The notes under the pieces were generated by a model that did not search any database, had not been told where the DNA came from, and saw only the letters and a program-made list of their open reading frames with translations. The translations under genes were made by a program, and so were the position numbers. Source: Verrucomicrobiota bacterium (GTDB taxonomy: Bacteria; Verrucomicrobiota; Verrucomicrobiia; Limisphaerales; UBA11358). From it: a stretch of 64,000 nucleotides of DNA. Below, piece by piece: positions 1 through 64,000 of the stretch. Position 1 is the first letter of the stretch, and every line of letters starts with the position of its first letter. The stretch covers positions 665 to 64,664 of the forward strand of contig JBEKYY010000001.1 of the NCBI GenBank assembly GCA_049510395.1. Direction: 5' to 3'.

Positions 1-1518
1 AGGTATCTGGATGCGCAAGCAGGCGAAGGGCAGGATCGCCAAAACCCAGAACGCCAGTATCCGCCAGAAGGGCGGCGACAGCTTCAACGAAGGCCGCGCC
101 GAAGGCAGAAGCAGAATCCAGCCTCCCACCAACGCCAGAAAAATAAACCCCTCGAAATGTGTCATGGCTCCACCAAATAACAGTGTCAGACCCAGCCCAA
201 GCCGGGCGCGGTCTTTTCCCACCAGCCAGAAAGCACATTGCACGAAGCCCAGCACGGTGAAGAAGATCATCGGCAGGGTGCTGCCTTCACACTGAACGTA
301 CTCTTGGGTGGCCGGCAAAAGCAACAAACCCAGGAGAGCGAATGACGCGATATGCCGCCAATTGTTCCCGGCACGGTTCAGGGAGGCTAGGGCGGCCATG
401 AGGAAAAACAGCATCCAGGTGGGCCAGAACTTGGTGACAAACTCATCCACATGACCGAGCGAGTCATACGTGGCCGAATGCAGTGAGGGCACGAGCGTGG
501 GATAGTCCAGATGCGCATATGCCAGACGCGGGTTGGAAAACCATTGCACCATCTCGTTTCCGGTGTAGAGGTGGATTATCTTCGCCTTGAGCATCCACCT
601 CATCGCGTCGCCGTCGACAAGCCCCTGCAGCCCGGCGATGCGGAATAGAATCAGAAATACAAGCAACCCGGTTATCACGAAGATGGCCGTAATGGGACTG
701 CGAACCAGCTTCCAGTAGCTGTCAACAATCTTTGTTAACAGCACCTTGCGGTCGCGCCATATATCCGCAATTGCCCCAACGGCGGTTGCCACGAGAATCA
801 GCACCTGTCCGTGAAAACCGCAGAGCTTGACGCCCAGTGTCAGTGCTGCCACGGCCATCATCCCTAGTCCCAGACCACACGCCAGTTGTTCGAGCAGCGG
901 CATCTGCATATTCAGGGAGGGAAATAAAAAACGGAACAGCCACATCCCCGCCAGGGTGGTCAACAAAGGAAGTAGAAATGCAATGACAAGATCGAAATCG
1001 GAGTCAAACCAATCCGGATTGACCGGGTCTCTGATGGAAAGATTGCGAAGCCCTTTGGAAGTCACAATGTCAGATATAATATCCATTCTTACATCGAATC
1101 CGTTGGTGAGAATTTCCTGATCGGATTCAGATGTCTTGCCAAGAAAGCCGTCCTTGGTTAATCGGGTTATATGATCCAAGCTCGTCCCAACCTCACGGGG
1201 AAAGAGGTAATAGGTCGTCCAAAAATAATACCCAGTCTTGCCGTAGTTGGTGGGGCCGATCATATCCGTCATGAAAATACGCGCATCTTTTGGCAGCACC
1301 AAATCAATGTGTCGATCTCTTCCGGATTCTGAAGTGATTTGGCTGTCTCTTTCCGAAATATCAGAAATCACCGCCAATTGTTCCCCTCGCAGAATAGACC
1401 TCGCCAGGGACGGATACGGGTCCTGCACGTCGTTGTAATGCCGAATCTGCCACGCTATCACAAGGCTGGCAAAAGCCACCAGGGATGCTGCGATGACGGT
1501 TGCCCAACGACTATTCAT
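1..1518 (-). CDS. Polytopic membrane protein, tandem paralog 1 of at least 3 (partial; C-terminus lies beyond the left edge)
   Basis: The frame is open from the ATG (rc of 1516-1518; MNSRWATVIAAS...) down to nt 1. The edge codons read ...PFACLRIQIP, colinear with ...PFVCLRVQIP of the 1672-3762 copy. It is absent from the ORF track only because its stop is outside the window. Confidence 0.8.
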   Translation of the reverse strand, partial: MNSRWATVIAASLVAFASLVIAWQIRHYNDVQDPYPSLARSILRGEQLAVISDISERDSQITSESGRDRHIDLVLPKDARIFMTDMIGPTNYGKTGYYFWTTYYLFPREVGTSLDHITRLTKDGFLGKTSESDQEILTNGFDVRMDIISDIVTSKGLRNLSIRDPVNPDWFDSDFDLVIAFLLPLLTTLAGMWLFRFLFPSLNMQMPLLEQLACGLGLGMMAVAALTLGVKLCGFHGQVLILVATAVGAIADIWRDRKVLLTKIVDSYWKLVRSPITAIFVITGLLVFLILFRIAGLQGLVDGDAMRWMLKAKIIHLYTGNEMVQWFSNPRLAYAHLDYPTLVPSLHSATYDSLGHVDEFVTKFWPTWMLFFLMAALASLNRAGNNWRHIASFALLGLLLLPATQEYVQCEGSTLPMIFFTVLGFVQCAFWLVGKDRARLGLGLTLLFGGAMTHFEGFIFLALVGGWILLLPSARPSLKLSPPFWRILAFWVLAILPFACLRIQIP

Positions 1519-1587
1519 GAAATTCAAAACGCATGCTGATTAAAAGAGTTTTGCGCAGACCGGAGCACTGTAAAGACGAAAAACGCA

Positions 1588-1651
1588 GTAGACGCCGACA
1601 TCCGTCGGCGCAAACTCCTTCTGATGAGCGCGAACTGACGTCCGCGGCTAC
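1588..1651. repeat. Imperfect palindromic spacer element (about 24-nt arms) between the tandem paralogs
   Basis: GTAGACGCCGACATCCGTCGGCGC ... GCGCGAACTGACGTCCGCGGCTAC. The same element recurs exactly 2,244 bp away at 3832-3895. The inner hairpin GCCGAC-n4-GTCGGC could also terminate the upstream minus-strand copy. Confidence 0.7.
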
Positions 1652-1671
1652 AAATCGCCCAGACATCCGCG

Positions 1672-3762
1672 CTATTTTTTCAACGTCTTCAAGCCGGCTT
1701 CCCCACCAACGGGGGAACCGACAGATGCCGGTGGGTAAGGGACAGTCATCCCTGTGCCTGGAGTTGATGCAAACGAAGGCAGGTCCGCAAAAAACATGGT
1801 TAATGTCGTGGCAAACCAGGCAAATAGCACCGGAAGAAGGTATCGTCTGGCGTGATCTTCGGTATAGCCGATCACCAAGACCAGATTGGTGACGTTGAAC
1901 AAGCTGGCAAAAACCATGCTGAACGCGGTCAAGGCCCCGATCAGCATCGCCAGCATCCAGACAACGACCCGGCGCCGGACGGGAAGGGCAAACCAGAGTG
2001 CAACCGTCAGCAACAGGCACAGCCATGCCAAACCAAGTGTCGAATGATTATACAATGATGAAAAGCCATCCCATCGGCCGATCCAGTGGAGCCGTCCGCT
2101 TTCTCCACTCCAGTTTGCGAAGTCAGGGTTCACAAACAATCGGGTGAGCAGAATCATGAAAATCCACGGACAGTTTGAAAGCGTGGTGCCGGGATTGTGC
2201 AGGGCGTAACCCGCCCAACCCGACTCGAAGTGCAAAACAGGTATCTGGACGCGCAAACAGACGAAGGGCAAGGCCGCCAGAAAACAGAACGCCAACATCC
2301 GCCAGAGGCGTGGCGACGGGTTCAATGAGGGTCGGGCCGAAGGCCATAGCAGCCAGCTTCCCACCAGTGCCAGAAATATGAAACCTTCGAACTTTGCCAT
2401 GGCTCCCCCAAACAACAATGTCAGCCCGAGGCCGAGCCGGGCGCGGTCTTTTCCCACCAGCCAGAAAGCGCATTGCACGAAACCCATGACGGTGAACAAA
2501 ATCATTGGCAGGGTGCCGCCTTCGTATTGGACATATTTCTGAGTGTCCGGCAATAACAGCAGACCCAGGAGGGCGAAATTCGGAGCGTGAAACAGTCTTT
2601 TTCCGCCCTGATTCATTGAGGCCAGTGCGGCCAGGAGAAATAACAGCATCCAAGTGGGCCAGAACTTGGTGACAAACTCATCCACATGCCCGAGCGAGTC
2701 AAACGTGGCCGCATGCAGCGAAGGCACGAGCGTCGGATAGTCGAGATGCGCATGCGCCAGACGCGGATTGGAAAACCATTGCACTATCTCGTTTCCGGTG
2801 TAGAGGTGGATGATCTTTGCCTTGAGCATCCACGCCATGACCGAGTCGTATTCGACAATCCCCTGCAACCCGGCCAGACGGAAGAGAATCAGGAACACCA
2901 GCAATCCAGCCACAAAAAGCGCAACGGCAACGGGACTGCGAACCATCCTCCAGTAACCGGCAACAATCCCGGTCAAATAGGCTTTGCGATTGCGCCACAT
3001 TTCCGCAATTGCCCCAACGGCAGTTGCCATGAGAATCAGCCCCCGCCCGTGGAAACCGCAGAGCTTGACGCCCAGTGTCACCGCTGCCACCGCCATCATT
3101 CCCAAGCCCAGACCATACGCCAGTTGTTCCAGCAGCGGCATCCGCTCGCTCAGAGTGGAAAACAAGAAACGAAACAGCCACAGCCCCGCCAACGCCGTCA
3201 ACAAGGGAAGTAGAATAGCAATGACCAGATCGAAATCGGAGTCAAACCAATCCGGATTGACCGGGTCTCTGAGGGAAAGATCGTGAAGCGATCTGGCAGT
3301 CACAGCGTCAGATGTAATATTCATTCTTACATCGAATCCGTTGGAAAGAATTTCCTGATCGGACTCAGATGTCTTGCCGAGAAAGCCGTCCTTGGTTAAT
3401 CGGGTGATATGATCCAGGCTCGTCCCAATCTCCCGGGGAAAGAAGTGATAGGTCGCCCAATAATAATATCCCATCCTGCTCAAGTTGGTGGGTCCGGTCA
3501 TGTCCGTCATGAAAATACGCGCATCTTTTGGCAGCACTAAATCAATGTGTCGATCTGCTCCGGAAGCTGAACTGATTTTATTGTCTCTTTCCGAAATATC
3601 AGAAATCTTCGCCAATTGTCTTCCTCGGATGTAGGACTGGGCGACGGATGACAATGGTCCCTCTGATCCTTTTCCGTTATAGTGTTGAAACTGCCACGCT
3701 ATCACGAGGCTGGTAAAAGCCACCAGGGATGCCGCAACAATGGCTGCCCAACGGCTATTCAT
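1672..3762 (-). CDS. Polytopic membrane protein, tandem paralog 2 (about 696 aa); family not recognised
   Basis: The ORF track gives 1672-3771 with a TTG start. I prefer the ATG at 3762 because the MNSRW start is shared by all three copies. The protein has an N-terminal TM helix, a non-membrane stretch of about 150 aa, then many hydrophobic helices. Confidence 0.8.
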   Translation of the reverse strand: MNSRWAAIVAASLVAFTSLVIAWQFQHYNGKGSEGPLSSVAQSYIRGRQLAKISDISERDNKISSASGADRHIDLVLPKDARIFMTDMTGPTNLSRMGYYYWATYHFFPREIGTSLDHITRLTKDGFLGKTSESDQEILSNGFDVRMNITSDAVTARSLHDLSLRDPVNPDWFDSDFDLVIAILLPLLTALAGLWLFRFLFSTLSERMPLLEQLAYGLGLGMMAVAAVTLGVKLCGFHGRGLILMATAVGAIAEMWRNRKAYLTGIVAGYWRMVRSPVAVALFVAGLLVFLILFRLAGLQGIVEYDSVMAWMLKAKIIHLYTGNEIVQWFSNPRLAHAHLDYPTLVPSLHAATFDSLGHVDEFVTKFWPTWMLLFLLAALASMNQGGKRLFHAPNFALLGLLLLPDTQKYVQYEGGTLPMILFTVMGFVQCAFWLVGKDRARLGLGLTLLFGGAMAKFEGFIFLALVGSWLLWPSARPSLNPSPRLWRMLAFCFLAALPFVCLRVQIPVLHFESGWAGYALHNPGTTLSNCPWIFMILLTRLFVNPDFANWSGESGRLHWIGRWDGFSSLYNHSTLGLAWLCLLLTVALWFALPVRRRVVVWMLAMLIGALTAFSMVFASLFNVTNLVLVIGYTEDHARRYLLPVLFAWFATTLTMFFADLPSFASTPGTGMTVPYPPASVGSPVGGEAGLKTLKK

Positions 3763-3831
3763 GGAATCCAAAACGCATGCTGATTAAAAGAGTTTTGCGC
3801 AGACCGGAGCACTGTAAAGACGAAAAACGTA

Positions 3832-3895
3832 GTAGCCGCCGACATCAGTCGGCGCAAACTCCTTCTGATGAGCGCAGACTGACGTCCGCGGCTAC
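3832..3895. repeat. Second copy of the palindromic spacer element
   Basis: GTAGCCGCCGACATCAGTCGGCGC ... GCGCAGACTGACGTCCGCGGCTAC, colinear with 1588-1651. Confidence 0.7.
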
Positions 3896-3915
3896 AACTC
3901 GCCCGGACATCCGCG

Positions 3916-6006
3916 CTATTTTTTCAACGTCTCTAGGCCGGCTTCCCCACCAACGGGAGAACCGACAGATGCCGGTGGGTAAGGGACAGCCGTCCCTGTG
4001 CCTGGAGTTGATGCAAACGAAGGCAGATCTGCAAAAAACATGGTTAATGTCGTGGCGAACCAGGCCAACAGCACTGGAAGAAGATATCGTCCGGCAATGT
4101 GATCCTTGGTATAACCGATCACCAAGACCAGATTGGTGACGTTGAACAAGCTGGCAAAAACCACGCTGAACGCGGCCAAGGCGCCGATCAGCATCGCGAG
4201 GATCCAGACAATGACCCGGCGCCGGGTGGGAATGGCAAACCAAAGCGCCACCGTCAGCAACAGGCACAACCATGCCAGTCCGAGTGTCGAAGGATTATAC
4301 AACGATGAAAAGCCATCCCATCGGCCGACCCAGTGAAGTTGTCCGCCTTCATCACTCCAGTTTGCGAAGTCAGAGCTTACAAACAATCGGGCGAGCAGAA
4401 TCATGAAAATCCACGGACAGTTTGAAAGCGTGGTGCCGGGATTGTGCAGGGCGTAACCCGCCCAGCCCGACTCGAAGTGCAAAACAGGTATCCGGACGCG
4501 CAAACAGACGAAGGGCAAGGCCGCCAGAAAACAGAACACCAACATCCGCCAGACGCATGGTGACGGTTTCAATGAGGGCCGGGCCGAAGGCAGCAGCAGC
4601 CAGCTTCCCAGCAGTGCCAGAAATATGAAGCCCTCAAACTTTGACATGGCCGCCCCAAACAAAAGCGTCAGCCCAAGACCGAGCCGGGCGCGGTCTTTTC
4701 CCACCAGCCAGAAAGCGCATTGCACGAAACCCATGACGGTGAAAAAAATCATTGGCAAGGTGCCGCCTTCGTATTGGACATATTTCTGGGTGTCCGGCAA
4801 TAACAGCAGACCCAGGAGGGCGAAATGCGGGGCATGGAACCAGCTTTTTCCGGCACGGTTCAGCGAGGCCAGGGCGACCAGAAGAAACAGTAGTATCCAG
4901 GTGGGCCAGAACTTGGTCACAAATTCATCCACATGCCCGAGCGAGTCAAACGTGGCTGCATGCAGCGAAGGCACGAGCGTCGGATAATCCAGATGCGCAT
5001 GCGCCAGGCGCGGGTTGGAAAACCATTGCACCATCTCGCTCCCGGTGTAGAGGTGGATTATCTTCGCCTTGAGCAACCACGCCATGACCGAGTCGTAATC
5101 TACAATCCCCTGCAACCCGGCCAGACGGAAGAGAATCAAAAATACCAGCAATCCAGCCACAAAAAGCGCAATGGCGACAGGGCGGCGAATTATCCTCCAG
5201 TAACCGGCAACAATCCCAGTCAAATAGGCTTTGCGGTTGCGCCACATTTCCGCGATGCCGCCCAGTGCGGTTACAGAGAGAATCAAGCCTCGCCCTGAAA
5301 AACCATACAATTTGACGCCCAGTGTCAGTGCTGCCACGGCCATCATTCCCAGACCCAGACCATACGCCAGTTGTTCCACCAGCGGCATCCGCCCGCCCAA
5401 GGTGGGGAACAAAAAGCGGAACAGCCACATCCCCGCCAAGGTTGTCAGCAAAGGAAGCAGGAACGCGATAATCAGGTCAAAATAGGAGTCAAACCAATCC
5501 GGGTTGGCTGGTTCTTTGACGGCAAAATTTCTGAGCGCTGTCACTCGCAAAACTTCATCAGGGCTGATATCTACTCTTACATCGAATCCGTTGGTGAGAA
5601 TTTCCTGATCGGACTCGGATGTCCTGCCGAGAAAGCCATCCTTGGTTAATCGGGTTATATGATCCAGGCTCGTTCCCACCTCACGCGGAAACAAGTAATA
5701 GGTCGTGTAATAATAATACATAATCCGGCTGTAATTGGTAGGGCCAGTCATGTCCGTCATGAAAATACGCACATCTTTTGGCAGCATTAAATCGATGCGT
5801 CGATCTGCTTCAGAAGCTGAAATCCTTTCGCCGTCTCTATCCAAAATACCAGAAATCTTCGCCAATTGTTTCCCTCGAAGAATGGACTGCGCCAGGGACG
5901 GATATGGCTCCCGCACATCATCGTAATGCCTAAACTGCCACGCTATCACAAGGCTGGCAAAAGCCACCAGGGATGCTGCGACGATGGCTGACCAACGACT
6001 ATTCAT
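3916..6006 (-). CDS. Polytopic membrane protein, tandem paralog 3 (about 696 aa)
   Basis: The ORF track gives 3916-6015 with a TTG start; the ATG is at 6006. The C-terminal two thirds are near-identical to paralog 2. Confidence 0.8.
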   Translation of the reverse strand: MNSRWSAIVAASLVAFASLVIAWQFRHYDDVREPYPSLAQSILRGKQLAKISGILDRDGERISASEADRRIDLMLPKDVRIFMTDMTGPTNYSRIMYYYYTTYYLFPREVGTSLDHITRLTKDGFLGRTSESDQEILTNGFDVRVDISPDEVLRVTALRNFAVKEPANPDWFDSYFDLIIAFLLPLLTTLAGMWLFRFLFPTLGGRMPLVEQLAYGLGLGMMAVAALTLGVKLYGFSGRGLILSVTALGGIAEMWRNRKAYLTGIVAGYWRIIRRPVAIALFVAGLLVFLILFRLAGLQGIVDYDSVMAWLLKAKIIHLYTGSEMVQWFSNPRLAHAHLDYPTLVPSLHAATFDSLGHVDEFVTKFWPTWILLFLLVALASLNRAGKSWFHAPHFALLGLLLLPDTQKYVQYEGGTLPMIFFTVMGFVQCAFWLVGKDRARLGLGLTLLFGAAMSKFEGFIFLALLGSWLLLPSARPSLKPSPCVWRMLVFCFLAALPFVCLRVRIPVLHFESGWAGYALHNPGTTLSNCPWIFMILLARLFVSSDFANWSDEGGQLHWVGRWDGFSSLYNPSTLGLAWLCLLLTVALWFAIPTRRRVIVWILAMLIGALAAFSVVFASLFNVTNLVLVIGYTKDHIAGRYLLPVLLAWFATTLTMFFADLPSFASTPGTGTAVPYPPASVGSPVGGEAGLETLKK

Positions 6007-6083
6007 GGAATTCAAAACGCATGCTATATTATCGGAAAATGGTATCAGCCAGGGACTCGCGGAGCTCGTCCCTCCGAAATAAT

Positions 6084-7565
6084 TTAACCGCCAAGCGAAC
6101 CCGGATCGCCCACGTCGCCCTTGTTGAAATCCACGTATGCTTCCGTCAAATCGGCGGCGTAAATCACCGCGCTGGCCACGCCGAGATTCAGGTTGATATG
6201 CAGATCAAATTCCTTCGGCGCAACGACGGCACAAAGTTGTTTGAACGTCGCTCTCGTTGGCTGGCCATGTTTGAGGCCCCAAAGAATTTTCCCCCTGCCG
6301 CCTCGTCGCGCCGAAGCATCGGACGCGAAGGCGGAGTTGTAACCGATGTCCACCTTTTCCTCGACGATTTTCGCCGGCGAATAACCAAGCGCGTCAATGA
6401 TGCGGCCCCAGTTCGGGTCGCCGCCATGCCAGCTGGTTTTAACCAGCGGACTGTTGGCGACCGCGCGCGCCGCGGCATCGGCGTCCGCCGCCGTCTTTGC
6501 CCCGTACACGCGCACCGTCACGACGCGATGCACGCCCTCACCATCACGCACGATCATTTTGGCAAGTTCCAGGCAGACGTGATTGAGAGCCGCCTTGAAA
6601 ATTTTGAAATCATGGTGGGGCGAGACCCCGTTGAACCCCGACGTTTTGATTTTAGGACTCGAGAGGACTCTCGCCCCACCTTTCAAAATCGGATTTCCTG
6701 CCAAACCATTCGCCAAAACCAAAACCGTATCATTCGTGCTCATATCGCCATCCACGGTGATGCGATTGAAACTTTGCGCAACAGCCTCCTGCAAGGCGGC
6801 TTGAAGCACTCCGGCTTCAACCGCAACATCCGTTGTAATGAAACAAAGCATCGTCGCGTGCAGCGGCAGCGCAGCGGGCCGCTGGCCGTTGGTGCTCATG
6901 CCGGGCTGAATCATGCCCGCGCCCTTGCAAATGCCGCCCATGCGGACGGTCTTACCGCCCAGTTTGAACTCAACCGCGATTTGCTTGGGCCGCGTGTCGC
7001 TGGTCATGATGGCTTCGACGGCGTGGACCGCGTGACGCGATGAATTTCCAAGCAGCTTTGCGGCCTCCAGAATTCCGCGTTTGACGTTTCCCATCGGCAG
7101 CGTGACGCCGATACGTCCAGTTGAAGCAACCAAGACGTGTTCCGCGGGAATCTTTGGGAGGAACAGCGTGCCGCTGTCCCTGATTTTGGGGACGGCAACA
7201 TGCCGTCCCTCCCAGGGAATTGCCTTTGCGGCGATTCCCGTCATTTTGCGCGCGTCCTTCAATCCTTGTTTGCCGGTGCAGGCGTTGGCGTTGCTGGAAT
7301 TGACGACGATGGCCCGGGCGGTTCCTTTCCTGACGCGCTCAACACAAACCTTCACCGGCGCGGCGCAGACCTGATTCGTCGTGAACATGCCGGCAACCGT
7401 CGCCGGCGCCTCGGACACAATCAGCGCGAGATCGCGTTTTTGCCCCTTGTTCGAGCCTTTGCCGGTGCCGAGGCGTTTGATGTCGCAAAATACGCCACTG
7501 GCGAGGAAGCCTTTGGGCGCGATGACGGAACCTAAAATTGTTTTGAACTGCGTTTTCATTTTCAA
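6084..7565 (-). CDS. argJ: Bifunctional ornithine acetyltransferase / N-acetylglutamate synthase (ArgJ), with two in-frame repeat-derived inserts
   Basis: ArgJ-type sequence with the self-cleavage motif HATML/CFITTD, VASTGRIG and IVRDGEG. It is 493 aa, against roughly 400-410 aa as I recall for the family. Confidence 0.9.
   Translation of the reverse strand: MKMKTQFKTILGSVIAPKGFLASGVFCDIKRLGTGKGSNKGQKRDLALIVSEAPATVAGMFTTNQVCAAPVKVCVERVRKGTARAIVVNSSNANACTGKQGLKDARKMTGIAAKAIPWEGRHVAVPKIRDSGTLFLPKIPAEHVLVASTGRIGVTLPMGNVKRGILEAAKLLGNSSRHAVHAVEAIMTSDTRPKQIAVEFKLGGKTVRMGGICKGAGMIQPGMSTNGQRPAALPLHATMLCFITTDVAVEAGVLQAALQEAVAQSFNRITVDGDMSTNDTVLVLANGLAGNPILKGGARVLSSPKIKTSGFNGVSPHHDFKIFKAALNHVCLELAKMIVRDGEGVHRVVTVRVYGAKTAADADAAARAVANSPLVKTSWHGGDPNWGRIIDALGYSPAKIVEEKVDIGYNSAFASDASARRGGRGKILWGLKHGQPTRATFKQLCAVVAPKEFDLHINLNLGVASAVIYAADLTEAYVDFNKGDVGDPGSLGG
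6614..6680. repeat. Palindromic element, GGTGGGGCGAG family, inside argJ
   Basis: Arms are GGTGGGGCGAGA... and ...TCTCGCCCCACC, with extra flanking inverted ATTTTGAAA/TTTCAAAAT. It is translated in frame as GGARVLSSPKIKTSGFNGVSPHH. Confidence 0.85.
7156..7213. repeat. Palindromic element, GGGAGGGACGGC family, inside argJ
   Basis: GGGAGGAACAGCGTGCCGCTGTCCC tgatttt GGGGACGGCAACATGCCGTCCCTCCC. It is translated in frame as PWEGRHVAVPKIRDSGTLFLPK. Confidence 0.85.
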
Positions 7566-7716
7566 AGATTGATTGAACCACGAAACACACGAAATGACAC
7601 GAAAAACAGACAGTTCAGAGCGCGCAAAATTCAGTGTAGCGTCGAGCCTGTGGCTCGATTTTATTGGCGCACAGCGCCGACACTACAACCTTTCGTGTGG
7701 TTCGTGTATTTCGTGG

Positions 7717-8526
7717 TTACATTTTCACCGCGTCAATTTCCAGCCGCACCATGCGGACATGGATGCGCCCGGCGTCATCCGGCGGATGTTTGGCCACATA
7801 ACGGTCCGTGACGGCGCCGATGAATTCCTCTCGCAAATTTTCCGGCACGCGCTGGGTGTAAGGCAGCCAGGTGGTGCGAAACCATGCCGCAAAGCGGTCG
7901 CGCCCGTCGTAAACCGCGTCCTTGGGCGACAGCCTGACGCCGCGCGATTTGAAGCCGAACCGCGGCAGCCATTTTTCGTAATCCGCCGGGCTGTAAAAAA
8001 AATACGGCGCTTCAAGCCGGCGGAAGAATTCGCGCCAGCGTTTAAGCCGCATCTCGGAGCGCAACGCAACAAACACGTCGTGCGCGTTGCCTTTGCCGCC
8101 GCAGGAAACGATGAGACGCCCACCCGGACGCAAAACCGAGGCTGCACCCCGCAAAAATGCCCGGTGATCGTCCATCCAGTGCAACGCCGCGTTGGAAAAA
8201 ATGATGTCGAACTTTTGGGCGAACCGGACCTGGCGCGCGTCCATGACCTGAAATCCCAGATTGGGAATGGCGCCCGGCGGGAATGTTTTTCGCGCAAAAT
8301 CAATCATTTGCGGCGAAGCATCAACGCCGGTGACCGAACCGCGCGGCACGGCCCGCGCGATTTCCGCCGTCACCTTGCCGTCGCCGCAGCCGACATCGAG
8401 AACACGCTCATCGCCGTGCAGACCAAGTTGCGCGATGAGTTCGCGCGCCCAGGTTTGTTGCACGGTGGAATTCGCGGCGTAATCAGCCGCGTTCCACTCG
8501 GCGGTTGGCGAAACAGGTTTGGACAT
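7717..8526 (-). CDS. Class I SAM-dependent methyltransferase (trans-aconitate methyltransferase-like)
   Basis: Motif I is VLDVGCGDG, and IIFSNAALHW follows further downstream. 269 aa. Confidence 0.75.
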   Translation of the reverse strand: MSKPVSPTAEWNAADYAANSTVQQTWARELIAQLGLHGDERVLDVGCGDGKVTAEIARAVPRGSVTGVDASPQMIDFARKTFPPGAIPNLGFQVMDARQVRFAQKFDIIFSNAALHWMDDHRAFLRGAASVLRPGGRLIVSCGGKGNAHDVFVALRSEMRLKRWREFFRRLEAPYFFYSPADYEKWLPRFGFKSRGVRLSPKDAVYDGRDRFAAWFRTTWLPYTQRVPENLREEFIGAVTDRYVAKHPPDDAGRIHVRMVRLEIDAVKM

Positions 8527-8605
8527 TGGTAAACTTCATCCACGATAGCGACGAGCTGCTGTTCGTCCCAAATTGGAGCCGCGCAGCAACGCGGCCCTAC
8601 CAGAT

Positions 8606-9667
8606 TCAAACCAATCCCGCCGTTTCCGGAAAACCGCAGACCAGATTCATGCTTTGGATGGCCTGGCCGCTCGCGCCCTTGATCAGATTGTCCTCGGCGC
8701 TCATCACGATGAGCCGGCCCGTGCGCGGATCGAGCCGCCACGCGATTTCGATGACGTTGGTGCCGGCGACATTTTTGGTGTCGGGCAGCGCCTTGCCTTC
8801 GAGCAAATGCACGAACGGTTCGCCGCCGTAAGCCTCCGTGTAACACGCCAAAATCCTTTCGTTCAGCGCACTCATTTCCGCCGCAGTGGAAAAGGGCTTT
8901 TCCGGCGTGAGATAGAGTGTCGTCAAAATGCCCCGGTTCACCGGGATTACATGCGGCGTGAACTGGATAATGACCTTGGTTCCGGCGGCGAGTGAAAGTT
9001 GTTCCTCGATTTCCGACAAATGCCGGTGCTTGGGCAGGCCGTAAGGCCGCGCACTTTCGTTGCATTCGCAAAACAGGTAATCCAGCTCGGCCTTGCGGCC
9101 CGCACCGCTCACGCCGCTCAATGAGTCGGCGATGATGCCGGCCGGCTTGATCAACTCCGCCTGCAGCAACGGCATCGCCGGCAGCAGAATGCTCGTCGGG
9201 TAACAGCCCGGTGATGCAATGAGCAATGATTTCTTGATTTCCTCGCGGTAGATTTCCGGCAAACCATAAACCGATTTCCCCAGCAAATCCGGCGCGGGAT
9301 GGTCGTGCGCGTAAAATTCGCGGTAAACCCCGGCACTCTTGAGCCGGAAATCGGCGCTGAGGTCAATCACGATGCAGCCCGCATTGAGCAGCGGCACGGC
9401 AAATTCGGCGGCGACGCCATGCGGCAACGCGAGAAACACCACGTCGGCCTGCTTCGCGAGCAGCCCGGCGTTCGGCTGGGTGAAACACAACGTTTTTGCG
9501 TGCGAGTGGCTCGCAAATTTGGGGAACACCTGCGCGAGCGTTTGCCCGGAGTTTTGGCGCGAGGTCGCGGCCACCAATTCCACGTGGGGATGGTTCAGCA
9601 GCAACCGGACGAGTTCCTCGCCGGAGTAACCGGACGCGCCGATGATGGCGACTCTCTTTAAGTTCAT
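8606..9667 (-). CDS. argC: N-acetyl-gamma-glutamyl-phosphate reductase
   Basis: It has the N-terminal Rossmann motif IIGASGYSG and the active-site segment ASPGCYPTS. 353 aa. Confidence 0.9.
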   Translation of the reverse strand: MNLKRVAIIGASGYSGEELVRLLLNHPHVELVAATSRQNSGQTLAQVFPKFASHSHAKTLCFTQPNAGLLAKQADVVFLALPHGVAAEFAVPLLNAGCIVIDLSADFRLKSAGVYREFYAHDHPAPDLLGKSVYGLPEIYREEIKKSLLIASPGCYPTSILLPAMPLLQAELIKPAGIIADSLSGVSGAGRKAELDYLFCECNESARPYGLPKHRHLSEIEEQLSLAAGTKVIIQFTPHVIPVNRGILTTLYLTPEKPFSTAAEMSALNERILACYTEAYGGEPFVHLLEGKALPDTKNVAGTNVIEIAWRLDPRTGRLIVMSAEDNLIKGASGQAIQSMNLVCGFPETAGLV

Positions 9668-9682
9668 ATTTCAAATCTTACC

Positions 9683-9745
9683 GGGAGGGGCGCCGTGTCG
9701 GCGACCCAAATTTTCTTCCAAGGACGGCGACACGCCGTCCCTCCC
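9683..9745. repeat. Intergenic copy of the GGGAGGGACGGC-family palindrome
   Basis: GGGAGGGGCGCCGTGTCGGCGACCC aaattttcttccaa GGACGGCGACACGCCGTCCCTCCC. It lies between the rpsI terminator and the argC start. Confidence 0.85.
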
Positions 9746-9750
9746 AAAGC

Positions 9751-9780
9751 AAAAAACCCCGCCGGATTGAACCAGCGGGG
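9751..9780 (-). terminator. Rho-independent terminator after rpsI
   Basis: The minus strand reads CCCCGCTGG ttcaat CCGGCGGGG TTTTTT: a 9-bp stem with one G-U pair followed by a T6 tract, 20 nt after the rpsI stop. Confidence 0.65.
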
Positions 9781-9800
9781 CTTGGAAATTTCCAGCGCGA

Positions 9801-10202
9801 TCAACGTTTCGAGTATTGGAACCGTTTGCGCGCCCCCGGCTGGCCGTATTTTTTGCGCTCTTTCATGCGCGAATCGCGCGTCAACAAGCCTTCGGCCTTC
9901 AACGCGCCCCGCAGGTTCGCGTCGAATTGCAACAATGCCCGGGCGATACCGTGCCGCACCGCGCCGGCCTGGCCGTTCGGTCCGCCGCCGCTGACGTTGA
10001 TGCGCGCGTCGAACTTTTCCGCCGTGCCGGTGACGGCCAGCGGCTGCGTCGCGGTTACGCGTTGCGTTTCAAGCGTGAAGTAATTTTCAAACTGGCGTCC
10101 GTTGACGGTGATTTTGCCATTGCCGGACGCGAGCCGGACCCGCGCGATGGCGGTCTTGCGCCGTCCCGTGCCGAGGTATTCGGGAATTTTGGTTTCAGCC
10201 AT
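9801..10202 (-). CDS. rpsI: 30S ribosomal protein S9
   Basis: 133 aa with the typical C-terminus ...[10 protein letters not shown]. Confidence 0.95.
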
Positions 10203-10232
10203 CTGTCAGTTGAGGGTTGAGGGTTGGGAGAA

Positions 10233-10667
10233 TCAAGCCGCGGCTTTGAGCGGTTCAGGCTTCTGGGCGGCGTGTGGATGTTTCGGACCTTTAAAAACTT
10301 TCAACTTGGTCAACAACTGGCTGCCGAGCCGGTTTTTCGGAATCATGCCTTTGACCGCGTGCAGGATGAGTTTTTCCGGATGCCTGGCACGCACTTGGGC
10401 GACCGTGGTGTATTTCTCCCCGCCTTTCCAGCCGGAATAGGTCATGTAAGCCTTGGCCGTTTCCTTCTTGCCGGTGACGCGGACTTTTTCGGCGTTGATG
10501 ACAACGACAAAATCTCCGGCATCGAGGTGCGGCGTGAAGACGGGCTTGTTTTTGCCGCGTAAAATGTCGGCAACCTGCACGGCCAGCCGGCCGAGCACCG
10601 CGCCGTCGGCATCAATCACGTGCCACTTGCGCTGGTCCAAATTCACTTTGGGTAAATATGTTTTCAT
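10233..10667 (-). CDS. rplM: 50S ribosomal protein L13
   Basis: It contains WHVIDADGAVLGRLA...LRGK, typical of L13, and sits upstream of rpsI as in the conserved operon. Confidence 0.95.
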   Translation of the reverse strand: MKTYLPKVNLDQRKWHVIDADGAVLGRLAVQVADILRGKNKPVFTPHLDAGDFVVVINAEKVRVTGKKETAKAYMTYSGWKGGEKYTTVAQVRARHPEKLILHAVKGMIPKNRLGSQLLTKLKVFKGPKHPHAAQKPEPLKAAA

Positions 10668-10900
10668 CTAAAACCCGGGCAAAGGAGCGAAAAAAATATC
10701 AAACTTTCGGACGAAGTCAACATGGCATTTTGAGCTGGTTCAGCAGCGGGTACACGCACGTTGACACTATATCTGGGGTATTTGAGCCAAAATCGCCGAC
10801 GCATTGAATTATTTGTTGAAATCCTACGCATCTGGTTTGAAGAAGAAGAAAGAGTTCAAACTCTTCAACCGATCGCGGAAATAGCAAGCTTGCAGCCGGA

Positions 10901-11731
10901 TTAGTTTTCCGTGAAGACGAAGGCGCCATAGCCTACCACACGGCCGCGCCCGCCCGAAGTGTCGCCAGAGTTCCGCAAATCCACGGTGCGGCACCGCAGG
11001 CCACGCTCCTTCGCCACCCGTAGGAGTCCGCAAATCGGCTGGCAACCGCAGGCCTGATCGGCGTTGAGTTGCTCCCAGTTCAACGACTCGATGGCGCGGG
11101 CCGTCTCGCGGTCCATTTGTTGCGCCGTCTGATAATCGTGATAGTGGCTCAGGTCCGAGCTGACGACGATGCAGGTTTCCCGGCCGCCCCAAAGTTCGTT
11201 CAACACCGCTCCGACCTCATTCGGCGCGGCGTCGCCCACAACCAGCGGGATCAGTTTGAATTCGCCCAGCGCGATCTGCAGAAACGGCAGATGCACCTCC
11301 AGGCTGTGTTCGCGCTGGTGCGCGGCGTCCAGCGTCGTTACCAGCGGCAACGCGCGGATCCGGGCCAGCGCCCCCTCATCCACGGAAATGGGACCCAGCG
11401 GCGACTGGAAAACCGACGCGCTGCTGGCCGCCAATCCGGGAAAAGCCACGAAGTGCGACGGACCCAGCAGCACCACGCGTTTGAGCAGACCGTACCCGCG
11501 GGCCAGGCAGGCGTAGGCCGAGCCGGCGATTGGCCCGGAATATTGGTAGCCGGCATGAGGCGCGATGATGGCTTTCGGAATTTTGTCAGAGACTGTTTTT
11601 GCGGCCGCCAGAAAACCGTTTACCATCGTTCGTAGTTCTTCCGGGTTCTCCGGATAAAATTGTCCCGCCACCGCCGGCCGCCGCACCGCCGGAGCTTCCG
11701 CTGCGGGCTTATATCGAGCGCGTATTTTCAT
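10901..11731 (-). CDS. amrB: AmmeMemoRadiSam system protein B (MEMO1-like)
   Basis: It has AGQFYP near the N-terminus and APHAGYQYSG. It overlaps the radical SAM partner by 4 nt. Confidence 0.8.
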   Translation of the reverse strand: MKIRARYKPAAEAPAVRRPAVAGQFYPENPEELRTMVNGFLAAAKTVSDKIPKAIIAPHAGYQYSGPIAGSAYACLARGYGLLKRVVLLGPSHFVAFPGLAASSASVFQSPLGPISVDEGALARIRALPLVTTLDAAHQREHSLEVHLPFLQIALGEFKLIPLVVGDAAPNEVGAVLNELWGGRETCIVVSSDLSHYHDYQTAQQMDRETARAIESLNWEQLNADQACGCQPICGLLRVAKERGLRCRTVDLRNSGDTSGGRGRVVGYGAFVFTEN

Positions 11732-12945
11732 TTCAGGTCCACCCGGCGTGGCCGGCGGCGATAGTAAGCGGCCAGGCCGTCACCGGTGCGGACGCCTTGC
11801 GCGCCGTCCGTTGGCCAGAGGCCGGGAATAATCTCGTCGCAGCGCGGACACGTGCCGTGAGAAGTGATTTTGTATTCCTGGATCGAGTAGCCGCAGCGGG
11901 CAATCAGGGTTTCACCGCAACCGGGGCAGCGCGTGTTTTCCCATTCGCCCACCCGGCCGGGCGCATTGCCGGCATAAACGAAGCGCAACCCGGCTTCGGT
12001 TCCAATCTCTGCCGCGTGCAGCAAGTCGTCGGCCTTCGTCGAACGCGGGCTGGTCATTTTGTAATCCGGATGGAATGCGGTGACGTGCCACGGAATGTCG
12101 CGGCCCACCGAAACGAGAAACCGGGCGATGTCCCGAAGTTCCTTCGGGTCGTCGTTGAAACCCGGCACGACGAGGGTCACCACCTCCAGCCAGATGCCGC
12201 GTTGATGGATCATTTTGATGGTTTCGGTCACGTGGTCGAGCGTGCCGCCGAGCGTCCGGTAGCGGCGGTCATCAAAGCCCTTCAAGTCCACCTTGTAGGC
12301 CACGATCCACGGCTGGAGAAAATCGAGTGCTTCCGGCGTCGCGTTGCCATTGGAAACAAAAGCGCACATCAGGCCCTGCGCCTTGGCCGGCTGGAAGATG
12401 GACACGGCCCATTCGGCGGTGATGAGCGGCTCGTTGTAGCTGGACACCACCAGGCGTGCGCCGTGCCGTTGGGCCGCATGCACCAGTTCTTCCGGGGTGA
12501 CGGTCTGGAGAGGAGCAGATGCCACTTCGTCGCGCAGCGCCTGGCTCGTCACCCAGTTCTGGCAATACGAACAATGAAAATCGCAGCCCAACATGCCAAA
12601 AGTCAGCGCGTCGCTGCCGGGATGCACATGGAAGAACGGCTTTTTCTCCACCGGATCACAAGCCACGCCGGCGGTGTAGCCAAACGGCACATGCAGTTGG
12701 CCGCCGTCATTGAAGCGCACCTTGCAAATCCCGCGCCGACCCGGCGCGATCAAGCACCGGTGGCCGCACGCCACGCAGCGAACCCGGCCATCCTCTGGTT
12801 TCCAAAGCACGCCCACACTTGTATGGCGGTCCAGCAGGTCGGCCAGCGCTCCGCCCTTTTCCGGGCGCTGGACCACGGACGACAGGGGCTTTGAAGCCGG
12901 GTCCGTTTTTGCTGCTTTCATTGTGTCAGTCTTGCGCATCTTCAC
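11728..12945 (-). CDS. amrS: AmmeMemoRadiSam system radical SAM enzyme
   Basis: It has the CxxxCxxC cluster motif GCDFHCSYCQNW and is translationally coupled to amrB. Confidence 0.8.
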   Translation of the reverse strand: MKMRKTDTMKAAKTDPASKPLSSVVQRPEKGGALADLLDRHTSVGVLWKPEDGRVRCVACGHRCLIAPGRRGICKVRFNDGGQLHVPFGYTAGVACDPVEKKPFFHVHPGSDALTFGMLGCDFHCSYCQNWVTSQALRDEVASAPLQTVTPEELVHAAQRHGARLVVSSYNEPLITAEWAVSIFQPAKAQGLMCAFVSNGNATPEALDFLQPWIVAYKVDLKGFDDRRYRTLGGTLDHVTETIKMIHQRGIWLEVVTLVVPGFNDDPKELRDIARFLVSVGRDIPWHVTAFHPDYKMTSPRSTKADDLLHAAEIGTEAGLRFVYAGNAPGRVGEWENTRCPGCGETLIARCGYSIQEYKITSHGTCPRCDEIIPGLWPTDGAQGVRTGDGLAAYYRRRPRRVDLK

Positions 12946-13026
12946 TTTGCCGGGAAGGCTGTCCGGTCAACATCGCACTTTCTTCCGCCACAAACAACCC
13001 GGGCGGCAATCTTCAGCCCGCCCCAG

Positions 13027-13638
13027 TCAACACCCGCCCCGCGCCGCCAGAAATTTCTCAGCGTATTTGCCCAGCAGGTCGGCCTCCAGGTTCACCGCGT
13101 CCCCGACTTTTCGTTCACGCAGGGCAGTGATTGCGTAGGTGTGCGGTATGATCCAGATGCGAAAGCCTTTTTTGTTCACGCCTGCGACGGTGAGGCTGAT
13201 GCCGTCCACCGCCACCGAGCCCTTGAAAACCATGTAACGCATCACCTCCGCCGGCGCAGCGATGTCGAGCACGTGGTCCTGTCCCGCGCGTTCCCAGCGG
13301 ATGATTTTGCCCACGCCGTCAATGTGGCCGGTAACAAAATGTCCGCCGAATTCGCCGTCCGCGCGCAACGGCCGCTCCAGATTCACCAGCGAACCGGGTT
13401 TGGCAAATTGCAGGTTGGTGCGCCGCCACGTTTCCTGAAGCAGATCAAATTGCGCAAGCTTGAATTTTCCGCATGTGGCCACTTTTACCGCCGTCAGACA
13501 ACAGCCATTCACCGCCAGGCTGCCGCCCGGCTTCAAGCCGCAGCCGGTCACGCCGGCGCGCACAGTCAGTTCAATGGATCTCGCCGCCGGCTGGATGCGC
13601 TCGACGGTTCCGGCTTCTTCGACAATGCCTGTGAACAT
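13027..13638 (-). CDS. ribE: Riboflavin synthase
   Basis: The canonical N-terminus MFTGIVEE begins at 13638. The ORF-track start at 13716 adds an implausible 26-aa leader. Confidence 0.85.
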   Translation of the reverse strand: MFTGIVEEAGTVERIQPAARSIELTVRAGVTGCGLKPGGSLAVNGCCLTAVKVATCGKFKLAQFDLLQETWRRTNLQFAKPGSLVNLERPLRADGEFGGHFVTGHIDGVGKIIRWERAGQDHVLDIAAPAEVMRYMVFKGSVAVDGISLTVAGVNKKGFRIWIIPHTYAITALRERKVGDAVNLEADLLGKYAEKFLAARGGC

Positions 13639-13753
13639 TTTGGAAAAGTTAAGCCCGCCGCGAGACCCTGTCGAGCCGCCTTTGATTCGTAGCGGCGTCT
13701 CGGAAGAGCGCCGCAAACTTGATTCAAAATGACGGCACTCTGCCGGGGTGCCG

Positions 13754-15031
13754 CTACGGAATGACCCGCGCCGTCAGCAACAAATCCGGCCCGATCCGCT
13801 TCCATTCAACGTCGCGAAGTCGAATCACCTCCGCCAGACTCCGGGCGCCCTCTCCCGCAACGGCTTTTCGCGAATCGCGCCCGCCCAAAATTTTCGGCGC
13901 GTAGAAAAACGCGACGCGCTGGGCCAAACCACCGAGCAGGAACGACGCGTTCACCTCGCCACCGCCTTCGACCAGCAGATTCGTGACGTTTTGGGCACCG
14001 AGTTTTTTCAGCAGCCAGGGCAGTTTAACATGTTGGTGGGGCGAGGCTACTGACGAGCCGTCTCCGCTTCGCTTCGCCACGCCGAGGCCGGCTCGCGGGG
14101 ACGCTCGCCCCACCTTTTGTATTGGCGCGACCAATACATTCACTCGTCTGGCCAGGGCCGCCACACGATTCTTCGGTGCGGATTTGCTCGCGACAATGGT
14201 TGTCAGCGCGGCAAACCTGTCGTTTGCCACTTTCGCCTTCAAAGGCGTTCGCGCCATCGAATCCAGAATGATTCTCCGAATCGGTTTTGCCATCTTCCAT
14301 CTTCCATCTTCCATCCTCGTCCTGGCCGTCAGGCTCGGATCGTCCGCCAGAATCGTATTAATCCCGACCAGAACCGCATCCGCTCCCTGGCGCAACTTCA
14401 TGGCGCAAGCCCGCGCCACTTCGCCGGTAATCCATTTCGATTCGCCTGTTGCGGTGGCAATTTTGCCATCCATCGTCATCGCCGCCTTCACCGTGACGAA
14501 CGGTGTGCGGTGAACAATCCAGTGATTAAACACCTCGTTGAGCCGCTGGCATTCATCAGCCAGAATTTGGTGGGGCGAGCGTCCCCGCGAGCCGGGCCGC
14601 GGCTCGTCAGTAGCCTCGCCCCACCGCGTTACGGTGACACCAGCCCGTTTCAAGATTTTGAAAGCCCGGCCGGAATGTTTTGGGTTGGGATCGGTCGCGC
14701 CAATAACGACGCGCCTGATTCCGGCGGCTTTGATGGCTTCGGTGCAGGGCGGGGTGCGTCCTCGCGTGCAGCACGGTTCGAGCGTCACGTAAAGCGTCGA
14801 GCGGCGCGGGCTATGACCGCGGTTTTGCGCATCGCGGAGCGCCTCGATTTCCGCGTGCGGCCCGCCCGCGCGCCGGTGCCAGCCGCGCCCGATGATTTTG
14901 CCGCTTTTCACCAGCACCGCGCCCACCATGGGATTCGGCGACGTCGCGCCGTAGCCGCGCCACGCCAGACCAATGGCCAGTCGCAGGTGGCGCCAATCAC
15001 TTTGGGAAAAGAATTTTGGTCGCGTGCCCAT
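13754..15031 (-). CDS. ribD: Bifunctional riboflavin biosynthesis deaminase/reductase RibD, with two in-frame repeat-derived inserts
   Basis: It has the deaminase motifs HAEIEAL and TLEPCC..GRTPPC. I prefer the ATG at 15031 (MGTRPKFF) to the TTG at 15046. Confidence 0.9.
   Translation of the reverse strand: MGTRPKFFSQSDWRHLRLAIGLAWRGYGATSPNPMVGAVLVKSGKIIGRGWHRRAGGPHAEIEALRDAQNRGHSPRRSTLYVTLEPCCTRGRTPPCTEAIKAAGIRRVVIGATDPNPKHSGRAFKILKRAGVTVTRWGEATDEPRPGSRGRSPHQILADECQRLNEVFNHWIVHRTPFVTVKAAMTMDGKIATATGESKWITGEVARACAMKLRQGADAVLVGINTILADDPSLTARTRMEDGRWKMAKPIRRIILDSMARTPLKAKVANDRFAALTTIVASKSAPKNRVAALARRVNVLVAPIQKVGRASPRAGLGVAKRSGDGSSVASPHQHVKLPWLLKKLGAQNVTNLLVEGGGEVNASFLLGGLAQRVAFFYAPKILGGRDSRKAVAGEGARSLAEVIRLRDVEWKRIGPDLLLTARVIP
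14035..14114. repeat. GGTGGGGCGAG-family palindrome inside ribD (copy 1)
   Basis: GGTGGGGCGAGGCTACTGACGAGCC, a 30-nt loop, then GGCTCGCGGGGACGCTCGCCCCACC. It is translated as VGRASPRAGLGVAKRSGDGSSVASPHQ. Confidence 0.9.
14569..14625. repeat. GGTGGGGCGAG-family palindrome inside ribD (copy 2, opposite orientation)
   Basis: GGTGGGGCGAGCGTCCCCGCGAGCC gggccgc GGCTCGTCAGTAGCCTCGCCCCACC. The arms are the exact reverse complements of those in copy 1. It is 57 nt, equal to the 19 codons WGEATDEPRPGSRGRSPHQ. Confidence 0.9.
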
Positions 15032-15048
15032 TTGAGCGCGAATCAATG

Positions 15049-17271
15049 CTAATACAGGCCCAGCCGCCGCAACAGGAAGTATTCATTAAAAGGATCGTCG
15101 TCCGTGATTCGAACTTTGGGATTGGAATTAAGAAGCTTATTGATGGGCAACCTCCGCGAAAGGACCAATCTCAGATAAGCGGGCAGGTCCCTGATAGAGG
15201 TCCATTCCAATAAATCCTTTTGCGCCGCGGCTGGCATGCACACCGCCAGTTGTTTGGGAGCCGGTATTTTGATGGGATCCATGGAGGCCAATAAATGCAC
15301 TCCGGACCCTGAGATCGATGAGAAGCCGCGCACATATGGAAATGATTCCATGGTGGAGCGAATGACCGCCTGTCCCGTCAACACTTCTCCGCCGGGGAAC
15401 CAGACTTGAACTATTCCGCCGGGTTTCAAATGCTGTTTGACCAAGGCGTAAAAATCCGTGGAATAGAGCAGGCTGGAACCCGCCGCCGTTGGAGGAGGCG
15501 GCGGGTCAATCACGATGACATCGAATTTTTTTGCGGTGCGCTTGAGATAGCGTCTTCCATCATCGATGACGATATGTCCGTTGGGATTATTGAGTACACG
15601 CGCCGCATCTGCGTGGTAAAATCCAAAAGCCTTTATCACACTCGGCACCAGTTCCACCGTCGTCGTGTCAATATCCCAGCTCAAAGCCGAACGATAAGTC
15701 GTACCCATGCCAAAACAAATAACCAGAGCCGATTCAGGTTTTCCTTGATGGGCAACCAGCGGCAAATGAACCATGAATTTGGTGATGGGTGACAGTATGG
15801 TCATGCCAATACCATTGACCAAAAGGTTTTTCTTCCAGCCCTTTTGAAAGGAAATCACCGAGGCGGCATAATCCCGCCGCACGGTCGTGTCCTTCTTGGT
15901 TTTGAACAGCATGCCTTCAAAATCTTCGGAGCCTAACAAAGACCAAACCAGAGCAACCCCGATGGCCAGTCCCAATCCCCAACGCTGCCATTGGAATTGG
16001 GATTTGAAAAAAGGAAACCAAAAAATGAAAAACGGCAAGCCGAGCAGGACCAATGCGTAACGTTCGCTCAAATGAGGCAATAAAACATAACAGGCGAACA
16101 GCGGCCCCAGAATGCATCCCAAAACATTTATCGCATAGGCTTGGCCGGCATCGGTCGGATGGCCGGCCGCATGTTCGTCAATCAGACTCGGCGTCAGATA
16201 CCCCAGCAAAGCGCAAAACGGACAGATGCTGCCCAACAGAATGATTGCGCTGATAACATCAATTGAAACCGCCCACCAATCTGTCGCAACAAATTGCGGA
16301 TTGTTGGCCAGCACTGGTAGAACAGCTGTGATCGCCAGCGCGGAAATCAATTCCCCCGTGGAACTGAGGCGATGCTTCCGAAGATCCCGGCGATACATCC
16401 ATGAACCGAGAAAAGTGGCTCCCAAATAAGTGAAAACAATCAGCGCGAAGGAATAAACCTGCGTTTTCAAAACCGGCGTGAAAGCGCGCGTCCACACAAC
16501 CTCCATCGCCATGGCCACAAACCCCGTCGAAAACAGAATCATTTTTGTCATCCGGCTGTTACGAGCCTGCGGACGCAATAACTCAGCCGACAGGGTCAAA
16601 TCCTCCGGTTTTTCCGAAAGAATGGCGGTTCGATGCTGTTCCCAAGCCAGACAAACGCTGATAAAGGCAATGGTGAAATTGCCTGCGGCAGCCTCCCAAA
16701 GGGTATGCCGGAACCCCGACAGTTCCACCAGAACAATGGCGGTGAGAAAAGTTCCGCTCATGGCGCCCAGCACATTGGCCAGGTAAAGAAAGCTGAAACT
16801 CTTGGTGTTCTGACAATCCCGTTCCCGGACATAAGCCATCATCAAAGGAAAGGTGGCGCCCATGCACACACACCACGGCAGGATGGAAACGGCCAGAACC
16901 AAGGCCGACAGAAACAAATAGCGGAAGGAATCCATCTCGCCGCTGGTCAGCAAAATGTGCTCGCCCAGGGCAAATAATTTGGGAACCGCAACCGCCCCCA
17001 ACCCGATCAAAAATTCCACACCCCCGTAAAAGAGGATGGCCGAACAGCCGGTTTTCTTTACCAATACAGGCACCAAACACCCGCCCGCCCAGGATCCAAC
17101 AGAAAGCCCCAGCATGAAAACTGACAACACCACGGAAAGCACCGGAGTGATGATCCCGAACGAGGCGAAGGCCATTCGCGTCCATACCACCTGATAAACC
17201 AGACTGCAAAAGCCGGACAAAAAAAACAGGGAGAACAAAACCCGGCGCGTGAATTGATTCATGCGGCTCAC
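15049..17271 (-). CDS. Fused multi-TM / spermidine-synthase-like (PABS-fold) protein, tandem copy 1
   Basis: The N-terminal half is hydrophobic and about 450 aa long (FFLSGFCSLVYQVVWTRM...). The C-terminal part has a methyltransferase-fold motif: VICFGMGTTY...VIVIDPPPP. Confidence 0.75.
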   Translation of the reverse strand: MSRMNQFTRRVLFSLFFLSGFCSLVYQVVWTRMAFASFGIITPVLSVVLSVFMLGLSVGSWAGGCLVPVLVKKTGCSAILFYGGVEFLIGLGAVAVPKLFALGEHILLTSGEMDSFRYLFLSALVLAVSILPWCVCMGATFPLMMAYVRERDCQNTKSFSFLYLANVLGAMSGTFLTAIVLVELSGFRHTLWEAAAGNFTIAFISVCLAWEQHRTAILSEKPEDLTLSAELLRPQARNSRMTKMILFSTGFVAMAMEVVWTRAFTPVLKTQVYSFALIVFTYLGATFLGSWMYRRDLRKHRLSSTGELISALAITAVLPVLANNPQFVATDWWAVSIDVISAIILLGSICPFCALLGYLTPSLIDEHAAGHPTDAGQAYAINVLGCILGPLFACYVLLPHLSERYALVLLGLPFFIFWFPFFKSQFQWQRWGLGLAIGVALVWSLLGSEDFEGMLFKTKKDTTVRRDYAASVISFQKGWKKNLLVNGIGMTILSPITKFMVHLPLVAHQGKPESALVICFGMGTTYRSALSWDIDTTTVELVPSVIKAFGFYHADAARVLNNPNGHIVIDDGRRYLKRTAKKFDVIVIDPPPPPTAAGSSLLYSTDFYALVKQHLKPGGIVQVWFPGGEVLTGQAVIRSTMESFPYVRGFSSISGSGVHLLASMDPIKIPAPKQLAVCMPAAAQKDLLEWTSIRDLPAYLRLVLSRRLPINKLLNSNPKVRITDDDPFNEYFLLRRLGLY

Positions 17272-17477
17272 CCTCTACACGTCATGCCTGCCCGAGACAA
17301 GCTTCAAAAACCTTGGGCGGGGGAACGTAGCAGTTGCCCGGCAGAGCTGCCATCTGAAAAGGGGGGAAGAAGCGCGGCGGCCTGAAACTCCCCGCTGCGC
17401 CGCGATCGGATTCGGCGAAGTCGCGCCGTGACCGCGACGCCCAGACCGATGGCTTGTACACGTAATTTAAATAATTG

Positions 17478-17506
17478 TTGGAAAAGAATTTTCGGCGCGT
17501 GTCCAT
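17478..17506 (-). pseudogene. Remnant of the ribD 5' end at the duplication junction
   Basis: 17478-17525 aligns with 15002-15049. MDTRRKFF corresponds to ribD MGTRPKFF, and the following gcgcgaatca block is shared. Confidence 0.7.
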
Positions 17507-17518
17507 TGTCAGCGCGAA

Positions 17519-19777
17519 TCAACGCCAGGACCACCCCCACTGCCGCAACAGAAAATATTCGTTGAAAGGCTGGTCATCAGTGATATGTATCTTGGGATTT
17601 GGGTTAAGGGGCAGCGGAACAATTTCACGGGACACCACTTTTCCGATATAAGTCTGGGCATTCTGGGAATTATTCCATTCCAGGAGATCTCTTTTGGCGC
17701 TTTCGGGCATCTTTGCCACGAGCTGATTCGCATCGAGTTGTTCGATGGGTTCTGAGGAAGCCAGCAAATGGACTCCCCATTTTTCGACCGATTGGAAGCC
17801 GCGCACATACGGGAATGATTCCTGGATGGATCTGGTGATGGCTTGTCCGGTAACCAGTCCGCCGCCCGGCGGAGACCACATCTGGAGGATGCCGCCGGGC
17901 TTCAAATGTTGTTTGGCCAGTTCATAGAATTCCTTGGAATAAAGCAGGCTGGAACCTGCCACCTCCACCGGCGGCGACGGATCAACCACAATAACGTCAA
18001 ATTTTTTTGAGGTGCGTTTGAGATAACGCCGCCCGTCGTCAATGATGATATGCCCGTTGGGGTCATTGATGAAGCGTGCGGCGTCGGCATGATAAAATCC
18101 AAAAGCTTTCGTCACGTTGGGCACCAATTCCACTGTGGTCGTATCCAGGTTCCAGCTCAAGGCTGAGCGATAGCTGGTGCCCATGCCGAAACAAATAACC
18201 AGAGCCGATTCAGGCCGTCCTTGATGAAATGCCAACGGCAGATGCACCATGAATTTGGTGACCGGGGTGAGCCGGGTCATGCCCAGCCCGTTGACCAAAA
18301 GCACCTTTTGCTTCCGCGGATCGGCGGAAATGACGGAAGCCGCATAGTCTCGCCGCACCTCAATACGACTGGAATAACTCGACACCACGTCCTGAAAGTC
18401 GTTGGCAAAAAACAGTGAACCGACCAGAACCGCACTGGCCGCCAGCCCCGATCCCAAGCGTTGCCATACGGACAGGGAGCTCCAGCCAAGGAGATAAAAC
18501 ACAAAAAACGGCAGGCTGAGGAGGATTAATGCGTGTCGTTCACCGATCCAAGGCAACAAAACGTAAGAGGCGAAGATCGGTCCCAGAATGCAACCGAGGA
18601 CATTGACCGCATAAGCCTTCCCGGCAACCGCCGGATCGCCGGCGGCGTATTCGTCAATCAAACGCGGAGTCAAATATCCCAGAACCGCACAGAACGGGCA
18701 AATGCTGGCCAGCACAATGATCACGCTGACCGCATCGATGGAATACACCCAGTCACTTTTTACGAGCCGGGGATCATTGGCCAGAATGGGGAGAAAAACC
18801 GTGACCACCAGAAGACTCATCAACCTGGCTGTCGGCCAGGGTGATTTTTGTTTGAGATGGTGGCGATACCACCAGGAGCCGAGAAAAGTGGCGCCCAGAT
18901 AGGCAAAAACGACCGAAGCAAAGGAATAGACCTGTGTTTTTAAAACCGGCGCGAACACGCGGATCCAAACCACTTCCATGGCCATCGCGCCAAATCCGGT
19001 TGAAAACAAAATCCATTTAATGAGCTGGCGGCGGGTATTGCCAGATGCGGACAAGTCGCCTGGCCCGGCTGAACGCTCCGCTTCCGTCAAAGCCATGGCT
19101 TCGAAACCTCGTTGCTTCCAGCCCAGATAAGCACCGATGACGGCAATGGTGAAATTGCCTGTGGCAGCCACCCAAAGCGTATGGCGAAACCCCATCAGTT
19201 CCACCAGAACCACGGCCGTCAAAAAAGTTCCGCTCATCGCGCCCAGCACGTTGGCCAGATAGAGAAAGCTGAAACTTTTCGTGTTTTTACAATCCCGCTC
19301 CCGGACGTAAGCCATCATCAAGGGAAAAGTTGCGCCCATGCACACACACCACGGCAGGATGGCAATGGCCAGAACCAGGGCCGACAGAAACAAATAGCGG
19401 AAGGAATCCATCTCGCCGGTTCCCAGCAAAAGGTGTTCGCCGATGGCAAACAGGTGCGGAACGGCAAACGCCCCCAACCCGATCACCAATTCAGCCCCGG
19501 CATAAAAGAGAACAGCGGAATGGCCGGTTTTTTTTACAAACAAACGAATCAAACGCCCCCCCGCCCATGAACCGACGGCTAGTCCCAGCATGAAAACCGA
19601 CAAAACCACAGACAGCACCGGAGTGATTATCCCAAACGAGGCAAAGGCCATTCGCGTCCAAACCACTTGATAGACGAGGCTGCAAAAGCCGGACAAAAAA
19701 AACAGGGAGAACAAAACCCGGCGCGTGCATTGATTCATTGCATCCGTTGATTTACCCATCAGGCCAGGTTTAGACAA
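17519..19777 (-). CDS. Fused multi-TM / spermidine-synthase-like protein, tandem copy 2
   Basis: 752 aa and colinear with 15049-17271. The start may be the internal MNQCTRRVLF. Confidence 0.75.
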   Translation of the reverse strand: MSKPGLMGKSTDAMNQCTRRVLFSLFFLSGFCSLVYQVVWTRMAFASFGIITPVLSVVLSVFMLGLAVGSWAGGRLIRLFVKKTGHSAVLFYAGAELVIGLGAFAVPHLFAIGEHLLLGTGEMDSFRYLFLSALVLAIAILPWCVCMGATFPLMMAYVRERDCKNTKSFSFLYLANVLGAMSGTFLTAVVLVELMGFRHTLWVAATGNFTIAVIGAYLGWKQRGFEAMALTEAERSAGPGDLSASGNTRRQLIKWILFSTGFGAMAMEVVWIRVFAPVLKTQVYSFASVVFAYLGATFLGSWWYRHHLKQKSPWPTARLMSLLVVTVFLPILANDPRLVKSDWVYSIDAVSVIIVLASICPFCAVLGYLTPRLIDEYAAGDPAVAGKAYAVNVLGCILGPIFASYVLLPWIGERHALILLSLPFFVFYLLGWSSLSVWQRLGSGLAASAVLVGSLFFANDFQDVVSSYSSRIEVRRDYAASVISADPRKQKVLLVNGLGMTRLTPVTKFMVHLPLAFHQGRPESALVICFGMGTSYRSALSWNLDTTTVELVPNVTKAFGFYHADAARFINDPNGHIIIDDGRRYLKRTSKKFDVIVVDPSPPVEVAGSSLLYSKEFYELAKQHLKPGGILQMWSPPGGGLVTGQAITRSIQESFPYVRGFQSVEKWGVHLLASSEPIEQLDANQLVAKMPESAKRDLLEWNNSQNAQTYIGKVVSREIVPLPLNPNPKIHITDDQPFNEYFLLRQWGWSWR

Positions 19778-19805
19778 GTTTCAATCCTTCCAATAACACA
19801 GGCCA

Positions 19806-20717
19806 TTATTCAGCAAACAGCGCCTGCGCGAATTGTTTCGCGTCGAAGGGCTGTAAGTCATCCGGCTGCTCGCCGAGGCCGATGAACTTGATCGGCAGGC
19901 CGAGTTCCTTCTGGATGGCCACCACCATGCCGCCTTTGCTCGTGCCGTCGAGCTTGGTCACCACCAGCCCAGTGAGCGGCACAGCCTTGTTGAACTCGCG
20001 CGCTTGGTTGAGCGCATTCATACCGGTGGTGGCATCGAGCACGAGCAGGACTTCGTGCGGCGCACCCGGTAGTTGCCTGCCGATGACGCGGTGCAGCTTC
20101 TGTAATTCCTGCATCAGGTTGTGCTTGGTGTGCAATCGCCCGGCCGTGTCTATGAACAGGTAATCCACCTTGCGCGCCTGCGCGGCGGCGACGGCATCGT
20201 GCGCCACCGACGCGGCGTCCGCGCCGTAAGCACCGGCGATGACTTCAACCTTCAACCGATGTCCCCACAGTTTAATTTGCTCGATGGCGGCGGCGCGGAA
20301 AGTGTCGCACGCGGCCAGCAACGCGGTTTTTTTCTGCGCCTGAACCAAATGCGCGAGCTTGGCGGCCGTGGTGGTTTTGCCCGTGCCGTTGACGCCGACC
20401 ACGGAAACCACCGTGGGGCCGTGCGCGGCCTTGATCAAATCCGTCTTGTTCGAGCCAAGACTTTTCTCCACTTCGGCACGGGCGATGGCGAAAACATCGA
20501 GGCCCGTGCCGCCCTGGGTTTCGTAGGCGTGCTTCACGGCGGCGACAATTTGCGCGGTCACGGCCAGGCCGAGGTCGGCGGCGATGAGCGCGGCTTCAAG
20601 CTCCTCGAGCGATGCCGCATCGAGCTTGGGCGAACGCGTGACGATGCGTTTGATTTCGTGTGCCAGCTTGCCGTGGGTTTTTTGCAGGCCGGCTTTGAAT
20701 TTGGCGAAGAGGCCCAT
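19806..20717 (-). CDS. ftsY: Signal recognition particle receptor FtsY
   Basis: It has the GTPase motifs GVNGTGKTTT, DTAGR and TKLD. Confidence 0.9.
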   Translation of the reverse strand: MGLFAKFKAGLQKTHGKLAHEIKRIVTRSPKLDAASLEELEAALIAADLGLAVTAQIVAAVKHAYETQGGTGLDVFAIARAEVEKSLGSNKTDLIKAAHGPTVVSVVGVNGTGKTTTAAKLAHLVQAQKKTALLAACDTFRAAAIEQIKLWGHRLKVEVIAGAYGADAASVAHDAVAAAQARKVDYLFIDTAGRLHTKHNLMQELQKLHRVIGRQLPGAPHEVLLVLDATTGMNALNQAREFNKAVPLTGLVVTKLDGTSKGGMVVAIQKELGLPIKFIGLGEQPDDLQPFDAKQFAQALFAE

Positions 20718-20720
20718 GAG

Positions 20721-21587
20721 TTAATGCGGAGTGCGGAGTGCGGAGTGCGGAATTTCTGCCCTCGACCCTCGACTCTCGGCCTTCGACTTGAGCTTTTCCA
20801 CGTGTTCGTAGGGCAGTTTGATGGTGCCGATAAGCGGTTTGCCTTTGCTGAAGCCGTGGCAATCGGAGCCGCCCGTCACGAGCAGATTAAATTTGTCGGC
20901 AATTTCCAGATAGCGCTCGGCGGTTTTGGTCGAGTGCTTGGTGTGAAAACATTCGATGCCGTCCAATCCGGCGTCCACCAGCCCGGGAATGATTTCGTCG
21001 GTGCGGTTCAAACCGGGATGCGCCATCACCGCAAGGCCGCCGGCCTGGTGAATCAATTCGACGCCTTCCCGTGCGGACATCTTGGCTTTCGGCACCCACG
21101 CCGGACGATTTTTTTTGAGAAAACGCTCGAACGCCTCATCGGGCGTTTTGCAAAGTCCGGCCTTCACCAGCGCGCGCGCGACGTGCGGTCGGCCGGGTGA
21201 TTTGCAATTGGCCAGCGTAAAAACGGTCTCGGCTTCGAGCGGCACGTTCAATTGATTGAGCCGCACCACCATTTCGCGGATGCGGTTTTGGCGGACGGCC
21301 TGAAACCGGGCGATTTCCAGAAGCAGTTTTTTGTTCTGCGTATCCACGAAATAACCGAGGAGATGAACCTCGATGTTGTCTTGCTCGGCGGTGAGTTCCG
21401 TGCCGGTGATAAATTCAATGCCTGCCGCGCCGCAAGCCGCCGCCATGGGTGCGCAACCCTCGACCGAATCATGATCCGTCAGCGCCATCGCCGCGAAGCC
21501 GAGCCGCTGGCCGCGCCCCGCCAATTCCTCCGGCGAAAAGGTGCCGTCGGAAAAATGCGTGTGCAGATGTAAATCCGCGAATTTCAT
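20721..21587 (-). CDS. PHP-family metal-dependent phosphoesterase (TrpH/YciV-like)
   Basis: The N-terminus contains DLHLHTHFSDG. The C-terminal tail is encoded by simple repeats. Confidence 0.75.
   Translation of the reverse strand: MKFADLHLHTHFSDGTFSPEELAGRGQRLGFAAMALTDHDSVEGCAPMAAACGAAGIEFITGTELTAEQDNIEVHLLGYFVDTQNKKLLLEIARFQAVRQNRIREMVVRLNQLNVPLEAETVFTLANCKSPGRPHVARALVKAGLCKTPDEAFERFLKKNRPAWVPKAKMSAREGVELIHQAGGLAVMAHPGLNRTDEIIPGLVDAGLDGIECFHTKHSTKTAERYLEIADKFNLLVTGGSDCHGFSKGKPLIGTIKLPYEHVEKLKSKAESRGSRAEIPHSALRTPH
20726..20750. repeat. Tandem heptamer (GCGGAGT) x3.5
   Basis: The sequence is gcggagtgcggagtgcggagtgcgg, followed by a tcgac-rich stretch (20761-20790). Both are translated as the PHP protein tail ...SRGSRAEIPHSALRTPHSALRTPH. 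Confidence 0.8.
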
Positions 21588-21601
21588 CAGTTGACTTTGG
21601 A

Positions 21602-22102
21602 CTACTTGACGATCCTCGCCGGTCGCATCAACTCGCTGCGCACCTTGTCGAGAATGCCGTTGACGAATTTGCCGCTGTCCTGCGTGGAAAATTTTTTGGC
21701 GATGTCCACCGCTTCGTTGATGCTGACAATGGGCGGGATGTCCTCGCGGAACAGCATCTCATAAATCGCCAGCCGCATGATGTTGCGGTCCACCGCGGCG
21801 ATGCGATGGAACTCCCAGTTCTTCGCATGCTTTTTGATGTGGTCATCTATCGCGTCGCGATGCTCCAGGGCGCCGCGAATCAGTGGATCGGCGAACAGAC
21901 GCATTTCGACCTCCCCGGCGGTGAGCGGCGGCAGTTCGACCGGCTGGCCCCACGTCGCCGGGCCTTTTTCCCCGGCGATGGCCGCCGCGCGCTGCGTGTC
22001 CCAGAATTCATTGAGCGCCCGGTCCAGGTTCTCCGGCGGGTTCAAATCGTGCTGGAACAAAAATTGCACGGCGCGTTCGCGCGCTTCACGGCGTTTGCCC
22101 AT
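21602..22102 (-). CDS. nusB: Transcription antitermination factor NusB
   Basis: RREARERAVQFLFQ at the N-terminus and a NusB-like C-terminal region. Confidence 0.85.
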   Translation of the reverse strand: MGKRREARERAVQFLFQHDLNPPENLDRALNEFWDTQRAAAIAGEKGPATWGQPVELPPLTAGEVEMRLFADPLIRGALEHRDAIDDHIKKHAKNWEFHRIAAVDRNIMRLAIYEMLFREDIPPIVSINEAVDIAKKFSTQDSGKFVNGILDKVRSELMRPARIVK

Positions 22103-22423
22103 AATTCAAATCCATCATGTCGCAGAATCACCGGTGGGGAAATGAAAAACTGTGCAGGTAATGGCAGACCAGGCCTCCAGCCTGTATGTTGGTCCGATCC
22201 CCCAAACGAGGCGCTGGAACTGCTTTCCAAAATTGATCCATCACCGGGGGAAAATAGATTGACTTCCCTTGATTTGGTGATAGAGGGTCAAAGTCTTCTC
22301 CCGATCAGGTGACTGTTGGTTCGCGGTTGCGGCTGTTTCGAACCACGCACCTTCTCGCCCGACCGCGGAGGAACGGCCAGTCAAAGCCGTTCGTGAAAAC
22401 AAAATATAACCAAAGGCTCTGTT

Positions 22424-23503
22424 ATGAAAATGCGACTTTTTTCCATTCTGTGTTTGATCCTAACCGTGGCGAGTGGTTGGGCGAATATTATTCAAGTGGC
22501 CATTCCAGGCAGCGTTTGGTGTCTGGTTGAAAATCCGCTCGACGCCGCCGGCGGCAATAATCTGATCAACGTCTTCGGCGCCCAACTGCCGGATGGCACG
22601 GTGCTCCACTTTTGGGCCTGTTCCGATGCGGATCCCGTTACCAATACGTGGCAATTTACTGAAAGCGGATTCGACGCAATTTATGATTCGGAGGGGGGCA
22701 TGGATCCTCCGGCTCTAAGTTGGTGGAACGCCAATTTTGCTCCACTTGTTCCACCCCCCAACCTCGTTTTTGTGAATCCTAGCGAAGGGGTGTTCATTTT
22801 CAGCCCGGTTGCATTCGTGTTGAACTTCAACGGTAATGACCACGTCCCGGTTTTGCCGGCGGCCTTGCCTTGCCAGTGTGGACACTACAATCTGCTGTCC
22901 CCTCAAGCAATCGTCGGAGCCTTCACCCTTTATGAGAATGTCACCGGCTTGGCGCCGGCGGAGGGCGCTCAGGTGCTTATCTGGAACCCTTTTTCTGCAA
23001 ATTTCGCGCGTTACACTTATTCAGGAGGCGCTTGGTCGCCAAACACGCCGACTTTTCCCTTAGGAATGGCCGCCTATTTTCTCGTGCCGTGCAATGCGGG
23101 TTGTATCAATTTTCCGACCCCGCCTGACCTTGTGGTTTCGTCGTGTTCAAACACCCCCGTGTTTTATGCGCCCACAGCCTCGTCCACCTGTTGCGGCGGC
23201 GCTGTCGCGGTCGTCTGCACGCCGCCGTCGGGCAGCGTCTTTGCGCTGGGAACAACGACGCCGGTTCATTGTGTGGCGACCGACGGCAACGGCAACAGCG
23301 CCAGTCGTGATTTTACCGTCACGGTGCAGGGACCGGTGCTGACAATCACCCCCACGATTACCATCACTTGGACGGGCGGAGGCGTCCTGCAAGAGGCAGA
23401 TCAACTAAACGGCCCTTGGACAGACGTACCCAGCGGGGATGTCTCGCCTTGCACCCTGCCAGCGGGTGCGGCAGCGAAGTTCTATCGTGTGCGATGCAAT
23501 TAG
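22424..23503 (+). CDS. Secreted protein with an HYR-like Ig domain and a C-terminal W...LQ...FYR module
   Basis: It has the signal peptide MKMRLFSILCLILTVASGWA and an HYR-like segment CTPPSGSVFALGTTTPVHCVATDGNGNSASRDFTVTV. Confidence 0.6.
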   Translation: MKMRLFSILCLILTVASGWANIIQVAIPGSVWCLVENPLDAAGGNNLINVFGAQLPDGTVLHFWACSDADPVTNTWQFTESGFDAIYDSEGGMDPPALSWWNANFAPLVPPPNLVFVNPSEGVFIFSPVAFVLNFNGNDHVPVLPAALPCQCGHYNLLSPQAIVGAFTLYENVTGLAPAEGAQVLIWNPFSANFARYTYSGGAWSPNTPTFPLGMAAYFLVPCNAGCINFPTPPDLVVSSCSNTPVFYAPTASSTCCGGAVAVVCTPPSGSVFALGTTTPVHCVATDGNGNSASRDFTVTVQGPVLTITPTITITWTGGGVLQEADQLNGPWTDVPSGDVSPCTLPAGAAAKFYRVRCN

Positions 23504-23600
23504 TCGGTTCTTGCCGGTCGGACTTTCGAATTCTCGCGCGTGACGGGGTCGGAGAAACTCCAGCCGGGAAATGAAAAACTGCCAAGGAAGTCTAGAGTTC

Positions 23601-23666
23601 AAAGTCCAAGGCCCAAAGTCAACTGCTCGGACGCTTCTTTGGACATTGGACTTTGGACCTTGGACT
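23601..23666. repeat. Inverted GTCCAAGG/CCAAAGTC repeat
   Basis: AAAGTCCAAGGCCCAAAGTC ... GGACTTTGGACCTTGGACT. A related AAGTCCAAAGTCC motif occurs at 38061-38124. Confidence 0.7.
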
Positions 23667-23680
23667 GATAAATTTCACGC

Positions 23681-24076
23681 ATGAGCAAGGTCACAAAACT
23701 GCTGCACACGCGCTACCGCGTGAATGATTTGGAACGCACGATCAAGTTTTATCGCGACGTGCTCGGCCTCGAGGAAATCAAGCGGCACAAATCGCCGCGC
23801 GGCTCGGAACTGGTGTTTCTCAAAGCCCCCGAAAGCGACGAGCAGATTGAAATTTGCAGTTTCCCGGCCAGCGGCCCGGTGTCGGTGCAACCCGACCTCA
23901 CGCATCTGGCGTTCGAGGTGGACAGCCTCGAGGAATTCGGCCGACACCTTGCCAAACACGGCTTGAAATATTCCGACGGCCCGACCACCGCTTCCACCGG
24001 AACCGTGTTCGCGTTCATTGACGCGCCGGAAGGTTACGAAATCGAGCTGATTCAAAAGGGCAGGGGCAGTTACTGA
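23681..24076 (+). CDS. gloA: VOC-family lactoylglutathione lyase-like protein
   Basis: LLHTRYRVNDLERTIKFYRDVLGL and the C-terminal GYEIELIQ resemble glyoxalase I. 131 aa. Confidence 0.6.
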   Translation: MSKVTKLLHTRYRVNDLERTIKFYRDVLGLEEIKRHKSPRGSELVFLKAPESDEQIEICSFPASGPVSVQPDLTHLAFEVDSLEEFGRHLAKHGLKYSDGPTTASTGTVFAFIDAPEGYEIELIQKGRGSY

Positions 24077-24130
24077 ATTACTGTGCGACCCCAAATTATT
24101 TCAACTGTGAATTATAATTGCTGCCGTCAG

Positions 24131-24186
24131 GTAGGGCTCGCTCTCCGAGCGGGCCGCAGCGGCGCGCTGGGGACAGCGCGCCCTAC
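24131..24186. repeat. GTAGGGC...GCCCTAC palindromic element
   Basis: GTAGGGCTCGCTCTCCGAGCGGGCCGC a GCGGCGCGCTGGGGACAGCGCGCCCTAC. It has the same architecture as 36866-36943. Confidence 0.75.
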
Positions 24187-24198
24187 CAACTTATTGCC

Positions 24199-25098
24199 AT
24201 GAGCGTTCTTATTGTCGGTTCAACGGCGCTGGATTCCATCAAAACTCCCAACGCGGAAAATCCGCGGCTGCTCGGCGGCTCGGCCAGCCACGCCGCCGTG
24301 GCCGCGAGCTTTTTCAGCCCGGTAAAATTGATCGGCGTCGTCGGCGAGGATTTTCCGAAGCAATACCTTCAACTTTACCGGCGGCACAGGATTGACCTCG
24401 CCGGTTTGCAGATTCTGCCCGGCAAAACTTTCCATTGGTCGGGCGAATACGAGGCGAACATGAACAACCGCCGCACGCTGCTCACCGAACTGGGCGTGTT
24501 CGAGACCTTCACGCCGACGCTGCCCAAGGCGCATCAGGACACGCCGTTTGTGCTGCTGGCGAATATCGCGCCCGCACTCCAGCATCACGTGCTCGACCAG
24601 ATGCGCCGCCCGAAATTTGTGGTGGCCGACACGATGGACCTGTGGCTGAACATCGCGCTGCCGGATTTGCTGAAATTGCTGCCGCGTCTGGACGGCTTCG
24701 TGCTCAACGACAGCGAAGCTCACCAGTTGACCAAGGAAGACAACGTCTTCACCGCCATAAAAAAAATCCACAAGCTCGGCCCGAAATACGTCATCATCAA
24801 AAAGGGATCGCACGGCTCGATTTTGTCCGGGCCGCGCGGCTATTTCATCTGCCCGGCGTATCCGTTGTCCGAGGTGGTGGACCCGACCGGTGCGGGCGAT
24901 TCATTCGTAGGCGGCCTGATGGGTTATCTCGCCGCCGCGAAAGGCTCGATTGATCCGAACATCCGGCGCGCGATGATTTACGGCAGCGTCACGGCCTCGT
25001 TCTGCTGCGAAGGCTTCGGCCTGACCCGCACCACCAAAATCAAACGCGCCGACATTGACAGGCGCGTGAAGGAACTGGAAAAGCTGACGAAGTTTTAA
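24199..25098 (+). CDS. PfkB-family carbohydrate/nucleoside kinase
   Basis: I moved the start to ATG 24199 (MSVLIVGSTALD), because the ORF-track extension from 24118 is encoded by the repeat. The C-terminal region carries the motif DPTGAGDSF. Confidence 0.75.
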   Translation: MSVLIVGSTALDSIKTPNAENPRLLGGSASHAAVAASFFSPVKLIGVVGEDFPKQYLQLYRRHRIDLAGLQILPGKTFHWSGEYEANMNNRRTLLTELGVFETFTPTLPKAHQDTPFVLLANIAPALQHHVLDQMRRPKFVVADTMDLWLNIALPDLLKLLPRLDGFVLNDSEAHQLTKEDNVFTAIKKIHKLGPKYVIIKKGSHGSILSGPRGYFICPAYPLSEVVDPTGAGDSFVGGLMGYLAAAKGSIDPNIRRAMIYGSVTASFCCEGFGLTRTTKIKRADIDRRVKELEKLTKF

Positions 25099-25110
25099 AA
25101 GACTGCGGGC

Positions 25111-25992
25111 ATGACCATTGAGCAAAAATCTGAACTCAATCGGTTTGTTGACCCGTCCATTCCGTTGACTTGGGATTATCGGTGGCGGCAATTTAAAATG
25201 ATACTGCCGCCTTTGATTTTTTTTGGGGTATGCCTTTTGGAAATGGGCATTGGGAAGGCTTGGCTTGCCGACAAACTCTCTTTCGATTTTATCCTTACTC
25301 TTTTCGGTGAATGTCTTGTCCTGCTTCTTTTTATCTTTGGGATGTTGGAAACTCAAATTCGAATCGGGCAACGCTCAAAACGGGTTATCCAAATTGAGGA
25401 CAAGAAAATCAAAGTCAAACCTGCCAAAAACCAACTCATCCGCTGGAACAGAATTTCGAAGTTTCAATTTGAGCCCATTCCAGAAATGCCGGAATTGATG
25501 AAACTAAAGCTTTTTCTGCATGGTCGTCCAAACCAAAAGCTTTCAGAAAGAGCATTTTGGTCAATGGTGCTGGCACAACCTGAACAGGTGAAGGGGTTGG
25601 TCGAATGTCTGCAAAAACGGCAGATGGAAACACCGACCAATTACGAAGTCGAGGTTTTAGAAAAATCGCCTCCGCCTGAGCATCCAACACCGTTTCCGTA
25701 TCTCGGGTTGTCACTTTATTTAGGGGGATTTTACCTGTTGATTCATGGTCTGCCGTTGTTGCTGATCGGTTTGGCCAATAGAGGGCATCATTATTCTGAG
25801 GACGATTCGGATTTGACACTAAACCAAAAGGCAAAGTTGGGACGTTTTATTTTGAAACATTTTTCCAGTCTTGAAGAAATGCGATATTTCTTCATTGTAG
25901 CTGGTGGAGTTTTAATGCTTTTGGGTCTATGGCTTATGATTTGGGGATGGTTGTTAATGAACCGAAATAAGTCTCTAATACGAACCTCATGA
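25111..25992 (+). CDS. Hypothetical membrane protein (AT-rich gene)
   Basis: 293-aa ORF with hydrophobic segments at both ends and a soluble middle. No family recognised. Confidence 0.5.
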   Translation: MTIEQKSELNRFVDPSIPLTWDYRWRQFKMILPPLIFFGVCLLEMGIGKAWLADKLSFDFILTLFGECLVLLLFIFGMLETQIRIGQRSKRVIQIEDKKIKVKPAKNQLIRWNRISKFQFEPIPEMPELMKLKLFLHGRPNQKLSERAFWSMVLAQPEQVKGLVECLQKRQMETPTNYEVEVLEKSPPPEHPTPFPYLGLSLYLGGFYLLIHGLPLLLIGLANRGHHYSEDDSDLTLNQKAKLGRFILKHFSSLEEMRYFFIVAGGVLMLLGLWLMIWGWLLMNRNKSLIRTS

Positions 25993-26738
25993 AAGCAGTC
26001 ATTCTGGCCGCCGGCAAGGGCACGCGCATGCGGGAACTCACCAACGAGTTGCCCAAACCCATGCTCCGTGTGCAGGGCAAACCTATCCTCGAACACATCA
26101 TCGCCGGCATCGTCGCGGCGGGTGTCCGCGACATCTTCATCGTCACCGGCTGGCGCGCCGAGGTCGTTGAAAGCCATTTCGGCGACGGCAAAAAATGGAA
26201 CGCACGAATCGCGGTCGGTCGGCAGATCGTGCAGGACGGCACTGGCAGGGCGCCGGAACTGGCAAAGGATTTTATCGGCGACTCGCCGTTTTTGCTGACT
26301 TACGGCGACATTCTGGTTCCGCCCGAAACGTATCCGCACATGCTGCGGCGCTTCGGCGAAGGCGATTTTGCCGGCGTCATCACCGTCACCCGCGGCGAGG
26401 ACGCGACCAAGGGCGGGCTGAATTTTTTCGACGAACAATTTTGCCTGAAACGGCTGGTGGAAAAACCGTCACGCAAACAACTGGAGCAGTTGCGTCGCGA
26501 CGGCTGGCTGAAGCCCGGCGCACCGGCCTGGTACAACGCGGGCATTTACATCTTCCGGCCGGCACTGTTCGATTTCACGGCGCGGCTGCAGAAATCGCCG
26601 CGCGGCGAATACGAATTGACCGATGCCATCAGCGCGATGGTTGCCGCCGGGCAGAAGCTGGCGGGACTGGAAATTCAAGGCCGCTGGGTGGACGTGCGCG
26701 ATCCGGAAGTGTTGGCAAGGTTAGAAAAAGGAATCTGA
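25989..26738 (+). CDS. Sugar-phosphate nucleotidyltransferase
   Basis: The N-terminus MKAVILAAGKGTRMRELT..PKPML is typical of the NTP_transferase family. Confidence 0.75.
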   Translation: MKAVILAAGKGTRMRELTNELPKPMLRVQGKPILEHIIAGIVAAGVRDIFIVTGWRAEVVESHFGDGKKWNARIAVGRQIVQDGTGRAPELAKDFIGDSPFLLTYGDILVPPETYPHMLRRFGEGDFAGVITVTRGEDATKGGLNFFDEQFCLKRLVEKPSRKQLEQLRRDGWLKPGAPAWYNAGIYIFRPALFDFTARLQKSPRGEYELTDAISAMVAAGQKLAGLEIQGRWVDVRDPEVLARLEKGI

Positions 26739-26806
26739 CTCACGCAAAGCCGCAAAGGCGCGAAGAAAAACAAAAACTTTGCGGGCTTTGCACCTCTGCG
26801 TGAGCT

Positions 26807-27598
26807 TCAACTTACATACTTCGGCTCGTACACCGGGCCGAGGCCGTGTTTGCGGAGTAGTTCACAGAATTTCGCGATGCCGCGTTTTTCGTCCGAGGCA
26901 AGGTGGTAATGAATCTGCCAGCCGAGGTAATCCCGGCGGAAATCCTCGTCGTATTCCTCGCGGGTTTTGATGAGGTAATCCAGCGTTTCCATTCCGAAAT
27001 CCTTTGTCTCGCGCAGCTCGCGGCACAATTCCTTGTTTTCAATCCCACGCCGCAACGCCCACACGGCAAAAACGAACGGCAGATTTGTCAGTTCATACCA
27101 CGCCGTGCCGAGATCGAAAATTTCGTGCTCGTGTGGCGCGCGTTGAAAATCAATCGCCGGATCACCGATGATTAGAACCGCGTCGTGCTCCGCCGCCTTG
27201 CTCGGGTCGGGCAGCGGCTTGAACTCCGGCTTCAACCCGCGTTCCGCCAGCAGGACCTTCAAAAGGTTCAGGCCCGACAGCGACGCGGTATCGCAGAAAA
27301 CCTCCGTGATGCTTTCCAGCGGACGGCGATGCGCGAGCAGCACGCTGTAAACCTCGCCCAGCGATGCAATGGCAATGCCGTCGAGGATGTCATAGCGATC
27401 GGTGAGCAGGACCTCCGCCGTGCTGACGAGCGCGGCGTCAAGTTCATCGCGTCGAAGCATTTCGGCGAGCCGGGCGGGCGTGGCAAATATGACCTCGCTC
27501 TCGATGCCGCGCGTGAGCGGCACGGCGTTGAGATATTGCACCGAGCCGATGCGGAATTTTGGAGGGTCAGCAGGCGGATTCATTTCATTTAATTGCAA
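26807..27598 (-). CDS. mqnA: Chorismate dehydratase MqnA (futalosine pathway)
   Basis: IGSVQYLNAVPL near the N-terminus and LDAALVSTAE fit the MqnA family pattern. Confidence 0.7.
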   Translation of the reverse strand: MQLNEMNPPADPPKFRIGSVQYLNAVPLTRGIESEVIFATPARLAEMLRRDELDAALVSTAEVLLTDRYDILDGIAIASLGEVYSVLLAHRRPLESITEVFCDTASLSGLNLLKVLLAERGLKPEFKPLPDPSKAAEHDAVLIIGDPAIDFQRAPHEHEIFDLGTAWYELTNLPFVFAVWALRRGIENKELCRELRETKDFGMETLDYLIKTREEYDEDFRRDYLGWQIHYHLASDEKRGIAKFCELLRKHGLGPVYEPKYVS

Positions 27599-27760
27599 TC
27601 GCGCATTAAATGTGTGCTGTCGCCAAACTCTCTGCCAGCATTTTCGACCATCTCAATAATCCCTCTTGCATGTGATTGGAGCGCGAACAGCCTTGTCCGC
27701 GAGTTTGGTGACGGCAGCGCCCGACTTGCCATTCCGGCGTTTCACCGGTAATTCTTCTGC

Positions 27761-28414
27761 GTGAAATTCTTTGGCGAAACCTCCGCCACCGACTGGCAGC
27801 GGCCATCCGTCATTGCCCTCCTGCTGGCCAATCTTGTGCCGGTGGCTGGAGTGTTTATTTTTCACTGGGAGGTTTTTCCTTTGATGTTTTTGTTCTGGTC
27901 GGAAAACGTCATCATCGGCGTTTTCAATGTTTTGAAAATGCTTTGTGCCGCTCCGAAAAACCCCACCGAATGGGCTGGGAAATCTTTCAACATTCCGTTT
28001 TTCTGCGTTCATTACGGTATGTTCACTTTCATTCACGGCGTTATTATCATCAAAATTTTTGGAGGCGGCTCTGGATTCCCCAATGTGGGAACTTTCTTGC
28101 GAATCGCGCGGGAAAATCATCTTGAGTGGGCGATTCTTGGATTTGTCATCAGCCATGGAATTTCATTTGCAACGAACTTTTTGTACAGTGGAGAATACAA
28201 ACGCACCGGCGCAAGCGGTCTTTTTTTACAGCCCTACGCACGTGTTATCGTGTTGCATGTCACAATTATCTTCGGGGGAATATTGATGATGTTCTTGAAT
28301 TCACCGAAAGCAGGATTGTTTTTGCTTGTAGCGCTTAAGACTGTGATCGACCTGTTGGGTCATTTCAATGAACGAACGAAATTTGCTGAACGCGCCGAAG
28401 TAAGAACAGATTAA
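27761..28414 (+). CDS. Hypothetical integral membrane protein (possibly DUF6498-like, uncertain)
   Basis: GTG start and about 6 hydrophobic helices. It contains LFWSENVIIGVFNVLKM. The gene is AT-richer than its neighbours. Confidence 0.45.
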   Translation: MKFFGETSATDWQRPSVIALLLANLVPVAGVFIFHWEVFPLMFLFWSENVIIGVFNVLKMLCAAPKNPTEWAGKSFNIPFFCVHYGMFTFIHGVIIIKIFGGGSGFPNVGTFLRIARENHLEWAILGFVISHGISFATNFLYSGEYKRTGASGLFLQPYARVIVLHVTIIFGGILMMFLNSPKAGLFLLVALKTVIDLLGHFNERTKFAERAEVRTD

Positions 28415-29862
28415 ATTTTCAGCTTCAACTGTGGGAACAAAATCACGTCGCGGATGCTTTCCTGGCCGAGCAGCATCATGCATAAACGGTCAATGCCCAT
28501 GCCCATGCCGCCCGCCGGCGGCATGCCGTGTTCGAGCGCAACGAGAAAATCCTCATCCAGCTTCTGCTGTTCGCCGCCGGCCTGATGCTCCAGCCGTTCA
28601 CGCTGTTCGATGGGATCATTCTGCTCAGTGTAGGCGGGGGCGATTTCCTGGCCGTTGATGCAGCACTCGAAAACCTCCGCCGTCGTTGGGTCGTCCGGCG
28701 ACAGCTTGGCCAGCGGCACCAGTTCCTTCGGCAAATGCGTAACGAACACCGGCTGGATGAGCGTCGGCTCGATCAATTTTTCGAACACCGCGCCGGTGAC
28801 TTCAAAGTCCTCGTATTCCTTGCCGATTTCCGCGCCGAGGTCATGCGCGCGCTGGCGGCGTTCCTTGGCCGAAATGTCAAACCAGTCCGCGCCTGCCTTT
28901 TCGCGCACGAGATCCTTGTATTTCACGCGCTGCCATGGCGGGGTGAGGTTGATGGTCTTGACGACCTTGCCTTCGGCGTCCTTGTGTTCGATGAACAGCG
29001 TGTCGTTCACATTTTCCGCCACGTGACAGACCAGCCCCTCCACCAGATCCATCATGCTTTCGTAATCGCCGTAGGCTTCATACGCCTCGAGCATGGTGAA
29101 CTCGGGATTGTGTTTGCGCGAGAGCCCCTCGTTGCGGAAGACACGGCCAATTTCAAAAACCTTGTCCACACCGCCGACCAGCATCCGTTTCAGCGGCAGT
29201 TCCAGCGCGATGCGCAGATAAAAATTGCAGCCGAGCGCGTTGTGTTTGGTGACGAACGGTTGCGCCGCCGCGCCGCCGGGAATCGCCTGCATCACCGGTG
29301 TTTCGACTTCGACGTAGCCGCGTTTATGCAGGAAATTCCGGATTTCGCGGATGATTTCGCTGCGCATCAGGAAAAGTTCCTTCACCTCCGGGTTCGCCAT
29401 CAAATCGAGATAACGCTGGCGGTAGCGGATTTCGGTGTCCTCAAGCCCGTGCCACTTGGCCGGCGGTGGGCGCAGCGCCTTGGCGAGGATGACGAAACCG
29501 GTGATTTTGACGGAAATCTCATTCGTCTTGGTGGTGAACATCGTGCCCTTCACGCCGATGAAATCCGCGAGGTCCAAGTGCGTGAAGAGGCTCCATTGCT
29601 CATCGCCAAGGACGTTTTTCTGCGCGTAAATCTGCATCCTGCCGCTCTGGTCGCGGATGTCCATGAACATGGATTTGCCCATGTCGCGATGCGCGGTGAT
29701 GCGGCCGGCGAGCGCGACTTCGCGGCCCTCGGCGTAACGTTCGCGCGCGTGCTGGCAGGTTTCGCCAGGGGCGAACCTGTTTTTAAACGGGTCAATGCCC
29801 TTGGCCCGCAACGCGGCGAGCTTGGCCTTGCGCTGTTCGATCAATGAATTCGTGTCATCCAT
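28411..29862 (-). CDS. lysS: Lysine--tRNA ligase (class II)
   Basis: The sequence is LysS-like throughout. I prefer the ATG at 29862 (MDDTNSLIEQRKAKLAALR). Confidence 0.9.
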   Translation of the reverse strand: MDDTNSLIEQRKAKLAALRAKGIDPFKNRFAPGETCQHARERYAEGREVALAGRITAHRDMGKSMFMDIRDQSGRMQIYAQKNVLGDEQWSLFTHLDLADFIGVKGTMFTTKTNEISVKITGFVILAKALRPPPAKWHGLEDTEIRYRQRYLDLMANPEVKELFLMRSEIIREIRNFLHKRGYVEVETPVMQAIPGGAAAQPFVTKHNALGCNFYLRIALELPLKRMLVGGVDKVFEIGRVFRNEGLSRKHNPEFTMLEAYEAYGDYESMMDLVEGLVCHVAENVNDTLFIEHKDAEGKVVKTINLTPPWQRVKYKDLVREKAGADWFDISAKERRQRAHDLGAEIGKEYEDFEVTGAVFEKLIEPTLIQPVFVTHLPKELVPLAKLSPDDPTTAEVFECCINGQEIAPAYTEQNDPIEQRERLEHQAGGEQQKLDEDFLVALEHGMPPAGGMGMGIDRLCMMLLGQESIRDVILFPQLKLKI

Positions 29863-30277
29863 AAAAACTGGCGGCGGGGAAGTTAAACACAAATTAGGGC
29901 TGGAATCCAAGAAGCAAAGTGGGCTGGCATTGCCATGTGGAATTTACCGGTGCTCAATCACCGCATTCCGCATCCATGTCAGCCCATGGCAAGCTACGCC
30001 CGGTTTTGGAGAATGCAAGGGCGGGAAAACTGGAAATTAATCCTGAACTCCGAAGTTAAATTTCTGCGTTGGCGGAGTGCGGCCGTCCCGGCCGCAGCCA
30101 AGTAAGGTGGGCGGCGGTTGGGAAATGTTCCATGGCTCGGATGAAGCCAGTTGCTGCGCCCGAGGACGGGCTCACTCCCACAGGGCCTCGTCCGGCAACT
30201 TCGGAGTTCGGTTTAATTGCTGTCCGCTCCTCCGCACTCCACAACATCGGGTGCAGCTTGACACCGCCGCCAATTTC

Positions 30278-30310
30278 TCCCTCTCCGCCAACGAAGTTGG
30301 GGGAGAGGGA
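30278..30310. repeat. Hairpin repeat on the left IS flank (translates as SP..GEGE)
   Basis: TCCCTCTCC gccaacgaagttgg GGAGAGGGA. It is preceded by a GTGTCAAGCTGCACCC-type block on the minus strand. Confidence 0.7.
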
Positions 30311-30349
30311 CGGGGAGGGCACGGTGCCAACAGATGGGTGACAACAAAG

Positions 30350-31639
30350 GGCCAAGACATAGGTAACAGTTTTTGGTTGTATCTGTTGTTTTTCCGCGGC
30401 TATGCCGTGGAAATATCTCTCGTTGGTCGAAGCGCGTCGTCGCTTCGTGGAATTGGTGTTCAAGGCCCAGGAACCGTTTGTGCAACTTTGTCATCGGTTT
30501 CATATCAGCCGCAAAACTGGCTACAAATGGAAGGAACGTTTTTTGGCCGGTGGTTGTCGCAATCTGCGCGATCAGTCGCGTCGGCCCAAACGTCCTGCCC
30601 ATTCGATTCGAGCCCATTGGATTGCGCGCCTTCGTCAGTTGCGTCGGCGTCGGCGTCACTGGGGAAGCAGGAAAATTCAGGCTTGTCTGCGTCGGCAGTA
30701 TCCGCACCAGAGAGTGCCGGCGGTGCGGACCATCAGCCGATACCTTCAACGCCTGAAGTTGTCTGGGGCGCGCCGCCGGCCTCAGCGCAAAGGACCCCTG
30801 GTAGTTCGGTCGGCTCTGAGTGCTGCCCGAAAATCCAACCAAGTATGGACCGTCGACTTCAAAGGCTGGTTCCGCACACGCAATGGTCAACGAGTGGAAC
30901 CCTTGACCGTTCGCGATCTGTTCAGTCGATACCTGCTGGCGATAGTCTTGTTGCCCGATCAGCAATGGCGACCCGTTCGGGCAGTTTTTATGCGGTTGTT
31001 CGGCAAGTATGGACTGCCCGCGATCATTCGGGTGGACAACGGCGGACCCTTTGCTTCCCGTGGGCCAGCGGGTTTGTCGCGTCTGAGCGCATGGTGGACG
31101 GCCCTAGGCATTCGTGTGGAGTTTATCGATCCAGGCCATCCAGAACAAAATGCTGGCCACGAACAGAGGCATCGAATGCTGAAGGCAGAAACGACCCGCT
31201 CGGTATCGAGCACGATGCGGGCACAGCAACGCCGAACCAACCGTTGGCTACGGATCTACAATCAGGAACGTCCTCACGAAGCTTTGGGGCAGCGCCCTCC
31301 GGCTTTACTATATCGAGTCACCCGACCCCCGAGTGCGCCAAGAGTGGTGCTTTGGAAGTATCCCAAAGGTTGGGACGTTCGCAGTGTTCGCAGCAACGGG
31401 CAGATTCGATGGCTGGGGCGGCTGCGATTTGTAGGAGAAGCTTTCGTCGGCCACAAACTTGGCCTGAAGCGATTGTCCAATGGATGCTGGTCGGTTTATT
31501 TCCGCTCACTTCTCTTGGGCGAATTACACGCGTTGGATGCTGGCGGACTCCGGCCTTCGGCCTACGTCCGCCAGCATCCGACCAAACCCAAACAAGTGTA
31601 ACCTATGTTGTGGCCTCATCTGTCACCTATGTTCTGGCC
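30350..31639 (+). mobile_element. IS481-family insertion sequence (about 1.29 kb)
   Basis: The inverted repeats are GGCCAAGACATAGGTAACAG (30350-30369) and CTGTCACCTATGTTCTGGCC (31620-31639), 17/20 complementary. An extra tandem copy of the right repeat lies at 31596-31615. The element has a single DDE ORF. Confidence 0.75.
30402..31601 (+). CDS. IS481-family DDE transposase
   Basis: It has an N-terminal HTH and an rve-type core with VWTVDFKGW, IRVDNGGPF and PGHPEQNAGHEQ..LKAE. Confidence 0.8.
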   Translation: MPWKYLSLVEARRRFVELVFKAQEPFVQLCHRFHISRKTGYKWKERFLAGGCRNLRDQSRRPKRPAHSIRAHWIARLRQLRRRRRHWGSRKIQACLRRQYPHQRVPAVRTISRYLQRLKLSGARRRPQRKGPLVVRSALSAARKSNQVWTVDFKGWFRTRNGQRVEPLTVRDLFSRYLLAIVLLPDQQWRPVRAVFMRLFGKYGLPAIIRVDNGGPFASRGPAGLSRLSAWWTALGIRVEFIDPGHPEQNAGHEQRHRMLKAETTRSVSSTMRAQQRRTNRWLRIYNQERPHEALGQRPPALLYRVTRPPSAPRVVLWKYPKGWDVRSVRSNGQIRWLGRLRFVGEAFVGHKLGLKRLSNGCWSVYFRSLLLGELHALDAGGLRPSAYVRQHPTKPKQV

Positions 31640-31673
31640 ACGTTCCGAGAGGTGGCGCGTTTAAATTCAAATC

Positions 31674-31713
31674 CCCTCGCCCCAGCCCTCTCCCCGCTCG
31701 GGCGGGGCGAGGG
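31674..31713. repeat. Hairpin repeat on the right IS flank (translates as SP..GEG)
   Basis: CCCTCGCCCC ... GGGGCGAGGG followed by GTGTCAAGTTGCGCCC. It is inverted relative to the left-flank copy. Confidence 0.7.
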
Positions 31714-31795
31714 AGTCGGGGGGAGTGTCAAGTTGCGCCCCACAACATCCCGGACTGCGGATTGACGTTGAAGTCGCCTTTGTTAGATTGAAACC

Positions 31796-33970
31796 GTGCT
31801 GGAGCAGAACATCACCGAGCCTGTCCCTCCCCACGAGCATTCCCGGCGGGTTTTTGCCATTTCCCGACGGATGTTGGAAGCCGGCGTGGTGCTGCTGTTC
31901 GGCGTAATCTTTGCCGCGACGGTGATTTCCTTTTCCCGGAACTCATCGGCGACTTATGACGAGGTGGCGCATTTGCCGGCCGGCTATTCGTATCTGCACT
32001 GGGATGATTACCGGTTGAACCCCCAACATCCGCCGCTGGCGAAAATGCTGGCGGCCCTGCCCCTGTTATGGCGCACGAACTGGCCAGCCGGGGTTGCCCT
32101 TCAGAATGGGGAGGGCCCAACCGGGCCGGAGGCCGACAGCGAATCGTCCCTGCGCCGCGCTTGGGCCATGAGTTTTGAGGACAGCAATGCCTATTATGAT
32201 TTTGGACACAATTTTTTGTACGGCACCCGGCCCGGCGCACTGCCGCAACCGGAGGCAAACGCATCGCCGGCCACGATGCCTCTGGCTCCGGAAAGTTTTT
32301 ACAACCCGGCCGACAAACTGGTTTTTTGGGGCCGGATGCCAATCCTGTTGCTGGGGCTGGGCCTGGCTTTGCTGGTGTTTTTATGGGCGCGCGAATGGTT
32401 CGGATTTTGGGGAGGAATGTTGTCGCTGGCCCTGTTTTGTTTTGATCCCAATTTCATCGCACACAGCGGACAGGTGACGACGGATGTGGGCGTATCGCTG
32501 TTCATGTTTGGCGCGGTCTATTTTTTGTGGCGGATTTGCCGCCGGCTTGAGGCCGCCAGTGTGGTTCTGTTTCTCCTGTTTTTCAGCCTGGCTTTTGTCA
32601 CGAAATTTTCCGCCGTGCTGCTGCTCCCCATCTTCTGGTTGATTGTGTTGGGACGGATGTTTTCGCCGGAACCATTGCTCATCGGGGTGACGGGGAGGAT
32701 GAAGCCGGTTTCCCCGGCCTCCAAGCTGGCATTGTTTGCGGGGCTGTTTGGTCTGGCCTTGCTGGGAACCTACACCGCGATTTGGACGTCGTATTCCTTC
32801 CGTTATTCAGCCGCTAAAAATCCTGAAATGGTGGCGAAGGCTGAGGCGCAAATCCTGCGGGCTGCGAACCTTGTGTCGGAGCAGTCAGGCGGTGCTGTTA
32901 AATCCCGGGTGCCTTATCGCAAGCTGGGATATTTCCCAATCGAGGCCGTCGTACGTGGTTCTGCCGCCACGAAAAAACTTCTGGCCGCCTCTCCGCAAGG
33001 CCAGGTCAACAACGATGACATCCTCAAAATCATGGATAAAGTTCCGCTCGGGCCGGGCGGGAAATTGATTTTGTTCGCCCAGAAACATCGCTTGCTGCCG
33101 GAGGCTTTTATTTTTGGATTTGCCCATGCCGAAATGAAATCCCATGTCCGGGGCACATTCCTGCTCGGCAATTATTCCAACACCGGGTTTCACAGTTATT
33201 TTTTCGATGCGTTCCTGCTCAAAACGCCGCTTCCGGCCCTGCTGCTCATCATCACCGCGCTGGTGTTGAGCCTGTTGAGATGCGGCAAAAGGCGTTTGGC
33301 GCCGATTTTTCTGCTGGTGCCGGCCGGGTTGTATTTTCTGGTGGCTGTAACGTCGCATCTCAACCTCGGTGTTCGCCACCTGCTGCCTATTTACCCGTTC
33401 CTCTATGTTCTGGCCGGCGGTCTGGTTCTGGAATTGGATCGCTGGCGGCGGACCGCCCGGATTGTTGCCATGGTGGTCGTGGTGGTCGCCATCGCGGTGA
33501 GCAGCCGGATCGTTTTTTTCCCGTCCCACGGTTTGAAATGGCAGACCGTGGCCCCACATTATCTGGCCTATTTCAACGAACTCGCCGGCGGGCCAGCCAA
33601 CGGCTTCAAGGAACTGGTGGACTCCAATCTGGACTGGGGACAAGACCTCAAGAACCTGAAACTCTGGCTCGATGCTCATGACATCAAGGGTCCCATTTAC
33701 CTTTGTTATTTTGGCATGGCAGATCCGCGTTTTTACCAGATTGCCCACTACAATATGCCAGGCGGATGCCTGTTTGAGCCACAACTGGGTTTTGACGTGC
33801 TGAAGCCGGGCGGGCTTATCGCCATCAGCGCCACCAACCTGCAGGGAGTTTACCTATCCCCAGCGGAGCATGATGCCTGGAGGCGAATCCTCAAACATTC
33901 CGTGCTGGTTGACACGGTCGGCTATTCAATCTTCATCTACAAATTCCTCGGTTTTGACGGCAAAAGTTGA
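31796..33970 (+). CDS. GT-C fold membrane glycosyltransferase (GT39/ArnT-like)
   Basis: The first-loop motif is SATYDEVAHLPAGYSYL...NPQHPPLAKML, and there are many TM helices. GTG start; an alternative ATG is at 31871. Confidence 0.6.
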   Translation: MLEQNITEPVPPHEHSRRVFAISRRMLEAGVVLLFGVIFAATVISFSRNSSATYDEVAHLPAGYSYLHWDDYRLNPQHPPLAKMLAALPLLWRTNWPAGVALQNGEGPTGPEADSESSLRRAWAMSFEDSNAYYDFGHNFLYGTRPGALPQPEANASPATMPLAPESFYNPADKLVFWGRMPILLLGLGLALLVFLWAREWFGFWGGMLSLALFCFDPNFIAHSGQVTTDVGVSLFMFGAVYFLWRICRRLEAASVVLFLLFFSLAFVTKFSAVLLLPIFWLIVLGRMFSPEPLLIGVTGRMKPVSPASKLALFAGLFGLALLGTYTAIWTSYSFRYSAAKNPEMVAKAEAQILRAANLVSEQSGGAVKSRVPYRKLGYFPIEAVVRGSAATKKLLAASPQGQVNNDDILKIMDKVPLGPGGKLILFAQKHRLLPEAFIFGFAHAEMKSHVRGTFLLGNYSNTGFHSYFFDAFLLKTPLPALLLIITALVLSLLRCGKRRLAPIFLLVPAGLYFLVAVTSHLNLGVRHLLPIYPFLYVLAGGLVLELDRWRRTARIVAMVVVVVAIAVSSRIVFFPSHGLKWQTVAPHYLAYFNELAGGPANGFKELVDSNLDWGQDLKNLKLWLDAHDIKGPIYLCYFGMADPRFYQIAHYNMPGGCLFEPQLGFDVLKPGGLIAISATNLQGVYLSPAEHDAWRRILKHSVLVDTVGYSIFIYKFLGFDGKS

Positions 33971-34021
33971 GAACCACATTGCCCGGACTCCTGCCCATAA
34001 CATTCCGTCGGCGCGATGGCT

Positions 34022-35548
34022 TTACATGTGAAACCAGTTGTAGGCGTTCGGAAAAAGCCGCCAGTCAATGATGGTTTCCGAAATCAGCATGAATAAAATC
34101 ATGCCGATCAACACCAGCGGACGGATCCAACTGTTTTTCACGCGGCACAATGCGCAGTCGAGTCCGTAAAGGTAGAGCAGCAAAAAAGGAATCAGCGCGC
34201 CGAGCATCAGCCGGCCGGACGTGAAATACGGGTGCGCGCGCGACGGATAAAAGCAGTCCTGAAAATCGTAGAGGATGGACAAAAATCCCAGAAACACCAC
34301 GGTCGCAATAAAACTCCCGAAGCCGAACCAAAGCGCCTGTCGCTGCGATGTGGTCGCAGAACGTGAAACCAGCGCGATCACCGCCACCCCGACAAAGCCG
34401 ATGGAGGAAATGGCGTAAATCGCGTCCACGAACGGCGAGGCCAGCGGCTGGCGATGCCGGAGAAACTCTCCCTGCCAGAACGTTGCCATGAGGCCCGACA
34501 CAAAGGTCCACAAACCATGCGGCGTGAAAATCGGATGATGCCACCATTCGCCGAACGATTTGGTCGTCCAACCGAGAAACTGGATCTTGGCCGCCGTGCC
34601 GGTGAAATCGCCGAAGGTGTGCTTGCACCACGCCAGCCAGGCAATCATCGGCAGGCCCGCGCACAACGCCAGTGCCGCCAGCGACGGTCCGGCGGCGCGC
34701 AATTTCCCCGACCTGGCCAGACATCCAATTTTGAACAGCACCACCAGGCCGGACACGGCCAAGAGGGGCAGGTTGCTGATTTTGGTCAGGAACGCCGCCG
34801 CGAGCGCCAGCCCGGTGAGTATTCCGAGCCGGACACCCGGAATTTCCGCGCGCAACAATCGCACCAGCAAAATGAACGCCGCGCCGAAAACCAGCGGTGA
34901 CAGAACGTCGTTTTGAATGGAATAAAAGGCGCTTTGCGGGATGAAGGCCAGCAGCGCCGGAACGCCGAGCCGCAAAAAGTGGCGCCCGGGAAAAACCAGC
35001 CGTGCAGCGGCAAAGCCCATCCACACGAGGATGGCAACGACCAGCAGGTTCAGAAAACGAAGCCAATAGAGCAAACGACCGTCATGAAATCCGCACACCT
35101 TTCCCAGCCGCCACCACAAAGCCGCGAGCGTATAATATAGCGGCGGCTGTGCCGCTTCATAATTCGTCACTGCCCGCCACGCCGCCGTCTTTGCGACCAG
35201 CGCCGGGCGGACTTTTTCCAAGGGCTGCGTCCACGGTGGCGGTGGGAATTGTCCATCGGGGTAATTGGTTGGAATTCCCACATACTCCGGCGAGCCGTAC
35301 AATGTGGTGTAAGGCACCACCTCGGTGGATACCGGCTCCAACGAACGCGGGATGTGTCCTTGCGAATACTTGACCGCCAGATCAAAGTGGATTTGCTCGT
35401 CCACGTTGCTGAAAAACGGGGCCGCCGCCGAAAAAACAAAAACGTGAACCGCGGCAAACAGGCACAGCAGCCAGACGATTCTGCGCTCTGGCGATTCAGA
35501 AAAAGTGGCGGGCGGATTGGAATCGGCGGCGTTCACACCATTTTGCAT
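34022..35548 (-). CDS. Putative GT-C type membrane glycosyltransferase
   Basis: 508 aa, polytopic, with the first-loop acidic motif NVDEQIHFD. Confidence 0.45.
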   Translation of the reverse strand: MQNGVNAADSNPPATFSESPERRIVWLLCLFAAVHVFVFSAAAPFFSNVDEQIHFDLAVKYSQGHIPRSLEPVSTEVVPYTTLYGSPEYVGIPTNYPDGQFPPPPWTQPLEKVRPALVAKTAAWRAVTNYEAAQPPLYYTLAALWWRLGKVCGFHDGRLLYWLRFLNLLVVAILVWMGFAAARLVFPGRHFLRLGVPALLAFIPQSAFYSIQNDVLSPLVFGAAFILLVRLLRAEIPGVRLGILTGLALAAAFLTKISNLPLLAVSGLVVLFKIGCLARSGKLRAAGPSLAALALCAGLPMIAWLAWCKHTFGDFTGTAAKIQFLGWTTKSFGEWWHHPIFTPHGLWTFVSGLMATFWQGEFLRHRQPLASPFVDAIYAISSIGFVGVAVIALVSRSATTSQRQALWFGFGSFIATVVFLGFLSILYDFQDCFYPSRAHPYFTSGRLMLGALIPFLLLYLYGLDCALCRVKNSWIRPLVLIGMILFMLISETIIDWRLFPNAYNWFHM

Positions 35549-35696
35549 TGCGCGGTCAAATTAAAGCACGCGCGGCAAATCACAAGCCCAGGCCGCAAGG
35601 ATGTTCGCTGCGATCAAACCCGTCACCCGACCGCCAGGTCCATCGTCCCCCGTCCCCACCCGACCCGTTTTCCTCATTGACTCCCGCCCGGCCCTT

Positions 35697-36851
35697 TCAC
35701 AATGCCTGCTCCAGAATTTCAGCCAATTCCTCCGGTGTGAGCACGATGGGATTTGCTTTCATGCTGCTTGCGTTCGCGGCTTTGACGGCCAAATCGGCGA
35801 TGTGTGTTTGTTGAATTCCAAAACTGCCGAGGCGCGGAACTTTCAAATCGGTGACGAGTGCGCGAACCCATTTCACGCCGTCGTCGGCCCTGGCCTGTGA
35901 ATCGCCGGCGAGCCACCATGCCGCCTCGTCGTAACGATGCAATGCTGCACCGTGCGGATCACGCTGGCGTAGTGCGCGGAGATTCATCGCCATCACGTGG
36001 GGCAGCAACGCCGCGCAAGTCGCGCCATGCGGCGCGGAAAAACTGCCGCCAATCGGCCCGGCGAAACCATGCACCGCACCCAGCCCGGCATTGCTCAAAG
36101 CGAGCCCGCCGAACAAACTCGCCACGGCCATGTCTTCCCGTGCGTCCTTGTCCTGCCCCTTGCTGAACGCCACGCGCAACGACCGCGCCGCGCGGCGCAG
36201 CCCCTCGACGCATAATCCGTCGGTCATCGGGTTGGCGCGATTACAGACAAATGGCTCAATGAGTTGCGTCAGGGCGTCAAGCCCGGTGCTGGCGGTGAGC
36301 GCGGGCGGCAAGTCGTAGGTCAATTCAGGATCCACCACCGCAACCCGGGCGAGCATCAGCGGACTGCGCAGACTGACTTTCAATCCGTGTTCCGGCGAAG
36401 CCAGCACGGCGTTGCGCGTCACTTCCGCACCCGTGCCCGCCGTTGTCGGAATCGCGATGAATGGCGCGGATGGTTTGGCCAGCGGCTGGCCGCGTCCGAT
36501 GATTTCGACGTAATCCAGCAGTTCGCCGTCGTTGGTCAGCATCGCGGCAATGGCCTTGGCCGTGTCAATCGCGCTGCCGCCGCCAAAACCAATCACCAGT
36601 TCGCAACGCTCCGCCTTCGCCAGCTTCACGCCTTGTTCCACGGTTGCCAGTTCCGGCCCTCCTGCGACGGAAAAAGTTGTCGCGCTCGCGCCTGCGGATC
36701 GCAAGCCGGCCAGCACTCGTTCCGCGCGACGCGCGTCACGCCCGGTCACGACCAGTGCCCGCCGGCCAAAATCCCTGGCGATGGCGCCGGCATCATTGAC
36801 CACGCCCGCACCGAAGACGATGCGCGTGGCGGTGGCAAATTCAAAGCGCAT
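35697..36851 (-). CDS. Iron-containing alcohol dehydrogenase
   Basis: It has the GFGGGSAIDTAK and PTTAGTGAE motifs. I set the start at ATG 36851 (MRFEFATATRIVFG) because the ORF-track extension is repeat-encoded. Confidence 0.8.
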   Translation of the reverse strand: MRFEFATATRIVFGAGVVNDAGAIARDFGRRALVVTGRDARRAERVLAGLRSAGASATTFSVAGGPELATVEQGVKLAKAERCELVIGFGGGSAIDTAKAIAAMLTNDGELLDYVEIIGRGQPLAKPSAPFIAIPTTAGTGAEVTRNAVLASPEHGLKVSLRSPLMLARVAVVDPELTYDLPPALTASTGLDALTQLIEPFVCNRANPMTDGLCVEGLRRAARSLRVAFSKGQDKDAREDMAVASLFGGLALSNAGLGAVHGFAGPIGGSFSAPHGATCAALLPHVMAMNLRALRQRDPHGAALHRYDEAAWWLAGDSQARADDGVKWVRALVTDLKVPRLGSFGIQQTHIADLAVKAANASSMKANPIVLTPEELAEILEQAL

Positions 36852-36865
36852 GACGGTTCTTAATT

Positions 36866-36943
36866 GGTAGGGCGCGATGTCCTCATCGCGCCGCGGTATA
36901 AAACGCACACCCAAGCGGCGGGCTGAGGACAGCCCGCCCTACC
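36866..36943. repeat. GGTAGGGCG...CGCCCTACC palindromic element
   Basis: GGTAGGGCGCGATGTCCTCATCGCGCCGC ... GCGGCGGGCTGAGGACAGCCCGCCCTACC. The right arm contains the stop codon of the 36939 gene. Confidence 0.8.
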
Positions 36944-37253
36944 TGATTTGCCATTCTCCATCATTGGGGAAAAAATTGTTGAACTTCACGCTGAAGCGCG
37001 GCTCGGCCATCATGGGCGCAACTGCATCCCGCCAGACCGGGTAATGCTTCGTTTCCTTGTGCGCGGCGGCGGCATTCGCATCCCGATAAACCTCCACCAG
37101 CACAAAGCGCGTCGGGTCATCCTGCTGCTGGACGGCGTCGAAGCGCGCGACGCCCGGCTCTTTCAAACTCTCTCGCACATTGGCGAGTGTCGCCTGTTTG
37201 AAAGCCTCCACCCACTCCGGCTTGACATGAACATGGACATGAACAACGAGCAT
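36939..37253 (-). CDS. ABM-domain (antibiotic biosynthesis monooxygenase-like) protein
   Basis: It starts [19 protein letters not shown] and is about 104 aa, a typical ABM size and pattern. Confidence 0.6.
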
Positions 37254-37370
37254 GACACGACGAATACGCGAAACCGGCAAAAAGCTCAAGCGTGCGGGAT
37301 GGGAAAAATCAAAGCCCGGCCTGGAGTGACCCCTTTTTACTCGTAACACTGCGCGGATTTCCTTAATCAT

Positions 37371-39518
37371 GTGTTCAATTCCATGAGTCGAAGTTCGAAG
37401 GAAAAAGCCGCTGCCGTGCATTCGAGCGCGCCCGCTCCGCAGGCCGGTGACATGCCGGGATTGGCAGACTCCCGTTCGCCGGAATCTGAAGGCCGTCCAG
37501 CCGGGTTGAATGACCGCTGGATGGTTCTTTGGGTCTGCATTTTTCTGGCGGCGATCATCTGGGTGGTCTTCGGTCAGACGCTACGTTACGAGTTTGTTTA
37601 CGACGACGAAGCTTACGTGTATGAAAACCCGGAAGTCGCCCGGGGTCTGACACTCAAAGGGATCGTGTGGGCGTTCACCCATGTTCGTTGCGCCAACTGG
37701 CACCCGCTAACCTGGATTTCCCATATGCTCGACTGCCAATTTTACGGATTGAACCCCGGCGGCCATCATCTCACCAATATCCTGCTCCACACGGCGACGG
37801 CGATACTGCTTTTCCTGGTGCTGCGGCGGATGACGAGCCTTCGCCCCGACGACGGTGTCGGGGCTTCCGCCGTCGCCGAGGCTATGGCGGACAAGTCGGC
37901 CCCGCAAGCCGGCGCGCTTTGGCGCAGCGCGTTTGTGGCGGCGGTGTTTGCGATCCATCCGCTGCGGGTGGAATCGGTGGCGTGGGTGGCGGAACGCAAG
38001 GATGTTTTAAGCGGCGTGTTCTTCATGCTGACCATCGGGGCGTATGTGCGGTACGTGGAGAAGTCCAAAGTCCATCCACCCTCCGCAGTACTGCTACGGA
38101 GGACGGGAAGTCCAAAGTCCAAAGTTTTCTATGGGCTGGTGCTGGTGTTTTTTACATTGGGTCTGATGTGCAAGCCGATGATGGTGACGCTGCCCTTCGT
38201 GCTGCTGCTGCTGGATTACTGGCCGCTGGGACGAGTGGCGGGTGGCAAGTGGCGGGTGTCAAGTAACAAGAATTCCGTCTCTCAACTCCCTGGCGCGACG
38301 AAGCGAAGCGAAGGCGGCTCAACCTTGCTTCTTGAAAAACTGCCCCTGTTCGGACTGGCCGCCGTGTCGTGTGCGGCCACGCTTTTTGCTCAAACAGAGG
38401 CCATCCAGCCGCTCGAGAATATGTCCCTTCCCTTGCGCGTGGGTAATGCCTTGATTTCCTATGTGACCTATTTAGGCCAGATGTTCTGGCCGTCGGGTCT
38501 GGCGGTTTTATACCCATTTACGACCGGGGGCGTTGGGGTTGCCAGAGTGGTGCTGTCACTGGTTCTGCTGGCTGGCATTTCCACGGGTGTCTTTGTCCTG
38601 CGTCGTCGTCCCTATCTTTTGACCGGCTGGCTGTGGTATCTCATCATGCTGGTGCCGGTCATCGGGATTGTTCAGGTGGGATTACAGACAGGGGCGGATC
38701 GCTACACCTATCTGCCTCAGATCGGCTTGTATGTGCTGTTGACCTGGACGGCGGTGGATCTGTGCGCTGGCCTGCGCAACCGCCGCTGGGTTCTTGGTGG
38801 TCTCTCCGCGACCATCCTCGTTGCTTTGATTTTCTGCGCGCGCACGCAGACTTCTTATTGGCAGAATAACGAATCGCTATGGACTCACACGCTCGCCTGC
38901 ACATCTGACAACGTCGTCGGCCACAACGCCCTCGGCAACGCGCTGCTCAAAAAAGGAAGTGTGGACGAAGCGATCGCCCATTTCCAAAAGGCGCTGCAAA
39001 TCAAACCCAACTCCGCGGGTACCCATAACAACCTCGGCAGCGCTCTGCTCCAAAAAGGAAGCGTGGACGAAGCGATCGCCCATTTCCAAAAGGCGCTGCA
39101 AATCAAACCCGACGACGCGGAAGCCCAAAACAACCTCGCCGTAGCGCTGTTCGAAAAGGGCAATATGGACGAAGCGATCGCCCATTTCCAAAAGGCGCTG
39201 CAAATCAAACCCGACGACACGAAAGTCCAAAACAACCTGGCCTGGGCGCTGGCGATTGCTCCACAGGCGTCACTACGCAACGGTCACCAGGCCGTGGAAC
39301 TGGCCCAACGGGCGAATCAGCTTGCCGGTGGAGGGAACCCGGTCATTCTCCGCACGCTCGCCGCTGCCTACGCCGAGGCTGGGCGATTTCCCGAAGCGGT
39401 GGAAACCGCGCAGCACGCTCTGCAACTGGCCGAGACACCGTCCAACACCGCGCTGGCCGATGTGATTCGATCACAGATGAAGCTCTATCAAGCAGGCATC
39501 CCATTCCATCTCCACTGA
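37371..39518 (+). CDS. TMTC-like GT-C membrane glycosyltransferase with C-terminal TPR repeats
   Basis: It has the first-loop motif [13 protein letters not shown], the DUF1736-like segment [18 protein letters not shown], and at least 4 TPR units at the C-terminus. Confidence 0.65.
38061..38124. repeat. AAGTCCAAAGTCC direct repeats flanking a CCTCCG/CGGAGG hairpin, inside a CDS
   Basis: It is translated in frame as [22 protein letters not shown]. The motif is related to the intergenic repeat at 23601-23666. Confidence 0.7.
38930..39240 (+). repeat. Tandem 102-bp coding repeat x3 (TPR units)
   Basis: An identical 45-mer gacgaagcgatcgcccatttccaaaaggcgctgcaaatcaaaccc occurs at 38964, 39066 and 39168, an exact 102-bp period. 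Confidence 0.9.
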
Positions 39519-39678
39519 ACAAACACCTTAAAGATGTAATAAAGATGTCCCGAATGACTCTGGCGGTTCATGTCAGTCCCGACAATCAATAGTCTTTGTT
39601 TCATCGCCTTTTCTCCGGAAAGCAAGCCGCGCAATTTGCATTGAACCCACTCGACTATCTTTCCACAATTGCCAGCCT

Positions 39679-40401
39679 ATGGGCGCACAATGGAAACAGG
39701 CCGGACGCGAAATCAACGCGCAGAAAAAAGGCCAGATGGTCGCCAAACTGGTCCGCGAAATCATGGTCGCAGCCAAACTCGGCGGTCCTGACCCCGACCT
39801 CAATCCGCGCCTCTACGTCGCTGTCGAAAAGGCCAAGAAAGCTTCCGTCTATCGTGACACCATCGAACGCGCCATCAGAAAGGGCGCCGGACTCGACACC
39901 GAAAAGGTCAATTACGAAACCATCGTCTATGAAGGTTTCGCCCCCCACAAGGTGCCGGTCATCGTTGAATGTCTCACCGACAGCCGCAACCGCACGGCGC
40001 CGGAAATCCGCAATTTGTTCAAGGCCGGCTCGCTCGGCCAGCCCGGCAGCGTGGCGTTTTTCTTCAATCACCTCGGCGTGGTCGAAGCCACCCATCCCGA
40101 TGCCAATCGCGACGCGGAAGCCGACGCCATCGAGGCCGGCGCGCAGGAAATTGAACCGCTGGAAGCCGACGAAGTTCCCGCCGGACAGAAGGGCGCGCGG
40201 TTTCTGACGGAAATCAAGGCCCTCGATCACGTTTCCAAGGCGTTGAAAGCCGCCGGCTGGAACGTCATCGCCTCTGAAATCCGTTATCTCGCCAAGAATT
40301 TTGTCGAAGTCAGCCCCGCCAACCGCAAGGACGTCGAAACCTTCCTCAACGCCCTCGACGACCACGACGACGTGCACCGCGTTTATGCGGCGATGAAATA
40401 A
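39679..40401 (+). CDS. yebC: YebC/PmpR-family transcriptional regulator
   Basis: GAQWKQAGREINAQKKG...KLVREI..AAKLGGPDPDLNPRL is typical of the family. 240 aa. Confidence 0.85.
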   Translation: MGAQWKQAGREINAQKKGQMVAKLVREIMVAAKLGGPDPDLNPRLYVAVEKAKKASVYRDTIERAIRKGAGLDTEKVNYETIVYEGFAPHKVPVIVECLTDSRNRTAPEIRNLFKAGSLGQPGSVAFFFNHLGVVEATHPDANRDAEADAIEAGAQEIEPLEADEVPAGQKGARFLTEIKALDHVSKALKAAGWNVIASEIRYLAKNFVEVSPANRKDVETFLNALDDHDDVHRVYAAMK

Positions 40402-40541
40402 ATTCGGGGGATTTGCCGCCAACATCCGGCTCACTGCGAACGAATTTCAAATCACCCCCTGTTGCAGCTTCGTTCCTGTCGAATAGTGCCGGGCTTGGCA
40501 ATGCTTTTCATCGAGACGCAAGAGCAGGCTGGTGGCCTGTG

Positions 40542-42125
40542 TTACTTGGAAGGTTTGGCGTTCCAAATCGCCAGCGTGTCCGTCGAACCTTGCGAGCGGA
40601 CACCATTGTCGGTCAGGATTTCATCGGTGGCGGCGAGCATCTGCGCCCGCGGGAAAATCATCGTTTCGCCGTAACGGGTATTGCATTCGATGGTGATGAA
40701 CTCGTCTTTCGCTTCCCGTAAAATCTCCACGAGATGATTGAGGTTTTTGACCGGGATACCGTTGACCGCTTTTACCACTTGTGCCCTCGGATTGTCGTAG
40801 CCTTTGGCCACCTTGTGCGGGAAAAAAGGTGAAGAGATGATTACCAAACGTTCGCCGGGAAACGCGGGTTGGTCCGACATGCGCGTGACCAGCGGATTGG
40901 CCAAGTTACTCAAACGCGACATGACGGTCCCCGCATATTTTGTCCGCAGATATCCCCCAAGATATTCTTCTGTAGCGGCAGAAAAGACCAATGGCCCGTA
41001 GATAAAATACGAGGGATAAGTGCTGTTCAGCCCGGGAATCAATCGCGGATAATTTGCTGAAACGGGCAGGTTGACTTTCAGTTCTTTGCCGGCACGGACG
41101 ACGGTCAGCGGCACGGTGCCATTGGTGGTGATATGCTGAATTTCATATTCGAAGCGCACGCGCAAGTTGTCTCCCAGCTTAATCATGCCCTGATCATCCA
41201 CTGGAGTGTCGCCGATTTTGGTGATGACATCCCATTCCTTCAGTGGATAAGCCGGATCATCCTTGTAGGGTTTATGAACCACCATGCCCTCAACGGGCAG
41301 GGCCACCTTGAGAAACGCGCGCAAGGCGGGATTCTCCAGCGTTTGCATGGTGTCATACATGGCGGGCTTGCCATCATAATGATCATCGGCGATATCTTGA
41401 AGAAACAAGTCTATCTCCTCGCTGGGAATGATGTAGCCGATGTTCTCGGCCTCATTCAGGCGGCTGAACGTCAACCCGATCATCTTGTCGCCTACAATCG
41501 CCGGGCCGCCGCTGTTGCCGGGATTGATGGCTGCATCAATCTGAATGCGCAAACCGCAAACCGGGTAATTATACGGCGTGAACTCCACACGCGAAACGAT
41601 TCCCTTGGTGATCGAAAGACTGTTGCCTCCTTCCGGAAATCCGTAGGTCAGGACTGTATCCTTGACGCCTGGCAATGTCTTGGCCCGCGCCAGTGGCGGA
41701 TGCGAGTCGAAAAATTTTTCATCATCCAGTTTGAGCACTGCCAGATCAATTCCCGCAGCGATGGCCTCCACCGTGGCGGATATTTTATCTCCGGCCTGAT
41801 TCGCCTGGATTTGCACCTGGCTGGCATAATCCACGACGTGGGCGTTGGTCAATATGCGCTTGCCTTCGATCACCACGCCGCTGCCGGTTTGATCTTCCGG
41901 AGACTGTTTTGTCCACGGCTTGTAAGGATCGGGGTAACGCACCGTGGCGAAAATCTTCACCACCGAATTTTCAATGGTGCCGGACCCGGCGCCGGTGGCG
42001 GCAACATTGGTGATGGTAACAGGCGATGCGGGTTCGGCGGCGTGGAAGCTGAGACATGAGGCGAACAAAGCGGCAACCATGAGCCGGGTTGCCTTGGAGC
42101 CGGCAAAAAATGAATCAAATCCCAT
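40542..42125 (-). CDS. Secreted trypsin-like serine protease (HtrA/S1C-like) with C-terminal PDZ-like region
   Basis: The catalytic triad context is ILTNAHVV, DLAVLKLD and NPGNSGGPA. A signal-like start lies at ATG 42125 (MGFDSFFAGSKATRLMVAALFA). Confidence 0.7.
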   Translation of the reverse strand: MGFDSFFAGSKATRLMVAALFASCLSFHAAEPASPVTITNVAATGAGSGTIENSVVKIFATVRYPDPYKPWTKQSPEDQTGSGVVIEGKRILTNAHVVDYASQVQIQANQAGDKISATVEAIAAGIDLAVLKLDDEKFFDSHPPLARAKTLPGVKDTVLTYGFPEGGNSLSITKGIVSRVEFTPYNYPVCGLRIQIDAAINPGNSGGPAIVGDKMIGLTFSRLNEAENIGYIIPSEEIDLFLQDIADDHYDGKPAMYDTMQTLENPALRAFLKVALPVEGMVVHKPYKDDPAYPLKEWDVITKIGDTPVDDQGMIKLGDNLRVRFEYEIQHITTNGTVPLTVVRAGKELKVNLPVSANYPRLIPGLNSTYPSYFIYGPLVFSAATEEYLGGYLRTKYAGTVMSRLSNLANPLVTRMSDQPAFPGERLVIISSPFFPHKVAKGYDNPRAQVVKAVNGIPVKNLNHLVEILREAKDEFITIECNTRYGETMIFPRAQMLAATDEILTDNGVRSQGSTDTLAIWNAKPSK

Positions 42126-42298
42126 AGATGAAACGATGCTAGATAATGAGCGAGATGCATGCAAAGAAAATGTCGTCCGGGCACGGAGAAAACGGGAGAT
42201 GGTTGGTAAGGTTGAGCGCGGCCTTCGAGGGTGGGTGGCCGGGCGCAAGCATCTACAGCCCCAGCGGGGCGACATATTTGTAGTTGGGCGCTGGAAAT

Positions 42299-42351
42299 GA
42301 ATTCAAGCTCCGTCAGGAGCGGAATATGCCGCCCCGACGGAGCTTGAATTC
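42299..42351. repeat. Perfect 16-bp-stem inverted repeat
   Basis: GAATTCAAGCTCCGTC, a 21-nt loop, then GACGGAGCTTGAATTC, in the intergenic region between two minus-strand genes. Confidence 0.8.
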
Positions 42352-42467
42352 TCGGACAAATCGGATACTTGGAGCTGGCGGATGGTGAAGCGGCGTGAAC
42401 GCCGCGCTCCTTGCCGGCGAACGGGGGCTGTTCCGCTGGTTTAAGATCACTTTTGTGACCTTAAAAT

Positions 42468-44054
42468 TTATTCCTCCACCCGCCGCAGGCGCAAAGCCAT
42501 CCACGGGCGCCCGGGCAGCGCGATGGAGCGGCTTTGCGTGTCGCTGTAGATGTAGTTGTCCTTTTTGCGCAGGGTGTACGCGTCCGGCACCGGGGTGACG
42601 GTCATGTTCCAGGTGTCGAGGATTTCCGCCTTGAATTTCATGCCGTCGACCAGCTTCGGCTTGGGCAGTTCAAAAATCCAATTCGTCGGCTGCTCTCTGC
42701 CGAAATAGATCAGGTAATATTCGCCGGCTTTGCCGCCGATTTGCGGGTATTGCCATTTGTCAATCGGATCAATGCCGCCAGCCGGACCGCCCTCCATGAC
42801 TTGCTTGAGAAACGCCAGGCGCGGCGGGCTTTGACCGCGCAATACGCCGCCCTGCGACAACCAAATGATCTCGTCCTGGGGGCGCTGGTAACATTCGCTG
42901 TGGCCCACGTAAGTGCCCGCAACCGTCCCCTCCCAAAAGCGGTGCACCATTTCTTCCGCCGTGAGGTGCCCCCAGCGTTGCGGGAAGTCGCCCTCATATT
43001 TCACTTCGTCGAACACGACCGGCTTGCGCCAGACATCGCGGTAAAGCACCGCGCGGCCCGCGTCCTCCACCGCCGACCCGTTTTGAATGCTCGCGTGCGT
43101 CACCCATGGGAGGTTGTTGTTGTAAATCAGCATGCTGTGATGAATGGAACGCAGATGCCCGTGCGGATCGCTGCGCTGGATGAGTTGGAAGATGCGGTCC
43201 CAATCCGGCTCGTGCTTTTCGCGCATGAGATCGTATTCGTTGGCCAGCGACCACCAGACGTTGCGATAAGCCGCCAGCCGCGCGACGACGTAACGCACGT
43301 AGCGGTCATCGGTTGCGGCATTCATGCGGTCATAACCCCAGCGGCCTTTGTCGTAGGGATGAAACAGTATCACGTCCGCCTCGATGCCGAGGTCGCGCAA
43401 CTGGCCGACGCGCTTTTCGAGGTGCTGAAAAAACTTCGGATTGAAACGGCTGAAATCCCACTGATTCGTCGGCTGGCCGACAAACGGGTGGCGCGCGGGA
43501 TTGTCGCTCTGGTTCCAGGATTCCGACGTGGGAAAAACGCACATGCGGATTTTGTTGAAGGGGGCGGCGGCAAGCGTCTGGAGTGTCTGCTCCTCCAATT
43601 CGTCATTCTGGTGGGTCCAGCCGTAGCTGGTCGTGCCGAGCTGGCGGAACGGCGTGCCGTCGGCGTAGGCGAAGTGGAAGGTGTTCGTCACATGCACCGG
43701 GCCGTGGTTGTTGGCCGAGGGTGCGGTGACGGTGAACGCGCCGGTTTTCCCATTTAATGGGCGGCGGTTGCTTTTGGTTTTATAGCACCACCCGCCTTGT
43801 TGCTCCGGCATGAAACGAATTCGATAAACGCCATCGCCGTCATAAAAGCCCACCACTTCAACCGAATTGGTGTCTTGCGTGAAGCGGGCGGAGAGGTTTA
43901 CATCGACAAACGGGTTGCCGTTGGTCGGGCCGGCAAGGGCGATTTCAATAATTCCCCATTGCTCGACGGTGGTCCCGGCGGCGGCAACCGTCCGCGCCGG
44001 TGCAACCAGCAACGTGACGCTGGCAACACAGATTGACATGACGAAAGCGCGCAT
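42468..44054 (-). CDS. Secreted putative glycoside hydrolase (DUF5060/DUF4038-type architecture)
   Basis: It has a signal peptide. The N-terminal beta-domain pattern (EIALAGPTNGNPF...GFYDGDGVYRIRFMP) is followed by a TIM-barrel-like region. The family assignment is from memory. Confidence 0.45.
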   Translation of the reverse strand: MRAFVMSICVASVTLLVAPARTVAAAGTTVEQWGIIEIALAGPTNGNPFVDVNLSARFTQDTNSVEVVGFYDGDGVYRIRFMPEQQGGWCYKTKSNRRPLNGKTGAFTVTAPSANNHGPVHVTNTFHFAYADGTPFRQLGTTSYGWTHQNDELEEQTLQTLAAAPFNKIRMCVFPTSESWNQSDNPARHPFVGQPTNQWDFSRFNPKFFQHLEKRVGQLRDLGIEADVILFHPYDKGRWGYDRMNAATDDRYVRYVVARLAAYRNVWWSLANEYDLMREKHEPDWDRIFQLIQRSDPHGHLRSIHHSMLIYNNNLPWVTHASIQNGSAVEDAGRAVLYRDVWRKPVVFDEVKYEGDFPQRWGHLTAEEMVHRFWEGTVAGTYVGHSECYQRPQDEIIWLSQGGVLRGQSPPRLAFLKQVMEGGPAGGIDPIDKWQYPQIGGKAGEYYLIYFGREQPTNWIFELPKPKLVDGMKFKAEILDTWNMTVTPVPDAYTLRKKDNYIYSDTQSRSIALPGRPWMALRLRRVEE

Positions 44055-44207
44055 CGGGCCACGCTATCCAAATTTTTCGCCCCCGCCAAGGCGCGTTGCG
44101 CAATCCTTGGCTGCCCTGCCGCGGATGCATTGACCAGGACACGGTTCCATCACTCCATCTCAAGCCCATTGCTTTGACCGGTTCGGTTTGTGTAACTTCC
44201 CGCCTGG

Positions 44208-45050
44208 ATGAAAACAAAATTGCCTGAAGAATTAACCAGCAACGTGCCGCAAACCAAATGGGGCAAAATCCTCCTCGCCACGCCCGTGGTGATGACGGTC
44301 ATTGCGACCTTGCTCGCCGGACTGGCTTCGAGCGAGATGACCCGCGCCCAATACGACCGCGCCCTCGGCGCGCAACTCCAGTCCAAGGCCGGCGACCAAT
44401 GGGGCTACTTTCAGGCCAAGAAACTCCGGGGCGCGATGCAACGAAACTCATTTGAACTCCTCACCGCCACCACCGACATCCGGCCGATAGACAACCCCGC
44501 GCTGGAGAAAGTTCCCGCCCCGGCCGCCCTCAGCGTGGAAGCAAACGTCGAAGCCGCGCTGCAGGCCATTGAAAAACAAAAACCGGAAACCGAGATCGCC
44601 GGCCTTTTGAAATCAGTGGACGACCAATCCCTGGCGACCGCCCTGCTGGCCGCCAAAGACAACGCCCTCGCGTTCGACACCGCCATCGCTCCGGCCAATC
44701 AAGCCCTCGATCAATTGGAAAAATCCCTGCCCGCCGGCGACAAAGCCGCCGCCCGCGACCTTACCGCCGCCAAAATGCGCTACAACGCCGCGCGTTACGA
44801 CACGGAGGCGAGACTGAACCAATCCATCGCCAACCTCTACGAATTGCAGGTGCGCAAAATCAACATCTCGGCGGAGCGCCATCACAAGCGCAGCGGGAAG
44901 TTTTTCTTCGGCATGCTGGCCGCGCAAGCCGCGGTCATCGTTTCCACCTTCGCCATCGCGGCGCAGAGGCGGAGCTACCTTTGGTTCCTCGCGGCGGCAG
45001 CCGGCCTCGCCGCCGTCATCTTCGCCATCTACGTTTATCTGCGGGTGTAA
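44208..45050 (+). CDS. DUF4337-like membrane protein
   Basis: It has KAGDQWGYFQAKKLRG after the first TM helix and a C-terminal pair of TM helices. Confidence 0.5.
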   Translation: MKTKLPEELTSNVPQTKWGKILLATPVVMTVIATLLAGLASSEMTRAQYDRALGAQLQSKAGDQWGYFQAKKLRGAMQRNSFELLTATTDIRPIDNPALEKVPAPAALSVEANVEAALQAIEKQKPETEIAGLLKSVDDQSLATALLAAKDNALAFDTAIAPANQALDQLEKSLPAGDKAAARDLTAAKMRYNAARYDTEARLNQSIANLYELQVRKINISAERHHKRSGKFFFGMLAAQAAVIVSTFAIAAQRRSYLWFLAAAAGLAAVIFAIYVYLRV

Positions 45051-45272
45051 GACTCATCGCCTCGTCGCGCTGAAGCAACTTGCCGCGTCGAAGTGAAACG
45101 AAGACGGGAGCGAAGGCGGAAGCGCGGGGGAAACGGGAAAGTTTGGAAAGGTTGCGCCGGCCTGCGAGTGCTGGTGGCCGTGCGCCAGCACCTGTGGCTG
45201 GGGTTTAATACGCCGCCAAAGGTAGCAAACCACAATCAAACACGAGCGTGCGAGAATGGAAAACACTTCCTT

Positions 45273-45320
45273 ACACGACGTGTAGAAAAGTGTAGACACA
45301 ATAAATCCCGCAGGTAGAAT
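45273..45320 (+). promoter_or_regulatory. Candidate promoter/operator of the methyltransferase gene
   Basis: There is a palindrome ACACGACGTGT (45273-45283), and GTGTAGA is repeated at 45280 and 45290. The -35-like TAGACA (45293-45298), a 16-nt spacer, and the -10-like TAGAAT (45315-45320) precede an ATG only 6 nt downstream, which implies a near-leaderless transcript. Confidence 0.35.
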
Positions 45321-45326
45321 CGGCAC

Positions 45327-47690
45327 ATGGATTCCGTTGAAAAAGTATTAAAGGCCGTGCTGGATTTCCACGCAGGCGACCCGCAGTTGCTGGCCGTTCA
45401 ACTCAAAGCATCGCCAGCTTCGGTTCAACGCTGGGTGACTGGCGCAGCCAAGCCCCGTCCCGCCTATGAGGCAAAGCTCCGAAAAATTTATTCCGAACTG
45501 GTAAGCCAACCGTCCGAATTAAAAGAGACCCCGCCAGCCTACCGTGTCACCCCGCATCATCCGATGATAACGGAGGCAGTTGACGCAACGCTCCGGTCTA
45601 TTCGAGAGATTCTGCATAAGCGCGCTCATCTGTCATCGAGAAGCCAGGCACTGGATGAACTGTCCAAACTTCTCTTTGCTCACGTCGAAGGTCTGCGCCG
45701 TGGTAACGGGGGCATTTCCCGGCAGGCCGTTGCTCGAAACGGCCAGAGTCTGGCCGCAGCTTTGAAAGAGCATGTGGACGAAACGATTCGTCAAAGCCTG
45801 CCGGAATCACTCGCGCACTCTGTGGATGCGCGGGACTTTGAATTGAAGCTCAAGCCACAGGAGAACGAGTTGGCGGCGGAGTTGGTTGAGTGTTTTGAAA
45901 CATTACAACGGCAAACCTCCTCATTTAGTTTTTCCGGCTTCGACATTCTCAACGAAGTGTTTGGAAAATTCTTGGCGGATTCGTTTATTGACGAGAAAGA
46001 GCTTGGCCAATATCTGACACCGCCTGAAGTGGTCAGATTCATGATTGGTCTGGCGATTCATGGACTGTCCGACTCGGAACTGGAGATGCTTTGTGATCCC
46101 AAGCGGTGTGCCGATTTCGGTTTGATTCTCGATCCATCGTGCGGGGTGGCTTCATTCCTAGCCGAAACAGTTCACCAGCTTCAGGAGCGAATGAAGGAAC
46201 GCATACAAGACGCCAAGCAGCGCGAAGCTTGGCTCAATGCTCTGCTTGGGCGCGTGGTGGTCGGGATAGATAAAAGCGAGAGAATGGTTCGGCTGGCGCT
46301 GACCAACATTGCCATGTTCGGTTTTCCGATGGCCAGGCTTCACCTCGCCAACTCGCTCGCCAGAAACGGAGCGGATGCCAAACTTACGGACAGTTTGGCC
46401 GGAAAGGTCAGGTTGATTCTAACGAATCCCCCCTTCGGCGCGTCTTTTCAAGGCAACGACTTGGTGAAATACAAGATTGCAACCCAGTGGTCACGGCGTT
46501 TCCCCGGACGTTTGGATTCCGAAATTTTATTCATGGAGCGTTACCTCGACTGGCTTGCTCCTGGGGGGCAACTCATCGCAATCGTGCCCGACAGCATTTT
46601 AACGAACAAGGCCGTGTTTGAGGAACTGCGCCGGGGAATTGCGAACGACATTGATTTATGCACGGTCGTTTCGTTGCCTAGCGTGACTTTTGGTGTTGCA
46701 GGCACAAACACAAAAACCTCCATTCTTCATCTGCGCAAGAAATCGAAAGCAAACGGTTCATCACAATGCACGGCGTTCGCCATCTGCCAAGACATCGGAT
46801 TTACAGTTGCGACGAAGGCAAACCAGCGCATGAAGATTGTTCAGGGCGAGGGTGATCTCCCTCGCATCCTCAATGAGATTACCGAGCCGCCGCCCAAATC
46901 GAATTTGGTAAGGTGGCTGGAGGATGCCCATGTTCTTGAGCGGTGGGATGCTCAACACCACGCTTCGCTGTCAGCCGAAGTTGAGCAGCGTCTCAACCTC
47001 AAGACCGACGAGGATCTTTATGTTTCGGACGTTGCCGAGTTGGTGGACGAGCGCGCCGACCCGCGCCGATGGGGAGACAAACAATTCAATTATATCGAAA
47101 TCTCTGACATTGATTCACAGACTTGTGTTGTTTACTCCAACAGTATCGAAACTTCAGTCGCACCGAGTCGGGCGAGAAAGATTGTGAAAGCAGGTGACGT
47201 GCTGGTTTCAACGGTCCGACCAGAGCGCGGGACAGTCGGGATCGTTGGGCCGCATCAAGATGGCTCGGTTTGCACGACCGGGCTGGCTGTCTTGCGGCCA
47301 ACGAAGATTAACGCACTGACTTTGGCCTGTCTCTTGAAGACCGAATTTGTGATTGCTCAACTTATGCGCAACAACGTCGGCATCGCGTACCCCGCTATTG
47401 ACGAGTCCTGTCTTTTGGGGGTGCTGCTGCCGGCTCGGCGGGAGGATTTGCCGAAACTTCGGCGGCAAGCCGCAGAGATTTCAGAGAACGAGGAACGTCT
47501 TCATACCATCCGAAAGCGCTTCAAGGAATCTATTGAGAGTGCCGGGGCTGCGTGGCGGCAGATGAACTTCAAGCCAGCTTCCAAACCTCATCCAGCGATC
47601 CAAACCACGTCCCGTCGCCAATCTCGCACGGTGGATTCTGGTTCACATGATCAGGAAACTTTTCAGCTCGCGGCAAGCCATAGCGCTTGA
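45327..47690 (+). CDS. N6-adenine DNA methyltransferase with N-terminal HTH and C-terminal HsdS-like target-recognition region
   Basis: It has an HTH-like segment LAVQLKASPASVQRWVTG, motif I LDPSCGVASFL and motif IV LTNPPFGASF. The TRD-like segment is GDVLVSTVRPERGTVGIV...TGLAVLRP. Confidence 0.8.
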   Translation: MDSVEKVLKAVLDFHAGDPQLLAVQLKASPASVQRWVTGAAKPRPAYEAKLRKIYSELVSQPSELKETPPAYRVTPHHPMITEAVDATLRSIREILHKRAHLSSRSQALDELSKLLFAHVEGLRRGNGGISRQAVARNGQSLAAALKEHVDETIRQSLPESLAHSVDARDFELKLKPQENELAAELVECFETLQRQTSSFSFSGFDILNEVFGKFLADSFIDEKELGQYLTPPEVVRFMIGLAIHGLSDSELEMLCDPKRCADFGLILDPSCGVASFLAETVHQLQERMKERIQDAKQREAWLNALLGRVVVGIDKSERMVRLALTNIAMFGFPMARLHLANSLARNGADAKLTDSLAGKVRLILTNPPFGASFQGNDLVKYKIATQWSRRFPGRLDSEILFMERYLDWLAPGGQLIAIVPDSILTNKAVFEELRRGIANDIDLCTVVSLPSVTFGVAGTNTKTSILHLRKKSKANGSSQCTAFAICQDIGFTVATKANQRMKIVQGEGDLPRILNEITEPPPKSNLVRWLEDAHVLERWDAQHHASLSAEVEQRLNLKTDEDLYVSDVAELVDERADPRRWGDKQFNYIEISDIDSQTCVVYSNSIETSVAPSRARKIVKAGDVLVSTVRPERGTVGIVGPHQDGSVCTTGLAVLRPTKINALTLACLLKTEFVIAQLMRNNVGIAYPAIDESCLLGVLLPARREDLPKLRRQAAEISENEERLHTIRKRFKESIESAGAAWRQMNFKPASKPHPAIQTTSRRQSRTVDSGSHDQETFQLAASHSA

Positions 47691-48447
47691 CGTCTTTAGG
47701 AACTGAACGGGCGAACGCAAATTCGCGGATGTTGCCGCTACGCAAGAAAAGACTGACCGCAAAGAAGTCTTGGGTGGCAAATTTGCAACTGCTCGTTGGA
47801 TAACCATCTGTCAGGCTGTGAATCAAGCGCGCGAATTTGGTGTTCGTTCCCCAAAGTGATTTAGCTTCGAGCTTTTTAATGACGCCTGACTTCTCCACTT
47901 CGAAATCAAAATAAGCGTAGCCGCCGATATGCTTAGCCATGTCTTCGGGCATCCGGCGTACTTTGTAACCGGCCTTCTTCAAAACTTGAACAAGCGAATA
48001 CTCGACCAAGCCGCTGAGAACTTTTGCCGATGCCCCATACTGGTCAACTTCCAAGAAATCGTTTTGTGAGAGACCCGCCAGCGCTTTCTCAAGCTCTGCT
48101 TTCTTTGAAGCTGAACCTGTGTAAATTTCTCCTTCGGCAACGCCTGCTCGCTTATCCACAGAAAGAATCCGACCTTTGGCAATTTCCCGCCAGACACCGC
48201 CTTCCTCGTAGGATTGTGGAACAAATTTGCCCGTTCGACCGGGAACAGCCAAGTCTTCACACTCCTTGTCGATACGGATCTTGAAGCTGGCGCGGTAGTG
48301 GCTTTGGCCGGAAACCTTGATGATGGTTTTGTCGAGTGTTCTAATCGGAATAAGAACCGGACAGAGAATGCTCTCAAGTGCCTGCGGCGTTACATCACCA
48401 TAGCGCTTTGTCAGCCGCTCAAAGAGAGCCTTGTAATCAACTTTCAT
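47569..48447 (-). CDS. Candidate restriction endonuclease (PD-(D/E)xK-like), convergent with the methyltransferase
   Basis: A possible catalytic core is LVEYS...YFDFEVEKSGVIKKLEAKS (E...D-x12-E-x-K). The gene is AT-rich and its 3' end overlaps the MTase gene by 122 nt. Confidence 0.45.
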   Translation of the reverse strand: MKVDYKALFERLTKRYGDVTPQALESILCPVLIPIRTLDKTIIKVSGQSHYRASFKIRIDKECEDLAVPGRTGKFVPQSYEEGGVWREIAKGRILSVDKRAGVAEGEIYTGSASKKAELEKALAGLSQNDFLEVDQYGASAKVLSGLVEYSLVQVLKKAGYKVRRMPEDMAKHIGGYAYFDFEVEKSGVIKKLEAKSLWGTNTKFARLIHSLTDGYPTSSCKFATQDFFAVSLFLRSGNIREFAFARSVPKDVKRYGLPRAEKFPDHVNQNPPCEIGDGTWFGSLDEVWKLA

Positions 48448-48500
48448 AAATCAGTTCTTCGCCCCCGCTATGCCCTTCCATTTTATGCCTTTCACCCAGA

Positions 48501-48699
48501 GGTGGTCACAGTTTGTGACCACCTTCAAACACTTTAAGGTCGCAAATTGCGACCTTAACCCGAACCGGTCACAGATTGTGACCGGTCCATTTGATATGCC
48601 AATTTGGCATTTCAAAAACTCTGCCCACTTGCTGCCACGATCTTGAGGTCACAAATTGTTACCAGTTCCACATCCTTCTTGAAATCATAAACTGTGATT
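48501..48699. repeat. Array of six palindromes with 3-nt centres
   Basis: The six sites are 48501-48523 GGTGGTCACAgttTGTGACCACC, 48536-48556 AAGGTCGCAaatTGCGACCTT, 48564-48586 ACCGGTCACAgatTGTGACCGGT, 48596-48610 ATGCCAattTGGCAT, 48647-48663 GGTCACAaatTGTTACC and 48683-48699 AATCATAaacTGTGATT. Confidence 0.9.
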
Positions 48700-48783
48700 G
48701 CGGACGAGTTCGGCAGCGGCGTTCACCAACGCCCCGGGCGGTTGGATTCGGCGATCGTGGAGTTCATGGGCCGTCCTCTAGTT

Positions 48784-49317
48784 TCAATCCTCCTCGCGGA
48801 ACTTCTTCACGGCAAACCGCTGGATGCGCACCGGCTCGAACTCGCCAATGCCACCCTTGCACCGCGCAGTGGTGAGTTGTTGCTCGACGGTTTTGATGCC
48901 TTTGACGTCGGCCAGCAATATCCCGCAACGATTATCTTCGGTGGTCAGCACGACGCCGTAACGCCGCGGGTCCAACTCCGTCGTCGAGGTGACTTCCTCC
49001 GGCGGGTGAACCACGCTGACCTCGAAGTGCAAATGCTCCAATTCGCGGGGGCCAACCGGCGCAAAACGTCCATCACGGAAGGCGGCATCGCGCGCGACGT
49101 GCCACGTTTCCTCAGCGGTGTTCGCAAAGTGTGGTGTCAACGTGCCGACGCAGCCGCGCAATTTCTGTCGCGGACCGCGGATGGTAACGAACACGCCGTG
49201 CCGCTCGCCCAGGATGCCCTCCGCCGCGATTGCCGGTTTTCCCGCATCGCCGCGGAACGCGGCTTCGATCGAGCGCCGCGCGATCTGCGAAAGCGCCTTT
49301 CCGGTTTCCTGCTCCAT
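48784..49317 (-). CDS. amrA: AMMECR1-domain protein (AmmeMemoRadiSam system protein A)
   Basis: It has the LRGCVGT motif and the RDGRF segment. I prefer the ATG at 49317 (MEQETGKALSQIARRSIEAAF) to the ORF-track start at 49365. Confidence 0.75.
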   Translation of the reverse strand: MEQETGKALSQIARRSIEAAFRGDAGKPAIAAEGILGERHGVFVTIRGPRQKLRGCVGTLTPHFANTAEETWHVARDAAFRDGRFAPVGPRELEHLHFEVSVVHPPEEVTSTTELDPRRYGVVLTTEDNRCGILLADVKGIKTVEQQLTTARCKGGIGEFEPVRIQRFAVKKFREED

Positions 49318-49346
49318 AATTTCAGTTCTTCGCCGAGGCAAGAGGC

Positions 49347-49458
49347 GGTTGTAATTTGCTACCACCTCAAACGTTTAAGTTCGCAAATTGTTACCAGTTC
49401 CGCGTTCATCCCGAAATCACAATTTGCAATTTCAAGGTAGTCACAGATTGTGACGACC
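49347..49458. repeat. Second, colinear palindrome array
   Basis: The four sites are 49347-49363 GGTTGTAattTGCTACC, 49379-49395 GTTCGCAaatTGTTACC, 49415-49431 AATCACAattTGCAATT and 49436-49458 GGTAGTCACAgatTGTGACGACC. The spacer blocks (acctcaaacgtttaa, agttccgcgttcatcccga) are homologous to those of the 48501-48699 array. Confidence 0.85.
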
Positions 49459-49500
49459 TTTTCTCAGCTAAGCGCGATAGACCAGTCCGGCTTGGATCGC

Positions 49501-49623
49501 CAACCCTGGGCTGATGGATTTGACTTGAGCCGTTTGGGAAACGGCGAAAGGAATTTGGCAAAGCCAAAGGCCTGCCAAGGCCGAGCGAGCGGGCGCGAGT
49601 GAGTCCATCCCGTTGGGATTCAC
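49501..49623. repeat. CAACCCTGGGCTGATGGATTTGA ... CCCGTTGGGATTC repeat
   Basis: The blocks at 49501-49523 and 49605-49623 are shared with 51323-51363. Confidence 0.7.
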
Positions 49624-49654
49624 GGACGAAGCGTAACGCAGTGAAACGAAAGGG

Positions 49655-51094
49655 CTACGGTCTAAACAAACGAAAGAAAGCGTTTCCAACTGGCGAAGCC
49701 ATGAACAAATGGTTCGTGCCGTCATCTTGAATGCCATTTGTCACATTGCTCCAGTTTGATGTTTGGAGGCCATTCGTATTCTCCTGAAGCGCGCATCTTG
49801 GCGCGGGAGAAGGCCAGGAGACGGCGACTTGATTCGTCGCTGTTAGCCGAATCTGGAGCAATGGCGGCGGGATACTGAACAAATATGCCGCACCTGTGTT
49901 CATGGCGCCCGTATTGTCGCCAGGAGAACCTGCCAGCACCAAATCGTCGCCAAAGACGGCTAATGAGCTGCCGAACCCAAGATATAGATTGAGATATATC
50001 GCCGTGGGGTTGGTAAAAGTAGCCAGCGTGTTGCCGTTCGTGCTGAACAAAAATACCGTCCCGGAGCGGGTTTGGACATTGTCATCGGGGGCGCCGATGA
50101 GCACTTGATTGGTGTCCACCGCGGCGATGGAGGAGCCAAACTGCGCGCTCGGATCCGCATTCGGATCGGTGAAAGAAGCTAGCACCGCAGCGTTGGTATT
50201 GAATAAATAAACGGTTCCCGATGACGCACTGATAAGCACCCGGTCGTTACCCAACGCGACCATGGACCACCCATAATTCTCATAGTTTGGCGCATTTGAA
50301 TCGGTAAAATTCATCAGCAAAGTGCCATTGGTATTAAACAAATAAGCCCCACCGGGATTCGAGGTATAAGGGTCGGTCTGCGGCGCGCCCACCAGCAATT
50401 TGTCGTTGAAGACCACTGCAACCGAGTGACCAAACAGATTATCGCCCGGAATCGGATTGGTGATCGTGGTTAACAGGATCCCGTTCGTGCTGAACAAAAA
50501 CGCCGCGCCGCTGTTGGGGATGCTCAACTGATAGCCTTGTGCCCCGATCAGTACCCGGTCCCGACCCAGCGCCGCCACGGAACTGCCAAACTGGAGTACC
50601 GACGACGGAGTGGGATTGGTGAAAGTCGTCAGCAAGTTTGCATTGGTGTCAAACAGGTAGGCCGCACCGCCGCCGTCCGCAAACCGCGCGCCGATGATCA
50701 CGCGATTGTTGCCCATTGCACTCATGGCCTCGCCGAACTGCGCGCCCATCTTCGGGACCGGATTGGTGAAGCTCAACAGCAATGTGCCGTTCGTATTAAA
50801 CAGATAGGCGGCTCCCGCGTTCTCGGCTCCCGTGTCATCGGCGGGCGCGCCGACGAGCACCCGGTCATTCCCCACCGTCGCCACCGACCAGCCGAATTCA
50901 GCAAATGCGCTGGGGACAGGGTTGGTGAAAGCCGTGATTAATATTCCCGTTTGCGCGAGGCAGACAAACGGAGCGAGCAGCCCAACCACGTCCAAAATTT
51001 TAACTAAGCGGAATTTCACGGCGTCAGGAATAACAGTAACCCCACACGGCACCCCAGACAATCCTGAATTGCGCCACTGATGGCGAAGAACCAT
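49655..51094 (-). CDS. Secreted FG-GAP-like beta-propeller repeat protein
   Basis: There are at least 7 repeats of about 45-50 aa of the type FG.SVA..G.DRVLIGAP....GAAYLF.TNG.LL.TFTNP. The C-terminus carries a W...LQ...FFRL module. The start is uncertain. Confidence 0.65.
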   Translation of the reverse strand: MVLRHQWRNSGLSGVPCGVTVIPDAVKFRLVKILDVVGLLAPFVCLAQTGILITAFTNPVPSAFAEFGWSVATVGNDRVLVGAPADDTGAENAGAAYLFNTNGTLLLSFTNPVPKMGAQFGEAMSAMGNNRVIIGARFADGGGAAYLFDTNANLLTTFTNPTPSSVLQFGSSVAALGRDRVLIGAQGYQLSIPNSGAAFLFSTNGILLTTITNPIPGDNLFGHSVAVVFNDKLLVGAPQTDPYTSNPGGAYLFNTNGTLLMNFTDSNAPNYENYGWSMVALGNDRVLISASSGTVYLFNTNAAVLASFTDPNADPSAQFGSSIAAVDTNQVLIGAPDDNVQTRSGTVFLFSTNGNTLATFTNPTAIYLNLYLGFGSSLAVFGDDLVLAGSPGDNTGAMNTGAAYLFSIPPPLLQIRLTATNQVAVSWPSPAPRCALQENTNGLQTSNWSNVTNGIQDDGTNHLFMASPVGNAFFRLFRP

Positions 51095-51138
51095 TTTTTT
51101 GTGAGAATGGCGACACGCCTAGATGCGGGCGCAACGGC

Positions 51139-51363
51139 CAACCGCAACGCGGTTGCAACCTTCAGCCCGGCGTTGCCGCGCAGCGGCTACGCTGGGTGAA
51201 CTGGCAAAATGAAAAACAACTCTGAAGGAGTTGTGTCAGGTTGCGGCGGATTGGATGCAACGTTTTCAGCGTTGATAAATTGGTTGGCTGGTTTCCTAGG
51301 GTAGCCCCGAAAGCATTCGGAGCAACCCTAGGCTGATGGATTTGAATCTCGTTGGGATTCGAG
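51139..51363. repeat. Composite noncoding repeat region
   Basis: It contains a 7-3-7 palindrome CAACCGCaacGCGGTTG (51139-51155), a CAACTCtgaagGAGTTG hairpin, and then CAACCCTAGGCTGATGGATTTGA..CGTTGGGATTC (51323-51363), which matches 49501-49623. Confidence 0.65.
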
Positions 51364-51381
51364 CACGCCGAGCACGACAGA

Positions 51382-53193
51382 TCACTCTCGCTCGAAATCA
51401 ATTTGGCCATCGAATTCAAGAATAGCCTTCGTATTGAGTCCCCCTCCACATTCGCGCTGTTCCAACGTGTCGAACGCTCGAACGACTCTGTCTTTGATAA
51501 GCGTGAAACAATCTTTTGAACTGATCTCCAGAGCTGGCTCCATATAAAGAGCATAGCGATTAAACGCCACTAATCCCTTAACCTTTTCACATTGAAATTC
51601 AGTGACGCGTGCCTCGCCCCGCAAAGCTTGGCTGAGCGCTTCTTTGAATTTCTCTTTGTCTATCCCGAAGGGGTCAACACTGGATTTTTTTCTGAACCGT
51701 GAGATTTCAATCACCCGCCGCTTGTGGTTAATTGGGACGCCGTTCACATGGTCTGGAAGAGCGACGAGCAACTCTTCGGGAGGTTGTGCGTAAAGATGTC
51801 CGAACAACTTTTCTATGATTGCCCAAACTTCTACAGTGGCTTCTTCTCCAGGCAAACGTGCAAGTGTGCCTGTCTTTTCCAGAGCAGCAGCAATAGGCCG
51901 CTGACCGAATTCTCGCCAATCCATTACGAGATGGAACACGCCCAAGTGTGGATTGGTTGCGTGCATCGTGATTACTCCGGAGACCCATCCGGGTTCAGTT
52001 TCAGCTTCTGGAGTTTGCATGAAAACAAATCCGTCGCTCGCCACAGCCCGATGCACGGCTTCTGCCTCGGCAGCGAGGCATCGCCAAGGCAACATCTGTG
52101 AATGAATGTGTTTCTTGAATTGTTCGGCTCTAAGGAAGTCATCCGGCGTTGGGGAAACGCGCGCGAAAAACTGAACAGCTAGGTCCAGTTCGGGGCACAC
52201 GTAAAAATGGCTATCCCAACTCAAATGCCGTCGCGATACCTCCCTGAGAAAGCCTTCAGGGGGCGCAAATGCGTATTGTCGGTCCTCGACGAGTTTCTCC
52301 CCAATTTTCGACATGCACTGCCAGTGGGTCAATTCACCGGCATATGGGGTTTGGTGTTTCGGATGTTTGTCGCGGCTTGTCAACTCAATTGGACTGAAAA
52401 TAAATGAAAGCCATTCGCCGGGTAGCAACTCAAAACCCGATTTTGACACGACATCTCTTGCAGACTTGATGAATGCCTCCAAGTCTTGGTTCTGGGTTTG
52501 GACATTAAAGCCAGAGATGAATCGCGGCTGAAGCGTTTTGAGCACGGTCATCCAACTTGGAAGCCAGTTAAGATTGGTTTGGCAACGTTCCAAACTCATC
52601 TCGTCTCGTTCGCGTGATTCGTTAAAAGCAACGAAAGGTGAAGCGACAGATTCACTGCGATAACCTGGCATCAACACCGGATAGACATCGCAAGCAAGCG
52701 AAAAATCATCAAGCCGCAGAAGCTTTGCGTAAAACTTCTCAATGATCCCACTGAGAAGCTGACGAGAATTTGCGAGGTCAGATTCGCGTGACAGACGGAA
52801 CGAAATGGATTCTTGACCCAAACGGCTATAATCGGCACGAAGCTGGGGCATAGGATCACACCAGTATGCACGACCACTCTCAACATCGTAAACGGCAATG
52901 AAGATCGGAAAATACTCTTCGACCCATTGTCGGCAGATAGAAGCTTTGATTGTAACGCTCAGGTAACCGTCATCCGTTTCAGTGACTTCGTCCCCGAGAG
53001 ACTTTCCCTTGACCTGACACCGGAAATAAAGATTTGTGCGTTGGCCTTCCGCGAAAATGTTGGACTCAACATCTTCCCCGTAATCGCTTTGAACAATATC
53101 GGCGGTCCATCCCCATCGTTTGAAGATTAGGGCTACACTGGTTTGGGCAATGTCTCCGGTGACGTGCTCCTTTGGTCTTTGCGGTTTGTCCAT
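51382..53193 (-). CDS. DUF4365-type (restriction-endonuclease-like) N-terminal domain protein with a C-terminal region of about 450 aa of unknown function
   Basis: The N-terminal pattern is GDIAQTSVALIFKRWGW..DIVQSDYGEDVE.......LYFRCQVKGK....PIFIAVYDVESGRAYW. I prefer the ATG at 53193 (MDKPQRPKEH). The gene is AT-rich. Confidence 0.6.
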   Translation of the reverse strand: MDKPQRPKEHVTGDIAQTSVALIFKRWGWTADIVQSDYGEDVESNIFAEGQRTNLYFRCQVKGKSLGDEVTETDDGYLSVTIKASICRQWVEEYFPIFIAVYDVESGRAYWCDPMPQLRADYSRLGQESISFRLSRESDLANSRQLLSGIIEKFYAKLLRLDDFSLACDVYPVLMPGYRSESVASPFVAFNESRERDEMSLERCQTNLNWLPSWMTVLKTLQPRFISGFNVQTQNQDLEAFIKSARDVVSKSGFELLPGEWLSFIFSPIELTSRDKHPKHQTPYAGELTHWQCMSKIGEKLVEDRQYAFAPPEGFLREVSRRHLSWDSHFYVCPELDLAVQFFARVSPTPDDFLRAEQFKKHIHSQMLPWRCLAAEAEAVHRAVASDGFVFMQTPEAETEPGWVSGVITMHATNPHLGVFHLVMDWREFGQRPIAAALEKTGTLARLPGEEATVEVWAIIEKLFGHLYAQPPEELLVALPDHVNGVPINHKRRVIEISRFRKKSSVDPFGIDKEKFKEALSQALRGEARVTEFQCEKVKGLVAFNRYALYMEPALEISSKDCFTLIKDRVVRAFDTLEQRECGGGLNTKAILEFDGQIDFERE

Positions 53194-53212
53194 CGGAGTT
53201 TGTCGCTTGGCT

Positions 53213-53295
53213 TCAATTCTTCGCCCCCGCGAGTTCCTCTTCGAAATCCACAATCTCTTTGATTTGTGTCAGGAACCGGCGGCCTTGGCAATTGC
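53213..53295 (-). pseudogene. Duplicated remnant of the carB(N) 3' end
   Basis: The minus-strand translation ...[22 protein letters not shown] matches the genuine end ...[23 protein letters not shown] at 18/22 residues. About 80 nt align with 53334-53415. Confidence 0.8.
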
Positions 53296-53333
53296 GGAAT
53301 GCAGATTTCGGATTGTGGATTGAAATCGTCATT

Positions 53334-54839
<1,506 letters not shown>

Positions 54840-54912
54840 AGTTCAAACCGCCACGGATGAAACACGGATTGCGCGGGAAGCGAAAGGAAAAAGCTGCACG
54901 TAGCGGCGTCTT

Positions 54913-54956
54913 GGCAGAGCGCTGCAGATCGTTCAATGAGTTTGCGGCGCTCTGCC
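54913..54956. repeat. Perfect 10-bp-stem inverted repeat between pcm and carB
   Basis: GGCAGAGCGC, a 24-nt loop, then GCGCTCTGCC. No T-tract follows on the minus strand. Confidence 0.7.
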
Positions 54957-54985
54957 GAGTCGCCAAATTGCCCGCCACCCGGCCT

Positions 54986-55798
54986 TCAATGCGGCGTGAA
55001 GGCGGGTTGATTGGATGGGTTGATTTCGTGCGCGGCTTTGCCGGTCATCGGCACGAATCGCACGGGCAGCACGGCGCGTTTCTCCAGCCGCCCACCCTGC
55101 TTGTGGAGCAGCACCAGATTCTGGTCCCATCCCGGTCCGATGGGGATGATCATCTGGCCCCCGTCCTTGAGTTGTTCAACGAGCGGCTGCGGCACCTGTT
55201 CCGGGGCGCAGGTGACGACGATGGCATCGAACGGTGCGACTTCCGGCCAGCCCTGATAACCGTCCCCGGCGCGCACATGAATGTTCGTGTAACCGAGACG
55301 CTTCAGGTCGGCCCCGGCGCGTTGCGCCAGTGCGTCAACGATTTCGATGGTGTAAACCTCGCCCGCCAATTCGGCGAGCACCGCGGCCTGGTAACCTGAA
55401 CCGGTCCCGATTTCCAACACGCGGTCCGTTGGCTTCAGCTCAAGTTTTTCGGTCATGAAGGCGACGATGTAAGGTTGGGAAATGGTCTGGTCATAACCGA
55501 TGGGCAGTGGTCCGTCGTCGTAGGCCCGGTGTCGGAGTTCCGCCGGGACAAATTCGTGGCGGGGGACCTTGCCCATGGCGGCCAGCACGCGCGCATTGGT
55601 GATGCCGTATCCCGAACTGGATAATTGTTCTTTCACCATGCGCCGGCGCTCGGCGGCGAAATGGTCCTCCTTACCCGCCGGGGTGGCGTTGGTCTGTCCG
55701 CGTCCTTCCCGGGGCAGGATTGACAGCGCCATGAGAATGGGCACCGCAATATTTTTCACGTGCTTCAATGTAATCCCGTTTGCTGGCGCACGCCACAA
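54986..55798 (-). CDS. pcm: Protein-L-isoaspartate O-methyltransferase with an N-terminal signal-like extension
   Basis: It has ISQPYIVAFMTE and VLEIGTGSGYQAAVLA. Confidence 0.85.
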   Translation of the reverse strand: MWRAPANGITLKHVKNIAVPILMALSILPREGRGQTNATPAGKEDHFAAERRRMVKEQLSSSGYGITNARVLAAMGKVPRHEFVPAELRHRAYDDGPLPIGYDQTISQPYIVAFMTEKLELKPTDRVLEIGTGSGYQAAVLAELAGEVYTIEIVDALAQRAGADLKRLGYTNIHVRAGDGYQGWPEVAPFDAIVVTCAPEQVPQPLVEQLKDGGQMIIPIGPGWDQNLVLLHKQGGRLEKRAVLPVRFVPMTGKAAHEINPSNQPAFTPH

Positions 55799-56087
55799 GC
55801 AAAATTATGGCCACCGGACCGGTGATGGCGATTCACCCATTCCAATATACATTCCTGACTTGTGGATTTTGGCACATTGAGTTTTGTGAAGCGACCACAC
55901 TTTTATCAATTAACCTCCGCAGCACCTCGTCCGCTATGGTTGTGCCGTGAAAACAAACCGGAATCAACGCCGTTCCGCCCATTGCGCTGTTGTCGGGCAA
56001 GCCTGGTCATTCCTGCTTGCCACGACCCGGCACCGAAGCGCAGACTGAGTTCAACCAAGCTGTTCCGTTCGCCGGAAAGGAAACTTT

Positions 56088-59000
56088 ATGGAAATGATAC
56101 CTGTTGTCGTCTTGGTGGTTCTCGGCGTTCCCATCGTTCTGGCCATCTGGCTGATTGCGCGCGCCGTCCAAGCCAAGGGGCGCATCGAGGAACTCTCCCT
56201 TCGGCTCAGCGAACTGGAGTCGGAAGTCATCCGGCTGAAACGGGATGGGGAATCCGCAAAACCGGCCGAACCAGCCCCAAAACCGATGCCTGCATCGGTC
56301 GCCGCGACGATAAAAGTTGCCGAAGTGCCACCGATTCCGGTGTTACCAAAACCGATCGCCATACCCAAGCCCGTTGTTCCGCCCCAACCGCCGCCCATCG
56401 TTGCGCCGCCACCCGTATCCGCGGCACCCGCACCACCCAAGCCGGCACCAGCGGCTCCACGCCCAACCGGCCACGCCATCAATTGGGAACAGTTTCTGGG
56501 CGTAAAGGGGTTTGCCTATGCAGCCGGGCTGGCATTCTTTCTCGGCATTGCATTCGCAATCAAGTACTCTTTTGATCACAACCTGATTTCGCCGGAACTC
56601 CGCATGGCCTTCGGGTTCCTCACCGGCGTCGCTTTGCTCATCGGGGGCTCCTGGTTGCAGCGGCGAAAGCAATACACCGTCGGCGCACAAACCTTGTGCG
56701 CAACGGGGGTGGTGATTCTTTATGCCGTCACCTTTGCGTGCCGTTCGATTTACCACTTTGAATTCTTCGGAACGATCCCGACTTTTCTGTTGATGGCGCT
56801 CATCACCACGACCGCTTTCCTGCTCGCCGTGCGGCTCGATGCCATGGTCGTTGCCATCCTCGGCATGTTGGGTGGTTTCCTTACGCCGATTCTGCTCTCC
56901 ACCGGCCAGGACAATCCGCTGGGTCTCTTCGGCTACATCGCCATCCTCGACGCCGGCCTGATTGTGGTGGCGTTGAACCGCCGCTGGCATTTCCTGACCG
57001 CGCTGGCCGCCGCCGGGACCGTTTTCATGCAAATCGGCTGGGCGGGAAAATTTTTCGAGACGGGAAAATATTTTGAAGGCAACAAAATCCTGGTCGCGCT
57101 GGCCGTCCTGCTCGGGTTTAACGCGCTTTACCTCGCGGCGTCCTGGGCCGCAAAACTCCGCGGGGCAGCAAACAAATGGCTTTCGGGATCCACGCTTGGC
57201 CTGGTTGCCGTCGCGCTTGCCTTCACCGCCTGGTTCCTGGCTTTCGCGCCGCTGGCGCAACGGCCGTGGCTGATGTTCGGCTTTGTTTTCCTGATTGACC
57301 TGATCGTCACCACCCTTGTCCTGCTGGATGACGAAATTGCCCCCGCCCAGCCCATCGCCGGCCTCGCGGTCTTTGGGTTGCTCGCCGCGTGGACGGCCAA
57401 ATCCCTGAACAACGAGCTTTTGAACGCGGCCCTGGCGTTCTATTTCATCTTCGCCATCGTTCACTCGGTTTTCCCCGTTTTGTTGCAACGCCGGCGCGGC
57501 GTCACCACGCCGTTATGGGGCAGCCAGCTCTTCCCGCCGCTGGCGCTCGTGCTGGTGCTCATTCCCATTTTCAAGCTCGCCGAGTTGTCGTTCATCGTCT
57601 GGCCGTTCGTGCTGTTGGTGGACGTGCTGGCCATCGGTCTGGCCGTCCTGCTGGCCTCGTTGCTGCCGGTGCTGGTGGTGATGGTGCTGACGCTCGCCGC
57701 CACCGGCGTGCTGATTTTCAAAATCCCGGTCGAACTCACCGGATTGTCCACGTCCTTTTTCCTGCTCGGCGCATTCGCGATTTTCTTCGTCGCGGTGAGC
57801 GTCTGGGCCGTGCGCAAACTGAAACCCGATGCGCTCACCAAAGCCATCCCTCTCAATGAGGATTCCCTGCAGCCGGAAAACCTGGCCGCGCTCCTGCCGG
57901 CCTGCTCGGCTGTACTGCCCTTCCTGCTGCTCATCATGGCCACGTTGCGGTTGCAACTGGCGAATCCATCGCCGGTCTTCGGGCTCGCCCTGCTCCTGAT
58001 CGTGCTGTTGTTGGGTGTGGCGAAGATGTTTTCACAGGACTGGCTGCCCGCCATCGGGCTGGCCTGCGTTGCGGCGCTGGAATGCGCCTGGCACTTCAAC
58101 CGGTTTGATGCCGTGAATCCCAACGTGTCGCCGAACCTGCCGCTGACGTGGTATTTGATTTTCTTCGCCGTGTTTACGTTGTTCCCATTCCTGTTCCTGA
58201 AAAAGTTTGGTGACCGGGTTGTCCCGTGGGCCACGGCGGCGATAGCCGGCCTGCCGCAGTTTTTTCTTATCCACCGGCTCGTGATCGCGGTGTATCCGAA
58301 TCAGATCATGGGCCTGCTGCCCGCGGCTTTTGCCATCCCGCCGCTCCTGAGCCTGGTAGTGGTGTTAAAGAAAATTCCAGAGAGCCCGGCGCGCCTGACG
58401 CAACTGGCCTGGTTCGGCGGCGTGGCGTTGTTTTTCATCACGCTCATTTTCCCGATCCAGTTCGACCGCCAATGGATTACCATCGGTTGGGCGCTGGAAG
58501 GTGCGGCGTTGCTGTGGCTGTTTCATCGTGTGCCGCATCCGGGTCTGCGGCTGGTGGGTGCCGGGCTGCTGGTCGCCGCGTTCGTCCGCCTCGCGTTCAA
58601 TCCCGCCGTGCTCGAATATCATGCGCGCAGCACCACGCCGATTCTCAACTGGTATCTTTACGCCTACGGCATCGTGACGGTCTGCCTGTTTGTCGGTGCG
58701 CGGTTGCTCGCACCGCCGCGAAATCTGATTTTGCATTCCAACACGCCACCCATTCTGGCCGGCTTGGGCACGGTGCTGGCGTTTCTGTTGTTGAACATTG
58801 AAATTGCCGATTTCTTCAGCGCACCCGGCTCGACGCTGACTTCCATCTTCAGCACTAACCTCCCCTCCGATTTAATTTTCAAGCGTGACATGACGTATTC
58901 GATTGCTTGGGCGCTATTCGCGCTCGTGCTGCTGGTGGTCGGTATTGCCAGGAAGATCTCCGCGTCACGTTATGCCGCAATTGGTCTTTTGTGCGTCACA

Positions 59001-59165
59001 CTGGTTAAACTCTTTTTCCGCGACTTGGCGCACCTTGAGCAGCTCTACCGCATCGGCGCGTTCATCGGCGTGGCGGTGATTGCCATGCTGGCGTCGTTCG
59101 CCTATCAACGCTTCTACGCCTCCGCCGCCAAAGACAAGGAAACTAAAAATGAAACGTCAAAATAG
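56088..59165 (+). CDS. DUF2339-type large polytopic membrane protein
   Basis: It has an N-terminal TM helix, a coiled-coil (IEELSLRLSELESEVIRLK), a Pro-rich linker, and then more than 20 hydrophobic helices. 1025 aa. Confidence 0.6.
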   Translation: MEMIPVVVLVVLGVPIVLAIWLIARAVQAKGRIEELSLRLSELESEVIRLKRDGESAKPAEPAPKPMPASVAATIKVAEVPPIPVLPKPIAIPKPVVPPQPPPIVAPPPVSAAPAPPKPAPAAPRPTGHAINWEQFLGVKGFAYAAGLAFFLGIAFAIKYSFDHNLISPELRMAFGFLTGVALLIGGSWLQRRKQYTVGAQTLCATGVVILYAVTFACRSIYHFEFFGTIPTFLLMALITTTAFLLAVRLDAMVVAILGMLGGFLTPILLSTGQDNPLGLFGYIAILDAGLIVVALNRRWHFLTALAAAGTVFMQIGWAGKFFETGKYFEGNKILVALAVLLGFNALYLAASWAAKLRGAANKWLSGSTLGLVAVALAFTAWFLAFAPLAQRPWLMFGFVFLIDLIVTTLVLLDDEIAPAQPIAGLAVFGLLAAWTAKSLNNELLNAALAFYFIFAIVHSVFPVLLQRRRGVTTPLWGSQLFPPLALVLVLIPIFKLAELSFIVWPFVLLVDVLAIGLAVLLASLLPVLVVMVLTLAATGVLIFKIPVELTGLSTSFFLLGAFAIFFVAVSVWAVRKLKPDALTKAIPLNEDSLQPENLAALLPACSAVLPFLLLIMATLRLQLANPSPVFGLALLLIVLLLGVAKMFSQDWLPAIGLACVAALECAWHFNRFDAVNPNVSPNLPLTWYLIFFAVFTLFPFLFLKKFGDRVVPWATAAIAGLPQFFLIHRLVIAVYPNQIMGLLPAAFAIPPLLSLVVVLKKIPESPARLTQLAWFGGVALFFITLIFPIQFDRQWITIGWALEGAALLWLFHRVPHPGLRLVGAGLLVAAFVRLAFNPAVLEYHARSTTPILNWYLYAYGIVTVCLFVGARLLAPPRNLILHSNTPPILAGLGTVLAFLLLNIEIADFFSAPGSTLTSIFSTNLPSDLIFKRDMTYSIAWALFALVLLVVGIARKISASRYAAIGLLCVTLVKLFFRDLAHLEQLYRIGAFIGVAVIAMLASFAYQRFYASAAKDKETKNETSK

Positions 59166-59188
59166 CAGCAACTCGGGAAATCTGCTCT

Positions 59189-59258
59189 GGTGGGGCGAGC
59201 GTACTCGCGAGCCTTATCCGGGAATTTACAAACGGCTCGCGGGGACGCTCGCCCCACC
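59189..59258. repeat. GGTGGGGCGAG-family palindrome at the DUF2339/DUF3999 gene junction
   Basis: GGTGGGGCGAGCGTACTCGCGAGCC, a 20-nt loop, then GGCTCGCGGGGACGCTCGCCCCACC. Confidence 0.9.
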
Positions 59259-59283
59259 GCACAAAATCGGTTTCGGTCAGTGG

Positions 59284-61251
59284 ATGAATTGGCTTTGCGT
59301 TTTCGCGCTGGCCGTTGCCGGTTCTGCCGACGCCGCCGGCCTGCCCGCCAACTGGCAGCACGAACAACCGTTCACCGTGCCCGCGCCCGGACTGGTGAAA
59401 CTGAGCCTGCCAGTCGAAACGCTCGATGTGGCCCGCCCCGCGCTCGAGGACCTGCGGCTTTTTGACGACGCGGGCAACGAAGTGCCTTATCTGATTGAAC
59501 GCCCGGTCCCGGTGGTGAAGGTCGTTCAAAACGTAAAATCATTTCACATTTCATTGACCCCGAGCAACACGGCTATTGTCCTAGAAACCGGACTGACCCA
59601 ACCGCTCGATGATGTCACGCTGGAAACCCCGGCGGAGAATTTCCTCAAACCGGTGCGCATCGAAGGTTCCACCGACCTCAAACGCTGGCAGACCCTGGAG
59701 CAGGGACAGCCGATTTTCCGGCAGCCGAACGGTGTGAACCGGCTCCACGTTTCCTTCCCCGCCAGCACATGGCCGTGGTTGCGGTTGACGGTGGACGACC
59801 AGCGTTCGCCGCCGATTCCTTTTACCGGTGCGCGCATCCGCGTGGCGGTAAAGGAACCGGCCCCGACGGAGTGGCTGCCGGTGACCATCGCCGAACGCAA
59901 CGAAAATCCGGGAGAAACGCGATTGGCGTTGGATCTCGGTGCGGCGAATTTGAGTCTCGCCGCCGTCCAAATTGAAACCGCCGAACCGCTTTTCAACCGG
60001 CAGGTGACATTCGCCGTGCCGCAGATTTCGGAAGACTCCATTCGCGAGCAAACCATCGGCCAAGGTGCGATTTATCGTGTCGCCATCGAAGGCCAACCCG
60101 CGGCGGAAAGCCTCTCGGCGCCCTTGGAAGGACTGATCCGTTCGCGGGAATTGTTTTTGTTCATCCGGAATCAGGACAGCCCGCCCTTGCCCATCACCGC
60201 CGTGCGCGTCGAGCGGCGCCCGGTTTATCTCGTGTTTCTCGCGCGACAGGAGGGCGTTTATCATCTGTTGACCGGCAACGGTCAATGCGCCGCACCGCAT
60301 TACGACCTGGCCGCGCTGGACATGAACCTCAAATCCGTGGCGGTCGCACCGATCAAGCTCCCACCGCCGGTGAACAACCCGGATTATCGCGCGCCGGAAG
60401 TTCTGCCCGGTATCGAGGGAACTGGCGCGGCGCTTGACGTGTCAGCGTGGAAATTCCGCAAGCCGGTGAAAATCACCCGCGACGGCGCGCAGCAATTGGA
60501 ACTCGCTCTGGACGTGCTCGGGCACGCGCAACCAGGCTTTCAGGACTTGCGGCTTTTGCGCGGCAGCAACCAGGTGCCTTACATCCTCGAACGCACCTCC
60601 ATCAGCCGTTCGTTTGCGCCGGCGATCACCGCCACCAACGATGCGAAAGATCCCAAACTCAGCCGCTGGGTCATCAAGTTTCCACAATGCCGCCTGCCCG
60701 TCACCCGCCTGAGTTGCGCCACACGAACGGCGCTGTTCCAGCGCGAAATAACGTTTTACGAGGAACCTGCCGACGAACGCGGCGAAAAATATCGGCACAA
60801 TCTGGGCAGCGCCTCCTGGGTGCAAAAACCCGACCGCAAGAGCCGGGAATTTTTCCTGACCCTCGACAGCCCGCCCCAAAGCGACACCTTGTTTTTGGAA
60901 ACGCACAATGGCGACAACCCGCCGATTGCATTGGAGAAGTTTCAACTCTTTTATCCGGCGACCCGCATCCTGTTCAAAGCCGGGCCGGACGACGAACTCT
61001 TCCTGTACTACGGCAATCCGCGCGCAGCCACGCCGCGTTACGACCTCAGCCTGGTTGCCGGGCAACTGCTGTCGGCAGAGCGGATCATGGCGATGGCTGC
61101 TACCGAGCAGCAGCTCCGGAAATCGTCGTGGCGCGAGCATGAAATCCCCGGCCAGGGCGGCGTGGTATTCTGGGGCATTCTCACGTTGGTCGTCGTGGTG
61201 CTGCTGATTATTATTTCCCGGCTGTTGCCGAAATCGCCGCCGGCGGCGTGA
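59284..61251 (+). CDS. DUF3999-like exported protein with a C-terminal TM anchor
   Basis: A signal peptide MNWLCVFALAVAGSADA begins at ATG 59284. It has DLRLFDDAGNEVPYLIERP and a second DLRLLRGSNQVPYILER. The ORF-track start at 59080 overlaps the upstream gene. Confidence 0.5.
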   Translation: MNWLCVFALAVAGSADAAGLPANWQHEQPFTVPAPGLVKLSLPVETLDVARPALEDLRLFDDAGNEVPYLIERPVPVVKVVQNVKSFHISLTPSNTAIVLETGLTQPLDDVTLETPAENFLKPVRIEGSTDLKRWQTLEQGQPIFRQPNGVNRLHVSFPASTWPWLRLTVDDQRSPPIPFTGARIRVAVKEPAPTEWLPVTIAERNENPGETRLALDLGAANLSLAAVQIETAEPLFNRQVTFAVPQISEDSIREQTIGQGAIYRVAIEGQPAAESLSAPLEGLIRSRELFLFIRNQDSPPLPITAVRVERRPVYLVFLARQEGVYHLLTGNGQCAAPHYDLAALDMNLKSVAVAPIKLPPPVNNPDYRAPEVLPGIEGTGAALDVSAWKFRKPVKITRDGAQQLELALDVLGHAQPGFQDLRLLRGSNQVPYILERTSISRSFAPAITATNDAKDPKLSRWVIKFPQCRLPVTRLSCATRTALFQREITFYEEPADERGEKYRHNLGSASWVQKPDRKSREFFLTLDSPPQSDTLFLETHNGDNPPIALEKFQLFYPATRILFKAGPDDELFLYYGNPRAATPRYDLSLVAGQLLSAERIMAMAATEQQLRKSSWREHEIPGQGGVVFWGILTLVVVVLLIIISRLLPKSPPAA

Positions 61252-61353
61252 CAGGAAAGCCGGCCCATTTGCTTGGGGAATCGGTGACGTTTGCTTGACT
61301 TCCGGGGGCGGGCACTTCATTAAACAGGCTCAAAACGAGTTGCAATCCCCCGC

Positions 61354-62916
61354 ATGAATTTGTTTCGCCGCAAACGTGTCACCGACCTGCAAGCGGAAGC
61401 GTTAACCGACAAAAGCCTGCATCGCGCCCTGGGCCCGCTGAACCTGGTCACGCTGGGAGTCGGCTGCATCATCGGAACGGGCATTTTTGTCCTGACCGGC
61501 ACGGCGGCCGCTCAAAACGCCGGGCCCGCCGTGGTCCTCTCCTTTGTGCTGGCGGGCATCGCCTCGGCGTTTGCGGCGTTGTGTTATTCCGAATTTGCAT
61601 CGCTGGTACCCATGTCGGGCAGCGCTTACACGTATGGGTATGCAACGTTGGGCGAATTGTTCGCCTGGATCATCGGCTGGGACTTGACCCTAGAATATGC
61701 AGTGGGGGCCATCGCGGTGTCGGTGGGCTGGTCTGGCTACATGGTATCGTTTCTCAGGGATTTCGGCATTCAAATCCCACCCGAACTGTCTGCGGCGCGT
61801 GGCATCCACCTGATTGAACTTCCGGCCACCTTGGCTGCCACCTTGAAATTGAAAGCCGGCTGGACGGTATTCAGCGGCGAATTGATCAATCAAATCAAGG
61901 CCGCCGGCGCAGATCCCGCCAGCCTGCATCAAGTTACGGCGATTTTAAACCTGCCCGCCGTGATCATCGTCGCCATCGTGACTGTACTGCTGGTCATTGG
62001 CATCCGGGAATCGGCCGGGTTCAACAATTTCATTGTCTTTCTCAAAATTGCGGTGGTGCTGCTCTTCATCGTGGGCGCGGCCAAGGCCATCAATCCGGCC
62101 AACTGGCACCCGTTCATCCCGGCCAACACCGGCAAATGGGGTGATTTTGGCTGGTCCGGCGTTATGCGCGGGGCCAGCCTCGTTTTTTTTGCCTACATTG
62201 GATTCGATGCCGTCAGCACCGCGGCACAGGAGGCCAAGAATCCCCGGCGCGACATTCCCATCGGCATCATTGGCTCCCTGGTGATTTGCACCGTGCTTTA
62301 CATTCTGGTTTCCGGCATTGCCACCGGCGTAGTGCCGTACCAGCAATTGGACGTGCCCGAGCCGATTGCCCTGGCGGCCGACCATGCGAACATGGGCTGG
62401 ATGGCGCGCATCATCAAACTGGGGGCCATTGCCGGCCTCTCTTCCGTCATTCTGGTCATGATGCTCGGACAAACGCGGGTTTTCTGGAGCATGTCACGAG
62501 ACGGACTGTTGCCGCCATTCATCAGCCGCGTTCATCCCCGCTTTCGGACACCCTGGGTCATCACCATCATCACCGGCATTGTCGTGGCCTTCTTCGGAGC
62601 CGTCCTGCCCGTTCGGGACGCCGGGAACTTGTGCAACATCGGGACCTTGCTGGCCTTCATAATCGTGTCGGTCGGCGTGCTCGTGCTGCGGGTGCGGGAA
62701 CCGGAATTACAACGGAATTTCAAGACACCGGCCATCTGGTTTGTCGCGCCCATGGGCGCTCTTTCCGCCTTCGCGCTGATGTTGTATCTGCCCCTGATGA
62801 CCTGGGTGCGGCTGCTCGTGTGGTTTCTCATCGGCATTGCCATCTACCTCACCTATGGCCACCGCCATTCCAAGCTGCACCATGGTTTGATGGGGAAAAC
62901 GACCGACCTGCGTTAA
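61354..62916 (+). CDS. APC-superfamily amino acid permease (cationic amino acid transporter-like)
   Basis: It has LVTLGVGCIIGTGIFVLTG and about 13-14 TM segments. 520 aa. Confidence 0.8.
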   Translation: MNLFRRKRVTDLQAEALTDKSLHRALGPLNLVTLGVGCIIGTGIFVLTGTAAAQNAGPAVVLSFVLAGIASAFAALCYSEFASLVPMSGSAYTYGYATLGELFAWIIGWDLTLEYAVGAIAVSVGWSGYMVSFLRDFGIQIPPELSAARGIHLIELPATLAATLKLKAGWTVFSGELINQIKAAGADPASLHQVTAILNLPAVIIVAIVTVLLVIGIRESAGFNNFIVFLKIAVVLLFIVGAAKAINPANWHPFIPANTGKWGDFGWSGVMRGASLVFFAYIGFDAVSTAAQEAKNPRRDIPIGIIGSLVICTVLYILVSGIATGVVPYQQLDVPEPIALAADHANMGWMARIIKLGAIAGLSSVILVMMLGQTRVFWSMSRDGLLPPFISRVHPRFRTPWVITIITGIVVAFFGAVLPVRDAGNLCNIGTLLAFIIVSVGVLVLRVREPELQRNFKTPAIWFVAPMGALSAFALMLYLPLMTWVRLLVWFLIGIAIYLTYGHRHSKLHHGLMGKTTDLR

Positions 62917-62971
62917 AACCCAACCGTTCCGCCCGATGATGGAAATTTAATTTGACAACGGGCCGATTTAT

Positions 62972-62989
62972 ACCTACCGTTCGGTAGGT
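62972..62989. promoter_or_regulatory. Candidate TetR operator
   Basis: A perfect 8-2-8 palindrome ACCTACCGttCGGTAGGT ends 2 nt before the TetR ATG. A TTGACA lies at 62952-62957. Confidence 0.5.
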
Positions 62990-62991
62990 TT

Positions 62992-63597
62992 ATGTCCAAG
63001 CATGGTCCCGAAACCAGGCGGCAGATTCTCCGGGCGGCGCTCAAGCGCTTTGCCAACGGCGGCTATGCGGCCACGTCCGTTCAGCAAATCGTGGATGACG
63101 CGAAAGTGTCCAAACCGGCACTGTATTATTATTTCCGCGACAAGGCGGGTTTGTTCCAGGCGCTGGTCAGCGAGGCGCACGACGAACGGCTGCAGGTCGT
63201 GCAGCAGGCTGCGGCGCGCGGACGCGGGGTACGTGGCCAGTTGGTGGAAATCGTCGCGGCGCTGTTCGATTACTTTCACAAGAACCGCGAACTGACGCGC
63301 ATCGCTTTCGCCACCGCGTTTGCCGCGCCGGGCGAAGTGCCGCCGGGTTTGCGCTATCTCGACCAGTGCCAGCGCAATCTCAAATTCATGCGTTCGCTCA
63401 TCAAACGCGCGCAAGCAGACGGCGAACTGGACCGCCGGTTTAACTGCCGGGACCTGGCGTATGGTTTTTACGGGCAGGCGCACCTTTATATTGCGTCACA
63501 TTTGTTGATGCCGGATTACCGCCTGAACCGCCGGGCGGCGGAGCGCATCGTGGATTTGTTCCTGGCCGGCGCGGGCGCGAAGAAACGGCGGGCTTGA
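62992..63597 (+). CDS. TetR/AcrR-family transcriptional regulator
   Basis: The HTH region is ETRRQILRAALKRFANGGYAATSVQQIVDDAKVSKPALYYYF. Confidence 0.85.
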   Translation: MSKHGPETRRQILRAALKRFANGGYAATSVQQIVDDAKVSKPALYYYFRDKAGLFQALVSEAHDERLQVVQQAAARGRGVRGQLVEIVAALFDYFHKNRELTRIAFATAFAAPGEVPPGLRYLDQCQRNLKFMRSLIKRAQADGELDRRFNCRDLAYGFYGQAHLYIASHLLMPDYRLNRRAAERIVDLFLAGAGAKKRRA

Positions 63598-63695
63598 AAC
63601 ATTTTTACCGGAAATCATCACCATCGCAAAACCATGAAACGTAAAATTTTGACGGCGCGGCCTTGGATCATCCGCAGCTTTTAGCCAACAACCAT

Positions 63696-64000
63696 ATGAA
63701 AAACCTATCTATTCTATGCCTCTTGATCGCGGCGAGCGGGGTGTCTTGCTCCCGCAAACAAGCTCCGCCCCCCCAATTGCCGGAAGTGGCGACGGTGACG
63801 GTGGCCCGTCAGCCGGTCCTGCTGACGACCGAACTGCCCGGCCGCACGTCTCCTTACCTCATCGCGGAGATCCGGCCCCAGGTCAACGGCCTCATTCAGA
63901 AACGCCTGTTCACGGAAGGTTCCGATGTCCAGGCCGGCCAGGAGCTTTATCAGATTGATCCCGCCCCGTTTCAAGCCGCGCTGGACAATGCCAAGGCTAT
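63696..64000 (+). CDS. RND efflux periplasmic adaptor (membrane fusion protein), partial at the right edge
   Basis: ATG 63696. It has the lipoprotein signal MKNLSILCLLIAASGVSC, then LPGRTSPYLIAEIRPQVNGLI...QAGQELYQIDPAPF, typical of AcrA/MexA. It is open-ended, so it is absent from the ORF track. Confidence 0.8.
   Translation, partial: MKNLSILCLLIAASGVSCSRKQAPPPQLPEVATVTVARQPVLLTTELPGRTSPYLIAEIRPQVNGLIQKRLFTEGSDVQAGQELYQIDPAPFQAALDNAKA

What the first reader, a model, noticed from the sequence alone, without database searches (positions are those of the whole stretch)
48501..49458. Two colinear arrays of perfect or near-perfect palindromes (7-10 bp arms, 3-nt A/T-rich centre) flanking amrA and preceding the endonuclease candidate
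Six sites lie within 200 bp upstream of the 47569-48447 gene. Three are perfect with 9-10 bp arms (48501-48523, 48536-48556, 48564-48586). A single perfect 10+10 palindrome is expected well under once in 64 kb by chance, so three within 90 bp is not chance. A second array of four sites (49347-49458) upstream of amrA is colinear with the first, including homologous spacers. The shared half-site is roughly GGT(C/N)(A/G)CA with centre AAT/ATT/GAT. The core ACAAATTGT resembles, as far as I recall, the 15-bp operator AGGACAAATTGTCCT bound by the N-terminal HTH of SsoII-type methyltransferases. On the minus strand, the first palindrome overlaps a possible -35 (GTGACC) placed 18 nt before TAAAAT (rc of 48480-48485). 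There are three possibilities: (a) multi-site operators for the HTH-MTase that hold the endonuclease (and amrA) under tight control; (b) recombination sites of gene cassettes; (c) a BIME/REP-like hairpin family.
Basis: partly seen in the sequence, partly recalled or inferred. Interest (0 to 1): 0.65.

Follow-up and report, generated by a model that had tools for sequence, protein, structure and literature searches.

The report
Orphaned ORF6N palindrome arrays beside restriction gene
The palindromes are real: they are the DNA sites that normally sit in front of and inside ORF6N (PDC-S05) candidate phage-defence genes in many bacterial and archaeal phyla, and here the ORF6N gene has been deleted, leaving its site array directly in front of a restriction-endonuclease gene.

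Summary
Three perfect 10+3+10 (or longer) palindromes lie at 48501-48586, the only ones of that kind in 64 kb. Weaker copies and a degenerate colinear second array lie at 49344-49458.

They are not operators of the HTH-methyltransferase. Nine other contexts of the same R-M gene pair lack them. The methyltransferase has its own conserved palindrome/promoter block at 45272-45299.

The motif GGTC(A/G)CAAWTTG(T/C)GACC is a widespread and apparently undescribed DNA element tied to ORF6N-domain genes (Pfam PF10543, PADLOC candidate PDC-S05). It sits inside the coding sequence about 210 nt from the start and is read in two different frames. Arrays of 1-5 copies often end 15-40 nt before the start codon.

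Arm covariation, balanced G-T and A-C mismatches, and a forced CAA glutamine codon (96% against 53%) all point to selection on the DNA itself.

Array 1 is colinear with the region upstream of intact ORF6N genes in related Verrucomicrobia. It keeps the ORF6N ATG and its first codons, then jumps to the cassette's 3' tail, so the coding sequence was deleted.

The most likely function is an operator array for ORF6N-type proteins. This is inferred, not shown. A functionless relic is the main rival.

The parts
48501..48523 (.). S1, a perfect 10+3+10 palindrome (AGGTGG..CCACCT flank type). It is the promoter-proximal site of the former ORF6N gene.
   Evidence: It has the same arms as the internal palindrome of the L013 ORF6N gene and as the proximal upstream site of L027, L067 and L234.
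48534..48558 (.). S2, a perfect 12+1+12 palindrome, TTAAGGTCGCAATTTGCGACCTTAA.
   Evidence: (I21). It is colinear with the L027 site TTAAGGTCGCAAATTGTGACCTTAA.
48564..48586 (.). S3, a perfect 10+3+10 palindrome, ACCGGTCACA..TGTGACCGGT.
   Evidence: It is colinear with the L027 site ACCGGTCACATTCTGTGACTGGT.
48590..48616 (.). S4, the variant palindrome TTTGATATGCCAA-T-TTGGCATTTCAAA (12 of 13 arm positions pair).
   Evidence: I22. The same TGCCAAnTTGGCA variant occurs inside ORF6N genes (L137) and as the distal upstream site of L027.
48647..48663 (.). S5, GGTCACAAATTGTTACC, with one arm mismatch.
48683..48699 (.). S6, a degenerate site, AATCATAAACTGTGATT.
   Evidence: It is homologous to T3 (D2).
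49344..49366 (.). T1, a degenerate copy of S1.
   Evidence: (D1).
49379..49395 (.). T2, a degenerate site that joins the left half of S5 to the right flank of S2.
   Evidence: D2, D3.
49415..49431 (.). T3, a degenerate site.
49436..49458 (.). T4, a near-perfect palindrome with the same 15-nt core as S3.
   Evidence: (I18, I25).
48470..48481 (-). Remnant of the ORF6N start. ATG GAA GGG CAT matches ATG GAC GGG CAG of the intact gene in L234.
48451..48468 (-). Partial copy of the carB 3' end (GCGGGGGCGAAGAACTGA). It is the 3' tail of the ORF6N cassette and lies directly before the REase ATG.
   Evidence: (D14).
49322..49334 (-). Second short copy of the carB 3' end, directly before the AMMECR1 ATG.
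   Evidence: (D14).
47569..48447 (-). 292-aa PD-(D/E)XK endonuclease candidate, now directly downstream of array 1.
   Evidence: 740 homologs. Invariant D181..E194-x-K196. AF2 pLDDT 89.5. Best structural matches are I-Ssp6803I, RecU and Hjc.
48784..49317 (-). AMMECR1 gene lying between the two arrays.
45327..47690 (+). N6-adenine methyltransferase fused to a specificity domain. Its N-terminal stretch looks like an HTH (inference from the sequence only; no Pfam hit).
45272..45299 (+). TACACGACGTGTA plus GTGTAGACAC, a block upstream of the methyltransferase that is conserved in four R-M loci. It is the likelier site for the MTase's own regulation.
53213..53275 (-). About 60-nt copy of the carB 3' end, forming the end of a 39-aa ORF (...[14 protein letters not shown]).
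53334..53396 (-). The true 3' end of the carB N-half gene (...[14 protein letters not shown]), the sequence copied at the cassette junctions.

Best explanation
Shown: the two arrays are copies of a family-specific DNA palindrome (core GGTC(A/G)CAAWTTG(T/C)GACC, usually self-complementary for 12-14 nt per arm). In many bacterial and archaeal phyla and on viral contigs, this palindrome lies (i) inside ORF6N-domain genes (PF10543 / PADLOC PDC-S05) about 210 nt from the start, and (ii) in arrays of 1-5 copies that end 15-40 nt before the ORF6N start codon. Array 1 is the upstream array of such a gene. It keeps the site order, the about 20-nt spacer, the ATG and the first codons. The ORF6N coding sequence (about 550 bp) has been deleted, so the array now abuts the cassette's 3' tail and the REase start codon. 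Array 2 is a decayed duplicate of array-plus-tail in front of AMMECR1. The palindrome is under selection as DNA, not as peptide or mRNA. Inferred: the sites are operators bound by ORF6N-type proteins, which have a predicted KilA-N-like DNA-binding domain and a coiled coil and so probably act as symmetric oligomers. In intact cassettes they would give autoregulation, with upstream sites at the promoter and the internal site as a second operator or roadblock. In this window the orphaned array, possibly with a fortuitous promoter (GTGACC-18 nt-TAAAAT overlapping S1), would place the REase gene, and more weakly AMMECR1, under the control of ORF6N paralogues encoded elsewhere in the genome.
For: Of these plus the one viral locus L016, 107 of 121 carry an ORF6N ORF, and no other gene is shared by more than 7 loci. 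In a sample picked by peptide anchors outside the palindrome, 25 of 31 non-redundant ORF6N genes have the core at +190 to +250. All 30 core hits in about 99 kb lie in the gene or within 101 nt upstream. The palindrome is read in frame 0 (L-R-S-Q-I/F-V/A-T-S) or frame +1 (V/I-T-N/I-C-D) in different members. Covariation is strong: 89.5% of cells pair against 71% in shuffles and 25-40% in slid controls, and 10 of 14 pairs show double changes. The unconstrained R/Y position pairs in 303 of 322 sites, and G-T and A-C mismatches are balanced. The Gln codon in the palindrome is CAA in 173 of 180 cases against 493 of 930 elsewhere in the same genes (p 1e-33). The window is colinear with the region upstream of intact ORF6N genes in L027, L067 and L234. 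L234 has ORF6N directly after carB, in the same carB...yebC neighbourhood as the window. L013 has ORF6N directly upstream of the homologous REase. Upstream arrays occur in many phyla. The C-terminal part of the ORF6N profile matches only coiled-coil proteins among solved structures. In a preprint, a PDC-S05 representative carrying a RhuM domain, not necessarily a close relative of these ORF6N proteins, gave about 1000-fold protection against T7 and T5.
Against: No binding data exist for any ORF6N protein. DNA binding by the domain is a prediction from the literature as I know it (Iyer, Koonin and Aravind 2002). No ORF6N gene lies in the 64 kb, and the rest of the genome could not be read, so the trans factor is hypothetical. 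Different, individually self-symmetric flank types sit side by side in one array (42 of 98 loci). Simple half-site recognition does not require that; it fits hairpin or cruciform formation, or template-switch correction, better. Promoter positions are unknown. The TAAAAT box overlaps the former ORF6N start codon and is not conserved in L027, L067 or L234. A promoter/operator overlap I thought I saw in L058 has a 14-nt spacer and is invalid. Some orphan pairs lie between convergent genes (L023, L024), where an operator makes little sense. Some ORF6N genes have no upstream site at all (L225).
Confidence: 0.5

Rival explanations
1. Functionless relic. The arrays are only what a deletion left of an ORF6N cassette. 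Their perfection reflects recent origin, or mutational self-correction of quasi-palindromes by intrastrand template switching, not present use.
For: The ORF6N coding sequence is gone. Array 2 and sites S5 and S6 are decaying. The closest R-M relatives (96% REase identity, L221-L224) do without arrays. Flank symmetry with varying sequence is what template switching would produce.
Against: S1-S3 are more perfect than their counterparts in front of the intact genes in L027 and L234. Orphan pairs with perfect 25-nt palindromes recur in unrelated phyla (L019, L024, L057, L091, L110). The arrays are identical in ten metagenome contigs, although these represent a single population.
Confidence: 0.27
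2. Structure-forming DNA. The palindromes extrude as hairpins or cruciforms and serve recombination, cassette exchange or replication rather than transcription control.
For: The arms covary while the centre CAAWTTG is conserved. Hairpin energies reach -12 kcal/mol. The arrays lie at cassette junctions next to repeated copies of the carB 3' end. ORF6N genes occur as single inserted genes in unrelated operons. One viral contig uses the same motif as iterons inside a replication-initiator-like gene.
Against: The junction repeats are copies of the carB 3' end, not palindromes. In L234 the palindromes are tied to the ORF6N start, not to the repeat. No recombinase, HUH or RAYT gene accompanies the element in 121 loci. 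The motif shows no attC-like boxes.
Confidence: 0.12
3. RNA-level element. The palindromes act as hairpins in the mRNA or the intergenic transcript, as stabilisers, processing sites or terminators, in the manner of REP/BIME.
For: All three genes around the arrays are co-directional, so read-through transcripts would contain the hairpins. In AT-rich loci the consensus scan calls some sites terminator-like.
Against: G-U pairs are almost absent, and G-T and A-C mismatches are equally frequent in the coding orientation. There are no T-tracts in the gene orientation here. No Rfam family matches. The element is not dispersed in 64 kb.
Confidence: 0.06
4. Operators of the HTH-methyltransferase, SsoII-type control of the endonuclease.
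For: The methyltransferase has an HTH-like N-terminus. The centre ACAAATTGT is shared with the SsoII regulatory site.
Against: The arrays are absent from nine other contexts of the same R-M pair. A different conserved palindrome/promoter block sits upstream of the methyltransferase in four loci. The same palindromes occur in over 100 loci that lack this methyltransferase.
Confidence: 0.03

Closest known systems
ORF6N-domain proteins (Pfam PF10543; PADLOC candidate defence system PDC-S05; PHROG 'anti-repressor')
   Same: The palindromes of the window match in sequence, flank types and order those in and upstream of these genes.
   Different: The window has the sites but not the gene. The literature held here describes the protein family only, not a DNA element.
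Regulatory site of SsoII/Ecl18kI-type methyltransferases, and C-boxes of controller proteins in type II R-M systems
   Same: Palindromic operator logic in front of a restriction gene, and a shared 9-nt centre with the SsoII site.
   Different: SsoII has one 15-bp site between the R and M genes that travels with the system. Here there are 6+4 sites that do not travel with the R-M pair, the R and M genes are convergent, and no C-protein gene was seen.
Phage lambda O protein and ori-lambda iterons (from my own knowledge)
   Same: Dyad-symmetric binding sites of a protein embedded in the linker-coding part of its own gene. L016 shows that layout with this very motif.
   Different: ORF6N genes are single genes with no replication module beside them, and binding has not been shown.
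REP/BIME elements and Rickettsia palindromic elements (from my own knowledge)
   Same: Hairpin-capable palindromes in intergenic arrays, or in frame inside genes.
   Different: Those are dispersed through one genome and lineage-specific. This element is tied to one gene family, sits at a fixed position, and spans many phyla.
Integron attC sites (from my own knowledge)
   Same: Palindromic DNA followed by a short conserved core immediately before the next cassette's start codon.
   Different: The core is a copy of the carB 3' end. No integron integrase was seen (only the 25 commonest of 70 Pfam families were listed). The palindromes are homologous to ORF6N upstream regions.

Membership tests
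ORF6N-associated palindrome element (as defined by the loci collected here) | Core TC(A/G)CAAWTTG(T/C)GA or the variant TGCCAAnTTGGCA, centred on CAAWTTG | tested here: met
   S1-S5 and T4 match. S4 matches the TGCCAA variant seen in L137 and L027.
ORF6N-associated palindrome element (as defined by the loci collected here) | Self-complementarity extending to 10-14 nt per arm, with flank types TTGAGG, TTAAGG, AGGTGG or AACCGG | tested here: met
   S1 has the AGGTGG type, S2 TTAAGG, S3 ACCGG and S5 TTGAGG. All four types recur among the 322 sites.
ORF6N-associated palindrome element (as defined by the loci collected here) | Array ends about 15-40 nt before an ORF6N start codon, or the site lies about +210 nt inside the gene | tested here: inconclusive
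   The spacer, the ATG and the first four codons are present at 48470-48500 and align with L234. The rest of the gene is deleted, and six-frame hmmsearch finds no ORF6N.
SsoII-type methyltransferase operator | The site is conserved together with the R-M gene pair | tested here: not met
   Absent in L011/L012, L014/L015, L217/L218, L219, L220, L221-L223 and L224.
SsoII-type methyltransferase operator | Bound by the N-terminal domain of the methyltransferase | not testable with these tools
   This needs EMSA or footprinting.
C-protein / C-box control | A small HTH controller gene next to the restriction gene | tested here: not met
   The small ORFs in 48440-49760 have no family hit tested, and they mostly read through the palindromes.
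REP/BIME | Many copies dispersed in unrelated intergenic regions of the same genome | tested here: not met
   No further site in this 64 kb. The rest of the genome was not available.
Integron cassette array | An IntI integrase, an attI site, and attC sites with R''/L''/L'/R' boxes | tested here: inconclusive
   No integrase appears among the Pfam families listed for 35 large ORFs, but only 25 of 70 families were shown. The junction core is a copy of the carB 3' end.
Rfam RNA families | Match to a curated covariance model | tested here: not met
   Nothing relevant at E up to 10 in the window, and nothing at gathering score in 15 related loci.

The most novel reading that the evidence does not exclude
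The ORF6N palindrome is an autonomous DNA-level module that dictates the hallmark peptide of the domain (RSQIVTS in one frame, VTNCDHL in another). It gives a horizontally mobile defence gene a control site that travels inside its own coding sequence. Orphan arrays such as this one wire neighbouring defence genes (here a restriction endonuclease) to ORF6N proteins supplied in trans, possibly including phage-encoded ORF6N 'anti-repressors', so that they act as an infection-responsive switch.
Probability: 0.15. Interest if true: 0.85.

Novelty: new variant of a known kind. Interest (0 to 1): 0.68.

Why it matters
ORF6N/PDC-S05 proteins are among the commonest candidate single-gene defence systems, and no mechanism or nucleic-acid target is known for them. 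This work identifies a specific 17-29-bp DNA palindrome that accompanies the gene across bacteria, archaea and viral contigs. The palindrome is kept by selection on synonymous sites and by compensatory changes, and it is read in two frames. That gives a concrete, testable ligand or control site for the family. It also explains why the 'conserved motif' of the Pfam domain looks as it does. For this window it replaces an R-M-specific story with a documented history: an ORF6N cassette lost its gene and left its control region in front of a restriction endonuclease, within a stack of cassettes accreted at the 3' end of carB.

Tried and rejected
- **HTH-MTase operator idea:** rejected by comparing homologous R-M loci.
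- **REP-like dispersal:** no other sites in the window.
- **ORF6N pseudogene hidden in the arrays:** six-frame hmmsearch and tblastn find only the palindrome-encoded peptides plus the short start remnant.
- **Alignment of the 3' half of the L013 ORF6N gene with the window:** no homology beyond the tail.
- **Rfam:** no family matches.
- **Literature searches** for the DNA motif, the peptide motifs, ORF6N and PDC-S05: nothing on a DNA element.
- **PDB sequence search with the ORF6N profile:** only coiled-coil matches.
- **AlphaFold model of a 182-aa ORF6N protein:** pLDDT 48, unusable, so no fold search was run.
- **Promoter/operator overlap in the Bacilli locus L058:** my reading had a 14-nt spacer and the scan does not support it; nothing in L135.
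- **Helical phasing of non-coding site spacings:** only weak peaks at 39-43 and 49-53 bp.
- **GenBank phage collection:** only five unannotated uncultured records carry this ORF6N type, so no model phage is available.
- **Synonymous-rate comparison within the verrucomicrobial subfamily:** too few distinct DNA sequences. It was replaced by the CAA/CAG test.
Full report
**Observation**

- S1 (48501-48523) and S3 (48564-48586) are perfect 10+3+10 palindromes.
- S2 is perfect over 12+1+12 (48534-48558).
- S4 (48590-48616) is a related palindrome built on TGCCAA-T-TTGGCA.
- S5 and S6 are weaker.

An exhaustive scan finds perfect 10+3+10 palindromes nowhere else in the 64 kb. A weight matrix built from the sites finds nothing comparable elsewhere.

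The second array (49344-49458) is colinear with the first, spacers included, but only T4 is still a good palindrome.

All neighbouring genes except the methyltransferase are on the minus strand. The order is FG-GAP protein, array 2, AMMECR1, array 1, then a 292-aa protein. The N6-methyltransferase/specificity fusion converges on the 292-aa gene.

The 292-aa protein has an invariant D..ExK motif. Its confident AlphaFold model (pLDDT 89.5) matches PD-(D/E)XK nucleases best, though weakly (best E 2.4e-3; I-Ssp6803I, RecU, Hjc). Calling it an endonuclease candidate is reasonable.

**The arrays do not belong to the R-M system**

The REase has 740 homologs. I fetched the gene pair in other contexts: L011/L012 (92% identical REase), L217/L218 (93%), L219 (89%), L220 (85%), L013 (84%), L014/L015 (76%) and L221-L224 (96%).
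- The two genes always keep the same convergent 122-nt overlap.
- None of these loci has a palindrome array upstream of the REase gene.
- A block upstream of the methyltransferase, (T/C)ACACGNCGTGTAGAAAAGTGT(T/A)GACAC, contains a TTGACA-like hexamer and is conserved in the window (45272-45299), L011, L013 and L014. It is the better candidate for regulation by the MTase's HTH-like N-terminus.

**What the palindromes are**

My rough expectation by chance was under one hit.

The hits come from Verrucomicrobiota, Bacteroidota, Planctomycetota, Omnitrophota, Kiritimatiellia, Acidobacteriota, Spirochaetota, Firmicutes, Actinomycetes, Pseudomonadota, Patescibacteria and DPANN archaea.

Clustering the flanking ORFs gave one shared family, present in 104 loci; the next cluster that is not an antisense artefact covers 7. 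With a profile of that family, 107 of the 121 loci (these 120 plus the viral locus L016) carry it. It is the ORF6N domain, PF10543. PADLOC models the same proteins as the candidate defence system PDC-S05 (E down to 1e-59), and PHROGs calls them anti-repressors.

The sites lie in frame inside the gene, 2-6 per gene in this set. They encode the repeat L-R/K-S-Q-I/F-V/A-T-S, and many loci have further sites just upstream of the start.

**An unbiased sample gives the same picture**

The genome scan selected for the motif, so I drew a second sample. It used peptide anchors outside the palindrome ([AV]FTE[HQ]G and Y[GE]VxTK) on viral contigs.
- Of 31 non-redundant ORF6N genes, 25 have the core TC[AG]CA-N3-TG[CT]GA at +190 to +250. 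Most of the others have a near variant (TGCCAAATTGGCA, TTCCAAATTGGAA, or one mismatch).
- All 30 core matches in about 99 kb lie in the ORF6N gene (26) or within 101 nt upstream of it (4).
- The palindrome often reaches 12-14 nt per arm, for example GTTTGAGGTCACAAATTGTGACCTCAAAC.
- Different members read it in different frames: frame 0 gives RSQIVTS, and frame +1 gives (L)ITNCDK or VVTNCDHL (L138, L140, L156, L013).

**Selection acts on the DNA**

- On 17 distinct unbiased sites, 89.5% of cells pair, against 71% in column shuffles and 25-40% when the partner is slid. Ten of 14 pairs show changes on both sides, and G-U pairs are almost absent.
- Among 322 sites of the genome set, the R/Y position that my pattern left free is complementary in 303. 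Positions 8-12, also free, pair in 72-89% of sites (mostly 80-89%) whether the site is coding, upstream or orphan.
- G-T and A-C mismatches are equally common in the coding orientation. That argues against an mRNA hairpin and for a constraint on double-stranded or either-strand DNA.
- The glutamine codon at the centre is CAA in 173 of 180 cases, against 493 of 930 for other glutamines in the same genes (p 1e-33). In genes of at least 55% G+C it is 47 of 49 against 80 of 201. The third base of that codon was not fixed by the search.
- A serine synonymous site (TCA/TCG) covaries with a valine/alanine replacement (GTG/GCG). A leucine synonymous site (TTG/TTA) covaries with a serine/leucine replacement downstream.
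- In 42 of 98 loci, two or more different but individually self-symmetric flank types sit side by side.
- Site spacing is a multiple of three in 93 of 94 coding pairs, but in only 29 of 72 non-coding pairs. The window's spacings (34, 29, 28, 52, 36) are of the non-coding kind.

**How the window got its arrays**

The window has no ORF6N homolog in any frame. Array 1 is nevertheless colinear with the region upstream of intact ORF6N genes.
- In the Limisphaerales locus L027, four sites of the S4, S3, S2 and S1 types follow in that order. Then come 18 nt and the ORF6N ATG.
- L067, L013 and L234 have one or two of them, the proximal one always of the AGGTGG..CCACCT type.
- From S1 onward the window aligns almost base for base with L234, through ...CTC(T/G)GG..AAAGGCAT(A/G)AAATGGA(A/C)GGGCA. 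That stretch includes the ORF6N start and its first four codons (also the tblastn hit PPLGERHKMEGHS).
- The window then continues with GCGGGGGCGAAGAACTGA, the sequence at the 3' end of the L234 ORF6N cassette.

So about 550 bp of ORF6N coding sequence were deleted. L013 shows the undeleted arrangement next to the homologous REase: upstream site, ORF6N with the internal palindrome AGGTGGTCACAAATTGTGACCACCT (the same arms as S1), tail, REase.

L234-L241 show ORF6N directly after carB, in the same carB...yebC neighbourhood as the window.

The 'tail' is a copy of the last 13-60 nt of the carB N-half gene. The window holds the true end (53334-53396), a 60-nt copy (53213-53275), and short copies directly before the AMMECR1 and REase start codons. 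The region is therefore a stack of cassettes accreted at the 3' end of carB.

Array 2 carries the already shortened tail, so it is a later and now decaying duplicate of array 1 plus tail.

**Mechanism**

The following is shown.
- The element is a DNA-level feature of ORF6N cassettes.
- Upstream arrays of 2-5 sites ending 15-40 nt before the start codon occur in many phyla (L094, L087, L098, L083, L081, L058, L124).
- No other gene is consistently nearby.

The following is inferred.
- The sites are operators for ORF6N proteins themselves. The domain is predicted to bind DNA (Iyer, Koonin and Aravind 2002, from my own knowledge), and the C-terminal half matches only coiled coils, which suits a symmetric oligomer.
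- The internal site would act as a second operator or roadblock. That would let a gene that inserts into foreign operons (for example between a deacetylase gene and prmC, with a 21-nt gap) carry its own control.
- In the window, the orphaned array would subject the REase gene to ORF6N paralogues encoded elsewhere. Such paralogues are plausible: this verrucomicrobial subfamily has at least 8000 database relatives (the candidate cap), and the best 120 are at least 80% identical.

Weak points:
- There are no binding data.
- The trans factor has not been seen.
- Promoters are not located. The GTGACC-18-TAAAAT match overlaps the old start codon and is not conserved.
- Side-by-side sites with different self-symmetric flanks fit hairpin formation or template-switch correction better than plain half-site recognition.
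- Two orphan pairs lie between convergent genes.

**Rivals**

A functionless relic is the main alternative. A structural DNA role in recombination or replication cannot be excluded. One viral contig uses the same motif at least nine times inside an HTH_36 initiator-like gene followed by a DnaC-like ATPase, a lambda-O-like layout. RNA-level roles and the MTase-operator idea are unlikely, for the reasons given above.

**Novelty**

Rfam has no matching family. Full-text searches for the DNA motif, for the peptide motifs and for ORF6N or PDC-S05 found nothing about a DNA element. One preprint reports that a PDC-S05 representative with a RhuM domain protects E. coli about 1000-fold against T7 and T5.

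I rate the window's feature as a new variant of a known kind: palindromic control sites of a mobile defence gene, orphaned here. The family-wide property is unusual and is what makes it interesting. A palindrome is kept at the DNA level inside a coding sequence, in two frames, across domains of life.

Noticed in passing
window 53334-53396, 53213-53275, 49322-49334, 48451-48468 (minus strand): The last 13-60 nt of the carB N-half gene (...[14 protein letters not shown]) are repeated three more times, each directly before the next gene (DUF4365, AMMECR1, REase). This looks like tandem accretion of cassettes at the 3' end of carB. In the relative L234 an ORF6N cassette is flanked by the same repeat.
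   Followed up: partly
window 45272-45299; L011, L013, L014 upstream of the methyltransferase: A block TACACGNCGTGTA-GAAAAGTGT(T/A)GACAC with a TTGACA-like hexamer is conserved upstream of the HTH-like methyltransferase in four R-M loci. It is a likely own operator/promoter.
   Followed up: partly
window 47569-47690: The convergent REase and methyltransferase genes overlap by 122 nt. The same overlap is kept in every homologous locus fetched.
   Followed up: no
L016 2570-2725 (IMGVR_UViG_3300033150_001469): At least nine copies of (G/T)GTCGCAAAATGCGACC lie inside a 298-aa HTH_36 gene that is followed by a DnaC-like ATPase. This is a lambda-O/ori-like layout using the same motif as the ORF6N palindrome. 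Whether it is related or coincidental is unknown.
   Followed up: partly
window 48451-48615 (minus strand): A 54-aa ORF reads through S4-S1 without a stop, alternating the two palindrome reading frames (KCQIGIS, VTICDRF, RSQFATLK, VVTNCDHL), and ends in the carB-like tail IAGAKN*. It is probably not a gene.
   Followed up: partly
L057 5278-5320; L022 3211-3301; L058 3540-3860: Orphan or upstream palindrome pairs sit between hsdM and a RhuM-family gene (L057), about 300 nt upstream of an MmeI-like methyltransferase (my reading of its N-terminal sequence, no domain search; L022), and upstream of a 288-aa ORF6N protein that also matches Rha weakly (L058). The link with R-M loci therefore recurs.
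   Followed up: partly
L225 4001-4549: A verrucomicrobial ORF6N gene is wedged between a deacetylase gene (21-nt gap) and prmC (4-nt overlap) in a housekeeping operon, with no upstream palindrome. It behaves like an inserted single-gene cassette.
   Followed up: no
window, 35 ORFs of 150 aa or more outside 42.4-54.9 kb: A Memo-family gene (PF01875) lies elsewhere in the window, while the AMMECR1 gene sits alone between the arrays. The usual AmmeMemoRadiSam trio is therefore split. Two 699-aa paralogues (1672-3771 and 3916-6015, 83% identical) have no Pfam hit.
   Followed up: no
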